Assembly (NCBI GenBank): GCA_034226945.1 | Contig: CP120463.1 | Span: 744,001 to 808,000 of the forward strand | DNA length: 64,000 nucleotides | Origin: Picochlorum sp. SENEW3 | Taxonomy: Eukaryota | Direction: 5' to 3' | Shown here: in pieces, positions 1 to 64,000 of the stretch | How the letters are laid out: every line of letters begins with the position of its first letter | Numbering within the stretch: the stretch's first letter is position 1 | Translations under genes and position numbers: made by a program | The notes under the pieces: generated by a model | What the model saw: only the letters and a program-made list of their open reading frames with translations | The model's database searches: none | Told to the model about the DNA's origin: nothing

Positions 1-352
1 TTTCAGGGCGTGATGATGGCAAAGGTGCATAGCAATGATGGCCCAACACACTGTGATGTTGCAAGCATGCAAACACATATACTAGATTCACATGCAGCGT
101 ATCAGGTGCTATCGCATCCATAGATCCAACTGTTTCCGTGACAACATGCGTGTATGAAGGATGCTTGGACCCAGAGATGGCAGCAGTATCAGGCAACAAC
201 TCTTGTGAATTATAAACCACAACGCGCCCACCGCTCGACTCTACCCACTTCATAATCTTTCTGACACATTCCTCTTCATGTATCGATGTCAGTCCAGGCA
301 TATTAACCAGAAAAACGCATTCTTTGAAAAGATTTTCGTCAGTGTCATTCAT
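1..352 (-). CDS. BRCT-domain protein, 5' part (runs off the window)
   Basis: Not in ORF track. Hand translation from ATG 352: MNDTDENLFKECVFLVNMPG...IMKWVESSGGRVV...THVV...VNLVYVFACLQHHSVL..CYAP, open to base 1. The LF-x-x-x-F, GG, THVV and late C-L pattern is BRCT-like. Confidence 0.65.
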   Translation of the reverse strand, partial: MNDTDENLFKECVFLVNMPGLTSIHEEECVRKIMKWVESSGGRVVVYNSQELLPDTAAISGSKHPSYTHVVTETVGSMDAIAPDTLHVNLVYVFACLQHHSVLGHHCYAPLPSSRPE

Positions 353-668
353 GGTAGCAACCAAATATCAACTTTGTTCCGCTCAATGCGCCATACACAT
401 GACCATGTGTGGTATTTACATACAATTAACAATAGTATGTATGCATCGGCCCTGTCCTTGGAAGATTCAAGGTATTCGGTCAGAAGACATTTGAAATACG
501 AAAACTTGAGAGAGACACGAGTGTCCGACGAAAGGCAAGGATTGACCGGATATTTTGTTTTTGACGAATGGTTGTTTGTAGTCCTCGTCGTAGAGAAAGA
601 GACGACAAGCTTGTCGACCTCCATTCACCTCAGATGGCTTTACATCTGATATTGATCTGAAGTAATCC

Positions 669-1613
669 ATGCAAATTGAGGCTCGATTGATGCAAAAGAG
701 ACTTGTGGCTGGTACTGCTGCTGTGACGCATGGTCGTTTTGTCGACACAAAAAAAGGAATACGAGTAGGACTAGGATTTCATCTCGGCTTTCAAGCTTTC
801 AATAGTCATTGTATACCGATACAGAAAGGGTGGTGCGCCTTTGGGAAGGTGAAGAGATTGCAGAAGGGAAGAAACGTTTCAATGGCTGCATCTGAGAATC
901 CCCAGAAGGAAGCAGTGCGTGTGTGGTTGGGATCAGGATCTGCGTCTCGACATGCTCTCATGAAGGAAATTATGGAGGAATACGGAGAATTAATGACATT
1001 TATGGGCAAGGTGTCTGCGGATATCGATGAAAAGGCGATTCGGTATGATGATCCCAGGCAGCTGGTGCTGGCCTTGGCACATGCCAAGGCTGACGCTATT
1101 CTTGAAAAAGAGAATGGGTTTGGAGGCGAGGATGGATATTTGATTACGTGTGATCAAGTTGTGTTGCATAAGGGGTGTATTTTGGAGAAACCAGAGGATG
1201 AAGGGGAGGCTCGGAGAATGATTGCAGGGTATGCAGAGGCCCCAGCGTCGACAGTTGGGTCTACTGTTGTGACACATCTGCGGACTGGGAAGCGTGTGGA
1301 GCGCGTCGATATTGCAACGGTATGAATCATGATAGTAATGTTTTATTGAAATACGTCTGCCATGTGTATATCATCTGTCGTATATATCGCTTTGTGTGTG
1401 TAGATATTATTCTCAAAGGATGGGTTGCCACAGGATACTGTGGATTATTTGATTGATGAAGGAGAGATATTTTGGTGTGCGGGTGGATTGATGGTGGAGC
1501 ATGACAAAGTGCAGCCCCATGTTGTGTCGATTGAAGGGGGTATTGATGCAGTGATGGGGTTGCGGAAAGAGACTGTAGTGGATTTACTGAGAGCATGTGC
1601 AACAGAGACATGA
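669..1613 (+). CDS. Maf family nucleoside triphosphate pyrophosphatase
   Basis: LGSGSASR, DIDEKAIR, LAHAKA, LITCDQVV, EKP and CAGGL motifs. Intron 1320-1403 (GT..AG) joins the two ORFs in frame. The start may be 882. Confidence 0.9.
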
Positions 1614-1853
1614 TGGTTCTACAGCGGTATACTCCTGTTACAAAACTGTTCGTTCGATATATACTTTTAAAAATACCAGATGGAAGTAGCTTTAATCAAT
1701 ATCAGAATTGGAGAATATAGTATCTAGATAAATGTATTCTCTGTACAGACCCCAATGAGCCCTTGTCGTTACGTTATCGCGTGTCAAGAACTGGAGCACG
1801 TTCCTGGAGACGTGAACAGTGACAGTAAATCATTTACACAGTGAATAATGAAA

Positions 1854-4800
1854 TTATGCCAACCGAATTTCGTTTTCGCCAAGGTCAGACAACTTTACCC
1901 ATTCAAAACTTTCCTCCTGGGTGCCCTTGTTGTAGACAATCTGATGGTTGGACGTATCCTGGTCAAAGTCAACGATTTCAGCCCTCCACCAGCCTCCTTC
2001 GTCCGACCAAAATACACTCACGTGAAGGCCGATAGCTCCAGGCCCTTGCGATGTGATTTGTGGCCCTAGAGGCTCTGTGGGGGAGAACTGTTCTGTCACA
2101 GGCAGCTTCTTCAGTTCTCCTGGTACTGCTGGTGGCTTGAGTTTGATTAATGTGGATTTTGGGGTCGCAATTTTCAGTGATATTTTTTTTAACGACTGTG
2201 TGGTCGTATCTGGCTGCTCGCATGGCTGCTGATCCACGCCTTTTGATGCAGCACATCCTGTTGGCTGCGGAGCTTCCGTTAGCACTGTGGATGCCTCTTC
2301 CTTCTCAACATGCTCATACGCGCCTGGAATAATAAATCGAGTTGTTGCGGGGTTCATTGCATGTGTATGAACCGGAGCTTTGTTTTGCGCCAAGTCCAAT
2401 TCATATTGGCCACATGCAAGGTAGTTCTCAAAGTCCAAAAGACAGCGTTCATAATTGAGCCTCATGTTGTAGGATGCTGATGTTTGGCCACTGAGATCTA
2501 GGTTCAATGATCTACAGATATCTTTCCATTGCTTTTCTTGTGTGACTCTCTCGTACCCGCATCGTTCCATGACAGACCACCATACCGTGAACAAGTCTAA
2601 TTCTCTATGAGCAAAGATAGGGATTTTGTACTTTCCCTTCAGGCCAATGTAAAAATTGGTCACAAGCATCATGAATTGGTCTCTGGACAAGGTTCTCAGT
2701 GCTTGTAGAATTTTTGGGTCTACTTGCTGACCAGGAGTTAATGGTCCTGATGGAATCAATCCAGAGCCAGCAGATTTGTGAGCATCTTTGGCTCTGGCAT
2801 TTGAGGCAAGGGCAGCATATGCCGCATATTTCGCAAATACCTCCGATCCAAGATTTTGAAGATAATCTCGATAATTTTGTTTTGTCTCGTCGCTATGATA
2901 CTGTGTATTGAGCTCCTGTCCTGGCTCCACAAAAGTTTTGTTGGCATAGATCTGGAGAAGATGCTCTGATCGCTGAGCCTGGGTGAGGACTTCCTCCAGA
3001 CGCATGTCTTCGAGTTGCCACTCTGTTTCTTGCCTAGAAGCCTCTTCGGCATCCGCGCTTCGAAGAGATGATCTCGCTCGCTGTGCACGAGCAACTGTCT
3101 GCTCAAGCTTGTGGGCCTCTTGCAGCATCCTCCGCTCTTCATCTGGGTCGATCTCCATCTTCCAAGGACTGATGTTGCTTGTTTCACCGATTGCAGTACT
3201 GTCAAATTCTACGATGATACTTTCCCAAGGATCGTGTTTGTTTTGAGGGTGTGTGTGGCACAGGTTTTCGACAACAGTTCCCTTTTTCCAATATCCAGTT
3301 GATTTTGATCGTCTTTGTGAAGGTCTCGGAGGAACAAACATTTTGAAACGATCATTTGCAGTCCAATCAACTCTACTCTGATTGATATATGTGCTCAGCG
3401 GCACTAAATAATCAACGAGTTCGGGATCCAGGACTATTGGGGCGCAAATACACGAGTTAGGCAGTTGGTCCTTTGGGCCGTACTCTATAGGTTTCAAATA
3501 CATCCATGCAACGGGGCGTCTGAAAATGGCAATTTCTTCATGGGTGAAACCTTCTGTAGAAACGTGGACCAGATCAGCCAGATGTCTCCGGTATGTTATA
3601 CCACGGACCACATATCGCTGCACTGGCTTCAACTGCTCTATCCTGTCCTTGAGAGATGTCCATTCATTTTTCACAAGATCAATCGATTCTTCCTTCAGGG
3701 GTAGAATTGGCGCTTTAACACCCCCAGAAATTCCTTTGTCACTCTTGGCCTGCATGTCAGACGTCTCTGCCTTTGGCACTTCAATGTTCAAAAGGTGCAT
3801 TGCCTTCTCCACGTGCTGCAACAGGCCAGTTTTGAGAACCACAATATTATCTGATGGGATGGGAACCGTCAAAATACAATTCAAGTCATCTAAAATTTTG
3901 AGGTATGTCCCACGAGGAATAACGTCAGCTTGCATGATGACGTGGGACTGTAAAGATGCTACTTGGAGGGGTACCTCTTTTAGATCAATGGAGGAAGCTA
4001 CCGCAGTTCTCCATTTCGGTGACCAAACATCAATCCACTCTTGCGTCACTTTTTTCTCCTCAATCAAAATGCGATCCGCTTCAAGCAGTGCCCTGGCAGT
4101 GTCACGCAGATTGCATGACATAATTATGTCTGAGATACCGTAGACTACCTTTGCAATTTCATCGTCCTGCGGAGAATACCGACACAAACATCAACTATAT
4201 TGAGTTTAAATGATTTATAATAATCTTCCAACGTACCTTGAACCAGAATGAAATAGAGCCAAGCATTGATTCAATTGTCTGACTAACTCGAAGCTCTGTA
4301 CTGAGAGGTGTTGGCCTTCCTTTGCAGAGATTCCACTCTCCGCGCAGAAGAGGTTGATTGATGCCTTTATATCCATCTAATCTCCAACTAGATAATTCTA
4401 TCGTGGAAAGTTTCTTGGCTGGGCCATCAGGGGAAGATGTTGGGCTGGGAGCTGAGGTTAATGCTGCAATCAAGTGACGTTCCAGATGAATATCGGCTTT
4501 TTTAAGCCAAAGGATCAATTCGTCTAATCGTAAACCTTCATACCAGCCCCATGTATCTCGTTGGGGCTCAAAAGCTGCATCTGAGTCATGGTCAACTTCC
4601 TGGCAGTATACCCTGAAGGCCCCAGCACCATCTCCTAGTGCCCAGTACCTCCTCCCACCAAAATCTTCACCTATAAAAGCCTTCGTTCCAACACCGAGAA
4701 TATCTTTCCAAACCTCCCATTCTGTCAGAGCCCTGTCCCCCGGAGACAAAGAGTCTTCGATGGGTGCCATAATGCTATCAATCTCTGAACGATAGTGCAG

Positions 4801-7489
4801 GAATAGGTCGTTGCCATGTGGCTGTTCACAGGGAAGAGCCAGTCGCGCCGCTTGCTGTTGGAGAAAGTTGTCTGATCTTTTTGAAATCTCGTTGCTCAAA
4901 AAGTTTGATTCGATGGCTTCATAGAGCAATCCTGAGACCACATCTATTCGTTCCTCTACAGACAAGTCAATGAAATCACCATAGGCAAGATGCAAAGCAG
5001 CTGCCTTTGCTTCTTTCCAAACCCCATCCCAACTCCATACATTATTTGCAACTTCTTCAGGCCAAGGATTTTTCTGCTCAGTCGTTAAAGTAGCGGTTGC
5101 CATCGATGGTCTCTTTCTGTCAGCATTGGTCTTTGGCAGCGTCTCATCAATGACACCAAGAAGAGCTAGTACAATATCCCTCAATAATACACCTGAAGGA
5201 GCATATGACTTGTCCAGTGCAGATCCCTTCTTAATAATGTCGCTAGATACACCATACTTCTCTTTAATGCTCGCCTCATATTCTTCCTGCATCTTTTGGG
5301 TTTGTTTCAAAGCCTCTGCAATTGCATTCAGCCCTGCATCGTCGGAAATAACTGGCTGAACAGCATGAGGCTTTAGTTTCTGAGATTTGCGTCGCTTTAA
5401 GACCACTTTGTAGTCGTCATCATCATCAACTTCATCATCAAGCTCCATCATTGATGCGTACTCAGCCATGTGCTTTGACGGGACAGAAATACCTCGTTGC
5501 CGGCGAGTTTTAATCGTTGGTTCATATATGATATTTTGAGGCGCTTTATTCACACCTGGTGCTCGAGGTCTTGGAGCTGAACCATCTTTCCTTGGTCTGC
5601 CTCTGCCACGCTTCTCTGGGACTGCCTGCACAGCAGCACTCTTCTCTTCTTCAACAGGTATCTCTTCGAGGTGGCCGTCATTGTTGTCGTGTGACGCCCC
5701 CTCAGTCTTTTCATCTTCTTCTTCCGTCTCCTGTGGAGCAAACTCTGTGCCATTCGGAATATCATCCTTGCTTGGATCCTCTTCTTCCTCAGCAGGCTGA
5801 GCATCTGCTGCACCACCTGGACATACCACATCATTCCCCACAAACGGTTCCTTTCTGTTTTCAGAAGATTCTGGATTCTCAACGTCTGTAGTAATCTCTT
5901 CTGATTTCACATCAAGATCCGTCTTCATATGACTTGTTTCCTTGATCTCATCACCAGGCTCTTCTTCCCTTGTCTCCTTGATGTCCTCACTACATTCATC
6001 AATGGTAATTGATACGCTTGGGCCCGGACAAAACGCTGCTTCCAGAGCATGAAATGAAAAAGGAGGCACCTGAAGCAAATCACCAAACTCCTGAAAAAAA
6101 CTCCATAAGAAGAGCACTTCATGCACCTTTTCTTTTGGCACTCTAAAGCTTTTACGCATTGCAGGCGGCTCTCCTCGTTCTCTATGTGCTTTACTCTCCT
6201 CTTCAAATCGCTTTCTGTCCTTTTCCATTTGTATTTTATCATTCAATGCCTTTTTCCGTTTGTACTTGACAGTTCTCCATGCCTTCTTTCGAACCCTATC
6301 AAAATCCTCATCCTCCTCGTCAAGAATTTCATCCTCGGGGTCGAAGTCATCTGGCATATCCTCATCACTGATTGCATCAATTTCCATATCAGTATCCCAA
6401 ACACCTGCCTTTCTCAAACTCATCTCATACGTATCCTTCCTCCTTCCACAAAATGCTTCCAAATACGACATTACAAACTTTTTAATTGAAACAGGGACAG
6501 ATGATTTTCGACGTGAGTCGCTCAGCCCTTCATTCTTCAAATCTTCCGAGATACTCTCAACAATATCCTTAATGTCTGGGTTGCCATCCACATACAGCAC
6601 AGCGACAGCTCTCTGCAACACATCAATAGCCAGGGCTACATTCTGATACATACTGTCATACCGATGTGAGGGAGATAAAAGCTTGTACCAAGCCGTTTTT
6701 GTAATAACCCACACAAACCACACATCGTCACACATGTCAACCGCCCAATCAACGACAGGCTCGCCCAACAATTTCCCCAATTTCTTATTCTTCTTTGTAT
6801 TCTTTCCAGAAGTCCCTGCAGCACACATCTCCCCTGACAGTACAGCGTCTTCATCTAGACACCGCATCTGCCCTAGAGATAGGAGATCAATTGGTTCCCC
6901 AGCATCTGATGTGATCGCAAATGCATCAATGGCTTTCATCGGAAGAATCTCTGCACACAATAGATCTGGTTAGATAGCAGGACAACAGAGCAACCTCCAA
7001 CCACAACATTGACCCACCTGGCTCGTCAGCCACATTTTGAGACAACCGAACATCCTGACCGACGCCCTTCCAGACATTCAAATACCCCGAACGCAACTTG
7101 TTCGCCTTGAGACAACTCAGCAGACTCTTCTGAAACAACAATTTGCTCCTCTTGCAGATATCGATGATACTAGCATCTTCTGGGCGATTATTATATAGAA
7201 AACAGTTATCCCAAACCAGTTGAACGTCCTGCAATGCCTCATTCGCGCTTGAATAAGGCCCTTTCTTGCCAATAGACGACTGAATGTCATTTGCAATACT
7301 CTTCAAATCCCGAGGATTCTGAACGATTTTAGTATAATCAGGAAGCAATGTAGTATCCACTGGAGCACCAAACAGTGCATTTGTATCCGCATCTGAAAGA
7401 GCTTTTGTAATTGCTTGTTTTAGAGTTTTCAAAGCAAGAATGTCATCGTCGGTGAGGGCATTTGGACCCTCACCTTCTCTCTTCACCAT
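1854..7489 (-). CDS. Large chromatin-associated protein (bromodomain, RFTS-like, DDT, AT-hook, WHIM, BRWD/PHIP-like, ARID, Tudor-like)
   Basis: Three exons (about 7489-7019, 6950-4237, 4166-1854). Bromodomain PDYTKIVQNPRDL..DVQLVWDNCFLYN; DDT LFLWSFFQEFGDLLQVPPFS; KRGRGRPRK; IGEDFGGRRYW; ARID LDLFTVWWSV..GYERVT..W..YERCLLDFE; C-terminal VSVFWSDEGGWWRAEI. Confidence 0.85.
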
Positions 7490-7733
7490 GTTGATGACTA
7501 ATCTGAGCTACTAGATTAAATATTTGCTCCGAGAGGGATCCAAGAATGGCCATGTATACAGTGTTTCAATTTCCCATCGCTGGAAAAGTTTCCTAAATAA
7601 AACAATACAGCATCATGGTCAAAGCACCGCATGGGAAGGACAAGGCATCCTGATACCTTTGAAAAATACATCAGAAGCGTATGTTACGTCACAGAATTCC
7701 ATTGTGACAGGGCTGAGAGGGTGATTGCGTTCA

Positions 7734-8879
7734 ATGTCGTTCGTGGGAAATCAGTTTCAGAACGGATTTGATGCCGCACAGCGTCAAGGGGGCGTTGCCA
7801 AGGGGTTTTCTGGATCTCATGACGTGTTAACGTACGAGGATATTCGTTTCAAGGGTGCTCTTGGTCGAAAGGAAGCGGAACTTTTTTCTCAGATTTCTCC
7901 CCAAGAGACTTCGTACGAGAATCATGCTCTTGTGTACGTGGAGGAGTCTCCATTGTGCTATGATACACGAGTATTTGAAGAAAAAGAGGAGGAAGAGGAA
8001 TACGAGCGGCAGCAACGGCAGCAACAGAGTGGAGGAGCAAAGGAAGAGGAGGAGGTGAAGGAAGCAGCGACACAACAGGCAACTGTCGTGCAGAGAAAGA
8101 ATACGATGGAAATGGAGCACGGCGATCCTCGCGGCACTGGTACTCATAGTGATGATGTAGAAAAGGTTCAGAAGCCTGCGGTCAAGGAGTTGAGAGAGAC
8201 GGCAGAGGTTCAGGGTACAGATGCTCCTCCAGGGAAATCTGACGAGGTGGAGGAGGAGCAGAGTCGATTGGTTGTTGATGAGGAAGATATCTCAGGGGAA
8301 GATCGTGATGAAGCGGACGTTGGGGGTGTACCCGAGCCGACAATAGAGGAGGCAAAGGAGAAGGGAGATGTGTCAGATGGCCGAAAAAGAAAATCGGCAC
8401 CATTGTCTGCTTCTGTCAAGGAGCAAGTCCCAGAAAAGAAGCGAACGAAATCACGGAAAACATCTTCCGTGGAGAAGGAGAAACAGAAGACTGCTGGTCC
8501 ACGGGTTACTAGAACGAGTCCGCGAACAGCAGCGGTGAAATTGCCAAACAAGAAGAAGTTTACTCATGATGAACTCCAATTGCCATCCCCTGAGTGGAAA
8601 GCATATATTGTATCGATGGGCAAGAAGGAAAAGAATATGGTCTATCACAGTCCAGAAGGCATTATTTGTCACTCCCTAGAGATGGTCAAGGGTGTTGAGA
8701 GTAAGCGCCTGGAGAGTCTCAAACTCAAAGGAGCACTACATGGATTGATGCGGAGTGTAGGCAAGTTGAAAAGAGATCCAAGCGCGATGGATAGCTTGGA
8801 TGCAAAGCATTTGTCCAGGGATGCTGTTTTATTATATAGAATATGGCGTGCACGATGCCATGCAGAGGAAAATGAATGA
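7734..8879 (+). CDS. Acidic/basic low-complexity protein with possible MBD-like fold near C-terminus
   Basis: Long ORF followed by TGTAA at 8882. The segment LPSPEWKAY...VYHSPEG...SLEMVK resembles an MBD-type beta-sheet. Confidence 0.6.
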   Translation: MSFVGNQFQNGFDAAQRQGGVAKGFSGSHDVLTYEDIRFKGALGRKEAELFSQISPQETSYENHALVYVEESPLCYDTRVFEEKEEEEEYERQQRQQQSGGAKEEEEVKEAATQQATVVQRKNTMEMEHGDPRGTGTHSDDVEKVQKPAVKELRETAEVQGTDAPPGKSDEVEEEQSRLVVDEEDISGEDRDEADVGGVPEPTIEEAKEKGDVSDGRKRKSAPLSASVKEQVPEKKRTKSRKTSSVEKEKQKTAGPRVTRTSPRTAAVKLPNKKKFTHDELQLPSPEWKAYIVSMGKKEKNMVYHSPEGIICHSLEMVKGVESKRLESLKLKGALHGLMRSVGKLKRDPSAMDSLDAKHLSRDAVLLYRIWRARCHAEENE

Positions 8880-8909
8880 AATGTAAGCATTTGTTTTTTT
8901 TACACAACA

Positions 8910-11900
8910 CTACTCTATTATAGCGACATCTCGTAATACACGTGTAGGACGTGTGTATGTGCGCAGCAATAAACTGCTAGCAACAACACTCACCGAACTA
9001 AGGGCCATACAACCTCCAGCAATCCAGGGAGGCAGCTGGAATTGGAACATTGGGTACAGGCATCCAGCAGCAATTGGCACCATGACAAGGTTATATCCTA
9101 GAGCCCACACGTAATTCCATTTGATTCTTCTAAACGTTGCACGACAGATATCAAGAGCCATGATGACATCCTCAATGTCATTTTTCACGAGAATGATATC
9201 TGCTGCCTCAACTGCAACATCTGCACCAGACCCTATTGCCATACCAATATCTGCCTTTGCTAAAGCTGGGGAATCATTGACACCGTCTCCCACCATTGCT
9301 ACTGTGCACTTTTTTGAGGACTGCAACTCTGACACAACCGCTGCTTTGTCACCAGGCATTACCTCGGCATGGATATTTGTCACACCAAGTTGGTGACCAA
9401 CTGCTCGAGCAGTTCTCCAATTGTCTCCAGTGAGAAGAACACACATAATACCCATTTGATGCAATGCTGAGACCACACCTCGAGACTCTGGTTTGATAGG
9501 ATCCATGACACAGAAGATTGTAGCGAGGACTCCATCAACAGCCATATATATGCAAGAGCATCCTCTGGACTCCATCTCTCGAGCATACTCGGCTGCCGCG
9601 CTGCCAGAATCCAGCCCAGCAATTCCCTTGGATTTTAATAAATTTGCATTTCCCAGAAGTATAGAAATGTTTGCTCCAAACCGGGTGTTTCGACGTAGAT
9701 CTTCTGGCGTTTTGATTGATGCAGCAAGCCCTTGCCCTACAAGAATTTCGACATCATGAGCAATTGTCGTTGAGCTTTTCACTTTCGACGGCTTCTCAGA
9801 TACTAAAAGCCCTGCGGAAGATGAGACGTCATTTGACTTTTGCTGAAACATGGAAGGGCGAGATTGAGACACCCATTTTCCACTCCTGTACACATTCTCA
9901 AATGTAATGATAGCAGAGGCTATTGGATGCTCACTGCTCTTTTCTAATGCTGCCGCAATGTCTGCTGCTACATGCGCTGGAATGGCCTTATCCAGCATTA
10001 GAAAGTCCACGACAACAGGCTTTCCAAAGGTTAACGTGCCTGTCTTGTCAAATACAACTACGTTCACATCTACAGCTCGTTCCAGTATATCCCCACCTTT
10101 GATCAACACTCCATTAGAAGCAGCAACTCCCGTCCCAACCATCACAGCTGTAGGAGTTGCCAACCCCAAGGCACACGGACATGCAATCACCATGACAGCA
10201 ATACCAAATAAGAGAGAAAATAGAAATAAGGAGTGACCAGGTGGGATCCACGAATCTGGAACAATACCAGACACACCCGCAAGATACCATATTGCTGTCG
10301 TACACAGCGACAAGCTCACAATCACAGGAACAAATACTGCAGATATACGGTCAGCAACTGCTTGTACAGGTGCTTTACTAAGCTGTGCACCTTCAACCAA
10401 ACGCACAATCTGACTCAATGTCGTATCAGCCCCCACTCTCTCAGCCTGAATATGAATCATACCCCCATTATTCAAAGTTCCTCCGACAACAAGATCACCT
10501 ACAGTCTTCCCGACTGGTATTGATTCCCCAGTAAGCATGGACTCATCGATGAATGTAGACCCATAAACAATTTTTCCATCAGCAGGAATCCTCGATCCGG
10601 GAAGAACTTTCAAGACATCCTTTGTTTGAATTAAAGACGATGGAATCTCACGCTCAATCACATCACCTCCATTTGAATTTTCCTCGAGCAGAATCGCAGA
10701 AGCTGGGGCCATGGAACACAGCTTTACAATGGCCTCTGAGGTCTTCCCTTTTGCCTGCATTCATGCAATACATACAGTTAATTGAAACACAACATACATA
10801 TTCTCCAGCATGTGTCGATCGACGTACCGATGACTCCATATATTTCCCAAGCAGCACAAACGTAATGAGCATCGCTGATGTCTCAAAAAAATCAGTTGGG
10901 CTATACTTTCCAGTCATATGATGATCCATGATATGGTGATGAATGATTGATATCATCGAATACAAATACGATGCATTCGTACCAAACGATACCAGGCAAT
11001 CCATATTTGCTCTCTTCCCTTTCAATGCTCGATACGCACCAATATGGAAGGGCCATCCAATCACAAATTGCACAGGGGTTGCCAGGGCCCATTTCAATAC
11101 TTCATCCAAGGGAAAGCCAAACACCATGGTGCTATACACAAAATCCAAAGCCCCGACATAGGGAAAAACCATCGCTACTAGAAACACAGGTATCGTCAAA
11201 ACAGTTGACACTGTAGCCAACCGCCGATATCGTGCAGTCTCTTCTTCATTATGGCCTGCACCATGTGATTTTCCAGTCTCCAACACAGATGCACTAAATC
11301 CTACCTGCTCAATCTTTTCGATTATATCTCGAGGCCCAACGAGAGAAGGATCGAACGAAACCTCTGCAGTATTTGCCATGAGACTCACATCAACAGATAA
11401 GACACCGTCTTCCCGACGAAGCGCCTCCTCCACAGCAGAAGAGCATGATGCACACGTCATCCCCTGAATACCCAGCAGGATCTTTGAACTACTCGTTTCT
11501 TGCACTATAGATGCTTTGAATCCACATGATTCAATAGACCCGATGACATCGCGAGTCAATAGCGACCCAGGAGCATACTCTACTTCTGCCTGATTCGTAG
11601 ACAAGGACACAGCTGCCTTCCCCACCCCAGGCAATTTCTTCAACGACTTCTCCACAGCAGTCGAACACGACGAGCAATGCATTCCTTGAATATCCAACTG
11701 TATCTTTGACATTAACCCTGCGTCGTCGCCCTTGACACGTGCTTCAAACCCAGCATCTTGCACCGCCTGTAGAAGAGTATCCACATCAACCAGACTAGGA
11801 TCATATCGCACGTCTGCGCTCTCATTCAACAGAGCAACGGAAGCACTCTCAACTCCATACGTTGACTGTAGAGCAGATTCAACTGCACTTGAACAGGATG

Positions 11901-12066
11901 AGCAGTGCATTCCGCTGACAGACAGAACAGTCCGCTCTGTGTGGCCTCGCGTGCCATCCACAAGGGCCACCAACTCTTCCTCTTTCAACCCATCTTTTTT
12001 ACCATCCCAATAATAATTTGATACGTCGGCCCCTCGCCTCCACAAAGACTCTAAGAATGACGCCAT
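8910..12066 (-). CDS. Copper-transporting P1B-type ATPase (HMA5/RAN1-like)
   Basis: Three GMxCxxC HMA domains, TGES, CPC, DKTGT, SEHP, GDGVND, YN and MALSS motifs. One intron at about 10756-10828. Confidence 0.95.
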
Positions 12067-12400
12067 GAAGAGACTTTCTTTTGAACTTTTCTAGTCTGAC
12101 TACAAAAGATAGCACGGAATCCTCATTTCTGTGGATTAAAGCTCCCTTGATGGGTCCATAAACGGTATTATTATTTAAATAATTCTGATTTGGCTAAATC
12201 AAAGGCAAACGCGCTCGGAGTACCTGTCACGTGGATTTGTTCTGCAAATAATGCCTACTCCCGATGAAAACATATTGTGTCCGATCAAGCATCGCCTTTG
12301 ATGGGTAGATATGGAACCATCACATTCCCACGCCATTGTCCATTGATACACGTTAGAATTGACTATACGGCATTACGTATTTACATATACATGGTTTGGC

Positions 12401-12886
12401 ATGATTGACAAATCACAGTTTACAGTCATCAAGGTGTGTTGAGGACCATTTTGTGGTTGGGGATGCATGGGGACCTTTTGTGGGTGGCTAATTTTTTTAT
12501 TCCCAAAGCATTCGTTTCGTTCATGGATCGCCACGTTACACATGATTTTTTTATTATTGCAGTTGTACAGAGACTGTCTTCGTCTGGCTGATTACATCAG
12601 CACAAAGGTGTGTCTTTTCTCACCTCCCCTTGCAGTATCGTCTTCTGACGAATATCACTCTTCATACTGACGATGCTGTTCGGTCTATCTGTAGGGAGGA
12701 AATAGACTTGTGTTGAGAACGCAGGTTCGTGAAGCGTTTAGGAAGAATAAGGACGAGACAGATCCTGAGGAGATTGAGAAGCAGAAGGACGCAGCTGTGA
12801 GAGGTTTGTCAAATTACATGTTCTTTGAGGCGCAGCGCATGGCAAAAGAAGAGATTCAGGATGGAAATGACAAGTTTGACGGATAA
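12401..12886 (+). CDS. LYR-motif (Complex1_LYR) protein
   Basis: Only a fragment appears in the ORF track. Exons 12401-12433, 12563-12607 and 12695-12886 give MIDKSQFTVIK LYRDCLRLADYISTK GGNRLVLRTQVREAFRKNKDETDPEEIEKQK..., with the LYR..LR and FR.N..E.D signature. Confidence 0.85.
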
Positions 12887-14636
12887 AATAGCCCATGTCT
12901 CTAGGAAACATGTGAGTTGGGGGGCGAGAAGGGTCTTGGATAGGAGACCTTGTGTTCAGTGTCGGCAGTGTGTTGTGGCATCAAAGAAGAAGGATGTTGG
13001 TGACGCAGATAGTAGTTCTTTATTTTTAAATGCTTTGGAAAAGCTCGAATCTAGTGCATTGGAACTGATTCCTGATGAAGAGCTCGTGGAAGAGGAGGAG
13101 GAGATTGCAGAAGAAGGGTATGCAGTTGAAGAAGACGAAGAAGAGGGAGTGCCTAGTGAATCTAGGCAGTATCAGAGCAGGCGGGCTCGAAATAGAGGCC
13201 AACCATACGAAAAAGAGATTCCAGACGATATGCTTCCACGCTTGTGTATTGTTGGGAGGCCCAATGTGGGTAAGAGTGCCCTGTTCAATCGCATTGTGGG
13301 GAAAAAGGTTGCCATTGTCTATGATTATCCTGGAGTGACACGAGACAGGTTGTACACCAGGGCGAACTGGGGAGGAAGGGATTTCATGTTGGTGGACACA
13401 GGAGGTCTCATGAGTAAAGCGGAAGAGCTTCCTGATGGAGAACGAGAGCAGGCAATCCGATCCATCTCTGAAAAGTTTCTACCTACTGCAATTGAGCGCC
13501 AGGCAGCTGCTGCTGTTGAGGAATCCGACTCGGTCATTGTTGTGGTGGATGGCCAGACTGGTCCAACAGCGTCTGATGAAGAGGTACTGTCTTGGTTGCG
13601 GCAATCACATCCAGGAAAGCATGTCACTCTGGCTGTAAACAAGTGTGAGAATCTTGCCAAAGCTGATGAGCAAGCTTCCGCATTTTGGGAACTTGGCATT
13701 GAACCCATTGCAGTGTCTGCAATCAGTGGGAGTGGAACAGGAGATATATTGGATGCAGCTGTGAAGGGATTACCTCCTCCTCTAGGATATGATACTATAG
13801 AGGAAGCAAAAGTGCCGATAAGTATGGCTATTATTGGACGACCTAATGTTGGGAAAAGCTCCTTGTTAAATTCCTTGGTAGGAAAAGAGAGGTCCATCGT
13901 GAGCTCAATGGCTGGAACAACTCGGGACGCCATCGACACAGATATTGAAACAAGCGATGGAAGACGTTTCAAACTGATTGATACAGCAGGAGTTAGGAAA
14001 AGAGCATCAATTGCTTCGGGAAAAGATGGTGCAGAGCCCCTATCCGTAGAAAGAGCATTCCACGCTGTGAGAAGAGCTGAGGTCGCTGTGCTCGTGATTG
14101 ACGCTTCCGAGGGAGTCACGCAGCAAGACTTTCGCCTTTCAGAGTACATAGCAGCAGAAGGTCGAGCCTGTGTTGTTGTTGTGAACAAATGGGACAAGGT
14201 ACCAAAGACAGATCATACACTGGCAGATTTCGAGGCAAATGTCAGAGCAGAGCTGCGCCCCATTGAATGGGCCAACATAGTCTTCACATCTGCGCTGACG
14301 GGTCAACGAGTCAAGCGTGTTCTTGATGCTGCAACAGCAGCAGCAGAGGAGCACAGACGGCGGATCACAACTGCAACATTGAACATGGTCATCCAGGATG
14401 CCACCGGCTGGAGAGCCCCTCCAAGCACAGGAAGTGGTCGTCGCGGAAGAGTGTATTATGGAACTCAAGCTGGCATAAAACCCCCAACCTTTGTCCTCTT
14501 CTGCAACGATCCCAAATTATTCCCAGAGGACTACAAAAAGTTCATGGAACGTCAATTCAGAGAAAACATTGGATACCCTGGTAGCCCAATACGAATCTTT
14601 TGGAGGGGCAAAACGCAGAATACTGATATAGAATAA
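12861..14636 (+). CDS. engA: EngA/Der double GTPase, probably plastid-targeted
   Basis: Two G-domains (GRPNVGKS, DTGG/DTAG, NKCE/NKWD) plus KH-like C-terminus (PPTFVLF..Y..F.E). First in-frame ATG is 12861. Confidence 0.95.
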   Translation: MEMTSLTDKIAHVSRKHVSWGARRVLDRRPCVQCRQCVVASKKKDVGDADSSSLFLNALEKLESSALELIPDEELVEEEEEIAEEGYAVEEDEEEGVPSESRQYQSRRARNRGQPYEKEIPDDMLPRLCIVGRPNVGKSALFNRIVGKKVAIVYDYPGVTRDRLYTRANWGGRDFMLVDTGGLMSKAEELPDGEREQAIRSISEKFLPTAIERQAAAAVEESDSVIVVVDGQTGPTASDEEVLSWLRQSHPGKHVTLAVNKCENLAKADEQASAFWELGIEPIAVSAISGSGTGDILDAAVKGLPPPLGYDTIEEAKVPISMAIIGRPNVGKSSLLNSLVGKERSIVSSMAGTTRDAIDTDIETSDGRRFKLIDTAGVRKRASIASGKDGAEPLSVERAFHAVRRAEVAVLVIDASEGVTQQDFRLSEYIAAEGRACVVVVNKWDKVPKTDHTLADFEANVRAELRPIEWANIVFTSALTGQRVKRVLDAATAAAEEHRRRITTATLNMVIQDATGWRAPPSTGSGRRGRVYYGTQAGIKPPTFVLFCNDPKLFPEDYKKFMERQFRENIGYPGSPIRIFWRGKTQNTDIE

Positions 14637-14900
14637 CGAGTATCTCGATCCAGATGTAAAAGAAAATCTTGTTTCATACAGCCAATATGAAACTTTTCAT
14701 GTCTAATATGACAATTGCAAAGCAATTGCCTTGATCATGATGGCAATGATGTTGCAGTACTGCTCTTCACAAGAGATTTAAATCACCATCTCAACAAAAA
14801 AACAGTCCGAGGCCATTAAGTACATAGATATTTTTATATTAATATCTGTTGAAATCAAATAAAAGGGAGATCGGATTTGAAAACACGCATATTTGTCGTC

Positions 14901-16868
14901 ATGGGCGACGACAATCATTCTGCAGGGGGAGGAGTTGGTTCCCAAAACACGCAAACCACCGATGGCATGGTGGATAAGCATATACGTTATGATAGAGGTA
15001 TTCGGATATGGGGCATACATGGCCAAGCCGCTCTTGAGCAGGCAAAGATTTGTTTGCTGAATTGTTCAGCTACAGGGTCAGAGGCTTTAAAGAATATGGT
15101 CCTTGGTGGTATCAACGCTTTCACGATTGTGGACAACTCTTTAGTTATAGATGAGGACTTGGGGACGAATTTCATGGTTCATCCATCATCCTTGGGGCAG
15201 CTGAGGGCGAAAGTGGTGACAGGTATGTGTTGACCTGACTAGTGGTGTCCTCTGGCCACTGGATGCATCAGTAGATTCATATGGTCGTCTCATTGTAATG
15301 CAGAATGTTTGAGAGAGCTAAATGATCATGTCGATGGGAGCTATGTGGAAGAGAGCCCCGGGAATTTGATTGCAAACAATCCTAGTTTCTTTGATGATTA
15401 TAGCATTATTATTGGGACTCAGTTGTCTGAGCAGGACTCGATAGCGTTGGATGCGATATGCCGACGATGCAACATTCCTGTGGTGTATGCAAGAACGTAT
15501 GGCCTTTCAGGAATGCTGAGGGTGCGTGGCATAGTGTGTGATGTGCATGAATCATGGTAGAACTCATCCGAGTACTTCAAACTGTCTCTTGGTTGTAGAA
15601 TTCTGTGATGGAGCACTGTGTGATCGAGTCAAAGCCGGAAAGTACTGTACATGATTATAGGTTTGGGTACCCATGGCCTGAACTGGAAAAAATGGCAACC
15701 GATCTGGACCTGGATGAATTGGGTGAGGCAGAGCACAGCCACGTGCCATATGGTACGTCCCTTGTGATGAGTTTTCAACCATTCTTGTGAGTATGTTGTG
15801 CTCATATCTAATGACATTGTACTGCAGGTGTCTTACTGGTTAGGGCAATGAGTGAATGGAAAAGAAAGCATCCAGATGCAGAGCTGCCAATCAGCTCAGA
15901 AGAGCGTAGAGAATTCAAGGCCCTTCTGAAATCATGGCAGCGCAAGATTGATGATTGCCCAATTCCTGAGGAGAACTTTGACGAAGCAGTATCGAATATG
16001 AATAAAGTATGGGGGCCTAAAAAGATTCGTACGTGGTGCAATGTATATGACAGTTGGTGAAATGGTATACTAATTTGATGGTGGCTCTTTTTTGGATGCA
16101 GCCTCTGAAATCCTCGCAATTTTCGACGATGAAAAGTGTCAAGAGCTGACAAATCAATCGAGTAATTTTTGGATCATATGCGCTGCCCTGAAAATGTTCA
16201 CCGAAACCATGGGACAGGGACATTTACCAGTGTGTCCTACCCTCCCAGATATGCATTCAACAACCACCAGGTATCTGGAGCTCCAACAGGTGTACAAGGA
16301 TCGATTTGCTGAAGAGGTTCAAGCAGTGCATAAGCATTGTATTGATATTATGAAAACATTCGGTATTGATACGTCCCGTATATCATCAGAGCTCGTAAAG
16401 ACTGTGTGCCTGCATGTCAGAACCTTGAGGGTTGTGAGGACAAAACCATACCTGCAGTTAGACGAACCCAGCACCTTATCAGCCATGAAGCGTGTTATAT
16501 CATGTGAGGGAAAGGGCTCGGCCGCCGCTATTCTACTTCTTCTGCGCTGCGTTGACTCATTCCATGAGCAACACAAGCGATTTCCTGGGGAAGGAGAAAC
16601 AGCTGACAGGGAGGAAGATGCAGCTCTCCTCAAGCATATACTCGCGTCCTCCACAGACAATATGTTTACATCCATCGATAGCAACGAGGATATATTGTTT
16701 GAGCTCGTTCGAGCAGGTGGCAAAGAATTGCACTGCGTAGCATCCGTCATGGGTGCATTGGCGTCTCAAGAGGTTATCAAACTTTTGACTGGCCAATGCG
16801 TTCCCGTCGGGGGCACCCTTATTTATGACGCCATGAACTGCTCCACCACTATATTTGATATTTATTAA
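14901..16868 (+). CDS. NAE1: NEDD8-activating enzyme E1 regulatory subunit (APP-BP1/AXR1)
   Basis: [51 protein letters not shown] and ELHCVAS..SQEVIKL motifs. Multiple GT-AG introns. Confidence 0.92.
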
Positions 16869-16905
16869 ATATAAATAAAGCCTCAGATGTCCCAGAAGTA
16901 ACTTT

Positions 16906-17472
16906 ATGCCTTCCCATTCCGTCGTATCGTGCCAACAACTACTGCGGAAGGAAACACGATACACCCACATCCATATACCCCGATGCCGCCTGATTCCTTG
17001 TTTCATACATCGCTATAGACCAGTGAAAAGAACTTGTGCCAACGCTGTTCGACTGCGGTCAGCAGAGCATGAAGATGCCAAGGATATTGCTGCCTTGGAA
17101 GCCGGCCAAGGTAGGTGGACCTTCCAGCAAGTACAGGACGAAATATCCAGAGAGATATCCAATGCTGTAGTGGCGGTAGATAAAAACTGTATAGTAGGAT
17201 GGATCACGGTATGGTGTATACCGCCATTCGAGTCGCAGATCATTCAAATAACAGTGTGTCCAGAGAGGCAGAGACAAGGGATTGCAACGCAGTTGCTCAC
17301 ACACATGATTGAGACGTCAACAGCGCTAGGCATCAGCACCATGGTTCTCGAAGTACGTGAATATAATACTGCTGCGAGAAGATTGTATGAAAAACTAGGG
17401 TTCAAAGACGTAGGCGTACGAAAAAACTATTACAAGGATGGATCGCATGCAGTCCTGATGGAACGAACATGA
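16906..17472 (+). CDS. RimI-like GNAT N-acetyltransferase
   Basis: QRQGIA acetyl-CoA motif and LEVREYNTAARRLYEKLGF..VGVRKNYY. Confidence 0.9.
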   Translation: MPSHSVVSCQQLLRKETRYTHIHIPRCRLIPCFIHRYRPVKRTCANAVRLRSAEHEDAKDIAALEAGQGRWTFQQVQDEISREISNAVVAVDKNCIVGWITVWCIPPFESQIIQITVCPERQRQGIATQLLTHMIETSTALGISTMVLEVREYNTAARRLYEKLGFKDVGVRKNYYKDGSHAVLMERT

Positions 17473-18816
17473 TCAATGAGATTTCTTCACAAAGGGTGGC
17501 ATCGATAAAAGTTTCTCTGCATCAGGCCTATCTTTTGGATCAAATTTGAGCATGGAACGAATCATCTGCATACATGATGTCGTCATTGTCGGGAGCAGAG
17601 GTACCTTGCCTCGCCTCAAATCATCATACATTTGGCCTCCAGAGGGAAGTTCATTGCCACTCGCCAACTCGAACAACGTCGCTCCAAGAGCGAATATATC
17701 TGCTTTTTCTAGCTGCGTGTAATCTGAATTCATCACTTCAAGTGGAAGGTAGCAGGCATCTCCTTCTTGCACAGTCATGGCTTGCACTGCTGCGCCCCCA
17801 AGTGGTTGACAGTTTGTTGCCAGACCAAAGTCTCCAATCTTGATCTCGCCGGGTAACAATTCCATGGGATCTTTGTCATCCCCATCCTTTCGAACTATGA
17901 TGATATTACTCGGTTTAATATCCATATGCGCAATGCCATGCGCATGCAAATGCTTGAGAGCACACAGCACTTGCCGCGCCACCTCAACAAGCGTCCTCTC
18001 TGGCAACGGATCACCCAATGAAATACTTTTCAATGTACAACTTCCAGCTTCTAATTGCAGGAAGAGATTCTCCGTATCATGGTGACCCACAGTTGCTTCT
18101 GTCCATGATGCATAATACCTAATGATACCCTGATGATATGGGACATTGCTGAGAATCTGAACCTCCTGTAAAAACTGTGCAAACTCTGGAGACTGTCTCC
18201 GAACACCTCTCAGCGTCCTTTTAATGGCATATACCTTTCCATCAAGCTTGTGCCTTGCACTATACACTTTGCAAAACGATCCCTGACCAAGCATGCCAGT
18301 CTCCTTGAATTCATCTCTATACCGTGATCCGCTCGGCACTGGAACCCCAACCTCCCCTCCGGTCCAACTCATCATTGAAGCCTCTTCTTCAGCATCTTTC
18401 GAAAAGGCATTCCTATAGCACGGTGCCACCTGTGGAGGTCGAGCATAGTGCTGCCCACCCATCTTTGGGGAGATATTCCGCACCCTCTTGATCCTCGTTG
18501 GCGATATGACCGCAGGTGATCTCTGCCTCACTAACGTCCCAGCCACTCTCTGACTGGTGAGATCACATTCCACATCAAACTGATCAGCCGGGGTCACAAA
18601 GTCCTGACTCATGAGCCCATCTAGTTGAGAGGGGTGAACCGCCTGCATCTGGGACGGAGGTGGCATATTCTCACAATCCTCATGAAACAATGGAACCCTA
18701 CTTTTATAATTCATAGATTTCTGCTGCGATGCCAAGCACATGTTACTAAATGGACCACTGAGTTGCCCTTCAGGGCAACCATCGCCAGACACCTGCTCCT
18801 GCTGGGAGGCAAACAT
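17473..18816 (-). CDS. WEE1: WEE1 kinase
   Basis: SRYRDEF, LGQGSF, HMDIKPSN, KIGDFG, EGDACY and KADIFALG motifs. Confidence 0.92.
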   Translation of the reverse strand: MFASQQEQVSGDGCPEGQLSGPFSNMCLASQQKSMNYKSRVPLFHEDCENMPPPSQMQAVHPSQLDGLMSQDFVTPADQFDVECDLTSQRVAGTLVRQRSPAVISPTRIKRVRNISPKMGGQHYARPPQVAPCYRNAFSKDAEEEASMMSWTGGEVGVPVPSGSRYRDEFKETGMLGQGSFCKVYSARHKLDGKVYAIKRTLRGVRRQSPEFAQFLQEVQILSNVPYHQGIIRYYASWTEATVGHHDTENLFLQLEAGSCTLKSISLGDPLPERTLVEVARQVLCALKHLHAHGIAHMDIKPSNIIIVRKDGDDKDPMELLPGEIKIGDFGLATNCQPLGGAAVQAMTVQEGDACYLPLEVMNSDYTQLEKADIFALGATLFELASGNELPSGGQMYDDLRRGKVPLLPTMTTSCMQMIRSMLKFDPKDRPDAEKLLSMPPFVKKSH

Positions 18817-19543
18817 GTACGTATTTTCTATCTACTATCTACACTGGTACTAATTGTATATTTAATATTTGTATTCCAACTGGTAGTGTGTTGTATCGAC
18901 GACGCATCGATTATTATTCCAACCACCGAGCAACGAAAGTAACGAACGATGTTTTTATATAGCCTTATTATGGAACTCCATTCTGCATGGCCTTGCCTTA
19001 TTCATAAAGCATAGGTAATATTTATATTATGGAACGAGCATCTATTTAGGTAGATTAGCCATTGGCCATACAGTAGCATGATGCAATCGAAGCAGGTTTC
19101 TTTCGCCTGCTTCGATATGCCAAGATCAGTGTCCTGGTGCAATCATGCCTTGGAAACAGACACCAGGTACAGTATGCCATACATAATCGCGGAACGGCAT
19201 TCGTGTCTTCCACTGTCTATCGAATATGATAGTGCGCTTGATGATGTCACAGAAGAGTAGTATCATATCGGAGGCAAGAAAACAATGGATACAACCACCA
19301 CCTCCTGGTGGTTCCAGTCTAGCAAAGCGATCTCAATTGGAAAGTCGGAATAGAAATTCAAATTTCGAACCCCCGCCCATTTTGACATTCGGGCAACTCT
19401 CGAGATTTCAAATAGTATCATCACTAGTACACGAGTTGTTGTTGTGATATATATTTTATATTAACAAAAGTATACGATACTGGGTATCAAAGAAGTAGAC
19501 AGGTTGCCCTACTCGTGTGACTAGATTTCAAAATTCGTAGACA

Positions 19544-22248
19544 ATGGTGCGTCAGATTGCGAGTCGATATTGGTCTCTGCACACGTATACTCTATTTAAT
19601 AAATCAATTGTAATGTTTTCCTGGTGTCTGATCTGCAGGTATCACAGGACGATCCAGTGAGAGACGACGAGATCAATGAGGCGGTGCCTTCCGACGGGGA
19701 ATACGATGACGATGAGCAGAGTATTCGACATGAGGGCTCGGAAGAAGAGGGTGAGGATCTCATGGATAATATGGAGGCTGATTATAGGCCTATGGAGCAA
19801 TTGGATAGGTATGAGCAACATGGTATTGATCAGGGATTTGTGGATGATGTGACTGAGGAAGAGCGATTTGCTGCTCGATTGGCGGCAGAGAAGGAGCTTG
19901 CTGCGCGGGACAGGTTTGAAGGTATTGGCTCTGTTCGTAAAGGAAGACTTCCTGCTGCGTTGGCAGAAGAGCTGGAGGGGGATGACGAGTTCAGGCCACG
20001 GAGGCGTCGCAGAGTGGAGGATGTCCAGACTGGGATGGGCGAGGAAGAATTCGAGGATGCTGACGTTGCAATCAACTTGGAAGAGCCGCGAGGACCTGTC
20101 AAGGATTTCATCGCAGAGGAAGCTGTTCAGCGTGAGATCAAGCGTCAATTCAAACGATTTCTGTTGCAGTTTACTGATGATCATGGGGATGCCGTCTATG
20201 CCCAGCGTTTGAGGGACATGGTGAGAGCAAACAAGTCGACGTTGGAGGTTGACTATGTCGATTTGGCTCATTGGATTCCTCAAGTTGCTATTTGGGTGGC
20301 CGATTTGCCCAATGATGTTTTGCCAATTTTGGATGAGACTGGCAAGGATGTTGCATCCAGTGAATTTGAAGGATATGAAGCCATTCAAAACCACGTGTAT
20401 ATCAGAATTGCCAACATTCCATTGCAGGAATCCATCAGAGATTTACGTCACTTTCATATTAATCAGTTGGTGAGAGTTGACGGTGTTGTCACACGTCGAA
20501 CTGGCGTGTTCCCTCAGCTGGACAGGATTATGTTTGACTGCGAAAAGTGCGGTGCTGTGTTGGGTCCACATTTCCAGACAGGTGATAAGGAAATCAAGAT
20601 CAATTCATGCGCAGCATGTCAATCGAAAGGGCCTTTCTCTGTGAATGCAAAGGAGACTGTGTATCGCAATTATCAAAAACTGACCTTGCAAGAATCTCCA
20701 GGTAATGTGCCAGCTGGTAGACTCCCACGCTCCAAGGACGTGCTCTTGTTGAACGATCTCGTCGATTGTGCTCGACCAGGAGAGGAAATTATCGTCACTG
20801 GTGTATTTGAACATAGCTTCCAATCATCTCAGAATGCAAAACATGGCTTCCCTGTGTACTCGACGATGATCAAGGCAAACCACATTGCCAAAAAGGGCAG
20901 TGCATATGCAGCTGCGCGTCTTACAGATGAGGATCGTAATGAAATCAGAGAACTTGCACGTGATCCTCGTATCGGTGAGAGAATCATCAAGTCTATTGCT
21001 CCATCCATCTATGGACATGAGAATATCAAACGCGCTATTGCGCTGTCACTCTTTGGAGGACAAGAGAAGCATCCATCAAATACACACAGACTCCGTGGAG
21101 ACATCAATGTACTCTTGTTGGGAGATCCGGGAACAGCGAAATCTCAGTTTTTGAAGTACGTTGAAGGATGTGCACATAGAGCAGTATATACAACAGGTAA
21201 AGGAGCATCCGCTGTTGGTCTCACGGCTGCTGTCCACAAGGACCCGATCACTCGAGAGTGGACATTGGAAGGAGGAGCGCTTGTGCTTGCTGACCGTGGT
21301 GTCTGCCTGATTGATGAGTTTGACAAGATGAACGATCAGGATAGAGTTTCAATTCACGAGGCTATGGAACAGCAGTCTATCTCGATTTCCAAGGCTGGTA
21401 TTGTGACACAATTACAGGCCAGATGCTCTGTGCTTGCAGCAGCCAACCCTGTTGGTGGGCGATATGACTCATCAAGAACATTTGCGGAGAATGTTGAACT
21501 GACAGAGCCCATCTTGTCTCGTTTCGATGTTCTCTGTGTTATTCGAGATATCGTTGATCCGGTCAACGATGAGAAATTGGCCGATTTTGTCGTGGGATCC
21601 CATGCCTCCTCCCACCCACACGGTGCACAAGATGATCAAGAGAACCAAGCTCCAGAGGAAGACCCAGATATTATTCCACAAGACTTGCTCAAAAAGTACA
21701 TCACATTCGCCAAGCAAACGTGCAAACCACGCCTCCATACAGGTGACTATGACAAAATTGCCACAGTGTACTCGGAGCTCAGGAGAGAAAGCAGTGTGAC
21801 TCAGGGCATGCCAATTGCAGTGCGACATCTTGAAAGTATGATCCGTATGGCAGAGGCCAGAGCAGCCATGCACTTGCGAGAATATGTGAATGACGACGAT
21901 ATCGATGCTGCCATCAAAACAATGCTCGAGTCGTTCATCTCCACTCAAAAGCTGAGCATCCAAAAGGTGATGAGAAGAAAGTTCTCGCGCTTCATCGTCA
22001 CTAAGGGAGACTACAACTCGCTCGTCCTCTTCAAACTTAGAGAATGCTTGAGAGATGCACGAAGCATAGAGCAAATCACTGGCCAAATCCAAGACAAAGA
22101 GTATTACAACATCCCTCTGAGGCAGCTCGAGGAGCGATGCAGAGAAATGGGCATTGCAGACCTCACCCCATTCCTCCAATCCTCAGAGTTCTCCAAAGCT
22201 GGGTTTGAGTACAGCCCTGAAGGCTCACTGATCAAACTATCCCGTTGA
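19544..22248 (+). CDS. MCM2: DNA replication licensing factor MCM2
   Basis: Acidic N-terminus, C4 zinc finger, GDPGTAKS, IDEFDKM, SRFD. The first coding exon is probably only the ATG at 19544, followed by a GTGCGT donor. Confidence 0.97.
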
Positions 22249-22324
22249 TCAGCACCCAACAGAACTGATCATTCACCCATTGTTTCTTGCTGTAACACCT
22301 GTAAGTATATTTCACAATAGCATA

Positions 22325-22459
22325 TTATATGCACACACTGAAACTTGTTGCACCAGGACACACAGTCCACAACACCATAGTGAATAGTCACTCTAGGCAC
22401 CATGCGGCAATTGAGCTCCATGGATGAAAAAGGAAGAACAAATGCTTGACGTAGTGCCA
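22325..22459 (-). ncRNA. Box H/ACA snoRNA candidate (two hairpins) in intron 22569-22299 of a non-coding host
   Basis: Two hairpins with internal pockets, followed at 14 nt by AGA and at 15 nt by AUA. Pocket arms are complementary to conserved 18S sequences UGCGGC|UU|AAUUUGAC and GAAACU|UA|CCA. The H box is non-canonical. Confidence 0.65.
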
Positions 22460-22903
22460 TCAATATCATCAATATAGATATTCGCGAATCATACAACACC
22501 AATCTGCCATGCATGTTACCATGCACACAACAGGTTGACGAGTTCCACATGATCACTCGATTCACATACCTTCTATAGACATTCTACTTTTAAATCAAGA
22601 TTACCATGCATCACACACACATGAGTTCGTGTGTGGGGAACTTCCTTACATAAACACAATAAAAAACCGAAACCACGCGTGCAAGTGTGAGAGGACGCGA
22701 TTTCGCGTCATGGACCACGCCATTACCATTGGACCTTTTCTTTCGACAAGGCCATTTGAGTCTCCCAAACTCCTCCGACGCCTGTATCTAAAAATACCTG
22801 CAAAACATTGACCTGTGTTGTACACATTGACCTGTGGCTGAGACTCGGTCAACCAGACAACGTCTCTTCTGAACCGAGGGAGGCACGAATTTCTCTTGAA
22901 TAC

Positions 22904-23446
22904 ATGACGAGTAGTAGCTCTTCTTTTTCTTCATATAAATCACCGTACGAGGTGCTAGGACTCCGCCCAGGGGCGAGTCGGAGGGACGTCAAGGAAGCAT
23001 ACAGAAGGCTCTGTTTACAATACCATCCTGACTTGTGCCCCAAAGATGCTCGGCCGCATTCGGAGACGGCGTTTAAAGAAATTTCAGCAGCATATACTGC
23101 CCTGACAAAGGGGGCTGGTGGCCATACTGGTAACACGCAGACTGGCCCAGGAGGAGCCTATTACAGATACAGTAGTGCTTACCACACGCATGCCAGAAGA
23201 GGTAAATTTTCAAACGGTGTCTTGGCTGCTGTGCTAGCAGCACCGTTAGCAATGCTTGGTTTTATGTTGCAAAGAAAGAAGGATGAGGTGATGAGCATCG
23301 GGAGCGAGATGAAGATTAGGCCCTATGGGTTTTTCCATCCACCTGTGAATCCATACCTGAGGGATGATTTAAAGCCCCGCACGGCTGAAAACAAGTGGTT
23401 TGGTGGCACCAGTAAGCGCGACACTGCTGCTGAAAGTCGCACCTAA
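22904..23446 (+). CDS. J-domain (DnaJ type III) protein with one hydrophobic segment
   Basis: PYEVLGL..VKEAYRRL..YHPD..FKEISAAY. Confidence 0.9.
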   Translation: MTSSSSSFSSYKSPYEVLGLRPGASRRDVKEAYRRLCLQYHPDLCPKDARPHSETAFKEISAAYTALTKGAGGHTGNTQTGPGGAYYRYSSAYHTHARRGKFSNGVLAAVLAAPLAMLGFMLQRKKDEVMSIGSEMKIRPYGFFHPPVNPYLRDDLKPRTAENKWFGGTSKRDTAAESRT

Positions 23447-23665
23447 ATCGACACCTGTGTGAATATCATAGCATTTCTCAGCGTGCGCGTGATTTTCTTT
23501 TTCCTTCTTCTCATTTCCAATCACATCATGATGATGATCATCATGTATATGCTGGCTCCTTCCTTCTGTATGCATAATCATTGTTTTCTACGAATAATAC
23601 TGCGAGCACTTGTAACATAGTATCACCTTCTTTTCATCGGTACTTGTGGTTTCAGGGAGGATGTC

Positions 23666-25525
23666 ATGTCTGTGTATGCAATAGTAGGGAAACAAACGGG
23701 CTCTCTGCCGTCTGCAGCAAGGCAACCAACAAGACGAAGAAATACACAACGCCGTGCCTATTCTCCAAATGCGACGCTTCGTGTCTATGCGGGGAAGAAA
23801 AACGATGCAAAGAATCGACAGCGTGGGTCAAAAAAGCCGGCGGATAAGAAGAAACACAATGGTTGGAAGATGAATTCCATGGCCACAGTCAAGAGCGACG
23901 AAACCATGTTGTTTCAGCCAGTACCTGGTAATGCCGATGCATTGACAGTTATATATGCATATCCAAATGATTATAGTGTCGGTATAACGTCACTGGGGTA
24001 TCAGCTCGTCTATGCATTCCTTGAGATGTCCAGTCTCGTCAATGTCACGAGAATGTTCACAGATGTCGGGGATCCTATGCCTCGTAACGATGTCGATCTG
24101 GTTGGATTTTCCTTTTCATGGGAGTTGGACTACTCGAACCTCATCGATATGCTTGGAGGGTTGGATATTCCAATCCTTGCAGCTGATAGGACTGACAAGC
24201 ACCCTATTGTCTTTGGCGGTGGTCCAGCGTTGACGGCGAATCCAGAGCCATTCGCTGCATTCTTTGATGTTGTACTTCTTGGAGATGGAGAGGAGATGTT
24301 GTCAAGCTTTATTCGTACGGTGCACGATGTGACACGAGATGGTGTTGTTGGTACCAGCAGGAGACGGAGGGAGAGCATCCTGTCCGCATTGGCAGCATGT
24401 CCTGGTATGTACATTCCTCAGTTCTACGAACCAGTGTATGATGGCATGACATTGGTGGATATACGGCCGATTCACCCGTCGGCGCAGGCGTATGTAGAGA
24501 AACAGACATATAGGGGTGGCACATTGGCATCTTCCACCATTGTGTCTCCTCGAATGGCATGGGAGAACATCTTCATGGCAGAAGTTGTTCGAAGCTGTCC
24601 AGAAATGTGTCGATTCTGTTTGGCGAGCTATCTTACGTTGCCCTTCCGGGCTGCCCCATTGGAAGGATCACTGATACCAACAATTGAAAAAGGGTTGCAA
24701 TACACTGATCGAATAGGGTTGTTGGGTGCGTCTGTCACCCAGCATCCAGAGTTTTCAGCATTATTAGAATGGCTTATGCAGCCAGAGAGAAGCCATGTGC
24801 GCCTGTCGATCGCAAGTGTTCGAACAAATACGGTGACTGAAGAGCTTGCCACAGCACTCAGTTCTAGAGGGACTCGGTCGCTGACAATTGCCGTGGAGAG
24901 CGGCTCGTCAAAAGTCAGGAGGATTGTGAATAAGAAATTAGAGCAAGAGGATATAGAAAAGGCGGCCGTCAATGCCCAGGCAGGAGGACTCCAGGCACTC
25001 AAGCTGTATGGGATGGCTGGGGTCCCAGGTGAAACAGAGCACGACATTGATGAAACCATCCAGATGATGACGTCGTTGAAAAAGGCTGCGCCGAAACTCA
25101 AGCTTACTCTTGGATGCAGTACATTTGTACCTAAAGCTCACACGCCCTTCCAGTGGAGAGGTGTTGATCCTGCTGCAGATAAGAGGCTGAAGCGAATGGA
25201 CAAGGAATTGAAAAAGCATGGCATCCAGTTCAGACCAGAGAGCTACAAATGGAGTGTCGTCCAAGCCCTTCTTTCGAGGGGGGACAGAAGGATGACTGAA
25301 ATGTTGCTGAGAGCAAAGAGCCTCGGTGACTCTCTGTCAACATTCAAAAGAGCTGCAAAAGAAGTCCCAGACATGCCCCCTCTGTCATACTATGCCCATG
25401 ATATCTATGACGATGACTGTGTCCTCCCTTGGCAGCATTTACATGGCCCATTGCCGATTGATACGCTACGAAAGCACTATAGAGAGGCAGAGGAAGAGAT
25501 TGTATCATCACAGGAGGCCTTATGA
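23666..25525 (+). CDS. Radical SAM protein with N-terminal B12-binding-like domain (cyanobacterial type, transit peptide)
   Basis: CPEMCRFC (CxxxCxxC), SLGYQ, GGPALTANPEP, DVVLLGDGE and FVPKAHTPFQW motifs. Confidence 0.88.
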   Translation: MSVYAIVGKQTGSLPSAARQPTRRRNTQRRAYSPNATLRVYAGKKNDAKNRQRGSKKPADKKKHNGWKMNSMATVKSDETMLFQPVPGNADALTVIYAYPNDYSVGITSLGYQLVYAFLEMSSLVNVTRMFTDVGDPMPRNDVDLVGFSFSWELDYSNLIDMLGGLDIPILAADRTDKHPIVFGGGPALTANPEPFAAFFDVVLLGDGEEMLSSFIRTVHDVTRDGVVGTSRRRRESILSALAACPGMYIPQFYEPVYDGMTLVDIRPIHPSAQAYVEKQTYRGGTLASSTIVSPRMAWENIFMAEVVRSCPEMCRFCLASYLTLPFRAAPLEGSLIPTIEKGLQYTDRIGLLGASVTQHPEFSALLEWLMQPERSHVRLSIASVRTNTVTEELATALSSRGTRSLTIAVESGSSKVRRIVNKKLEQEDIEKAAVNAQAGGLQALKLYGMAGVPGETEHDIDETIQMMTSLKKAAPKLKLTLGCSTFVPKAHTPFQWRGVDPAADKRLKRMDKELKKHGIQFRPESYKWSVVQALLSRGDRRMTEMLLRAKSLGDSLSTFKRAAKEVPDMPPLSYYAHDIYDDDCVLPWQHLHGPLPIDTLRKHYREAEEEIVSSQEAL

Positions 25526-25812
25526 TATTCTAGGATCCATCGACGCGGTCTTGTGCACTGCAGTCTGTAGTCTGTTTTGACTCAGCACATGGCATGGCTG
25601 CCAAGGTGACTTGACATGCATTTAAATTTCATATATTCATTTTTATCATATTAATTGGTTGGAATAGGTTTATTTCGAAGAAGATTGAGTCGTATTTGAA
25701 GACTTTTACAAAAGTGGACATGGTTTGGTCGTTCAACCCGTTCAAGGCCAGTATGACGTCATAGCATGGCACTGATTGTCTCTTTATCACCATAAATTAA
25801 ACATAGAGTGAT

Positions 25813-27261
25813 ATGAAGAGGTCAATATCGCTCTCCTGCCTATCGACGACGAAGGTGTCCTCACCACAGTCGTTAGGGGATATTGAGGGCGGTAAGACGG
25901 CACTCTTGCCTCCAGGGAGTGGCACTCACTCGAAAGGAAAACCATTTCATCGTCGTCATTCCAGTTCAAGTAGTATAGGGTGGCGGGATCGACAGTACTA
26001 TGGTCAGGGAAGAACCCGTGGAGAGCAGTGGGCCAGGGTGATTCTCATCTTGTGTATACTTGGAGGATGTTTGATATTTACTGGCGAACAGCCTGAAGCT
26101 GATGTGATTCGATCGATACAGATCATGTCCTTGAGTGAGGATGGGTGTGCGGAGGGCCTGGGGTTTCCAAAGATTGCCCTCTTGTTTTTGCTCAAGGGGC
26201 CCCTGTATCATGCGCGGACATGGGAACGGTGGTTGGAGGGAGCATCTGGCATGGTGCCTATTGAGCATGCGTGTCCTCGGCAGAAGAAGAATGGTACTCT
26301 AGGAGTTGGGATGGATGATGAGCTCCTTCTGGATGAATGCGTGGTTGGTCAGCATGTGTACAATGTCCATGTCCATCTCAGTGCAGAGTTGGATATAGTT
26401 GATGTGTTGGATGATACCTGGCGGCAATATGCTGAGAATGTGACGAGAGTGGTGACGAAATGGGGGCATCATTCATTGGTGGAGGCCACAAGGAATTTGC
26501 TGATGGCAGCCTTTAAGGATCCAGCGAATCAGCGTTTCATGCTGTTGAGCGAATCGCATATTCCGATCTGGGATGCCCTGACGGTGTATAGATTAAATAT
26601 GAATGAGCAAAGGTCATATATAAATTCATGGTGGCATGATGATATGAATGAGAATAGATGGACTAGAAAGATGGAGCCGGTTGTGCCTCTGCATCACTGG
26701 AGAAAGTCTCAGCAGTGGTTTTCGTTGATACGGAGTCATGTCTCGATCATCCTGCAGGATAAAAAAGTGTATAAAGCGTTTCATGATCACTGTGTATATG
26801 AGTGGGACTTTGATAATATGAAGCATAGAAAATGCTTTAGTGATGAGCATTATTTTGCAACGCTTTTGAGTATACAGGGTTTAGAAGGGGAAACTGTGCC
26901 GTTTTATGCAACCAATACCATGGTTGATTGGAGCGAGGGCGGTGCTCATCCACGCTCGTTTCGAGCAGAAGATGTGTCTGCGGATAGAATTAAAGACCGT
27001 CTGCGGTCACATCATGATTGCCCTATTACTCGGGAAGAACAAAAAACGACTCAAATCAGGGCAAAAAACTCATTCTTGCCATTTCAGAAGAAACTCAATT
27101 TTCAGGATATGTGCCGGCAATCAAGAGATCATAAAGACAATGCGACACACGTCAAATTGCCTGCTGGGTGTGCTTGTTTTGCTAGAAAGTTTGAACAGGA
27201 CACCACTGACGCTATATTCCGGCTTTTGTCTGACTGTGACCTTAATATATTTGCATGTTGA
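25813..27261 (+). CDS. GT14-like / DUF266 glycosyltransferase (core-2/I-branching family), type II membrane
   Basis: TM anchor, KIALLFL, WG..SLVEA, NQRFMLLSESHIP, WRKSQQW, DEHYF and FARKF motifs. Confidence 0.88.
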   Translation: MKRSISLSCLSTTKVSSPQSLGDIEGGKTALLPPGSGTHSKGKPFHRRHSSSSSIGWRDRQYYGQGRTRGEQWARVILILCILGGCLIFTGEQPEADVIRSIQIMSLSEDGCAEGLGFPKIALLFLLKGPLYHARTWERWLEGASGMVPIEHACPRQKKNGTLGVGMDDELLLDECVVGQHVYNVHVHLSAELDIVDVLDDTWRQYAENVTRVVTKWGHHSLVEATRNLLMAAFKDPANQRFMLLSESHIPIWDALTVYRLNMNEQRSYINSWWHDDMNENRWTRKMEPVVPLHHWRKSQQWFSLIRSHVSIILQDKKVYKAFHDHCVYEWDFDNMKHRKCFSDEHYFATLLSIQGLEGETVPFYATNTMVDWSEGGAHPRSFRAEDVSADRIKDRLRSHHDCPITREEQKTTQIRAKNSFLPFQKKLNFQDMCRQSRDHKDNATHVKLPAGCACFARKFEQDTTDAIFRLLSDCDLNIFAC

Positions 27262-27270
27262 CAGATTTAA

Positions 27271-28146
27271 TTATTCATGTTCCATTCCAATAGCTTCTCC
27301 CAACACACGAGTGGCCTCTAAAGCGGTTTCTACACTCAAACTATCCGCTGTGAACTGAGTCTCCTCCAGCTCGCGAGCGAGTTTATTGATCCATCGAATG
27401 GCAGCATCCATGTTCTCAATCTCACACTCCTGTTCCGACGTAAAGAATCCATATCGAAGCACAAGCTTTTTTACTTTCTGTATTACTTCAGTCTCCTTGT
27501 CGTTTATGGTTCTCGTGTCGTCAAATGGCAATTGCTTGACGTCTGTCACCCTCGATGACATTGGCAATGATTCTCCATAATAGAATGACAGGCTCCTATG
27601 TATACTGGATCCATGCCGACCAAAAGACACTGTTCTATCGGCAAGATGCAAAATGGCCGAGATTATACCCGCAAATGTGAGTCGCTGAGTAGCATTCCAA
27701 GTGTTCATTCCAATGTGCTGTGCAAATGATGAAGAGGACAGGAGACTTGGTTCCATACAAAAACTCATCAGGAGCGGAACAATCAGAAAAGTGAATACAT
27801 GTAACACTCGAGCTACGAGTTTCCATATATGAACTAGTACGGCTGATTTGAAAATGTAATATACTGGACAAAATAAGAAGCATTTGAATATTTTTGCAAC
27901 ACAGTGCTCAGGGCCCTTGCAGAAACCTTGCATGCCACCAGACGCCTTTGCTTTCGTCAAAAGCTTGTGATACTCATCCACTGCTCGAGATAGTCCCATA
28001 TGGTGGAGATCTTCATAACTTACAGTGCGGCCATGCGAACGATAGCCCACATTTCGAGAGGCTTTTGCCGCTGAAGATGGGGTTCCTCGTCTACTCGTGT
28101 TTTCAGGCGGTGACCCGCCGTTTAACCTTGAATTACCTCCGTCCAT
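27271..28146 (-). CDS. Hypothetical membrane protein
   Basis: 291-aa ORF with central hydrophobic segments. No family recognised. Confidence 0.6.
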   Translation of the reverse strand: MDGGNSRLNGGSPPENTSRRGTPSSAAKASRNVGYRSHGRTVSYEDLHHMGLSRAVDEYHKLLTKAKASGGMQGFCKGPEHCVAKIFKCFLFCPVYYIFKSAVLVHIWKLVARVLHVFTFLIVPLLMSFCMEPSLLSSSSFAQHIGMNTWNATQRLTFAGIISAILHLADRTVSFGRHGSSIHRSLSFYYGESLPMSSRVTDVKQLPFDDTRTINDKETEVIQKVKKLVLRYGFFTSEQECEIENMDAAIRWINKLARELEETQFTADSLSVETALEATRVLGEAIGMEHE

Positions 28147-28520
28147 TATTCATACTAACTTTTTATAATGGTTCAGTGTGAGCCCAACGATGAGTGTCAC
28201 AGCGGGGGTGCTCTACACGAGGAGGGCAAGTCAACCACGCCAACTGGAACCTAATATTCCTTGCAGCCGTCCCCCAAGTATTTTCTACCAAGTCACCACA
28301 ATTCAAAAACAATTTTATTCTGATTTAATGCGTGATATGGAGAATACAAGGACTTTTGGACGTGATGGACGCAAAATTACTTTTGTTCTTTTTACGGAAT
28401 TTCTCGTCGAATGAGGCCTGGAGGCGTACTGTGTCACAAATATGGTTGTTCTAATCCATTATTTACACTTGCGTACTTCTATTACTCCCAAGGCCCTGGT
28501 ATTCTGAGACATCCGAGGCT

Positions 28521-30090
28521 ATGGTGGAGCAAAATGGGGCGAAGAAGGCGAAATATTCGTTCACGCCTGTGCCCAAGGAATGGAACCTGGAATTTCCTAC
28601 TAAAGGAGAAACAACAGAAAAAAGTAACATATCCGGGGGCTGCAGAAGAATAGAGGATGCATACGAGAGGATTTGCCACTTGGGCCAAGGGACTTATGGG
28701 GAGGTGTTTAAAGCAAAGGACAAGGAGACTGGGGAAGTTGTCGCTGTCAAAAAGATTAAAATGGAGAACGAAAAGGAAGGATTTCCTATTACAGCAGTGA
28801 GGGAGATAAAGATTCTCTCCAAATTGGCAGCAAGTGAGGATAAATTCAATGGTGAATTGATGAAGTCAAATATCATTCGACTGAGAGAAATTGTTAGATC
28901 AGATGGTAAGTGCGCGCATGGTTGTCTTTTTTTTGCAATTTGTTTTGCAATGCATTGCAATTTATGGTATGTATGTATGTACAGGCTCGGAGGAGAATGA
29001 CTTCAAAGGCAGTGTGTACATGGTATTCGATTACATGGAACATGATCTTGCAGGACTTTTGGATAGAGCAAACCAGGTTAGGTTGGCTGATGCTACTGCT
29101 CGAGGTCTAGCACCACACAAGGCCAATCCTCCGTTTTTACCTGGCCAGGTGAAACGGTATATGAAGCAGCTGCTTGCTGGATTGGCACTGTTGAAAAACC
29201 ATAGGATTCTGCATAGAGATTTGAAGAATGCCAATTTATTAGTGGGTAACAATGGGCAGCTGAAGATTGCTGATTTTGGATTGGCAAGAAGTTTCTATGC
29301 TAAGAAAGCAACAGATGATAAAGATGGCCTCAAGCCTGATACATCAAATGCTACATCTATCAATACAATGACCAATCGGGTGATCACACTGTGGTATAGG
29401 CCTCCAGAATTATGTTTAGGAACGGAACACTACGGATATGAGGTTGACATATGGAGTGCAGGATGTATTCTTGTAGAAATGCTGACCGGCAGGCCACTCT
29501 TTCCAGGAAAAGATGAAGTGGAGCAGGTAAAATTGATTTGTCATGTTTTGGGCATGCCTGATGAGAATTCAATGCCCGGATGTACCACATGGAAAGAGTG
29601 CGTGATTGATTCCTAATGTTGTATGTGTTTCACCGCCGGCCATCTTATCTTAGTGTATCCTTTCTGCAGTTACGATAAGATTATGATGAGTCTGTCTGGA
29701 ACTCACTTTAGAAATTCCTCCAATCTCCGCAGTGTGCTGCAAAATAGAGGAATACAAGATCCATACGCATTGGATTTGATCGAAAAATTACTCTATCTGA
29801 ATCCAAAGAGAAGGATACAAGCAATTGAAGCAGCGAAGCATGAATGGTTCGCAGCCGAGCCCAGAATGCTTCCTCTCGAAGAAATGCCTCGATATGAGGA
29901 ATCTCATGAAGCTGCCATGAAGACTAAAAGGGCAGAGAAAAAAGCCGCAAGGATCGAACCGCCGGGACACCAATCATATGGACAACAACCTAAAGTATAT
30001 GGTACTTTTGGTGGCCACAGCCAGGACAGTCAGTTTTCCCAAGGACGAAGTCAGAGATCGATGCCCAAATGGCATGAAGAGCGTCGGTAA
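28521..30090 (+). CDS. CDKC: Cyclin-dependent kinase C (CDK9-like)
   Basis: GQGTYG, EKEGFPITAVRE, HRDLK, DFGLAR and TNRVITLWYRPPE motifs. Two introns. Confidence 0.92.
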
Positions 30091-30157
30091 ACACAGATTG
30101 TACATGTGTCATGTTACAATACACGAATACACATAGCATGAAACAAATAGAAATTTC

Positions 30158-31796
30158 TCACTTGTCTTTCTTTTTCAGGCTCAAGTGATTCAAACTCCAA
30201 ACATAGTCAACGGGCCTCTTGTATCCAGTACGGTTCAACAACACATCTGCCTCTGCTGGACCACGGCTTCCAAACTCGTACTCATGGATAGGAACCTTGC
30301 CTTCATCAATTGCATTCAATAGTGGTGTGAATATACTCCACGCGGCCCTCAACTCATCCCTCCGGAGAAAATGCTGCTGATCCCCTCGAATGGCCTCCAA
30401 GATGAGTCCTGAGTATGCATCAGGAATGACGACACCAGGGAATCGACGTCTATAATCGAGATCGAGTTCACTCATTTCAGTCCCCATATCCAATCCTGGA
30501 GATTTAACCACAATCTTTGCATAAATTGCTTCATCAGGCTGGAGCCGCACCACAATCTCATTGCGGAGGTACTCGGCATCTCCTGGGAAAATGAATGTTG
30601 GAGGCTGCCGCAGCTGGATCCGAATATCTGCCTTTCTCTGACTCAACGCCTTCCCTGCTTTAATAATAAACGGAACTCCAGCCCATCTATCATTGTTAAT
30701 ACCAAGTATCATGGATGCAAACGTTGGCGTCTTTGACCCTTCTGGCACCGTGGGATCATCCAAATATCCCGGCTCTGTCCCTTTCCCAACATACTGTCCA
30801 AGAACACAATCTTCCGGCCGGACCGGACGAACAGATCGCAACAACTTCAACTTTTCATCCCTAATATCATCAGGATGCAACGTTGCAGGCTTTTCCATGG
30901 CAACAAAGGCAAGTATCTGACTCAAATGCGTTGCAATCATATCCCTAATGATTCCAAAGCTATCAAAATACCCACCTCTCCCTTGTGTCCCAAAATCCTC
31001 TTTAAACGTAATTTGAACAGACGCTATATTCTCTCGAGACCATAGAAGGCTAAACAGGGTATTCGAAAACCTCAAAACGAACAAATTCTGAAGCATTTCC
31101 TTCCCCAAATAGTGATCAATTCTGTACAACTGCTCCTCTGGGTACAATGCCCCCAATTGCTCTGCCAACTCTTCAGCCGAATCAGTATCTCTTCCAAATG
31201 GCTTTTCAATAATAATTCGAATCCAATTAGAATCCACATCAGAGATACTGTCGCAATGCTGTTTCAGCCCCTTGCACACAGTTGGATACACTGTGGGAGG
31301 CAGTGCCAGATAATACAACCGCCCCAGAGGTGAGCCAGGATGCTGTGCCTCAATACCAGCCAACACCGCTTCCAGCTTCTGAAACCCCGAATCTTCATCG
31401 TACGAACCAGCAACATACGTACAAATTCCAAGAAACGCCCGAACATCATCCTCAGAACCCTTCAAGTGGGGAGACACCCTGTCCCTCAACTCTTCATTTG
31501 TCAACGAGGATCGAGCATACCCAATAATATGCGTATTTTCTGGAAGAAACTTGTTTTTAAATAGAAAATACAGTGCCGGATATGTCTTTTTCTTGGCCAA
31601 ATCACCCGAAGCCCCTGCAAACACGCCATGCGATGATCGAATCCAAGCAAACCGAATGATTTTCTCACATTCAAACCCACGCCATACCAGCCACAACAAT
31701 ACTTAGACATATATTATTTCGAGAATCTGGTTCCCATGCACATCTATCAGAGGAAGAAACCTTTCTGTGGACTGCTGTTTTCTCACTCGCTGCCAT
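30158..31796 (-). CDS. G6PD: Glucose-6-phosphate dehydrogenase
   Basis: GASGDLAKKK, EKPFG, RIDHYLGKE and GRGGYFD motifs. First exon from ATG 31796 (MAASEK...SIVVAG) is spliced to ASGDL. Confidence 0.96.
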
Positions 31797-31827
31797 GGTT
31801 CCTTGCTATTATTATTACATGCGATTC

Positions 31828-33045
31828 CTATATTTTTTTAACAATTTGGACAATATCTTCGTCCTCTAAAACGTGTTCTTTGCCAACCCTCTGAGGACGA
31901 TGCTTTGCTGACGTGCCCCAGACAAGAGCATACTTGAACTGCTTGATGATGGCCTTGTGCAATTTATTGCAAAACTGTTCCACAGTGCATTTATCTGATG
32001 GCAACACAACCGGATCTGACCAATCTGGTAATTTTCCTTTCGGTTTCGTATAAACACGAGTGAGATTCAAATATCTCCAAATCATCTCCACAAGGCCATC
32101 CAAGTTCCATTCATGGAAGGATGAGACGGGGCAGTAATGGGGCAGTTTGGACATGACCTTGAGCTCTTCTAACGTAATCTGATCAATCTTGTTGATGGCA
32201 TAAATACATGGGATATAAATTCGACTTCCTTCAATGACATCAACGACATCGTCCACCTCATAATCGCCCCTCATGTGGATGTCTGCATTGTGAATTCTGT
32301 ACTCTCCCAAGACTCGTTTGACAGTATCCAGGTCAACCTTGGGATCAGACACCGTCGTGGTGAAATTAATGCCGCCCTTGTCTTTCTTCTTAAACGTAAT
32401 CTCTGGCGGCTTTTTATTCAATCGGATTCCAAATCCTTCCAACTCGTGCTCGATCAATCGCTTGTGGGTGATGGGCTTGAGGCAGTCCAGGACAATAATA
32501 ATCAAACTACAGGTCCTGGCGGTGGCAATGACCTGTCTACCTCTACCTTTACCGTCCTTGGCTCCCTCAATAATACCCGGGAGATCTAATAATTGAATTT
32601 TCGCGCCTCTATACCGAATCATTCCAGGGACACACGTCAGCGTGGTGAATTCATACGCTGCAGCCTCTGAAAATGTCCCAGTCAGTTTGGTCAGCAGAGT
32701 CGACTTTCCAACAGACGGAAACCCGACCATACCCACTCGCGCATCTCCGACTTTATTCACTTCAAATCCATCTCCTTTTCCACCACCTCCACCTCCACCA
32801 GAAGGCTCAATGAGCTCTCTACGCAGTTTGGCAAGCTTCGCCTTGAGCATTCCCAAATGCCCTGCTGTAGCTTTATTCTTCTGTGTTCTGGCCATTTCGG
32901 CCTCAATTTCGGCAATTTTCTGCACAATAAAAACAAAAATAATGGTAAGAGATTGACCCAGTGCGGATGGAAGGCGACTGACATGAATTCAGCACCATGT
33001 TTGTTGCATAAAAATAATACCTCGACGCACCTGAAGGACACTCAT
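31828..33045 (-). CDS. DRG: Developmentally regulated GTP-binding protein (DRG1-like)
   Basis: [27 protein letters not shown] and NKID motifs, TGS domain. First exon MSVLQ at 33045. Confidence 0.96.
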
Positions 33046-33960
33046 GGCTCACAAATACCTATGTTAGTATGAAAGATACCAGTAGTAGTAGCTGTAAACG
33101 CAGCTATACTGCGAGCAAATTCTGAAAAAGACACGAATTACTTGTGTCAAAAAAGACAGCCGTCACCGAACCAGGCTATTCTCCTTTCGGATATGGTATT
33201 GGTGAAACAAATATTACAATACAGATATGACGTAGAGGGGCATCAATGGCCAGATTGCAGAAAGAAAACTCGGACGAACTGTAGGCAATCCTTACCTACC
33301 TGGAAAGGTGATGGAGGTGATGTCTGCTGACCAGCCCCTGGTGGACCATCAGCACATGTCTCTTGTCTTGCCATCTGCTGGTGGTTACAGATTGGCAAAT
33401 GACTGTCAACAGGAGATGGTGGATCAAGGGCGTGTGTGGACGTGTATATAGATGATGGAGTTGAAAAATCCTAGAGTATTTTTGGGTCCTTAATACAGAC
33501 ATTACAGTCATCACACATTGTCATCTCCCATAGATAGATGTGGCTCACTCCTCAAGTGCATGCTACTGTGTATAGATCGATACATAGATAGATAGATATC
33601 GATCATGTAGCAGCTGAAGCGTTGGATCTATCAAGTACAGTGCGGCCATGCATGCCATGCTGGCAGCAACGCTGCATCTGCTGTGGAATACGGATGAGAT
33701 ACCATGCAAAGAATACAACTGTATATTACATTTTTAACATGTACACAATTAATGGGGAGTGACCTCATAGTGTGCTTTCTAGTTTATAGTAGAAACTCCT
33801 TTCAGAGAAGAAAAGATGCTACATGGCCAGCAATGGGTTTCCTATTCAAGTGTCTATATAGCATCATTTCTTCTTCATTCATTGGATGCTCTTGTTGATT
33901 GATACACAATAAGGTACGTACGTTGTGATCTGTGACAATATATATAGATAGGCAATGAGA

Positions 33961-34046
33961 GTGATGTGATGATTTCCAACCATAATCAACATGGCTGATT
34001 CTGATGCTGAAATAACGGATATTCATGCACCACCACTCTGATCACT
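33961..34046 (+). ncRNA. Box C/D snoRNA (18S guide, U33/snR55-like) in intron 33914-34143 of a non-coding host
   Basis: Box C GTGATGA 33966-72, D' CTGA 33995-98, box D CTGA 34038-41. 17/18-bp terminal inverted repeat (33948-33965 / 34041-34058). Guide ATGCACCACCAC is complementary to conserved 18S GUGGUGGUGCAU. Confidence 0.88.
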
Positions 34047-34263
34047 CCCATTGCCTATTTGATGATGTTTTCTAGTAGTTGCTCGATGTTTACATAATTA
34101 ATATATGGGTGTGGGATTTCAATGAAGTATTGTTGCTATGCAGGCCTGCTTTTCTTCATAATACGTATAATGAGTATGAATTGTTTCTTGTAACTCCTTC
34201 ACCAAAAGAAAAAAAAACACGGATGTTGGTATTTTATTTTTCATGATGATGATGATGCATGCA

Positions 34264-35457
34264 TCATATTATCATATCAGGCTGCGCAGCCTGGGATGAC
34301 TTCTTCTTTCTGGGTCTCCCAACAGGGGCTCTGGGCACATTGCTCTTCAAAACCTTTTGTTCGTAGACATTCCTCACTTGTTGACTTGAAATATTGCCAA
34401 GTATTGGACCATTGTACCGAGCACGGAGAGATTGGGCGGCCTTTGAATACAGCGAATCAGGCCAACGCTCTTTTGCCTCCTCAACTGCTTTTCGAACTTG
34501 CTCAATTTGCTTGTCTGTCCATTTGTGGTTTTCACCACACTGCCTGTTCTGCTTGGTCAAATACTTGATATTGACCTTTCCACCAACTTTTCCCAACGCT
34601 TCTGTCAGCTTGGAGAAGTGCGTAGCATGAACATCCACACCAGCACTTCTCTTGCTGAAATCACGCAACTTGTCAAACTCGACGAGATTCAGTCTAGCGA
34701 CATCTCTTTCAACCATCTCTTCAATAATTACTTTCCCTATAATACCTTTCTCTCGTATATATTTCTTCGCGTCTTTCAACATCATGGAATCGACCTGCTC
34801 GCTATCGATGAATGCCAGGCGAAGAAAAACCTCCATGCCAGGTGTAAAAGCAGACGCCTTCTTCCCAGCACAATGTTCCTCATTCCGTTCTTCAACTCGC
34901 TCAGTTGTTGTTTCAACTACAGAGACATCTTTGTTTTCTTCTTGTCTTGTCTCATTGCAATCCACATTCTCTGAGACATGACCAACAACAGGCTTGAAAA
35001 AGCTTGTCAATGCCCGCTGGCTTTTCTTCCTACTCGCGTTTTCCTCCTCCAAATCTTTTGCCGTATGCTCTGCCTTTGACAATTTTCTTCCCTCCTTTTT
35101 CTCTCGTTCTTCCCATCGACGTTCAGTTTCTTTCCGTTGCCTCTCTTGCCGTGCCTGCCACTCTTGGTGCTGTGCCTCTCTCCTGGCCTCTCTCTCCGCA
35201 TCAGATATAGCCGCAGATTGCCTCGCCTTCTGCCTCTCCCTCCTTCGCATTCGTTCTATAGTCGACTGTTTCACCTTGGTTCCACCAACGTGAACGTACA
35301 CATCACCAGTGAAATCGCAAGGGTCTCCAGAAACTTCAATATACACACCGTCTGAAGACTGCGTTACAGAAGTAACCTCACATCCCGTAACTGTCAAAGT
35401 ATTTTCTTTTCCAACTTGGCAATCAGTTGCATCGGCTTGTTGCCTCGTATCCGCCAT
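34264..35457 (-). CDS. Orphan protein with charged coiled coil, PIP box, HTH/Myb-like domain and AT-hook
   Basis: Intronless 397-aa ORF. QRALTSFF; KWTDKQIEQV...ISSQQVRNVY; VGRPRKK. Confidence 0.65.
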   Translation of the reverse strand: MADTRQQADATDCQVGKENTLTVTGCEVTSVTQSSDGVYIEVSGDPCDFTGDVYVHVGGTKVKQSTIERMRRRERQKARQSAAISDAEREARREAQHQEWQARQERQRKETERRWEEREKKEGRKLSKAEHTAKDLEEENASRKKSQRALTSFFKPVVGHVSENVDCNETRQEENKDVSVVETTTERVEERNEEHCAGKKASAFTPGMEVFLRLAFIDSEQVDSMMLKDAKKYIREKGIIGKVIIEEMVERDVARLNLVEFDKLRDFSKRSAGVDVHATHFSKLTEALGKVGGKVNIKYLTKQNRQCGENHKWTDKQIEQVRKAVEEAKERWPDSLYSKAAQSLRARYNGPILGNISSQQVRNVYEQKVLKSNVPRAPVGRPRKKKSSQAAQPDMII

Positions 35458-36005
35458 ACTGCCGGTTGTTGTTACGCAACTGAAATTTGAAATTGTCTCG
35501 ACTCACTTGTGGTATTTTTTCTTCTTTTGTAGCCTACTAAAATACATATAGGTATCAGAAAAATATATACTAGTATTCATGGATGCTGCCGTAGTATGGG
35601 ATGGGATCCATCCATCCATCCATGGTCACCACCATGGTGGCATTGGCCAATGGCACTATTGCCAATATTGGCCCTTGTCAAGGCCATGAGTAGGAATGGC
35701 CCATGAAGAGGGCCCCAATTTGGGGTTGTGAGGCATGGTATGACATGGAACAGAAGAGATTGAACTTATTCTCAGTGAGAAGAGGGGATATGAGCAATCA
35801 TCGATCGACAAGAAGAACCTCTCTACAAGAGCCAAGCTTGAGTTGAAGTAGAGAGAGATTCCAGTCTGGACAATCTGCTCAGCAGTAGGAAAGAATATCA
35901 GCACTGCGGTAATAGTAGCCATGTCATACTGAAAAAATACTGAAAAAATTAAATTAGATATATTTAAAGCCATATATACTAGTAATATAAACGCATAAAA
36001 GTATA

Positions 36006-36781
36006 ATGAGTTTTATGGCCGGACGTGAATTTGGGAGCAAAACTGGCTCTGGTTTTGTCTCAAAAGAGCACGAGGTATGTCATTGTATTCGCCTATTCCT
36101 TTTTTTAAAATAAATGAATAAAAATATTACATGGTGCTGCCAAATGAATGGATGCAGGCGATTGATCGGCGAGAGAGGCTCAGGCGCCTAGCCCTCGAAA
36201 CTATTGATGTATCGAGGGACCCGTATTTTATGAAGAACCATTTGGGTCAATATGAGTGTCGTTTATGTCTTACTCTTCATAAGAATGAAGGGAATTACTT
36301 GGCGCATACTCAAGGGAAGAGGCATCAGCAAAACATGGCGAAAAGGGCTGCAATGGAAGCAGCAGAGAAGGAAGCAGCACCGGCCCCGCAGCGGCGAGTG
36401 GCGATTCGAAAGACTGTCAAAATTGGACGTCCTGGATATAGAGTGACTAAAGAATATGATCAATCTGATAGCACAAAGGCGCTGTTGTTTCAAATAGAGT
36501 ATCCTGAGATTTCAGATGGAGAACGACCGCGGCATCGATTTATGAGTGCAATAGAGCAGAAGAAGGAGCCAACAGATTGGAGATATCAATATTTATTATT
36601 TGCAGCTGAACCGTATGAGACTATTTGCTTCAAGATTCCAAATATGGAGGTGGATAATAGCAAGAAGGATGTGCAGATGTTTCGGCATTGGGATCAAGAT
36701 GGTAAAGTGTATAGTCTGCAGATTCCGTTTCGAAACAGCGAACACAACCTTGCTATTCCTGCGCCACCTCATGCTATGTAA
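36006..36781 (+). CDS. SF3A2: Splicing factor 3A subunit 2
   Basis: RRERLRRLALETID..DPYFMKNHLGQYECRLCLTLH, KIGRPGY and AAEPYETI motifs. One intron after exon 36006-36074. Confidence 0.96.
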
Positions 36782-36787
36782 TGTAAT

Positions 36788-38107
36788 TTATACGCGAATT
36801 TCTAGTGAGCATCCGAATCCGTTTGATGCGTATGGCATACCATGGGATGGCATGGTGACGTTTGCAGGTTTGCGAAAGGGGTTCATGAGCACTGCTGTAG
36901 CTTTGACATGTGTGTGTAGAAACTCGGAGCATTCTTTACTCTTTTGAGGGTGACCTCCGCATGCCATGGCGATGTCGCCTATTCCAAGAAATGGAAGTTT
37001 TCCATCATACTCTGGAATGCATGTCTTTCCAAACAGCATGTACAAGTTCTTCCGTGCTACTTCTATGGATTCCTGAACATAGTCTGTGAAGAAGAACATG
37101 TTGGGGCTGTGTCTCGTTGCCATGAGTGATTTAATGTGACAGACTGTATCCATCCATGACGGATATGCCCCAATACCAGCATTCAACGCACACACAATGT
37201 GGGACTCTGCCATGAGCTGTATTGATGGTGGGTCTGTCAGTGTGGTTGATCTACACGTGATTTTCAATTCTTTGGATGTTGTAGATGATGTAATATTGAT
37301 GCATTTCTGATCCATCCAAGATGGGAGTTCTGGGCCCACCATGGTGATGTCAAAGGAATAGCCAGGCAAGAGGTTGAACAATTCCAACAACAATGGCCAT
37401 TGGTCCAACTCCTTCTCGCATCCTGCCAACACGAGTTGTATCACATGCGTGCGTGTAGAAGAATTATTACTTTTGTTCCTCAAGAATCTCTTGATTGCCC
37501 AAAATATCGTGAGTGGGATATCCATCAGCACCATGAGTTTTTTTTGCTCTGCCGTCCAATAAATTCTTCTTCTTTTATACTCCATGTATGATTGCCAGTC
37601 CACAATAGAGTCGTACACCTCCACAGGAGATCCATCCAGAACACAATTACTCCCTTCAGTACCCCACCACGCATCCAGTTGAGGGCGTATACTGTCCGTT
37701 GTCACGTCAACGTGTTTCAGCCTCTCAGAGACATGGTGCCCAAACCAGCCTTGTACAAGCGGCCCACTGACGCAAAATGCCGATGCATTCCCGACACCGC
37801 AAGAGCATTCCATCCGAAATGGGTCCTTTTTATGAACCCCAATCTTCTCCAGCATGTCACACGGAGATGAGTAGAGTGAATTGTCCGTCAAACACCACGA
37901 AAACAAGGGTGCAAGAGAGGTATAAAATCCATCCTCCAAAGCACTCGACCGAAACTCGCGTAATCGAATACAGTCCTCTCTACTATGCCCACCCTGATCT
38001 ATATATCTTTGCTGATGAGATTTGCTGCAGAAATACAGGCATCCGCATCCATCGCAGACGATTGGAGAAGAATTCACATTGCTCCCACACGCACTGCAAC
38101 ACTTCAT
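36788..38107 (-). CDS. MYND zinc finger / MSS51-like protein
   Basis: CxxC..CxxC..FCSKSHQ..H..C; DW.SY, PLTI, G.EKEL, VGPE, ALNAG..YPSW and NPFRKP motifs. Confidence 0.85.
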   Translation of the reverse strand: MKCCSACGSNVNSSPIVCDGCGCLYFCSKSHQQRYIDQGGHSREDCIRLREFRSSALEDGFYTSLAPLFSWCLTDNSLYSSPCDMLEKIGVHKKDPFRMECSCGVGNASAFCVSGPLVQGWFGHHVSERLKHVDVTTDSIRPQLDAWWGTEGSNCVLDGSPVEVYDSIVDWQSYMEYKRRRIYWTAEQKKLMVLMDIPLTIFWAIKRFLRNKSNNSSTRTHVIQLVLAGCEKELDQWPLLLELFNLLPGYSFDITMVGPELPSWMDQKCINITSSTTSKELKITCRSTTLTDPPSIQLMAESHIVCALNAGIGAYPSWMDTVCHIKSLMATRHSPNMFFFTDYVQESIEVARKNLYMLFGKTCIPEYDGKLPFLGIGDIAMACGGHPQKSKECSEFLHTHVKATAVLMNPFRKPANVTMPSHGMPYASNGFGCSLEIRV

Positions 38108-38147
38108 GATGGCATTCAATCTCCATTTTATATATGTAGAAATGTTA

Positions 38148-38884
38148 TTACATAAAATCATCTTCAAATTCCTCATACGTTGAGTATTTATTCCTCAAAT
38201 CCGCATTTGTCTGCATGGCATCCTCTGTCAAGACTCTATCATACGAATACAGTTCTTTCAACCTCTTCTGCTCTTCTTTTTCACTCTTTTCCAACGCCTT
38301 CTGCCTTTGAGCTTCTATTTTTGCCAAACGCCTCTGCTCAGCAAGCCAGGCCTCCTTCTCTGCCTCTAAATCTGGGTACAACTCCTCCTTTGTCTTGTTC
38401 AACCTATTCACAATCTCATTCTCACGCTTCTCAACTCTATAATCCCGTATCAGCTTTGTATCATGGTATCCAACCTGTCCAGCAACCATATCTCCAGTTT
38501 TCTTTAAATTACTTGCGGGCGTGTACACAATATTCAGCTTGTTCACCTTGTTCCCTTGAATAGAGTTTGCCTTGACCAACTGACAGCAATCCTCCAGAGT
38601 TTCATCTGGTATATCGGCAATCGTCTTCCCCTCAGGAAGCCTCAAGTACACGTGAGCCGATGATAAGTTATCCACGTGAAACCAAATATCAATGGGCAAC
38701 GAATATCGTATCAATTCCTCATTTTCATGCTTGTCTTTCCCCTGAGCACAGTCAAAATGTCACATGAATACGCCATAATAACCGCTGATCTTATAAACGA
38801 TCTTATGCACGTATGACATACCATGTATATCAGATAATCGTCCTTTCCAGGACCATAGTGCCGTGGTTTGAAGTAAAATACCAT
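38148..38884 (-). CDS. CCDC25: CCDC25 / NFACT-R domain protein
   Basis: MVFYF..YMGKDKHENEELI..WFHVDNLSSAHVYLR, QLVKANSIQGNK and C-terminal EDDFM. One intron. Confidence 0.95.
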
Positions 38885-38903
38885 GCTGTGCCACCCAGAC
38901 TCT

Positions 38904-38922
38904 GAGAGAGAGAGAGAGAGAG
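38904..38922. repeat. (GA)n microsatellite
   Basis: gagagagagagagagagag upstream of CCDC25. Confidence 0.9.
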
Positions 38923-39258
38923 ACTTTTTTTTCTTTCTTTCCTACCTGGAAATCCCAATGTTCTGATACCAGATGTTGGTGATCACGTGTGAATATATAC
39001 TCTAAAATGCAAATACTGTCTACCATGCAGCCAGTCACAATTCCATGAATTTTAGTTTATTTTTATCATCTGTATTACGGAAGTTGTTCCCGAGTGGATT
39101 CACCCGTCCACTCGGTATGCATTCAAAATCAGAACTAAACGGTTACATATGGAAGAATCTGATGGTGGATCTACTAGAGGTGGCTTGGGCAACAGGATGG
39201 ACGCTTGTTGGTAGGACTGCAGAACGTTTGAATTTGAATTTCCCTTCTTGGTGGAGTG

Positions 39259-42200
39259 ATGGGCAGGTATAAAGTAGACATTAATGGAGAGATTATTCAG
39301 AATCGTAATAGGGATGCTCATGGCCCTCCAAAGTTGTTGGGTCTTGTGCTGGGCCGGGACAAGGTGACGAGTTTGAGGGAGTTTTTGCTACGTATTGCTC
39401 GCACAAGACCCGAGGCGAGTCGCTTGTCTGTGACATTGCAGGGGCCTAATGATCATCCAAGTTATCAAAGGCTTTTGGATACGACGTGGTGTTATCTGAC
39501 GCCCGGAAGTGCTGATCTGGAGGCTGGATTTAGTCTCAAACAGAGCTGGAGCCAAGCACAGGTATGGCCATGGCTCTTTTTATTACTTGTCTGTATGTGT
39601 ATTCATGCTGCTGCTGCAATGAATGTGTGTCCTTATACTGCTGCTGCTGATGATGATTGAGGCGTTTTGTATGTGCAGTTGATTGGTCGAGCCATTGAAA
39701 CCCTCTTGTATGGGCAAAAGGGAAGGAAGAATGTCTTGATGTTTGGGTATGGAAAGGTGTGTACTGTGATAGATATGATACTTGAAATGTACACAATGAC
39801 TAAGTGGGTACACATTGGTTGCAGAAATCTTCCTCTGCGAAAGGCAAGTCAGTGGAAGGTGCTCACAGGACTGAAATGTATTGTATTGATGGGACTGCCA
39901 AATCAATGTGTTCTCCTGCGTGGCAGCTGTTGCAAACTAGAATCGGTGATACGCTCATGTTGTATTTATTGCTTCATGTTAGTATGTTCTCGACGCTAGA
40001 GAATGAATGTTTTTTCCAGCTGACTGGGTATCCAGTGACACTTGCTGCAAGAGCAGTGAAGAAGACATCACAGGCTCAGCAAGGGAGGTTATCGATGAAA
40101 CAGTATTATGAAAAGGATACTACCAATGATGGTGTAGGGGTGGTATCTAGACATCGGAAACGGATGAAGCTAATGAAGAATAGCGTGGAAACAAATGCAC
40201 AAGATGCAAGAGGAGTGCATCAAGGTACCAAGGCAGCAAAGCCAGGGCGACCTTCGAGCTGGCAGCGGAAAAAGTATAAGAGAGCAAAGGAGCGTGGGGA
40301 TGAGAGTACTGTGAGAGAGTTAGAGTTGCAGAGAGAAGTGAAGCATAGAAAACATGATGGTCAGCAATTGAATACTGCAGTATCTTCCTTGCACCAGACA
40401 CGTGAGTCACGTGATTCGAGGAAATCTACTAGGAAAATAGAACATTATCAGCATCCAAAATACGTATTAAGACCTTCGGAGATGATCATTCCACGTCAGT
40501 CAATGTTTTACAGCAGGAGATATTCTAGACAAGGTGGCCTTCCTTCTGAGCGTACGTCTCATTATTTTCTTTATGTATTGCTTCCTGTGATGTGATCCAT
40601 GTGCCGCTTTTTATATGCAGACATAATCATGCGATTGAATCCCGACAATAGGTCGGGTAAGGTTTTGTATCAGTACATTTTCAAGCGAAGGTTGAACCCA
40701 GTTGCCCTCCTGGCCAATCGGCGCAAGTCCATGCATTTACAAAACTGCCCATATCGTCCGTTAGTGCCTCCAAAGCATCAATATTTGATTCCATGGCTCA
40801 ATTCAATCGTTAGAAGGGCGCATAAATGCAATTATAATGCCTTACTGAATGTTCACTGCCCTTTACCAGATGCATATCTCAAGTGGATTGCAAAAGGCAG
40901 CGTTCGCGAGGCTAGAGGAGGGTCTTCTTTGGCTGGTGTAGGTAGTAAAATTCATTGTAATTCTTCCATTGATGGTGACGCGCATGCATGTGGTGGCATG
41001 AACGGTGCTGATGAACCTGCAGTTCATGCACTTGGACATGCCATGTCCACAGGGACAGTGATGAAGGCAGATGTACAAGATGAACTCTTGCCTCAGAAGG
41101 CACATAGGAATGGCACTCTGAACAACCAAGATTGCAATCAAGATGACGATGTTGGAAGCACTGGGGAGGAAATCCCCGACCTGAGTGCCTCATTTGTTCC
41201 TCACAGCAATGTTGCCAATTTTGTGTGGGCTGTCATTCGTGCTGTGATTCCAAGGCACATGCTGGGAGGCAAAAAGTCCAGGAAGGTGTTGAGGAAATCC
41301 GTGCATCGATTCATAGGATTAAAACGATTCGAGGATATGACTGCACATGAAGTCATCAGGGGCATTCCACTGTCAGAGATGCAGTGGCTCAATATCCACA
41401 GGACACCGACCAATGGAAAGGATACAAAGGGGATGAAATCAACATTTCCACCTAATAGCTTAGCATTCAGAACTCGTATGCTTCTCTTTTGGGTCGGTTG
41501 GCTGTTTGGATCCTTTGTAGTCCCCATTCTCAGGTCTCACTTTTACTGCACAGAAAACGAGTCATATCGACAGCAGGTTTTCTACTATCGCAAGCAAGTC
41601 TGGTCAACGATGATTGATAAATCATTCAAGGAATCTTTGTCATCAACTTTTATTCCCATCAAGGCGAAGGTCGCACGTGCAAGTCTTGCAAAGAGGAAAC
41701 TTGGAGTGTCGCGCCTTCGGTTTTTGCCCAAGAGGAATGGACTACGGTTTCTCGTGAATATGAGCAGGAAATCTGAAGCTCGGTTCAAATCATACACCGA
41801 AAAGGATCCTCGCTCAGGGAGAAAGTACAAACACCCTGCCGGTCGTCTACATTTCGAGCCGATCAATCAGACTTTACGGAAGGCTCAAATAGTTCTAAAG
41901 AGTGAGGCCATGAGGCATCCAACACTTTTTGGCAGCTCCATGTATGGTGTCAATGACATATTTTGTCATTACAAGCCATTTGTTAATCAATGGAGATCGG
42001 ATAGGAAGAAAGAGGCTGCCTTAAAATCTACGACAGTGTCACAGTTGAAGGAAAAGTTTGGCCCCTATGCTGTTTGTGTAGACGTATCCAGAGCTTTTGA
42101 CAATGTAGATGTCTCCACGTTGCTAGGAATCATATCAGAACTACTCACAGCTGAGGAGTACACCATTGTCAAATTCACTGAAATTGTGACCATCATGGGG

Positions 42201-43535
42201 GAGATTAAAATACGTTTCAGAAATTTTGCGGTTCCAACACACGAGATGCACGATGGTCACTTTTCCCAAAAAATGGCATCACTGTCAAATGGTCAGAAGA
42301 GTAGAATATTTGTCGATGCGATCACAGAAGAGAGAATATCAAGATACAATCTCATGGCACAATTAAAAGACTATTTGTCTCTGAATCTCGTCAAGCTCAA
42401 GAAAAAATGGAGGTATCAGTGCAAAGGCATTGCCCAGGGAGGCACACCCAGCACAATGCTCTGCAGTCTCTATTTAGGATACGTTGAACGAGCATGCTTG
42501 GAACCGATGATTGCATCATGCGGAGCAATACCTGTCATTTCCAATGAAGACATCGCATCTAGCTACAATTTTTCGTCGACACAGAACCTGACATCGCTTA
42601 CAGCACTAGGGCTAGCCTGTGGATCAAGACCGTCTGTGCAGAAACCAGTAGTCAATTTTCAAAGAGACAATTTACCGAGCAGAAGTTGCCCCGATCGATC
42701 CCATTCATTACTTCTTCGTCTAGTTGACGACTGGATCATCATATCACGCCATAAGGCTGTCGTAGAGCAATTTGCTTCAAGAATCCTTAGCGGGATACCT
42801 GGGTTCAACATCCATGTCAACCCCAGCAAGACACAATTGACATTTGATCTCACAGCGGTCCCAGGATTAGGAATGATGAAGCGAAATGAATTTGTTGAAG
42901 CCGATGGGTCAAGGTTCATCAAGTGGTGTGGTTTGCTCATTGACACCAGCACACTGGAGATGAGAGCTGACTACACTCGCTATGCTGGAGAACACATGGG
43001 GGCATCACTCAATGTACCAGCACAACGGAATCCAGGATCTGCATTGAGTTCGAAACTATGCCATTATATACGCCCAAAACTCATCCCAGTGCTCCTTGAC
43101 GAGGAAATCAATTCCCCATTGACAATTCGAATCAATGTGTATCAGACATTCCTCCTGGGAGCAATGAAACTGCATTGTTTCATGCATCGCCTCCCATGCC
43201 CACCAGATGATACACGGTCATGCCAATGGATAGTCTCAGCCATTGAAACTGGAATCCGTTATGCTATCGAATCGACAAGGGCCCGGCGAGTTGCACGACA
43301 GACAGGACATTCCAGGGCCATCATGTGCAACCCATCACTGCCCCATTCGCATGTAGAATATCTAGCCTTCTATGCATTTTATACAATCATGCGAAAGAAG
43401 CAGTCACGATACAAGGCTTTATTAGAAGAATTGAAGAACAAACTGAACCAACCTAGGTGCAAAAGATGTGCCCCTCATCTGAGAGAAGCAATAGAACCAA
43501 TACACTCTTCAGTATTTGATTCCATAAACTATTAA
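39259..43535 (+). CDS. TERT: Telomerase reverse transcriptase
   Basis: TEN domain (NVLMFGY, WQLLQTRIGD..M..LL, FFQLTG), CP motif (LLNVHCP), T motif FYCTE..VFYYRKQVW, LRFLPK, motif A VDVSRAFD, B' GIAQG, C LRLVDD, E WCG. Four exons. Confidence 0.97.
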
Positions 43536-43565
43536 AAGTCCGCATCATGTAATCCATAGTATTAA

Positions 43566-44275
43566 CTATCGACATGTTGCATACATTGTTGCATCAGTCG
43601 TCATCCATGACACCGCATGGCTTCCAGTCGACTGATCACCTCGAGAACCAAAGACCCTCACCTGCCGAACATGTGTGTCTCTCCCATTCTGATGATTGAC
43701 TAGAATCGTAATCTGGAGAATCCTCCCAGTCACAGGCTTTTCTGGATGCCTGCACAAAGAGGGTATAACTTTACGTTAATATCAAATACAAGACATGCGT
43801 ATAGTGGCTGCCTTGTATACCTAACGAACGCACTCTTCGCTTGCAATTGGAAGCACAATCCACCCCTGAGGCTCAATCACTTCTTCTGTCCGAATACAAC
43901 TCATGTCACTCCATCTCGTCCCAACACTAACACTTAAACGCTGAGGAGTATAGGACTCATCCATCCTATAATTAGTCTGAATAGCAACCTTGCTAATGGC
44001 AACATACTGCTGAAAATGCAGTGTTATTGTATGCGGCTGCATTCCATCCGACTGCCAATACGTATCACTACTCCCATCGACAAGCAAATCAACTCCTATA
44101 TACCACGGAGACCATGGGTGAGCATGCGTCGGAAAATCCATTGCAGAACAGAAACACACACACCGTTTCCAGGCTTGGCACTAGAGACACTCCACACTGC
44201 CAACTTTCCCACATCTCGCTCTCTCTTATCCTCCTCCAGTGATTCAAAAATCAATCCAGAACTATTCGGGTTCAT
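43566..44275 (-). CDS. APC10: Anaphase-promoting complex subunit 10 (DOC1)
   Basis: AVWSVSSAKPGNG, TYWQSDG.QPH, DESYTP, EPQGW and NHQNGRDTHVRQ motifs. Two introns. Confidence 0.95.
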
Positions 44276-44611
44276 TATAGCATGGCAGGTATCGACGGAG
44301 AGAATATGAAAAACTACAGAACGTTGGCTGTTCCGGTGCTATAACTGCTGATGTATTCTATGGATCTATTCCTATTCCATGCATTCATGCCAACATCTTA
44401 CAGAACATATATAACAGTATTATAATAGCCCAATGGAGTGAGATTTGATGGTATTTTTTTCAGAAAGTGGTTGGGGTATGACGTTAGATATGGGTATTCG
44501 GTCAAACAGTCTCTTTGATTGGTCATGATATTGAGACCCAGACTGTGTGTCTATAGCACACAGGACACGCCCTCGAGCCTCGATGAGAAGAATACAAATT
44601 GTAAAATTTCA

Positions 44612-45414
44612 ATGATTCTTGAGACGAACGTGTCAACAGGCAAGGAAAGCGTATCGATACCTGAATTGCATAGGTACGTTTGGCTGAGAGAGTGTCCTCT
44701 GTGGTTGTGTGGTGGATGACATGGACGATTTGGTCATTCATTCAGTGTCGGAAAACGTATATTTGACGATATTGCCAAGGAAAGAAAGGGTGCGTTTGTG
44801 TGGACTGTGTTTCTGTGTGAGTGAACTCGTCGAGGGGTACGAGGAGGACGGAGGTTCTTCTCTTCTGTTTTGGCACGTTGATCATGGATCTGAGGACATT
44901 TTCATACATATATGCAGTTTCTGATCTTCATCTGGCAAGGTGCGAGTGCATATCCAATTGAGATTAGACGCAGTGCGTCCAACTGACTGGTAAAGAAGGG
45001 TTTGTTGTTTCTTTTTTGATTCAGTCTGAAGCTTTTGTTTGACAAGCACGCTCTGAAAGCAACAGCGATTGTCGATTCGGGTGGCGTCTCTTGCTTTGTT
45101 GGGCAGAAGACTGGTAGGAAGGTGTATCAGGTGAAGGGACACAAGTCTGGTGATACGTATACAGTGTTTCCAGATCACTATTGCTCTTGCCACTCATTCT
45201 TCTATGATATTGCCACGAAATCTGAAGGAATATATGTATGTGTATGAAAAATATCTTGGCTTGGGTGTGGACGAATGGCTGACATGGTATTGTCATATGT
45301 CTGTAGTGTAAGCATCAGGTTGCTGTCTACCTGTCGAATGCACTGGAGAAAACTAGGATTCAAACAGTGCAAGATTTAGTGATTGCTGAGATTTTGCAGG
45401 ATATATCGCGTTAG
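44612..45414 (+). CDS. SWS1: SWIM zinc-finger protein, SWS1/ZSWIM7-like
   Basis: Five exons reconstructed: ...LFDKHALKATAIVD...GRKVYQVKG...HYCSCHSFFYDI...|CKHQVAV...; CxC-x15-CxH SWIM motif. Stop TAG 45412-14. Confidence 0.85.
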
Positions 45415-45419
45415 ATATA

Positions 45420-45884
45420 ATGGTGTTGGATAGACGCGGCAAAGAAGAGGCTGTGCGTAGTAATACTCTCAGTGATACTCTGATGGAATATGAATCCAAC
45501 TCTATAGATTCGAGTGATTTTACCAATCATCATCAAAAAGAGTTTTCAAAGGGGGATACATTAGAATTATCGGGTAGTAATCATGGAAAGATTGTATCAG
45601 AAGGAGGGGCGTCCCTCATGGGACACACTGGAGTGGTGCATGAGCATGATGTGGGATTAGAAGAGCACAGCAGCCCTGCCAAAGCACTTTTATTGTTGCT
45701 GCTCGGTCTCCATCTTATAGGAGTGTTAATATGGCTGAGATTCTGGTTGAAGGATCGGAAAATCAAGTTTCCTCGAATGAAGAATACACCTCCTCCTCAG
45801 AAACAGTCCTGTACGTATGATATTGACAGCCGGTACATTTCAAAGATTGAGCTACCTCTGAAGGCCTTAAAAATAGCTAAATAA
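45420..45884 (+). CDS. Hypothetical single-pass membrane protein
   Basis: 154-aa ORF with one strong TM helix followed by a basic stretch. TGTAA at 45888. Confidence 0.7.
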   Translation: MVLDRRGKEEAVRSNTLSDTLMEYESNSIDSSDFTNHHQKEFSKGDTLELSGSNHGKIVSEGGASLMGHTGVVHEHDVGLEEHSSPAKALLLLLLGLHLIGVLIWLRFWLKDRKIKFPRMKNTPPPQKQSCTYDIDSRYISKIELPLKALKIAK

Positions 45885-45896
45885 TGATGTAATAAT

Positions 45897-48310
45897 TTAT
45901 AAACTTCTCGTTGATCCCCGCTGCGTCGGAGCTCCAGTCACAATGTCAACATCAGCAGTTGTCCCAAGTGAGTCAGAGTCTAGGGCCCATCTCAAGGATG
46001 ATGCAGATGATCTGATGGCCTTGAACGCCTTCAGATTGGTGAGGTATAATTTCAGTCTCTGCTTCGCGGGCGTTTTCCATTTCTCGAAACGGAGCAGTGC
46101 AATGAGAGAAGAGGCATATTTGCTCAACAAATGATCCTGCATGCTCGATTTCATACCCCCCAAGGTATAGCTTTCTATCCTAGAAGGATCTATGATCGGG
46201 CCGACCTCGGTCAGATAGATGCAATGGCCATCTCGTTTGTACAGGAAAATAAATTTTCCATTCTTGATGACGATATCATTAAGATGCATGATGTTCCACG
46301 TGTTTGGTACCATTAAATTGTAGCTTCTGACAAACGCACTATTCCCAACCCGTGGGGATCCATATGTATAGCACATGACGCTGTGTGCTGCTCCTATGCT
46401 TCTATTCCAGTCTGAGAGATCATACGCTGCAATCTTAGCAGCTGCACCTCCAAGACTATGACCACAAACCAGAATTCGCCAAGGGAGTGGTGTTTCATCT
46501 GGTGAGCATTTTGTAATCTCCGCCACCATTGACATGCATGTATCCTTCATGCCTGAACCAAACCAAAAGTCACCAAAACCAGCATGAATCATGGGCTTTG
46601 TTCCCATGAGATAATTACCCCTCATTGGAGGATGTGTGGACCTCCACAACTTGAGATCAGTCAGAACATTCTTTGCAGATGCAGTTCCTCTAAAGCATAT
46701 GACAATCCTTCTTTGTTCTTCACTCCAGGCAATCAAACATTTTGAATCACATACTTTATTCCATATCAATTTTGAATCGGTAAATGAACATATCTCCAGC
46801 GTACTCTCCAACTCAAACGTTGGCATTTCCACCTCGTCAAGCTCGTAGACCATGAACGAGAACAAAAAGGCTGTCAGCATGGTCTCATAACAAACTTGGA
46901 CATCAGTTTCATCCACCACATCAGCATTCTCCACCCATTTTATATTTTCATTTCTCACATGCTGGTTTGACTCGCTTTTCGATGGTAGATATGGCGAGTG
47001 CATCCAAAGAGAGATTGTGACTAAAAGTGTCAAGGAAAATAGATATGGAGATAGCCCTACAGCCATCATGAATTTCACTGGACAGGAACCGTGAGATACA
47101 AGCCATAAAAGAACTATGCTTAACACTCCTATAAAGGCAACGATCAATCGAGTCTGTATCTGGAAACCCAACTCAATATGATTCATTTTGTATCTCGAAT
47201 ATGGCAGACATCTCAACCAGCTATCTGCCCAAAGACAGCAAATAATATATAAAGCCATATAGAACAGAAAGATTGATCCAATCACGATCATAAGATTATC
47301 ATAACCAACGCCATAATTGTTTAATGTGCACGCAGAATTCCAGGGGTCACAGTTCAGCACACCACTCTCAGAGGAGCAATTTGCATCAGCTTGAGAAGAG
47401 CACCAATACCCACCAAGCGGACCAACAGTGTATAGTAAAAGCAGCAGCAGAGTAACCTCTGGAATTGCATAAAAAGCCAAGAATACGGCAATATACATAG
47501 ACACAGAAAGGTCGATGCCGGCAGGAATAGAAATGTTTCTCCTCTGAAGGATGGCCAACAACCTTACTCTGTTGAGCAATCGTTCCAAAGCTTCTCTTGG
47601 CAGCAAAACTAATACTTGAAGAAATTGGTTTGTCACGACAATATTCAATAGTGACCAACGAATAAAGGCAAGTATAGCAAATGATGAGTAGAGCCATGAG
47701 CACGAAACCTCCAAGAGCCAAATGTCTGATCCAATCAGCAATATCTGAAACAGGACATCTCACTCGGTACATTTCGGAACGAACAAGTAACGAAAGCAAA
47801 CCGTACCGTGTTTATAAAGAGACAGATGAAATCAATCATCGCCAGTCGAGTCAACCTCGCTCGCCGTCGTGATGTTGTCTTTTTTGCCAACCTGAACGAA
47901 GTCACATTCTTCCAATGATATCCACCAAAATAGAGCATGCCCAGGCATGCCGAACAGAATAGAACTAAATTCATGATCAAAATCCTTTTGCCAGCTACTG
48001 AAGAAGTATAATCTGATTGAACCCAAACGGCCTGAATGATCAGAACAATCAGAGACAGCAACAAGCCAAATTGCAAGCAACGAATGTAGCGCATGGCAAC
48101 AGAATCCTCCATGTACTCTACCCGTAGCACGAGATCAATATCCCCATGTATCTCAATGAGCCCATCATCCAACTCAATACTGGATAACGTGTCTCTAAGG
48201 TCGATTGGACGGGCTAATACATCGTCAGAAACAACCTCTGGTTCCTTCTCTTGTTGTGAACTGCTCGCTGTCGAAGCATTACAATTCTCAACAGGCTCCT
48301 TAACGCCCAT
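45897..48310 (-). CDS. Multi-TM class 3 lipase, divergent paralogue C
   Basis: FRGT, HAGF, GHSLGG, YTYGSPRVGN, NDIV and DHLL motifs. Intron at about 47743-47805. Confidence 0.88.
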
Positions 48311-48490
48311 GGTGTATGAATAAATTTATCAAACTAATAAAAGAGCGACCTTCGGGGAGATATACTGTCTCTGCTGAACAGTACAGGCAGAGGGTACTAC
48401 TTCCCACAGCCTGAAGTTGCTGCTCCGTGCTACAATTTCCCTTGATTGTGTGGGCAGATACTACTTTAAACATTAAATTTATTCAATTAA

Positions 48491-50731
48491 TTATTCAGAA
48501 ACAGTTCCATAGTCCTTAGAACGTGCATGAAATGCCTTTTTCAACAGACTGATCATGCGGGCAAGTTCAGGTTTGCTAACGAGGTCCCTGACAGCCTCAA
48601 TCTCTGCATTCTTCTGAATAATGGACAAGAACGATCTACTATACGTTGAAAGCAGATGCTCACTCACGCTTTTCGTGTGAAATCGATGCAGGGTCGACTT
48701 TTCTAAATGGGATGGATTGATAATCAGGTCGCCAAACTTGGACACCAGACAGACTTGTGATTCCCTCTCGTACAGGTAGAAGAATTTGCCACTCGTCGAT
48801 ACCGCATCGTTTGGGTGAAAGATGTCCCAAGAATTCGGCACATTCTCCCGATATTCTTTTGCAAACGCATGGTTGCCCACGTAGGGGCAACCAAGTGTCA
48901 TGGTCCAGATGCACACCTTCTTGTCAGCATGGGCTGGCAGCTGAGATGCAATGTCAACCGCGGCCAATTTCGCTGCAGCCCCTCCCAACGAGTGCCCGAA
49001 GCAGTACAGGTCCCATGCCTCGCCCGAATCTGCAGATTTGAGGATGATTTCTTTCAGCAACGCCATCACATCCTCTCGCAGCCCAGATTCATACCAAAAC
49101 TGATTGAACCCAGTGTGGATGAGAGGCATTGTTCCGGTCCAGTATCGACCTCGCCGAGGAGGGTGTGCCATTCTCCACACTTTAGCATCCGTTAGGAAGT
49201 TCTTTTTGCTTGCTGACCCGCGAAAGGACACCACAATTATCCGACGCTCGACGCTCCAAGCACAAAGGCACTTGGCATCTAACGATCTCTGCCACAAGAG
49301 TTTGTATTCTGACAAATCATACAATGACATTGCCATGTCAATATCAAACAGAGAATTTGCAACTTCTTCAATGTCATACACAAGGCGTGAAAAGTAAAGA
49401 GCCTTCAAAGCCATCTCGAAACAAAAGACACTATTCTGCGTCGTCGAAGGCCTTGCCTGTTCGTGTGATGCAATTCTCTCCTCATCCCACACAACTGTCT
49501 GATTCCATTGTAAAGCGTCCACAATCTCTTCAGTCAAGCAAATCGGCATTCTCAGAACTAAAGTGGTACACACCAAATAACATGTTGCAAGCTCCAAAGG
49601 AAGATAGCCTATGAATACCATCACATTAGAGTTGCAGGATATTCCATGCACCATCCACAGGACAATGATGGACAATGCATAAAACACTGTCGTGTGCACG
49701 CGAGTCTGAAGTTGAAACCCGAGTTCTGTATGATTAGTGCGGTACAACTCAAAAGGCAATGCTCTCAAAGAGGCCATGGTATACAAAACAAGCCCAATAT
49801 ACAAAAGTAGAAGAGCCAGAGCATAGATTGACAACGTTATAGAGAGGCCACGTGTCACCGCCGCAAGACTGCAGTCATACGCCCACGTATGACAGTCTGT
49901 ATCAGGATTTGCACTTGGATAACATGCTGTATCATATATACTAGTACAAAAAGATCCGTGGATTGGCCCCATCGCTGCCATCGCCGTCACGATGGTCAGT
50001 GCTTCAAATGGTAAGTAAATCCCAGCAAATGTCAGCACATAAACCCAGTGTGGAAGATCAATCCCGTGTACAGTACCCCTCACCTCCTTCGTATCAATCA
50101 ACCAGTCAAGTCTAAAGAATTTCAGCAGCGAGAATACAGTTGTCACTGGCATGGCCAGCATTGCCGAGAGAAACTGATTTGCTATGATAACACCCAAGGC
50201 ACTCACACGAATGAAGGAGAAGATCAACACCCATCCCAAAAACCATCCACATTCTCGATTCCGCGCGATCGCATTAGTAGCTAGGAACGAACCAACTGCG
50301 ATAATTCCAGCCACGAGATCAATGACAGCAAGCCTGCAGACGCGCAAGCGACGGTCACTCCAGACGTACTCTTTATTCTTTAATGACTGCAAAATCCTCA
50401 TACCAAAGATGGTGCCAGCAATCATATATATAAGCGCCACAAAAGACCCAAGAGTCAGATTCAGAATCAATAATTTGTCCGAGCGAAGCAGAGAGTCCTC
50501 TGATTCATACTTCCATGCCGCAACCAGGCACAAAACAGCAAAGGCAAGTAGCAGCAGGAAGTTTTTAAAATAATACAAAGGTCTGGTTTGCTTCTCATTC
50601 TCGCACTCAATTTTCAAAGCGACCTTCCCAGAACTCAAAGAACCATCCTTGTAAAATCCTTCCTTGGCCAACTCAAAGACATTCGCCATGTAATTCTTCC
50701 TACCGCTCTGAGACTGACGTTCTGAAGCCAT
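48491..50731 (-). CDS. Multi-TM class 3 lipase, paralogue A
   Basis: N-terminal TM bundle; FRGS, HTGF, GHSLGG, NDAV and EHLL motifs. Confidence 0.92.
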   Translation of the reverse strand: MASERQSQSGRKNYMANVFELAKEGFYKDGSLSSGKVALKIECENEKQTRPLYYFKNFLLLLAFAVLCLVAAWKYESEDSLLRSDKLLILNLTLGSFVALIYMIAGTIFGMRILQSLKNKEYVWSDRRLRVCRLAVIDLVAGIIAVGSFLATNAIARNRECGWFLGWVLIFSFIRVSALGVIIANQFLSAMLAMPVTTVFSLLKFFRLDWLIDTKEVRGTVHGIDLPHWVYVLTFAGIYLPFEALTIVTAMAAMGPIHGSFCTSIYDTACYPSANPDTDCHTWAYDCSLAAVTRGLSITLSIYALALLLLYIGLVLYTMASLRALPFELYRTNHTELGFQLQTRVHTTVFYALSIIVLWMVHGISCNSNVMVFIGYLPLELATCYLVCTTLVLRMPICLTEEIVDALQWNQTVVWDEERIASHEQARPSTTQNSVFCFEMALKALYFSRLVYDIEEVANSLFDIDMAMSLYDLSEYKLLWQRSLDAKCLCAWSVERRIIVVSFRGSASKKNFLTDAKVWRMAHPPRRGRYWTGTMPLIHTGFNQFWYESGLREDVMALLKEIILKSADSGEAWDLYCFGHSLGGAAAKLAAVDIASQLPAHADKKVCIWTMTLGCPYVGNHAFAKEYRENVPNSWDIFHPNDAVSTSGKFFYLYERESQVCLVSKFGDLIINPSHLEKSTLHRFHTKSVSEHLLSTYSRSFLSIIQKNAEIEAVRDLVSKPELARMISLLKKAFHARSKDYGTVSE

Positions 50732-51880
50732 ATAGGACTACTTGCATCTAGCAACTGCAGTATCGAGACGGGCATATTAGCCAACCATATCTATACGGCT
50801 ACCCTGCTTACGAAGACACTCTTGGGGTGGAGGTGTCAACAATGGTCTACCCTGGTTGCTTAGGGGTTCCAACCAACCAAGTTTCGCCATGTGTATGTGC
50901 AGTGAATTATAATATAACTTGAATACTAGATATATAGTTTCTACCGCATGTATACGCTGCACAATGTAGATGTGCTTACCTAAAGAAAGTGCGTCCTCCA
51001 CACTCACACAAAATCTTTTTTCGTCGCTCAGACGAGATCATATATTCCCTGTCCACTTAAATATCAATAATAATATGTTATACTTGAGATGAGGAGAAAA
51101 TTTCCACGTTTTTCCTTAGCGCACCAGGCATTCTGGAATCGGTTGTCGTTACAATTCCTAGGAATCCGGGTCGCATGGCACCGATCGGTGGTCTCGTTTG
51201 ATGGGCCGATTCAGCCGTATGACCGATTTGGGGTCGGATGTCCACCTTGGCCAGGAATTTTTTTGTTCCTTTCTATTTCTGAGCCCTGTTTTCGGCACGC
51301 GATGTTGCTGGTTCATAACCACCTTCAGAGTGTTTATCAAGCAGATGAGTGAGAAAATCTGGTCGACACGAAGTTGCTGCTTGGGTGGTATCACACACCG
51401 GTGGGCGTTCTCCGGGCAGAGTCCCATCTCCCAGTGTGAATGACAGAGCTTGGGGTCCCAGAGAATATTACAAGCGATTCGTTGCTGGTGGATCGTGTTT
51501 ATCAGGAGATTAACGAGGTATGCAGATACTTTTCCGGGTTATATGGGGCATGCGCCCAATAGAAAACTCACTCAATCTATTGGTGTTGAGTGGTTGACTT
51601 GGGCTTTCCGGACCAAATGCCATACTCTCCGAGCCTCTCTGACGCATAGATGACGTGGGAGTGGAGTCTTCCGAGCCTCATGCTCCTGGTCCTTCAAGCA
51701 AAGAACTACCTTGCGCTAGGCAGTGCATTGGCTCTTGGAGGGACCATCAGTGCAGACAGCAATCACCTTGGTACGAATGCTCTGAAAGTGTCTTCCTAGC
51801 ACCAGCTTAGGTGCTACAAATACAATTGCCTTTCATTGCGTGGGCAAATACTACTTTACAAAACAATTTTATTCAACTAC

Positions 51881-54121
51881 TTATTCAGAAACAGTTCCAT
51901 GGTCCTTAGGGTGTGCAAGGAATTCCTTTTTCAATAGACTGATCATGGGGCCAAGTTCGGGTTTGCTAACGAGGTCCTTCACAGCCTCAATCTCCGCGTA
52001 TTTTCGAATGATGGACACAAATGATCTACCATACGTCGACAGTAGATGCTCACTCACGCTTTTTGTGTGAAATCGATGCAGGGTCGACTTTTCTAAATGG
52101 GATGGATTGATAATCAGGTCGCCAAACTTGGACACCAGACAGACTTGTGCTTCCCTCTCATACATGTCAAAGAATTTGCCACTCGTCGATACCGCATCGT
52201 TTGGGTGAAAAATGTCCCAAGAATTCGGCACATTTTCTCGATATTCTTTTGCAAACGCATGGTTGCCGACGTATGGAGAGCCGAATGTCATGGTCCAGAT
52301 GCACACCTTCTTGTCAGCATGGGCTGGCAGCTGAGATGCAATGTCAACCGCGGCCAATTTCGCTGCAGCCCCTCCCAACGAGTGCCCGAAGCAATACAGG
52401 TCCCATGCCTCGCCCGAATCTGCAGATTTGAGGATGATTTCTTTCAGCAACGCCATCACATCCTCTCGCAGCCCAGATTCATACCAAAACTGATTAAACC
52501 CGGTGTGGATGAGAGGCATTGTTCCGGTCCAGTATCGACCTCGCTGAGGAGGGTGTGACATTCTCCACACTTTAGCATCCGTTAGGAAGTTCTTCTTGCT
52601 TGCTGACCCGCGAAAGGACACCACAATTATCCGACGCTCGACGCTCCAAGCACAAAGGCACTTGGCATCTAACGATCTCTGCCACAAGAGTTTGTATTCT
52701 GACAAATCATACAATGACATTGCCATGTCAATATCAAACAGAGAATTTGCAACTTCTTCAATATCATACACAAGGTATGAAAAATAAAACGCTTTTAAGG
52801 CCATCTCGAAACAAAAGACACTATTCTGCGTCGTCGAAGGCCTTGCCTGTTCGTGTGATGCAATTCTCTCCTCATCCCACACAACTGTCTGATTCCATTG
52901 TAAAGCATCCACATCTTCTTCAGACAAGCAAATCGGCATTCTCAGAACCAAAGTGGTACACACCAAATAACATGTTGCAAGCTCCAAAGGAAGATAGCCT
53001 AAAAATACCATCACATTAGAGTTGCAGGATATTCCTTGCACCATCCACAGGACAATGATGGACATTGCATACAACAGTGTTGTGTGCACTCGAGTCTGAA
53101 GCTGAAAACCCAGCTCCGTATGATTAATGCGGTACAACTCAAAAGGCAATACTTTCAAAGAGGCCATAGTAAACACGACAAGCCCAATATACAAGATGAG
53201 AAGAACGAGCGAATAAATTGACAACGTTATAGAGAGGCCACGTGTCACCGCCGCAAGACTGCAGTCAAATGCCCACGTATGACAGTCTGTATCAGGATTT
53301 GCACTTGGATAACATGCTGTATCATATATACTAGTACAAAAAGATCCGTGGATTGGCCCCATTGCTGCCATCGCCGTCACGATGGTCAATGCTTCAAATG
53401 GTAAGTAAATCCCAGCAAATGTCAACAGAAAAATCCAGTGTGGAAGATCAATCCCGTGTACAGTACCCCTCACCTCCTTCGTATCAATCAACCAGTCAAG
53501 TCTAAAGAATTTCAGCAGCGAGAATACAGTTGTCACTGGCATGGCCAGCATTGCCAAGAGAAACTGATTTGCTAGAATAATACCTAGAAAACTCACACGG
53601 ACAAATGAGAAGGTCAACACCCATCCCAAAAACCATCCACACGATCTATCCAGCGCAATCGCATTAGAAGCCAGGAATGAAGCAGCTGCGATAATTCCAG
53701 CCACGAGATCTACGGCAGCAAGCCTGCAGACACGCAAGCGACGGTCATCCCACACATACTCTGTGTTCTTGAATGTTTTCAAAATTCTCCTGCCAAAGAT
53801 GGTGCCAGCAATCACATATAATAGCACCACCAATGACCCAAGAGACAGATTCAGAAACAGTAATTTGTCTGAGCGAAGCAAAGAGTCCTCAGATTCGTAC
53901 TTCCATGTGGCAACAAGGCATAGAACAACAAAAGCAACTATCAGGAGAAGGTTTCCAAGATGATACAAAGGACGCGTTCCCTTCTCATTCTCGCACTCAA
54001 TTCTCAAAGCAACATAGCCAGAACTTAGATATCCGTCTTTATAAAGACCCCTCTTTGCCAATTCCAAGACATTCGCCATGTAATACCTCCTATCGCTCCG
54101 AGACCGACGTTTTGGGGCCAT
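51881..54121 (-). CDS. Multi-TM class 3 lipase, paralogue B
   Basis: Colinear copy of 48491-50731 at offset 3390. Start MAPKRR aligns to MASERQ. Confidence 0.92.
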   Translation of the reverse strand: MAPKRRSRSDRRYYMANVLELAKRGLYKDGYLSSGYVALRIECENEKGTRPLYHLGNLLLIVAFVVLCLVATWKYESEDSLLRSDKLLFLNLSLGSLVVLLYVIAGTIFGRRILKTFKNTEYVWDDRRLRVCRLAAVDLVAGIIAAASFLASNAIALDRSCGWFLGWVLTFSFVRVSFLGIILANQFLLAMLAMPVTTVFSLLKFFRLDWLIDTKEVRGTVHGIDLPHWIFLLTFAGIYLPFEALTIVTAMAAMGPIHGSFCTSIYDTACYPSANPDTDCHTWAFDCSLAAVTRGLSITLSIYSLVLLILYIGLVVFTMASLKVLPFELYRINHTELGFQLQTRVHTTLLYAMSIIVLWMVQGISCNSNVMVFLGYLPLELATCYLVCTTLVLRMPICLSEEDVDALQWNQTVVWDEERIASHEQARPSTTQNSVFCFEMALKAFYFSYLVYDIEEVANSLFDIDMAMSLYDLSEYKLLWQRSLDAKCLCAWSVERRIIVVSFRGSASKKNFLTDAKVWRMSHPPQRGRYWTGTMPLIHTGFNQFWYESGLREDVMALLKEIILKSADSGEAWDLYCFGHSLGGAAAKLAAVDIASQLPAHADKKVCIWTMTFGSPYVGNHAFAKEYRENVPNSWDIFHPNDAVSTSGKFFDMYEREAQVCLVSKFGDLIINPSHLEKSTLHRFHTKSVSEHLLSTYGRSFVSIIRKYAEIEAVKDLVSKPELGPMISLLKKEFLAHPKDHGTVSE

Positions 54122-54549
54122 GGAGAACCCCTGCGAGTAGCAATTGCACCGATCAACCAACCATATCGATACACCTACTCATAAAGACACTATTGACAGT
54201 ACGGGTGTCAACTTTGGTCCATCCAGGGATGTGATGGAATTCCAACCACCTGGCGTTAGCCATGTAAACATCGTCCATCGGTCGCACTGCCATGTCGATG
54301 GGAGAATTATTACTCCCTTCAATTGAAGGCCTTTTGTCCATAATGTAAGGCATTATGGTTATTTAGGATGTAAGGCATTGAAGAGAAATTTGAATCCTTG
54401 TAATGCTTTGTGAAAGAGGATATGAGGTGTCAAGGGTGCGACAAGGAAGAGTCAAGTTTCGTGAGTGGAATCAAGAGTTTTAAAAACCTTCTATGCGCTC
54501 ATTGATTGGATATAAAAGTATGACAGATGATTTTATAGATTTATAAAGA

Positions 54550-57500
54550 ATGAAGAGAGAGTATCCAATAACGGTGGAGGAGTATTTGGTGGAGAGAGGG
54601 GTGAGAGGCTTTGAGAAGGCTGTGGAGAGGTTTTCAACCGAGTACCAGGCATTTCAACGTGGTGAGCTGGAGGATGTGGTTGTGGGTGCAGTGGGTGATT
54701 GCTGGAGCTTTCAGGATCGAGAGATACAGGTGCGGCTTGTTGGTTCGAATGTGGTGTGCATGTGTCTGGACAATGAACAACAATTCAGTGTGTGCAGTTG
54801 AAGCGGTCATTTCCTGTCACGTCATTGGGACGAGGGAAGACAGTCATGCTCCGTGACAGCTTTTTGGACGCTGAGAAGGAAGATGTGCTTGGAAAGGCGC
54901 TGCATAACTGGGAGGTAAAAGGGTGTTTTGGGCTGATTGAGAGTATGATGGGGTTGGAGGTGGCTCTGAAACGGTTGGTCTTCGCTGTGTGTGTTATTAC
55001 AGGAGTTGAGGGTGTTCCTGATCGATGGAAGAATATTGATCTGGGAGAAGACATAGAATTTGACTGTTTAGAATCGTTTGTGAAAGGATATGGGGCCGCT
55101 GAGACGTTGGCTGATGCAGGCATTGTTGGGTTTGATAGAGTCATGCAGGTGTTGGATGCTGTTCAGCGGCGCCTTTTTGTGCACTGTGCCGCGAGATCTT
55201 CACACAAGGCAATTGCGTTCTTATGCATGCGAGATATACGTGATAATTTTTTGGTGAGTGAAGAGATTGTGAAATCAACAGAGGATGAATATTCTGTGGT
55301 GAAGAGTCTTGTTGTTATGGCAGAGGAGAAAAAGGATGTTTTATATAATGGATCGAGTGTCATGAAGATTTTTGGTCAGCTTGACGGAGATAAAGAGTCT
55401 AATAGTAATACTCGCGGCCAAGGGACACAAAGAGGAGACTTTTCTAGGTTGTGTGCTGTACTGGCTGGGTATATATCAATGGCATCACCAGGAGGGGTGG
55501 AGGCTGTTCTATTTTTGGAGCAGTACTGTCAGGGACATCGCGAGTTGTTCCTCAGTTATGTATCGCTCGTTTCTCAGGTTGATAGAGCGAGCTTGAAGGA
55601 GGATCTATTGAAGAGATGCGGAAAGAAGAATACATGGGATGCAAAGGACATAATGGAATGGATATGGAGATGTGATATCAGGCAGGGTGATGACTTCGCC
55701 ACAGATAGTATGTTGCATATTTTGGCAAGTGCAGACATGACGCGACGCATATGTTCGGATGGGGATGCATTTCAGATTGAATGGCTGATGTTGTACCTTT
55801 TGCTTGCTCGAGTTTTGGATGCGGGCGGAATACAAGACGTTTCGGGGAGTTCAACGCTGCCTTTTAACTCGTCAGAAAATATAACGAAAACCTGCATGAC
55901 GTGCTGGAATTGCCTTTTGAAGTCGCTGCAGAATGTCAAAATGAGAAAGTTGTGTGTGGATGTCTTGCAGGCCACAGAGGTATGTTACTGAAATGCTCTG
56001 CTCTCTCATTGAAGTTCTATTTCTTACTGGAACTCCGTGCTTGTAGCCATCCAATCCAATACTTGGGCCGATGTCAAGATTTGCTTCGTATCTGATCAAA
56101 ACTTGCATAGGATCTGCTCTTCTCGTGGTCATGTTGGGAGGCACAAGTTTGGGAGAGATGGGTGATATTGAGTTGCAGGTAGCCAACCTGTTTATTCAGC
56201 TTGCAAGTGACGGTCAAATGGCAGAAGCACTCCTGTTTCTCTCCAAGGTTATAGATGCTGACATGAACGATGAAGATTCATGTATCAAAGTATTGGAAAA
56301 GTTGAAGGAAGTGTTGGGATTGTGTTTCAGCGTTGGAACTGGAATACTGGAGATTCTAGAGAAGGAAATTGGTGAAAGGCTTTTGCGCGTCGAGCGGCAA
56401 ATTCTATCTGGGGAAGATGACCCCAAGAATGCAAACGTTTGTCCACATGATTTTCCGTATCTGTGCCGAATGCTTTTACTTGTGGTTTCAACCTCGGACT
56501 TTTGGAGCGAGAAGGGACATGTCAGTGCATCAATGTTCAAAATGATCGAGCAGATTGCTCATACTATCGTCTGCTTTGTGAATGCATCTGGTAGACATAG
56601 AGATGCTAGTGTTTCCGTTCTCGTGCAAACTTTGAACGCATATCGGCATCTAGTGTCTGTAAGCCAGAGGACCACAGTATTTGAATTGTATCTGAGGGAA
56701 TCTTCTCAGCATGAACACTTTTTCCTGCTTTGTTTGTGGCTAGTATTCGCATCCACAGAGGATAAAATCACATTTATGGATCAAGATCAAGGATCGATCG
56801 CTATTTCAGAGAATGATTTGCAGGATGTTGCCAATAGGTTGTTGCTGCTGCAGGAAGGCATTGAGAATATTCAATCCTTGGGAATTATGACCATTGTGGC
56901 AGCGATTTACTGCACGTGGAGGCACTCAAATGATATGCTTGTGTCCATTATTGACTCAGAACTGATCGCGAAGCATCTAGAAAGGGTCACTGACAACGCA
57001 ACATGCGAGAGTTCGTCTGTGCCAAACATTCTGAAGGCCCTGAAATCTGAGGACTTTGCCATAGATCTGCATGCGGAGCAAATCTACTGGTTTTTAATAC
57101 CAGAATTAAGTGTTCAGTTGAACCCTATGGATATAGTTATTCCCAACATACAAGGATGCAATGATATCTTATCTGATATTGCAGAAGATGGTTGCAGACA
57201 GACCAAAATTCTCAGACCTGCAAAGATTTTGCAGACGAATGGGTCTTTTGAGGATGTATTTGAATTCATCCTTGATAACCTCAAATTATGTGAGGAATCA
57301 CTGGGTAAATGGTCCAAACGACGGGAGAAAGACGATTTATCAGAGTTCTCACAGCATCTGCGGGAAAATAGAGATGAAGATATTCCACCCGTGATTGGCA
57401 ACATGCAGTCTCACATGTGGAGCCTATCTAACGACGTTCAACAGGAGATAGACGAGGATATTATTCAAATTCGGCACCTTGTTTGTACCAAGTATGAACC

Positions 57501-60500
57501 ATTTGATGAGAAATCTGTTGCAGAAACCTCTGCCGTGCTTGATCATGGGGAAATACTACAGCCTCAACTTAAAGACCACAACTTTGATGAGAAACTTAAA
57601 GGCCTTAGGAAATCAATCATTAAAACCACTATGGAAGCTCTGAGATCAAAATATGTAGCATTAGCTGCACTGGATCTGTATCAGTTAGAGTATTTTTCTG
57701 CTTCAATTGCAATCTTTAGCCAGGACCAGAGCACTTACCTGCTTGCAGACCTAGTGACCTTGCTGGTGGAGGCTATACTGTTCGGTCGTTCACCGATTCT
57801 AGGCTCTTCAAATGTACTAGAACTTTTGGAATCTTTGCTTAGATATAAAAGACTAGAGATGGACAGAAATAGAAGGAATGACATTGTTTCACTTGCTGCA
57901 AAGAGTCTACAAGGCCTTGGTAGAGGGTCGCCACTGGAGCCCAGCATTGGAGTCAGGCTTCTCGACATTCTACTTGAGCCGGACAGTATGCTTGATACTG
58001 ATAATTTGGAAGATTTCCGGGAGATATTGTACCATGTTTGTCATTTGGCTGGTGGTAACTTTGATAGCAACCTGTCCATCATCCTGACAAACTTTGACAC
58101 AAATAGGTTTGGGACGTTAGCTGCCCAAAAAACACTAGAGACTGATCACAAAACCTTTCGAACTATGGCATCTGGCTCGAAAACAACGCAATTCATCTCT
58201 TTAGTGTTTGATTTAGCCCAATGGTGCATGAAGTATCCTGTCACATCATCTGTCGGTGTATCTGTCCTTGAAGGGATACTTAGTGCGTCCGTGGAACGGT
58301 ACTTTTGCGTTTGTCTTCTGATAGTCTCCTCTCGACAAAGCTTCAATGGAGAGCCCGGCATCTACAGTAAATTGAAGGAGGTTGCAGGACTTTGCCAGTC
58401 AACAAATGTGGCAGTGGAATCTTTGAGAATTTTGTCATCTACTCATCCTTTCGACTCAAGTGGCGACTCGTTAGGTATTTTGAGCTCTTTGTTAAAGTCT
58501 CCTGCGTTCTCAACTAGTGTGAGAAGTAACGCTTCTCAAAATAGCATTGGATGGACCAGCAGCCTTGCACCAGATGGGGAAGTTAGTTGTAACCTCGTTC
58601 AACTCGGAAAGTCTGACAAGTCTGCTCTCGTGGAGGCTCTGAACATCTTTATTGAAGTCTATTTGAATTCTAGCAATGTCAGTGGAGTGGAATATAAGAT
58701 TGTAGTCGAACAGAAGCTGAACTCCTTGTTGAGTTCTTTGCAACTCCCTCGGCTGGTTGAGGACCACCCAGCATGGGGAGCTCCATGGGTATGGAGACTC
58801 TATCGTGATATTATGAGCCCCCATATACGAAACATAGATAAACAGTACGACAATCTTGGCTCGGATGTATTGCAGTCATACTGGGACCGGATCCCATGGC
58901 AGTTGTCTTCTTTCCACTTGGATGAGCAAGTGGCCAGCCTGCAGGAAATTCGTTCGTTAATCTCTTCCTCTATTTTTCCTCTGTCACTGCTACTACGTGC
59001 AGATTGGTCTCCGTTTTTAGAAGTTGTTAGAGACGGTAAAACAAAGACGTTGCACCCCAGTACAGTTTCAGAATGTGGAGTGGTCATTATGCACCTTGCC
59101 ATATCAGTGCCTGATTGGCAATTGCCTGGTTGGCTGTTGAATGAAAAAGGAGAGCTAAATACGGAGTTTCTGCAAAAAATCTCAATTTTAATGGACTGGA
59201 AGTACATCAAAGATCATATTGCTCCGATGCGGCGCGAAAAGCCTCACTCATGGATACTCAGTCCCATCGTATCCACTATTGCATCTGGCACAAAAGATGA
59301 GGTCTCTAGTCGGCTTAAAAGGACATTATTGGCCCTCTCAAGGGCACCTTGTTCTTCTGAAATGGGCCAAGAGTGTTTTGATGTAGTTTTCCAAACGTTA
59401 ACAGATGTTTTAGGGTTCTCCCTTTGCTCTATTGTGGAGACTTCCTCAGCATCAATTCTGCCAAGTCAAAGTGACAAGATGGTTGTGCCAGATGACATTC
59501 CACTCGAATTGCTCGAAGGAACCATGGAAATGGAGCAAATCAAAACCCAAAATGCGAGTGACAAACATCTGCAAGAATCAAATGCGGTTGAGTTGCGCTC
59601 TTGCTTCAGGTTATCAGTCTCTGACCATGTTGACATTGTCCACAGCCTTGTATCGATGGTGCAGTCAGCACTGGATGAAGAGTCCATGCTGAAGAACCAC
59701 AGTGGTCCCATCTGGGAGCAGTCACAGTTTAGAGGATCCATCATAACCTGGGATCCTTCAAGTAGTAACTTCACAACTATATATTCAAAGGCTGCAGATC
59801 TGACTTGTGGAAGCACAGTGGTGGAAGCCCTGCTCCTAGCATTGGCATCAGACCCAATCACACTAATGACAACAAAGCCCGTCCCATTTGGCAGCACAGA
59901 CCCTCCATGGTTTACTGGAGATAGATTGTTTACCAATCTAAGCGACACAGATAAGATGGATCGCAGGTATTCCCTGAAACGATTGTTGAAAGGTATTTCC
60001 CACATTGGTGGCAATGACTCTCATTCAGCATCACTGAATACGGTAAATGATATGGAATCCCTCCGCATATGTCTATACAAAATCATTGAAGATGAGTGCA
60101 TCCAAAATGATGCCCCAAACTTTTTGAGCGGACTGGGATATGCATCACTCAGAGAGGTCTTGTTGTGTGATTCACTTGAAGGCATTCCTCATGCACACGA
60201 ATTTGCAGAAGGCATCATACGTCAAGTGCTTGTCCATACAAACCCACCACCAATATCTGGTAATACGATAGAAGAAGATAATAGCATTCAAATGCATGCA
60301 TTCTATCCTGACAGTGTGAGCATTGATAGATTTTTGCGTTTGGCTCACAGTGCAGCAGCAACAGAGTGTCCTCTCTTGTCCACATTCCTTTTGAAGCAAG
60401 CTTTCCATAGATGTGCTACAATAGAGAAATCAGAATGGCAGTTTACGATCACAAAGGTACTTCAAACGGTCAAGGTGGGAAAGAAGCTCACCATGGAAAG

Positions 60501-61503
60501 CGTGTTGTTATGGCTACATTTGTTGGACTGGCTCAACGACCCACGCTGGAGGAGATTACCACCAGGGTCTCACAATGACTCTTTAAATCTGTTTCTAAAG
60601 TATTTGGACGCAGTCGTGTCGCATTTACAGCTAGCCGAATGCTCCAAGGGTGGAATAGGCACAAAGATTGCCAGAAAAGTGAGTCAAAACATTCGTCAGC
60701 ATCTGTCCTCGTCTCAGCAAGAGGAATCGAGTCCGGCGCACGTGGAATCACGTATACAGAATGAAACACATGAGACGCATACAATTATGGAGAGGGACAG
60801 TTCGGGCTCGCTCTACGAAATCCCACTTGCATCCTCCCATGACATGAGTGAAGATGAGTTTGCCTCTTCATCAACCACAGGTACTCGTCGCCAAAAGGTC
60901 ATGAAAGGATTCAAAGCATTTGGAAGACAGATGTCGAATATTGGCAATAAAATTACCAAAGCAGCGGGCTCGCAAATCAAACAGCCATCCACCACACTTC
61001 CAGACCGCCATCATGATGACAGCAGCACACCTGCTGAGAACCCAACCCCTGCGACCCAGTCTCACGACGATGGCTTCGACATCCACCTTAATGATGTGGC
61101 TCCAATAGGTTTGGCTGCGTATGCAATCAGCGCGTATATCCGAACCGTCATGGAGCCAAAGCTAGCCCGCCGAACACGGTCTGCTGATGGTGGGTCCATG
61201 GGGCACCCAACAATTCGACACATTAAAGGAACGAGCACCCTTTCAGGTTCTCGACAAATGGAAGAAGAACAACTACTGGAACTAGACACAATATTAAGCG
61301 CCAGAAGTGAGTTGGATGTTTTGAGCCAGCTCAAGAACTGCTCTTGTGTCACCCAGCATGCTCTTCTAACAGAGCCTTTCTTTGACAGAATGCCACAGCT
61401 CCTTCATGTCCAGGTCGCCGTCGACGACTTCAAAGTAGGATTGATATCCAGTCTCATCACAGATCCTATGAGCAACAGAGTATTCCACCTCGCCTTCCTG
61501 TGA
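54550..61503 (+). CDS. Very large helical protein (about 2270 aa), possibly EPG5-like
   Basis: Three exons (54550-54729, 54799-55979, 56047-61503). The CDS is clear. The EPG5 label rests only on size and recalled similarity of RIPW..LLRADW. Confidence 0.55.
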
Positions 61504-61729
61504 GGATTCAAGGAAGAGGCCTAGGCCTCCTCCTCAATTAACTAGTAAAGCAATTGGTGGTGGCCTTATCCAGATTGATGGATGGGAACAATACCTCTGC
61601 TCCTGGTCTTTCAATGCCAGCAGCGAATCCACTCTGTATTTAAATATAATTGTGTAATCAAATTACTGCCATACCCGTGTACCTACATTCTGTATTTGGT
61701 TTGGAGTCTCGCAGGTATTGAAAGGAGCC

Positions 61730-62692
61730 ATGTTGTCTCAGTGCCGCACAGGTATGGCCACGTATTCAACCCATGGATCCCATAGAAAATCATTAACTAT
61801 CCCCATCGTGAAATATATATGGCCCATTGTGCCGATGAAGACAATTTCGAGGATGGGTGACATGTTGGAGGATTTCACGACATTGAACCACTCAAACTCC
61901 ATTTCCCTGATTTCATATGCACTGTTGCTCATTCATAGCTCATATTCATGCAGTTCAAGTATCAAAATCCACATTTATGCGTGGTAATGCGCCTGTGGTC
62001 TCTGCTCAGCGCAAGTTGGCTGTGAGAGTCTCTCGAAGCCAGGTGATGACCTCCAAGGCCTACCTTCGCGAGTACCCAGATCCAGAGTTCATCGAGGAAG
62101 TGAAGGAAAACTTCCCAGAGCAGCCAATTGCGAACGTAGAGGAAGCCAGGGTATGTTGATTTTCTCATCTCATGTCTTTGTGATGTCTCTGATATGGCAT
62201 GGCCATGTTCTGCAGGTGCTCTTCTCCGAGTTGGGATACAAGTATCTCGATGTGAGACCAGAATTGGAATTGGATGCTGTTGGAAAAGTTCGTGGTTCTA
62301 TCAATGTGCCAATCATCAATGCTAAATGGAGATATGACCCTGAGGAGCAGAAAAAGGTTGCTGACAAGTCTGATAACCCAGACTTTGTCAAGATGGTGGA
62401 GAAGAGGATTCCAGATAAGAGTACTCCAATCATGGTTAGTTGCTCTGACGGAACCACCTACTCTATCGATGCCTTGATTGCCTTGGAAGAGGCTGGGTAT
62501 GAAACCTTGGTTGGGTTGAAGGGCGGCTTCTATGCCTGGTACAGAGTGTTTGACAACAATTTACGCCGCCGAAGGACTGGAGAGTATGCAGAGCAGTACA
62601 CACACGATGGAGATTCATGTGGAATCCATTCCTCTGGAGCTGGGTTTGCGAGGGTGGATTCAGTGGAGCAGTGGGTTCCACCTAAATTCTAA
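61730..62692 (+). CDS. Chloroplast rhodanese-like domain protein
   Basis: YLDVRPELE..GKVRGSINVP, VSCSDG and GLKGGFYAW motifs. Transit peptide across exons 61730-61751 and 61954 onward. Confidence 0.88.
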
Positions 62693-62836
62693 TCAATTCA
62701 TTCGTGTGGGTTACAGCTACACGAATCATGCTCATGTGTCGCCATGATCATGTATACGTTGCCACCTCTGTAAACCAATGTTGAAAAAAATAAGATAGTG
62801 TATGGGATTGTGAGATCCCAGATCGTGGCATTCACC

Positions 62837-64000
62837 ATGCCGGTGGTATCTGGGAGCGTTGCCCTAGGACGACATGCAATCCCTAGGGTATCAGCGCGAA
62901 CTGCGTTCTGGCAGGAGCGTTTGAGATGGAAATCGTTTGGGATGAATCTGAGAGCATTAAGAAATCATATGGGGGTGTACGAGAGAGATTCTTGTATCGC
63001 CAAATGTGAGAGACAGGGTGGCAGAGGTTCGACCCAAGGTAACATGGGAACAGTGAATGTGGGCGACTATGCGACGTTTGTTCAATTTCTGCATTTCGCA
63101 AGCCCATATGTGGTTGGGCATAGGAATAAGATTTTTGTGATTCTTATACCGGGGGAAGTGATGATGCATAAGGAACGCTTGCGGAATATTTTGGACGATA
63201 TTCTTCTGTTACATGGTCTTGGTTGCAAGGTGGTGTTGGTTGCGGGATCAAAGGATCTGATTGATGAGGAATTGAGGAGCAGTGGATTGGTGGAAGAGAG
63301 CTATGATGGACAGTTTGTTGGTGGGTACAGGGTAAGTGGTAGAGATGTGATGGATGTCGTCATGGCAGAAAATGGGGCTGTGATCAATCAGATTTCTGCC
63401 ATGCTATCAAAAGGTCCTCCTATTCCAATGATGCGCCGTCATGCCAAAGATGTTAGTAAAACATCGGAAAAGGTTTCAGGGTCAAAGGTGATGCCATCTG
63501 TCAAGGTTGTGAGTGGGAATTTTACAGCAGCAAAGCGGCGGGGGGTCTTGAATGGTGTGGATTTTGGATGGTCTGGGTCTGTATCCCATATACATGTGGA
63601 CGCGATTCATAGTCAATTAAATGATGGTAATATTGTGTTGTTGACATGTTTGGGGATATCGTCTGTTGGAGAGCTGCTCAATTGCAGTGTATATGATCTT
63701 GCTGCAAAGGCTGCTATTGAGCTAGGTGCAGACAAGTTTATTTGCTTCACTGGGAAGGACGTTCGGAAATTAGGACTGCCTCATTATCTTCCTTTGGAGG
63801 AAGCAAAACTGCAAATAGCGTCCCGTACACTTGGATGCTGTTCCAATATCGTTTCGTATGAGAATCGCGATGCGAGTGAGACGGCGGCAATTGCCCAGAT
63901 TGAGCCATTGTTTGGGTCGGGAAGCAACATTGTATTTGATTTAGATACGTGGGCGGACATGGAGATACCCTTTGAAATCATATCTGGTATTGTTGTGTGC
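62837..64000 (+). CDS. argA: N-acetylglutamate synthase (ArgA type), 5' part
   Basis: Not in ORF track because it has no stop in the window. Hand translation: FVQFLHFASPYVVGHRNKIFVILIPGE..DILLLHGLG.KVVLV, SGNFTAAKRRGVLNGVDFG, LGADKFI. Confidence 0.92.
   Translation, partial: MPVVSGSVALGRHAIPRVSARTAFWQERLRWKSFGMNLRALRNHMGVYERDSCIAKCERQGGRGSTQGNMGTVNVGDYATFVQFLHFASPYVVGHRNKIFVILIPGEVMMHKERLRNILDDILLLHGLGCKVVLVAGSKDLIDEELRSSGLVEESYDGQFVGGYRVSGRDVMDVVMAENGAVINQISAMLSKGPPIPMMRRHAKDVSKTSEKVSGSKVMPSVKVVSGNFTAAKRRGVLNGVDFGWSGSVSHIHVDAIHSQLNDGNIVLLTCLGISSVGELLNCSVYDLAAKAAIELGADKFICFTGKDVRKLGLPHYLPLEEAKLQIASRTLGCCSNIVSYENRDASETAAIAQIEPLFGSGSNIVFDLDTWADMEIPFEIISGIVVC

Follow-up and report, generated by a model that had tools for sequence, protein, structure and literature searches.

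A candidate bicistronic LYR-EngA locus in Picochlorum with a predicted second start codon inside the upstream reading frame

Introduction

The window analyzed here, a stretch of 64,000 nucleotides from Picochlorum sp. SENEW3 (contig CP120463.1, positions 744,001 to 808,000 of the forward strand), carries a small LYR-motif gene whose 3' end overlaps the beginning of a gene for the GTPase EngA/Der. The overlap raises the questions of whether both ORFs are carried by one mRNA and how ribosomes would reach a second start codon that lies inside the first ORF. The genome is compact (13.85 Mb in 14 contigs, about 46% GC). The bicistron itself is already known from Auxenochlorella protothecoides, and overlaps of bicistronic ORFs have precedent. 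Leaky scanning, with an inverse coupling between ORF1 and ORF2, has been shown in vivo at other algal bicistrons, as reported in portions of PMC11892635. An initial annotation of the window had proposed a “hidden” LYR gene and one mRNA encoding a probably mitochondrial LYR protein and a probably plastid GTPase. Here we describe the two ORFs, the transcript evidence, the conservation of the pair, and the codon usage bearing on how the second ORF might be translated. Positions are those of the window.

Results

ORF1 encodes 89 amino acids in three joined exons (Table 1). The three-exon structure and its end at 12886 stand as first annotated, on the evidence of the ORF, of spliced contigs from runs X17 and X7, and of the Picochlorum renovo protein P0001 (NNA_007972, a JGI model with PF05347), whose 89 residues are identical to those of ORF1. 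Annotations of P. renovo and many trebouxiophytes already include the gene, so it is not hidden. Its family marks, L12-Y13-R14 and F41, are invariant in 13 aligned rows, and exon 3 scores 32.6 bits against PF05347 (cut-off, 24.8). The predicted structure (pLDDT 79.5) has helices at residues 9-27, 30-44, and 50-82. A fold search with this model placed the LYR proteins ISD11, NDUFB9, and AltMiD51 at the top, with no match at E ≤ 0.001; the best PDB match of the protein is ISD11 (E about 1e-4). By profile and model, ORF1 is classified in the three-helix Complex1_LYR (LYRM) family, and its product is probably a mitochondrial acyl-carrier-binding assembly factor.

Upstream of the gene is a 5-codon ORF (12391..12408, + strand) with T at -3, which begins 7 nt from the contig start and whose stop overlaps the LYR start region. 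The LYR ATG has G at -3, so its context is not clearly weak. Exon 3 has in-frame Met codons at 12818 and 12839, the latter with G at +4.

Table 1. Features of the LYR-EngA locus
Feature	Position	Strand	Remarks
LYR exon 1	12401..12433	+	Start context ggcATGa
Intron 1	12434..12562	+	129 nt, GT..AG; joint in X17 and X7 contigs
LYR exon 2	12563..12607	+	L-Y-R tripeptide at its start
Intron 2	12608..12694	+	87 nt, GT..AG; joint in X17 and X7 contigs
LYR exon 3	12695..12886	+	Stop TAA; PF05347 above cut-off
EngA/Der ORF	12861..14636	+	591 aa, no introns; two GTPase domains and a KH-like domain
Candidate dual-coding overlap	12861..12886	+	26 nt; EngA in +1 frame relative to LYR
Putative plastid transit peptide	12861..12980	+	About 40 aa, basic, acid-poor; end near V-V-A; from composition
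Candidate bicistronic mRNA	12384..14654	+	Spliced X17 contig (record 17), 2055 nt, both ORFs
Candidate poly(A) signal TGTAA	14655..14659	+	18 nt past EngA stop

ORF2 scores 488 bits against TIGR03594 (cut-off, 306.7) and contains two PF01926 domains and PF14714, a profile that classifies it as EngA/Der. Its reading frame is closed upstream by a TGA at 12798. The ATGs in this frame are at 12861 (aggATGg) and 12867, which lie 26 and 20 nt inside the end of the LYR ORF; the next is at 13230, just before the first GTPase domain. Because there is no EngA-frame ATG between 12867 and 13230, an ATG start that keeps the leader must be inside the LYR ORF, as originally noted. The V-V-A near the end of this leader is what we take to be a V-x-A-like cleavage motif. 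The putative transit peptide region is maintained in the proteins P0025 and P0148, and a strain difference at 12899 leaves the EngA protein unchanged. The ORF2 product is probably a plastid ribosome-assembly GTPase, with the location predicted from the leader.

A further ATG, at 12895, had been offered as an alternative EngA start. It does lie 8 nt past the LYR stop, but it is in the +1 frame relative to EngA and opens only 6 codons (12895..12915, + strand). As a spliced first exon of EngA it was rejected, because contigs from 4 of the 19 listed runs, which can lose rare forms, contain no joint at its GTGAGT. Elsewhere in the genome (L047, G000:C1:1106766-1108341) we detected another EngA-like gene, divergent and recovered in three pieces that each score below the cut-off; it is perhaps of the mitochondrial type.

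The same four runs provided the transcript evidence; all were compared with the window as assembled contigs, and contig depth was excluded as evidence. In X17 and X7, which come from two studies, both LYR introns and one intron of the next gene are skipped at GT..AG, and these runs therefore behave as RNA (a judgment made from splicing, not from the run record). X16 and X1 gave no joints and behave as DNA. The X17 contig that spans both ORFs begins 17 nt before the LYR ATG, which is a contig end and not a mapped start, and the genes flanking the LYR-EngA unit sit on other X17 contigs. In X7, from a strain about 2% different, a spliced contig extends past the LYR stop into EngA, to 13154. Seven of the nine X7 differences listed for 12899-13214 are silent in the EngA frame (32 more lie beyond those listed). 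The X17 and X7 contigs have no joint from 12912 and none within LYR exon 3, and intron-2 sequence is absent from both of these RNA-like runs. Two separate mRNAs with overlapping ORFs would also be assembled into one contig, so the contigs are no proof of one molecule. Nevertheless, LYR and EngA most likely share one mRNA in Picochlorum.

A TGTAA follows EngA where it had been reported, at 14655. The X17 contig ends at 14654, and a diverged loose 3' end in X7 retains the motif. Between 12000 and 15000 on the + strand, the only other TGTAA is at 13634, inside EngA. That neither a TGTAA nor promoter space separates the two genes is correct but trivial, given that the ORFs overlap. Within 150 nt of long-ORF stops, TGTAA occurred at 38 of 97 in the sense and 24 of 97 in the antisense orientation, where about 4% is expected from coding sequence; this survey lends modest support to 14655 as the poly(A) signal. 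Just downstream (14636-14901), the public 1118-aa model P0149 combines EngA and the gene after it in one protein. Contigs of X17 end at 14654 and resume at 14844, so this fusion looks like an annotation error. On the other side, about 180 nt (12201-12383) separate the RNA-like contigs of LYR-EngA and of a divergent heavy-metal ATPase-like gene (ATG 12066, minus strand), a candidate compact bidirectional promoter.

The initial annotation had suggested looking for the pair in other chlorophytes, and it is found there. A metagenome scan recovered at least 24 LYR loci, and a same-strand EngA lies downstream in 21 of the 24 listed, which form 14 sequence groups, 13 of them linked to EngA. Among the exceptions, L019 ends too early and L005/L006 lack EngA. 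LYR and EngA have consecutive gene identifiers in P. renovo, N. desiccata, Micractinium tetrahymenae, Coccomyxa viridis, Coccomyxa sp. Obi, and Botryococcus, and one MMETSP transcript contains both ORFs. LYR-EngA fusion models account for 4 of the 129 GTPase proteins examined. In Chlorokybus, the LYR and Der genes are on separate scaffolds. Judged from gene order, LYR-EngA colinearity is conserved across Trebouxiophyceae.

Several other arrangements were noted. The LYR copy of L005 and L006 (2142-2498 and 4001-4357) is divergent, lacks introns, and has a long tail; the 1.3 kb that follow it contain no EngA. In the Trebouxia-like loci L013/L014, an apparent GT..AG intron (identified by eye) directly past the LYR stop holds all the spacer ATGs; if real, it would join both ORFs in one transcript. 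An 86-aa LYR homolog from Cymbomonas (P0221) is annotated as the chloroplast metalloprotease EGY1, and the prasinophyte LYR gene may be tied to another plastid gene. Three loci pair other LYR ORFs with neighbors. L057 (G000:C10, minus strand) has a TOM22-like ORF (2060-1734), an SDHAF3-like LYR ORF (1671-1243; both assigned by eye), and then a third, long ORF (1222-2) that starts 20 nt past the second stop, possibly a three-ORF transcript extending the known TOM22/SDHAF3 bicistron. L051 (G000:C2, minus strand) has a small twin-Cys ORF (1968-1705) and, 9 nt later, a LYR ORF (1695-1429), and resembles the pair A05.08770/A05.08765 in print. In L050 (G000:C12, plus strand), a LYR ORF (1459-1704) lies 83 nt behind a same-strand 246-aa ORF (635-1375).

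The portions of PMC11892635 used here (Duenas 2025; Datasets S1B, S2B, S3A, and S5) list UTEX250_A11.31250/A11.31245 among 43 Iso-Seq bicistrons of A. protothecoides. ORF1 (264 nt) is listed with no domain and ORF2 (1989 nt) as GTP-binding, the spacer is +37 nt, and the locus is exclusively bicistronic by Iso-Seq. DeepLoc assigns ORF1 to the mitochondrion (0.90) and ORF2 to the plastid (0.98), and the C. sorokiniana ortholog of the pair is marked PACBIO. The protein P0209 (ACKKBF_B31250, 87 aa) is homologous to the LYR protein of the window; it has four internal Met codons, and these agree with the four contexts listed for ORF1 in these datasets. The ORF2 span listed there for N. desiccata, 1986 nt, equals the 661-aa EngA P0048, whose gene identifier follows that of the LYR gene. 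The window pair is the ortholog of A11.31250/A11.31245, with orthology established for ORF1 and ORF2 matched by description and span. This Iso-Seq ortholog, the kept gene order, and the single spliced contig over both ORFs support the original reading of one mRNA for a probably mitochondrial LYR protein and a probably plastid GTPase.

The distance between the ORFs varies widely among orthologs. Relative to the LYR stop, the first EngA-frame ATG lies at +33 in L008, +25 in L016, +22 in L012, and +3 in L025. Overlapping loci have EngA-frame ATGs at -26 and -20 (the window), -26, -20, and -8 (L003), -95 (L002), -101 (L004), and -20 (L022). The window has ACG at 12879, where L003 carries its third ATG, and ACG at 12789 in LYR exon 3, where the EngA-frame ATG of L002 and L004 lies. 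The protein pairs P0005/P0026 and P0006/P0027 are consistent with overlaps of -26 and -20: of 109 LYR tails, 1 can overlap P0026 by 26 nt and 3 can overlap P0027 by 20 nt. “Compatible” overlaps of 8 nt were discarded as being at chance level, with up to 46 of 109 tails fitting. On an EngA tree built without L004 and L012 (low coverage), overlap requires two changes, one in the Picochlorum clade and one in L022, a long and compositionally odd branch.

All overlap ATGs arise from a T-ending Asp or Asn codon before a G-starting codon and are silent for LYR, and every first EngA ATG in the overlap loci has A at -3. The leaders have many basic and few acidic residues, and in the four Picochlorum-clade loci they reach a V-x-A-like site after 40-49 aa, whatever the overlap length; in L002 and L004 it is the deep ATG that restores a leader of 43-49 aa. 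The LYR protein ends in D-G-stop in spaced and overlapping loci alike, and this terminus is therefore a LYR trait and not a consequence of overlap.

We counted ATGs in 13 linked lineages, dropping L025 (unreliable exon model) and taking L002, L010, and L011 without exon 1. LYR ORFs contain 10 out-of-frame ATGs against 17.4 expected (P = 0.01), whereas EngA exons contain 125 against 102 expected. Eight of the 10 open into EngA; the other two, at -8 in L013/L014, have T at -3. In the five overlap lineages, all eight out-of-frame LYR ATGs open into EngA. Sites where a T-ending codon would form a decoy ATG, one that does not open into EngA, end in T in 2 of 36 cases (15.9 expected), and this avoidance extends along the entire LYR ORF, to about -200. 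Control sites, with the same amino acids before other bases, end in T in 30 of 119 cases (36.6 expected); being near expectation, they argue against a general codon bias. None of 200,000 simulations was as extreme, a P value that overstates the case, given the kinship of the lineages and the small size of some backgrounds.

Within smaller sets the counts are less telling. Taken by itself, the window has 2 ATGs in this count against 3.06 expected, a depletion that does not reach significance (P = 0.30), with decoy sites at 0 of 2, and the comparison of open-zone with decoy sites in the overlap lineages (8/18 versus 0/6, P = 0.066) is not significant either. The unlinked locus L005 was the control: of its 9 possible sites, 3 are ATG, and these all fall in the long divergent tail. 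For the pooled lineages, we read the avoidance of decoy ATGs, as seen in codon choice, as a signature of leaky scanning. The start contexts are ggcATGa for LYR and aggATGg for EngA, and the local consensus is rough (-3 A 0.38, +4 G 0.37, n = 86).

Discussion

We consider it likely that LYR and EngA are translated from one mRNA, with cap-dependent initiation at LYR and leaky scanning to the ATG at 12861 or 12867 for EngA. A single capped and spliced mRNA, from about 12384 to just past 14659, would bear two independently translated ORFs. The majority of ribosomes would initiate at the cap-near LYR ATG and make the 89-aa three-helix protein; some would pass this ATG and two in-frame Met codons and initiate at 12861 (or 12867). 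The product of the latter ribosomes would be a plastid EngA/Der, with the +1 frame of the LYR tail coding for the beginning of its transit peptide. In the ancestor, a short positive spacer would have separated the ORFs. Synonymous NAC-to-NAT changes before G-starting codons would then have brought the EngA start into the LYR ORF on two separate occasions, in the Picochlorum clade and in one other clade. Simple leaky scanning is opposed by the G at -3 of the LYR start and by the two Met codons ahead of the EngA start, and a linked pair by the LYR genes without an adjoining EngA in L005/L006 and Chlorokybus.

Reinitiation is the nearest competitor. Forward reinitiation is ruled out, as the EngA start lies upstream of the ORF1 stop, but ribosomes ending LYR on the same mRNA could slide 20-26 nt back and reinitiate at the EngA ATG. 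Post-termination 40S subunits move both ways over short distances, and the AUG depletion partly fits such movement (portions of PMC11892635); moreover, EngA starts cluster at -8, -20, and -26, and the two in-frame Met codons would be bypassed. We regard this as improbable, because the sole upstream EngA-frame ATGs of L002 and L004 are at -95 and -101, a backward slide that is hardly possible, because decoys are avoided along the full length of LYR, and because ORF1 and ORF2 are inversely coupled in vivo at the other loci cited above. Somewhat less probable still is a pair of overlapping monocistronic genes, with an EngA start site in LYR exon 3 and an LYR mRNA ending within EngA, for example at the TGTAA at 13634. 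The compactness of the genome would suit such genes, the contigs would look alike, and that TGTAA is present. It lies within coding sequence, however; the ortholog is exclusively bicistronic, RNA-like runs lack intron-2 sequence, and the avoidance of decoy ATGs in LYR would be purposeless.

That EngA starts elsewhere is very unlikely in our view. The candidates are a splice from ATG 12895, ATG 13230, or a near-cognate codon, which in L002/L004 would be an ACG at -8 in place of the deep ATG. In-frame GT..AG joins from 12912 can be drawn on paper, the P. renovo model P0154 begins at the 13230 Met, and the ACG at -8 is flanked by A at -3 and G at +4. Yet the X17 and X7 contigs lack such a joint, these starts would leave half or none of the transit peptide, L003 and P0025-P0027 share the ATG positions of the window, and in L002/L004 the deep ATG is what yields a leader of the usual length. 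We give the least credence to a LYR-EngA fusion protein made through splicing or a +1 frameshift, for which the LYR core at the N terminus of the four fusion models speaks. Exon 3 has no joint in the X17 and X7 contigs, the D-G-stop end persists in both kinds of loci, the spacer frame differs between loci, sister species have separate gene models, and bicistrons are frequently misannotated (portions of PMC12633428).

Returning to leaky scanning on one mRNA, we postulate, at about even odds of being right, that the EngA start wanders through LYR by silent GAC/GAT flips. In L002/L004, a stretch of about 32 codons, those of the most conserved LYR helix among them, would then have a second role in coding for the greater part of a functional plastid transit peptide, making this a conserved nuclear dual-coding stretch for two organelles that arose at least twice from a spaced bicistron. 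On this view, the acidic tail of LYR, read in the +1 frame, yields a basic string that resembles a transit peptide. The deep start of L002/L004, if used, precedes two competing Met codons and is beyond the reach of reinitiation. Spacers from +37 to -101 nt would form a natural series separating leaky scanning from reinitiation without artificial constructs, and the locus would illustrate how synonymous changes can write a targeting peptide over a conserved gene. The assignments also name both members of a published unnamed bicistron and account for EngA models that are fused or cut short in several algal annotations.

No paper listed in the literature search treats the pair by name or in Picochlorum, and the C. 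zofingiensis parts of Gallaher Dataset S1 may list more negative spacers. Apparently new, in that we did not find it in print, is one conserved bicistron whose spacer slides from positive to -101 across orthologs, with a transit peptide overprinted on ORF1. In the portions used here, the PMC11892635 dataset does not name EngA, gives ORF1 without a domain, and does not include Picochlorum; its row for the ortholog is labeled “TGD3,” at odds with EngA. The A. protothecoides bicistron resembles ours in its orthologous pair, gene order, short 5' leader, and plastid-predicted GTP-binding ORF2, with an ORF1 of 264 nt there and 270 nt here (published ORF1 median, 291), but its spacer is +37 nt compared with -26 in the window. 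Like the chloroplast DER/EngA of plants, a ribosome-biogenesis factor (portions of PMC3883289), the algal protein has tandem GTPase domains, a KH-like domain, and a long N-terminal extension, whereas its plastid location and ribosome role are predicted from sequence.

LYR proteins are common in algal bicistrons, for example, TOM22/SDHAF3, LYRM9/TPT, ETFRF1/SET, and LYRM1/OSBP (PMC7896298). These likewise combine a small LYR ORF with an unrelated larger ORF, but the partner is different, as probably is the LYR subfamily, and EngA is absent from the LYR pairs in the portions of that text and its supplements consulted. According to the preprint, most bicistron partners look functionally unrelated. 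In human MIEF1/AltMiD51, too, a single mRNA encodes a small LYR protein and, downstream of it, a large protein unrelated to it. AltMiD51 and the window LYR protein share weak similarity only (E = 0.26), and the partner differs. Presumably, AltMiD51 does not overlap the MIEF1 main ORF. Among overlapping precedents, TGATG/ATGA-type stop-start contexts occur at 3 of 5 zero-spacer A. protothecoides loci in the consulted part of the PMC11892635 dataset, and likewise in the preprint. Cre16.g658250/g658245, one of 87 fully polycistronic Chlamydomonas loci, overlaps by -103 nt and is not among the 35 rows examined of the later high-confidence list. Earlier overlaps are mostly stop-start junctions of 1-4 nt, whereas the overlap here is 20-101 nt and slides across orthologs of two conserved proteins.

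Follow-up and report, generated by a model that had tools for sequence, protein, structure and literature searches.

Gene content of the locus

The window analysed here, a stretch of 64,000 nt of Picochlorum sp. SENEW3 DNA, belongs to a source genome of 13.85 Mb in 14 contigs with a GC content of ~45%. At the locus under study, two short genes follow each other on the forward strand, between a divergent APC10 gene and a convergent lipase gene (Table 1). The upstream gene (ORF1) was modelled with 5 exons (44612-45414) and encodes an SWS1/ZSWIM7 protein of 148 aa (447 nt) without internal Met; the downstream gene (ORF2) encodes a putative membrane protein. An earlier note, made from the letters of the window, had described the SWS1 stop TAG at 45412-45414, an ATATA gap, an ATG at 45420 and a TGTAA at 45888, and all these positions are correct.

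Table 1. Coordinates of the features discussed, in window positions
Feature	Position	Strand	Description
APC10	43821..44415	-	divergent neighbour; Pfam ANAPC10 E 4e-30; spliced contigs end at 44400-44415
Minimum 5' UTR	44591..44611	+	21 nt, no AUG; spliced X16 contig starts at 44591
SWS1 exon 1	44612..44673	+	X16 joint skips 72 nt
SWS1 exon 2	44746..44789	+	X16 joints; matched in L004-L006
SWS1 exon 3	44918..44939	+	22 nt; X16 joints
SWS1 intron 3	44940..45024	+	85 nt; often retained; sole SWS1 intron without AUG
SWS1 exon 4	45025..45235	+	CxC and conserved Phe of SWIM finger; out-of-frame AUG (CDS nt 308)
SWS1 exon 5	45307..45414	+	CxH and conserved Ala; out-of-frame AUG (CDS nt 371); stop TAG 45412-45414
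Inter-ORF gap ATATA	45415..45419	+	5 nt; ORF2 out of frame with ORF1
ORF2	45420..45884	+	154 aa (465 nt); putative single-pass membrane protein, from homologs, clusters and alignments
TGTAA	45888..45892	+	candidate poly(A) signal; sole + strand copy from SWS1 stop to 46100
Class 3 lipase gene, 3' part	45897..47498	-	convergent neighbour; stop 12 nt from ORF2 stop

The exon structure of ORF1 was read from RNA-derived contigs of four (X16, X3, X15 and X1) of the 17 listed runs. All four introns were seen as GT..AG joints in X16, and the joint of intron 4 (45236-45306, 71 nt) was seen both in X16 and in X3, which comes from a different organism and a different study; the contigs of X15 and X1 contained no splice joints at the locus. 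The end of the X16 contig at 44591 sets a minimum length for the 5' UTR and is not a mapped transcription start site, and X16 gives no cover over 44467-44547.

SWS1 is a zinc-finger helper of RAD51-type recombination. The SWIM motif of ORF1 has the form CxC-x15-CxH (n = 15), with the Phe and Ala residues in place, and exon 4, which encodes the CxC half, shares 59% of 70 aa with the Botryococcus protein P0060, whose Atlas matches are SWIM/ZSWM7 clusters at 0.95-0.96. ZSWIM7 is also the source-given name of the public record P0012 (WPT18261.1), and a search of the source genome with SWS1 returned a single match. The Pfam SWIM model scored 16.9 and 15.2 bits against the related loci L004 and L003, below its cut-off of 19.6, and gave no SWIM match with exon 4 of the window taken alone; a PDB sequence search with SWS1 returned two chance matches only and no relative. 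According to the available text of PMC5727457, the motif is CxCxnCxH with n usually 6-16, and its Phe and Ala are strictly conserved in the Shu2/SWS1 family; ORF1 resembles this family as a stand-alone protein of ~140 aa with CxC-x15-CxH, in which Phe follows the first half of the motif, and Ala the second, by three residues. Members of the family bind a RAD51 paralog and promote recombination; a role in recombination is presumed for the algal protein from that of its family. On motif and similarity, ORF1 is assigned to SWS1/ZSWIM7, in agreement with the earlier note.

Conservation of the SWS1-ORF2 pair

The earlier note had suggested looking for the linked pair in other chlorophytes. Five related loci (L002 to L006) were obtained from one metagenome scan; in 5/5, ORF2 directly follows SWS1, and both genes share a strand. 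SWS1 is about 56-66% identical to its counterpart in the window, and ORF2 44-66%. Because of the relatedness among these loci (L004 and L005 are 98% identical), we count about four lineages; these differ in GC (43 to 58%) and in intron number (2 to 4), L003-L005 having no intron 4 and L003-L006 no intron 3. L002 includes the last SWS1 exon only, so that full models are available for the window and for L003-L006. The gap between the two ORFs measures 5 nt in the window and in L002, 50 nt in L003, 24 nt in L004, 25 nt in L005 and 33 nt in L006; it contains no AUG in 6/6 loci, and all three relative frames occur. Scans of viral contigs and of genome contigs returned none of the more distant loci (those of the ORF2 relatives P0030-P0046).

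The APC10 and lipase genes are also close by in most related loci. The gene order of L006 is that of the window (TERT, APC10, SWS1, ORF2 and both lipases), and in L005, unlike the window, APC10 is located beyond the lipase. Because the order with APC10 and lipase is largely kept as well, the adjacency of SWS1 and ORF2 is not special in itself. In the window, TERT (39876-43535) and APC10 (43821-44415) adjoin SWS1 on one side; on the other, two membrane-anchored class 3 lipase genes stand in tandem (45897-50731, - strand), an arrangement also present in L002 and L006, and the first of them has no TGTAA on its own strand before 44398.

Nor is a short gap unusual in itself: in a raw ORF scan, 20/76 tandem ORF pairs were separated by <=60 nt, a count confounded by introns, since most of the short gaps proved by eye to be intron artefacts. 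Two examples in the window are a 6-nt ORF gap at 28903-30090, which lies inside an intron of a single CDK-like kinase gene and is not intergenic, and a 3-nt gap at 40595-40599, which likewise looks like a TERT intron. A few of the 20 close pairs look by eye like true gene pairs, 42-56 nt apart and with AUG-rich upstream ORFs. One apparent same-strand pair elsewhere in the source genome (contig C12, about 670750-671813) has a 56-nt gap and 26 AUGs in the 218 codons of its upstream ORF, which appears unlike a leaky-scanning pair.

The SWS1-ORF2 junction forms no stable RNA fold (z -1.07). A shared junction motif was considered and rejected: a primer from the A. protothecoides TOM22-SDHAF pair shares 12 letters around the ORF2 start, and the count in the source genome (4, against 3 for the reversed control) points to chance.

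Features of ORF2

The ORF running from the ATG at 45420 to 45884 agrees with the 154-aa transmembrane protein of the earlier note and has one hydrophobic segment, whose best 19-residue window starts at residue 90 (mean KD 2.35). Ten close homologs and 22 clusters at 50% identity were collected. Their common layout is an acidic N-terminal part of widely variable length, one helix with an invariant His and a conserved basic C-terminal tail. The net charge of ORF2 is -8 before the helix and +8 after it, which suggests a cytosolic C-terminal tail. In P. soloecismus, the ORF2 homolog is annotated on its own (P0029), and the X3 copy carries a 9-nt insertion that keeps the reading frame. ORF2 matched no Pfam family, its relatives giving only sub-threshold membrane-helix matches, and had no usable match in Atlas; the structure model of the relative P0037 consists of one confident helix (mean pLDDT 51) and indicates no function. 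On these sequence comparisons, we regard ORF2 as a genuine gene that belongs to no known family.

AUG depletion and start contexts

Once spliced, ORF1 contains 2 internal AUGs, at CDS nt 308 and 371, both out of frame and in weak contexts. The absence of internal Met claimed by the earlier note thus stands for the protein; the note had omitted these two AUGs, because of which ORF1 is AUG-poor and not AUG-free. They open uORFs of 34 and 13 codons, ending 40 nt before ORF2; indeed, all the frames opened by internal AUGs are short and end before ORF2. The earlier note had also proposed an ATG-depletion test on the upstream ORF. Our controls were in-frame stretches of 444 nt from 85 ORFs of >=300 aa in 264 kb of the source genome (the window plus 200 kb); 0/349 have <=2 AUGs (median 11), and 5/349 have no Met. 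Beyond its start codon, ORF1 has no AUG within its first 306 nt, the longest such run in the 85 long ORFs being 210 nt.

The same depletion was found in the related loci. The AUGs seen before ORF2, against those expected from neighbouring coding DNA, were 2/11.8 in the window, 3/12.2 in L006, 0/5.0 in L003, 0/4.6 in L004 and 0/4.6 in L005 (the L005 neighbours serving as control for L003 and L004), that is, ratios of 0 to 0.25 in 5/5 full models; ORF2 itself is not depleted (0.8-2.2). Among L/I/V/M residues, Met accounts for 0/169 in the five SWS1 copies versus 28/189 in their ORF2s. More widely, 24 of 25 distinct SWS1 cores (from four clusters, 3 fragments or duplicates being omitted) have no Met, the exception being that of Botryococcus. 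With the protein kept fixed, synonymous shuffles gave a weak depletion (P 0.14, 0.017, 0.048, 0.14 and 0.145); most of the signal is therefore one of amino-acid choice, and the SWS1 family is perhaps simply Met-poor, since a single outgroup SWS1 is too little to show otherwise.

The start context of ORF1 is weak (TCA|ATG|A, with T at -3 and A at +4) and that of ORF2 is strong (ATA|ATG|G). With the relatives included, whose ORF1 starts are sequence models, the pattern is largely kept: the ORF1 context is weak in 4/5 models, the strong one of L003 being the exception, and ORF2 has G at +4 in 6/6 loci and a purine at -3 in 5/6. L006 carries extra AUGs at -8 and -4 of its modelled SWS1 start (3051-3131), the effect of which depends on where transcription starts.

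The TGTAA noted earlier after ORF2 is present, and the motif is enriched after stops in the source genome (34 seen vs 9.2 expected), often within 20 nt, which makes this copy plausible as a poly(A) signal. It is not kept in relatives: X1 and X3 have altered copies, and in L002 the bases examined downstream of ORF2 do not contain it. The lack of a TGTAA directly after SWS1 says little, because only 33/85 long ORFs carry one within 150 nt of the stop.

Transcript evidence and retention of intron 3

In X16 and X3, one contig each runs unbroken from spliced exon 4 through ORF2 and continues into the convergent lipase gene. Because of this continuation, the spanning contigs fit one mRNA without proving it: they are unstranded and confounded by the lipase gene, their depths are rough, and contigs cannot show where an RNA starts.

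The same contigs indicate frequent retention of intron 3. In X16, the retained path has a depth of 156.9 and the spliced joint one of 125.3 (about half of the signal retained); the intron-2-retained path has a depth of 4.9, and no retained path is listed for introns 1 and 4. The retained X16 contig reaches 7 letters past the start of exon 3, which fits a spliced exon 2. The X3 contig keeps intron 3 and splices intron 4, with 3 differences over 44917-45235 and 0 within intron 3; retention rests on these two runs. It brings in a TGA at 44959, which closes a 49-codon (49-aa) uORF, adds no AUG and leaves ORF2 intact. Since L003-L006 are without intron 3, it is not needed for the SWS1-ORF2 pairing.

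Intron 3 may simply be a slow, recently gained intron, the unspliced RNA being nuclear or degraded. That retention acts as a regulated switch of a bicistronic mRNA, in which the spliced form would give SWS1 and ORF2 and the retained form, from the same promoter, would keep ORF2 with SWS1 off, is a speculative idea that we regard as rather doubtful. If true, a single transcript could set the output of a recombination gene apart from that of its partner, and the locus would be a simple test case of splicing that retunes the two outputs of one mRNA.

Proposed mechanism and alternatives

We propose that the locus is expressed as one capped mRNA, which would start shortly upstream of 44612, be spliced and end after ORF2. 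Part of the scanning ribosomes would initiate at the weak SWS1 AUG and produce SWS1; the others would bypass this AUG and the two weak out-of-frame AUGs and initiate at the strong ORF2 AUG, giving a separate small membrane protein. Selection would hold SWS1 Met-free and AUG-poor so that scanning reaches ORF2. The bicistronic, leaky-scanning reading of the earlier note is thereby supported by the linkage, the AUG-free gaps, the AUG depletion restricted to ORF1 and the start contexts. We estimate the probability of one mRNA giving two proteins, with ORF2 reached by leaky scanning, at roughly 0.65; that the mRNA is bicistronic at all, be it read by leaky scanning or by reinitiation, can be held with good confidence.

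Reinitiation on the same mRNA, by which ORF2 would mainly be translated after the SWS1 stop or after the short uORFs (of 49, 34 and 13 codons), seems unlikely. It would suit the gap, AUG-free in all six loci and only 5 nt long in the window and L002, the internal AUGs, which all open short frames ending before ORF2, and the strong-looking ORF1 start of L003. The depletion nevertheless spans the 5' two-thirds of ORF1, distant from the stop, the gap ranges from 5 to 50 nt, and the junction is without stable structure. PMC11892635 describes reporter assays in Auxenochlorella whose results favoured leaky scanning, and it does not fully exclude reinitiation.

We also consider it improbable that SWS1 and ORF2 are two separately transcribed genes, closely packed in a genome of 13.9 Mb, such that transcription of ORF2 would begin within intron 4 or exon 5 of SWS1 and the SWS1 mRNA would have ORF2 as its 3' UTR. 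The few apparent close pairs with AUG-rich upstream ORFs might be of this kind, internal-promoter isoforms are described for Auxenochlorella in the available part of PMC12633428, and contigs cannot show RNA starts. Against this, the avoidance of AUG in SWS1 exons 1-4, in about four lineages of differing GC and intron number, would be left unexplained, and the gap never exceeds 50 nt. A promoter near the SWS1 end is disfavoured because it would not explain the AUG-free first 306 nt.

A single fused protein is very unlikely. It is suggested by the public record P0012 from Picochlorum sp. SENEW3, which agrees with the window's letters and joins SWS1 exons 1-4 to ORF2 (278 aa), with an implied intron at about 45240-45390 deduced from the record's sequence. 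This joint is absent from the contigs of the four runs, X16 and X3 splicing 45236-45306 instead; contigs drop rare variants, so that a minor fused form could escape. The splice would require a GAG acceptor and would lose the CxH of the zinc finger, and stop read-through would meet a TAA after one codon; the earlier note had named both routes as a possible refutation of its pair, and no sign of either was seen. Moreover, the gap frames vary among loci, L003-L005 have no intron 4, ORF2 is annotated alone in P. soloecismus, and an SWS1-like N-terminus was seen by eye in 0/22 ORF2 clusters. Automated annotation often gets bicistrons wrong, according to the available part of PMC12633428, and we read P0012 as a misannotation of this kind, or possibly a rare isoform.

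Finally, that ORF2 is a mere open frame in the SWS1 3' UTR, as its want of Pfam, Atlas and structural matches might suggest, is hardly conceivable given its 22 clusters with invariant residues and an N-terminal part variable in length, and the frame-keeping insertion in X3.

Comparison with known bicistronic loci

Leaky-scanning bicistronic loci in green algae, to which the earlier note had appealed, are indeed documented (PMC7896298, PMC11892635), and the available text of PMC11892635 counts 36 in C. reinhardtii and 43 in A. protothecoides, with medians in the latter of 291 nt for ORF1, 54 nt for the 5' UTR and 40 nt for the gap. SWS1-ORF2 resembles them by its short ORF1, 5' UTR and gap, its weak ORF1 and strong ORF2 starts, its few AUGs before ORF2, the unrelated functions of the partners and their conserved order. 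It differs in that ORF2 (465 nt) is barely longer than ORF1 (447 nt) and that ORF1 contains an often-retained intron. Furthermore, the published bicistrons rest on Iso-Seq or Ribo-seq, and SWS1-ORF2 on sequence and contigs. Among the closest in kind are DNA-repair bicistrons of PMC11892635 such as RMI2-PER1 (UTEX250_A09.22680/22675) and REX1S-REX1B: the former also combines a small DNA-repair ORF1 (423 nt, 14-nt gap, 1 internal AUG) with an unrelated partner. They consist of other genes and have long-read support. Our look-up of RMI2 gave a match below the cut-off.

Within the available parts of PMC7896298 and PMC11892635, Picochlorum is absent among the species named in the conservation tests, and SWIM, SWS1 and ZSWIM7 were not found in the supplements, where many ORFs are nameless and could be listed under a bare identifier. 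Literature searches on bicistronic ZSWIM7, on bicistronic or polycistronic Picochlorum and on algal SWS1 returned no bicistronic ZSWIM7 and nothing on this locus. The pair is therefore undescribed, as the earlier note had supposed, as far as the literature was searched, allowing for an unnamed entry among the many nameless published ORF1s. We regard SWS1-ORF2 as a well-supported candidate of a known type, catalogued at hundreds of algal loci, whose gene pair is new to the published lists as searched.

As such, it would extend the catalogue of algal bicistrons to the genus Picochlorum and to a recombination gene that is conserved, and suggests that loci of this type can be recognised in DNA sequence by AUG depletion combined with close linkage. 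The public gene model would be corrected, the P0012 fusion presenting SWS1 as a defective protein joined to a membrane segment, and ORF2 would define a small unnamed membrane-protein family. Knockout or tagging of SWS1 in these industrial algae would probably alter ORF2 too.

Two other loci of the source genome were recorded. In the locus L028 on contig C10 (positions 1288-1997 of L028, - strand), a gap of 62 nt separates a Tom22 ORF (72 aa) from a Complex1_LYR_2 gene downstream, apparently matching the TOM22-SDHAF3 bicistron given in the available text of PMC11892635. In the locus L031 on contig C7 (positions 1099-2097 of L031, + strand), a CYTH gene has its first in-frame AUG 10 nt after the end of a short two-exon ORF that contains no internal AUG; a second, stronger AUG of the CYTH gene is at 1441. 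The two genes look like CDC26-TTM3, although Pfam did not confirm CDC26 for the short ORF.
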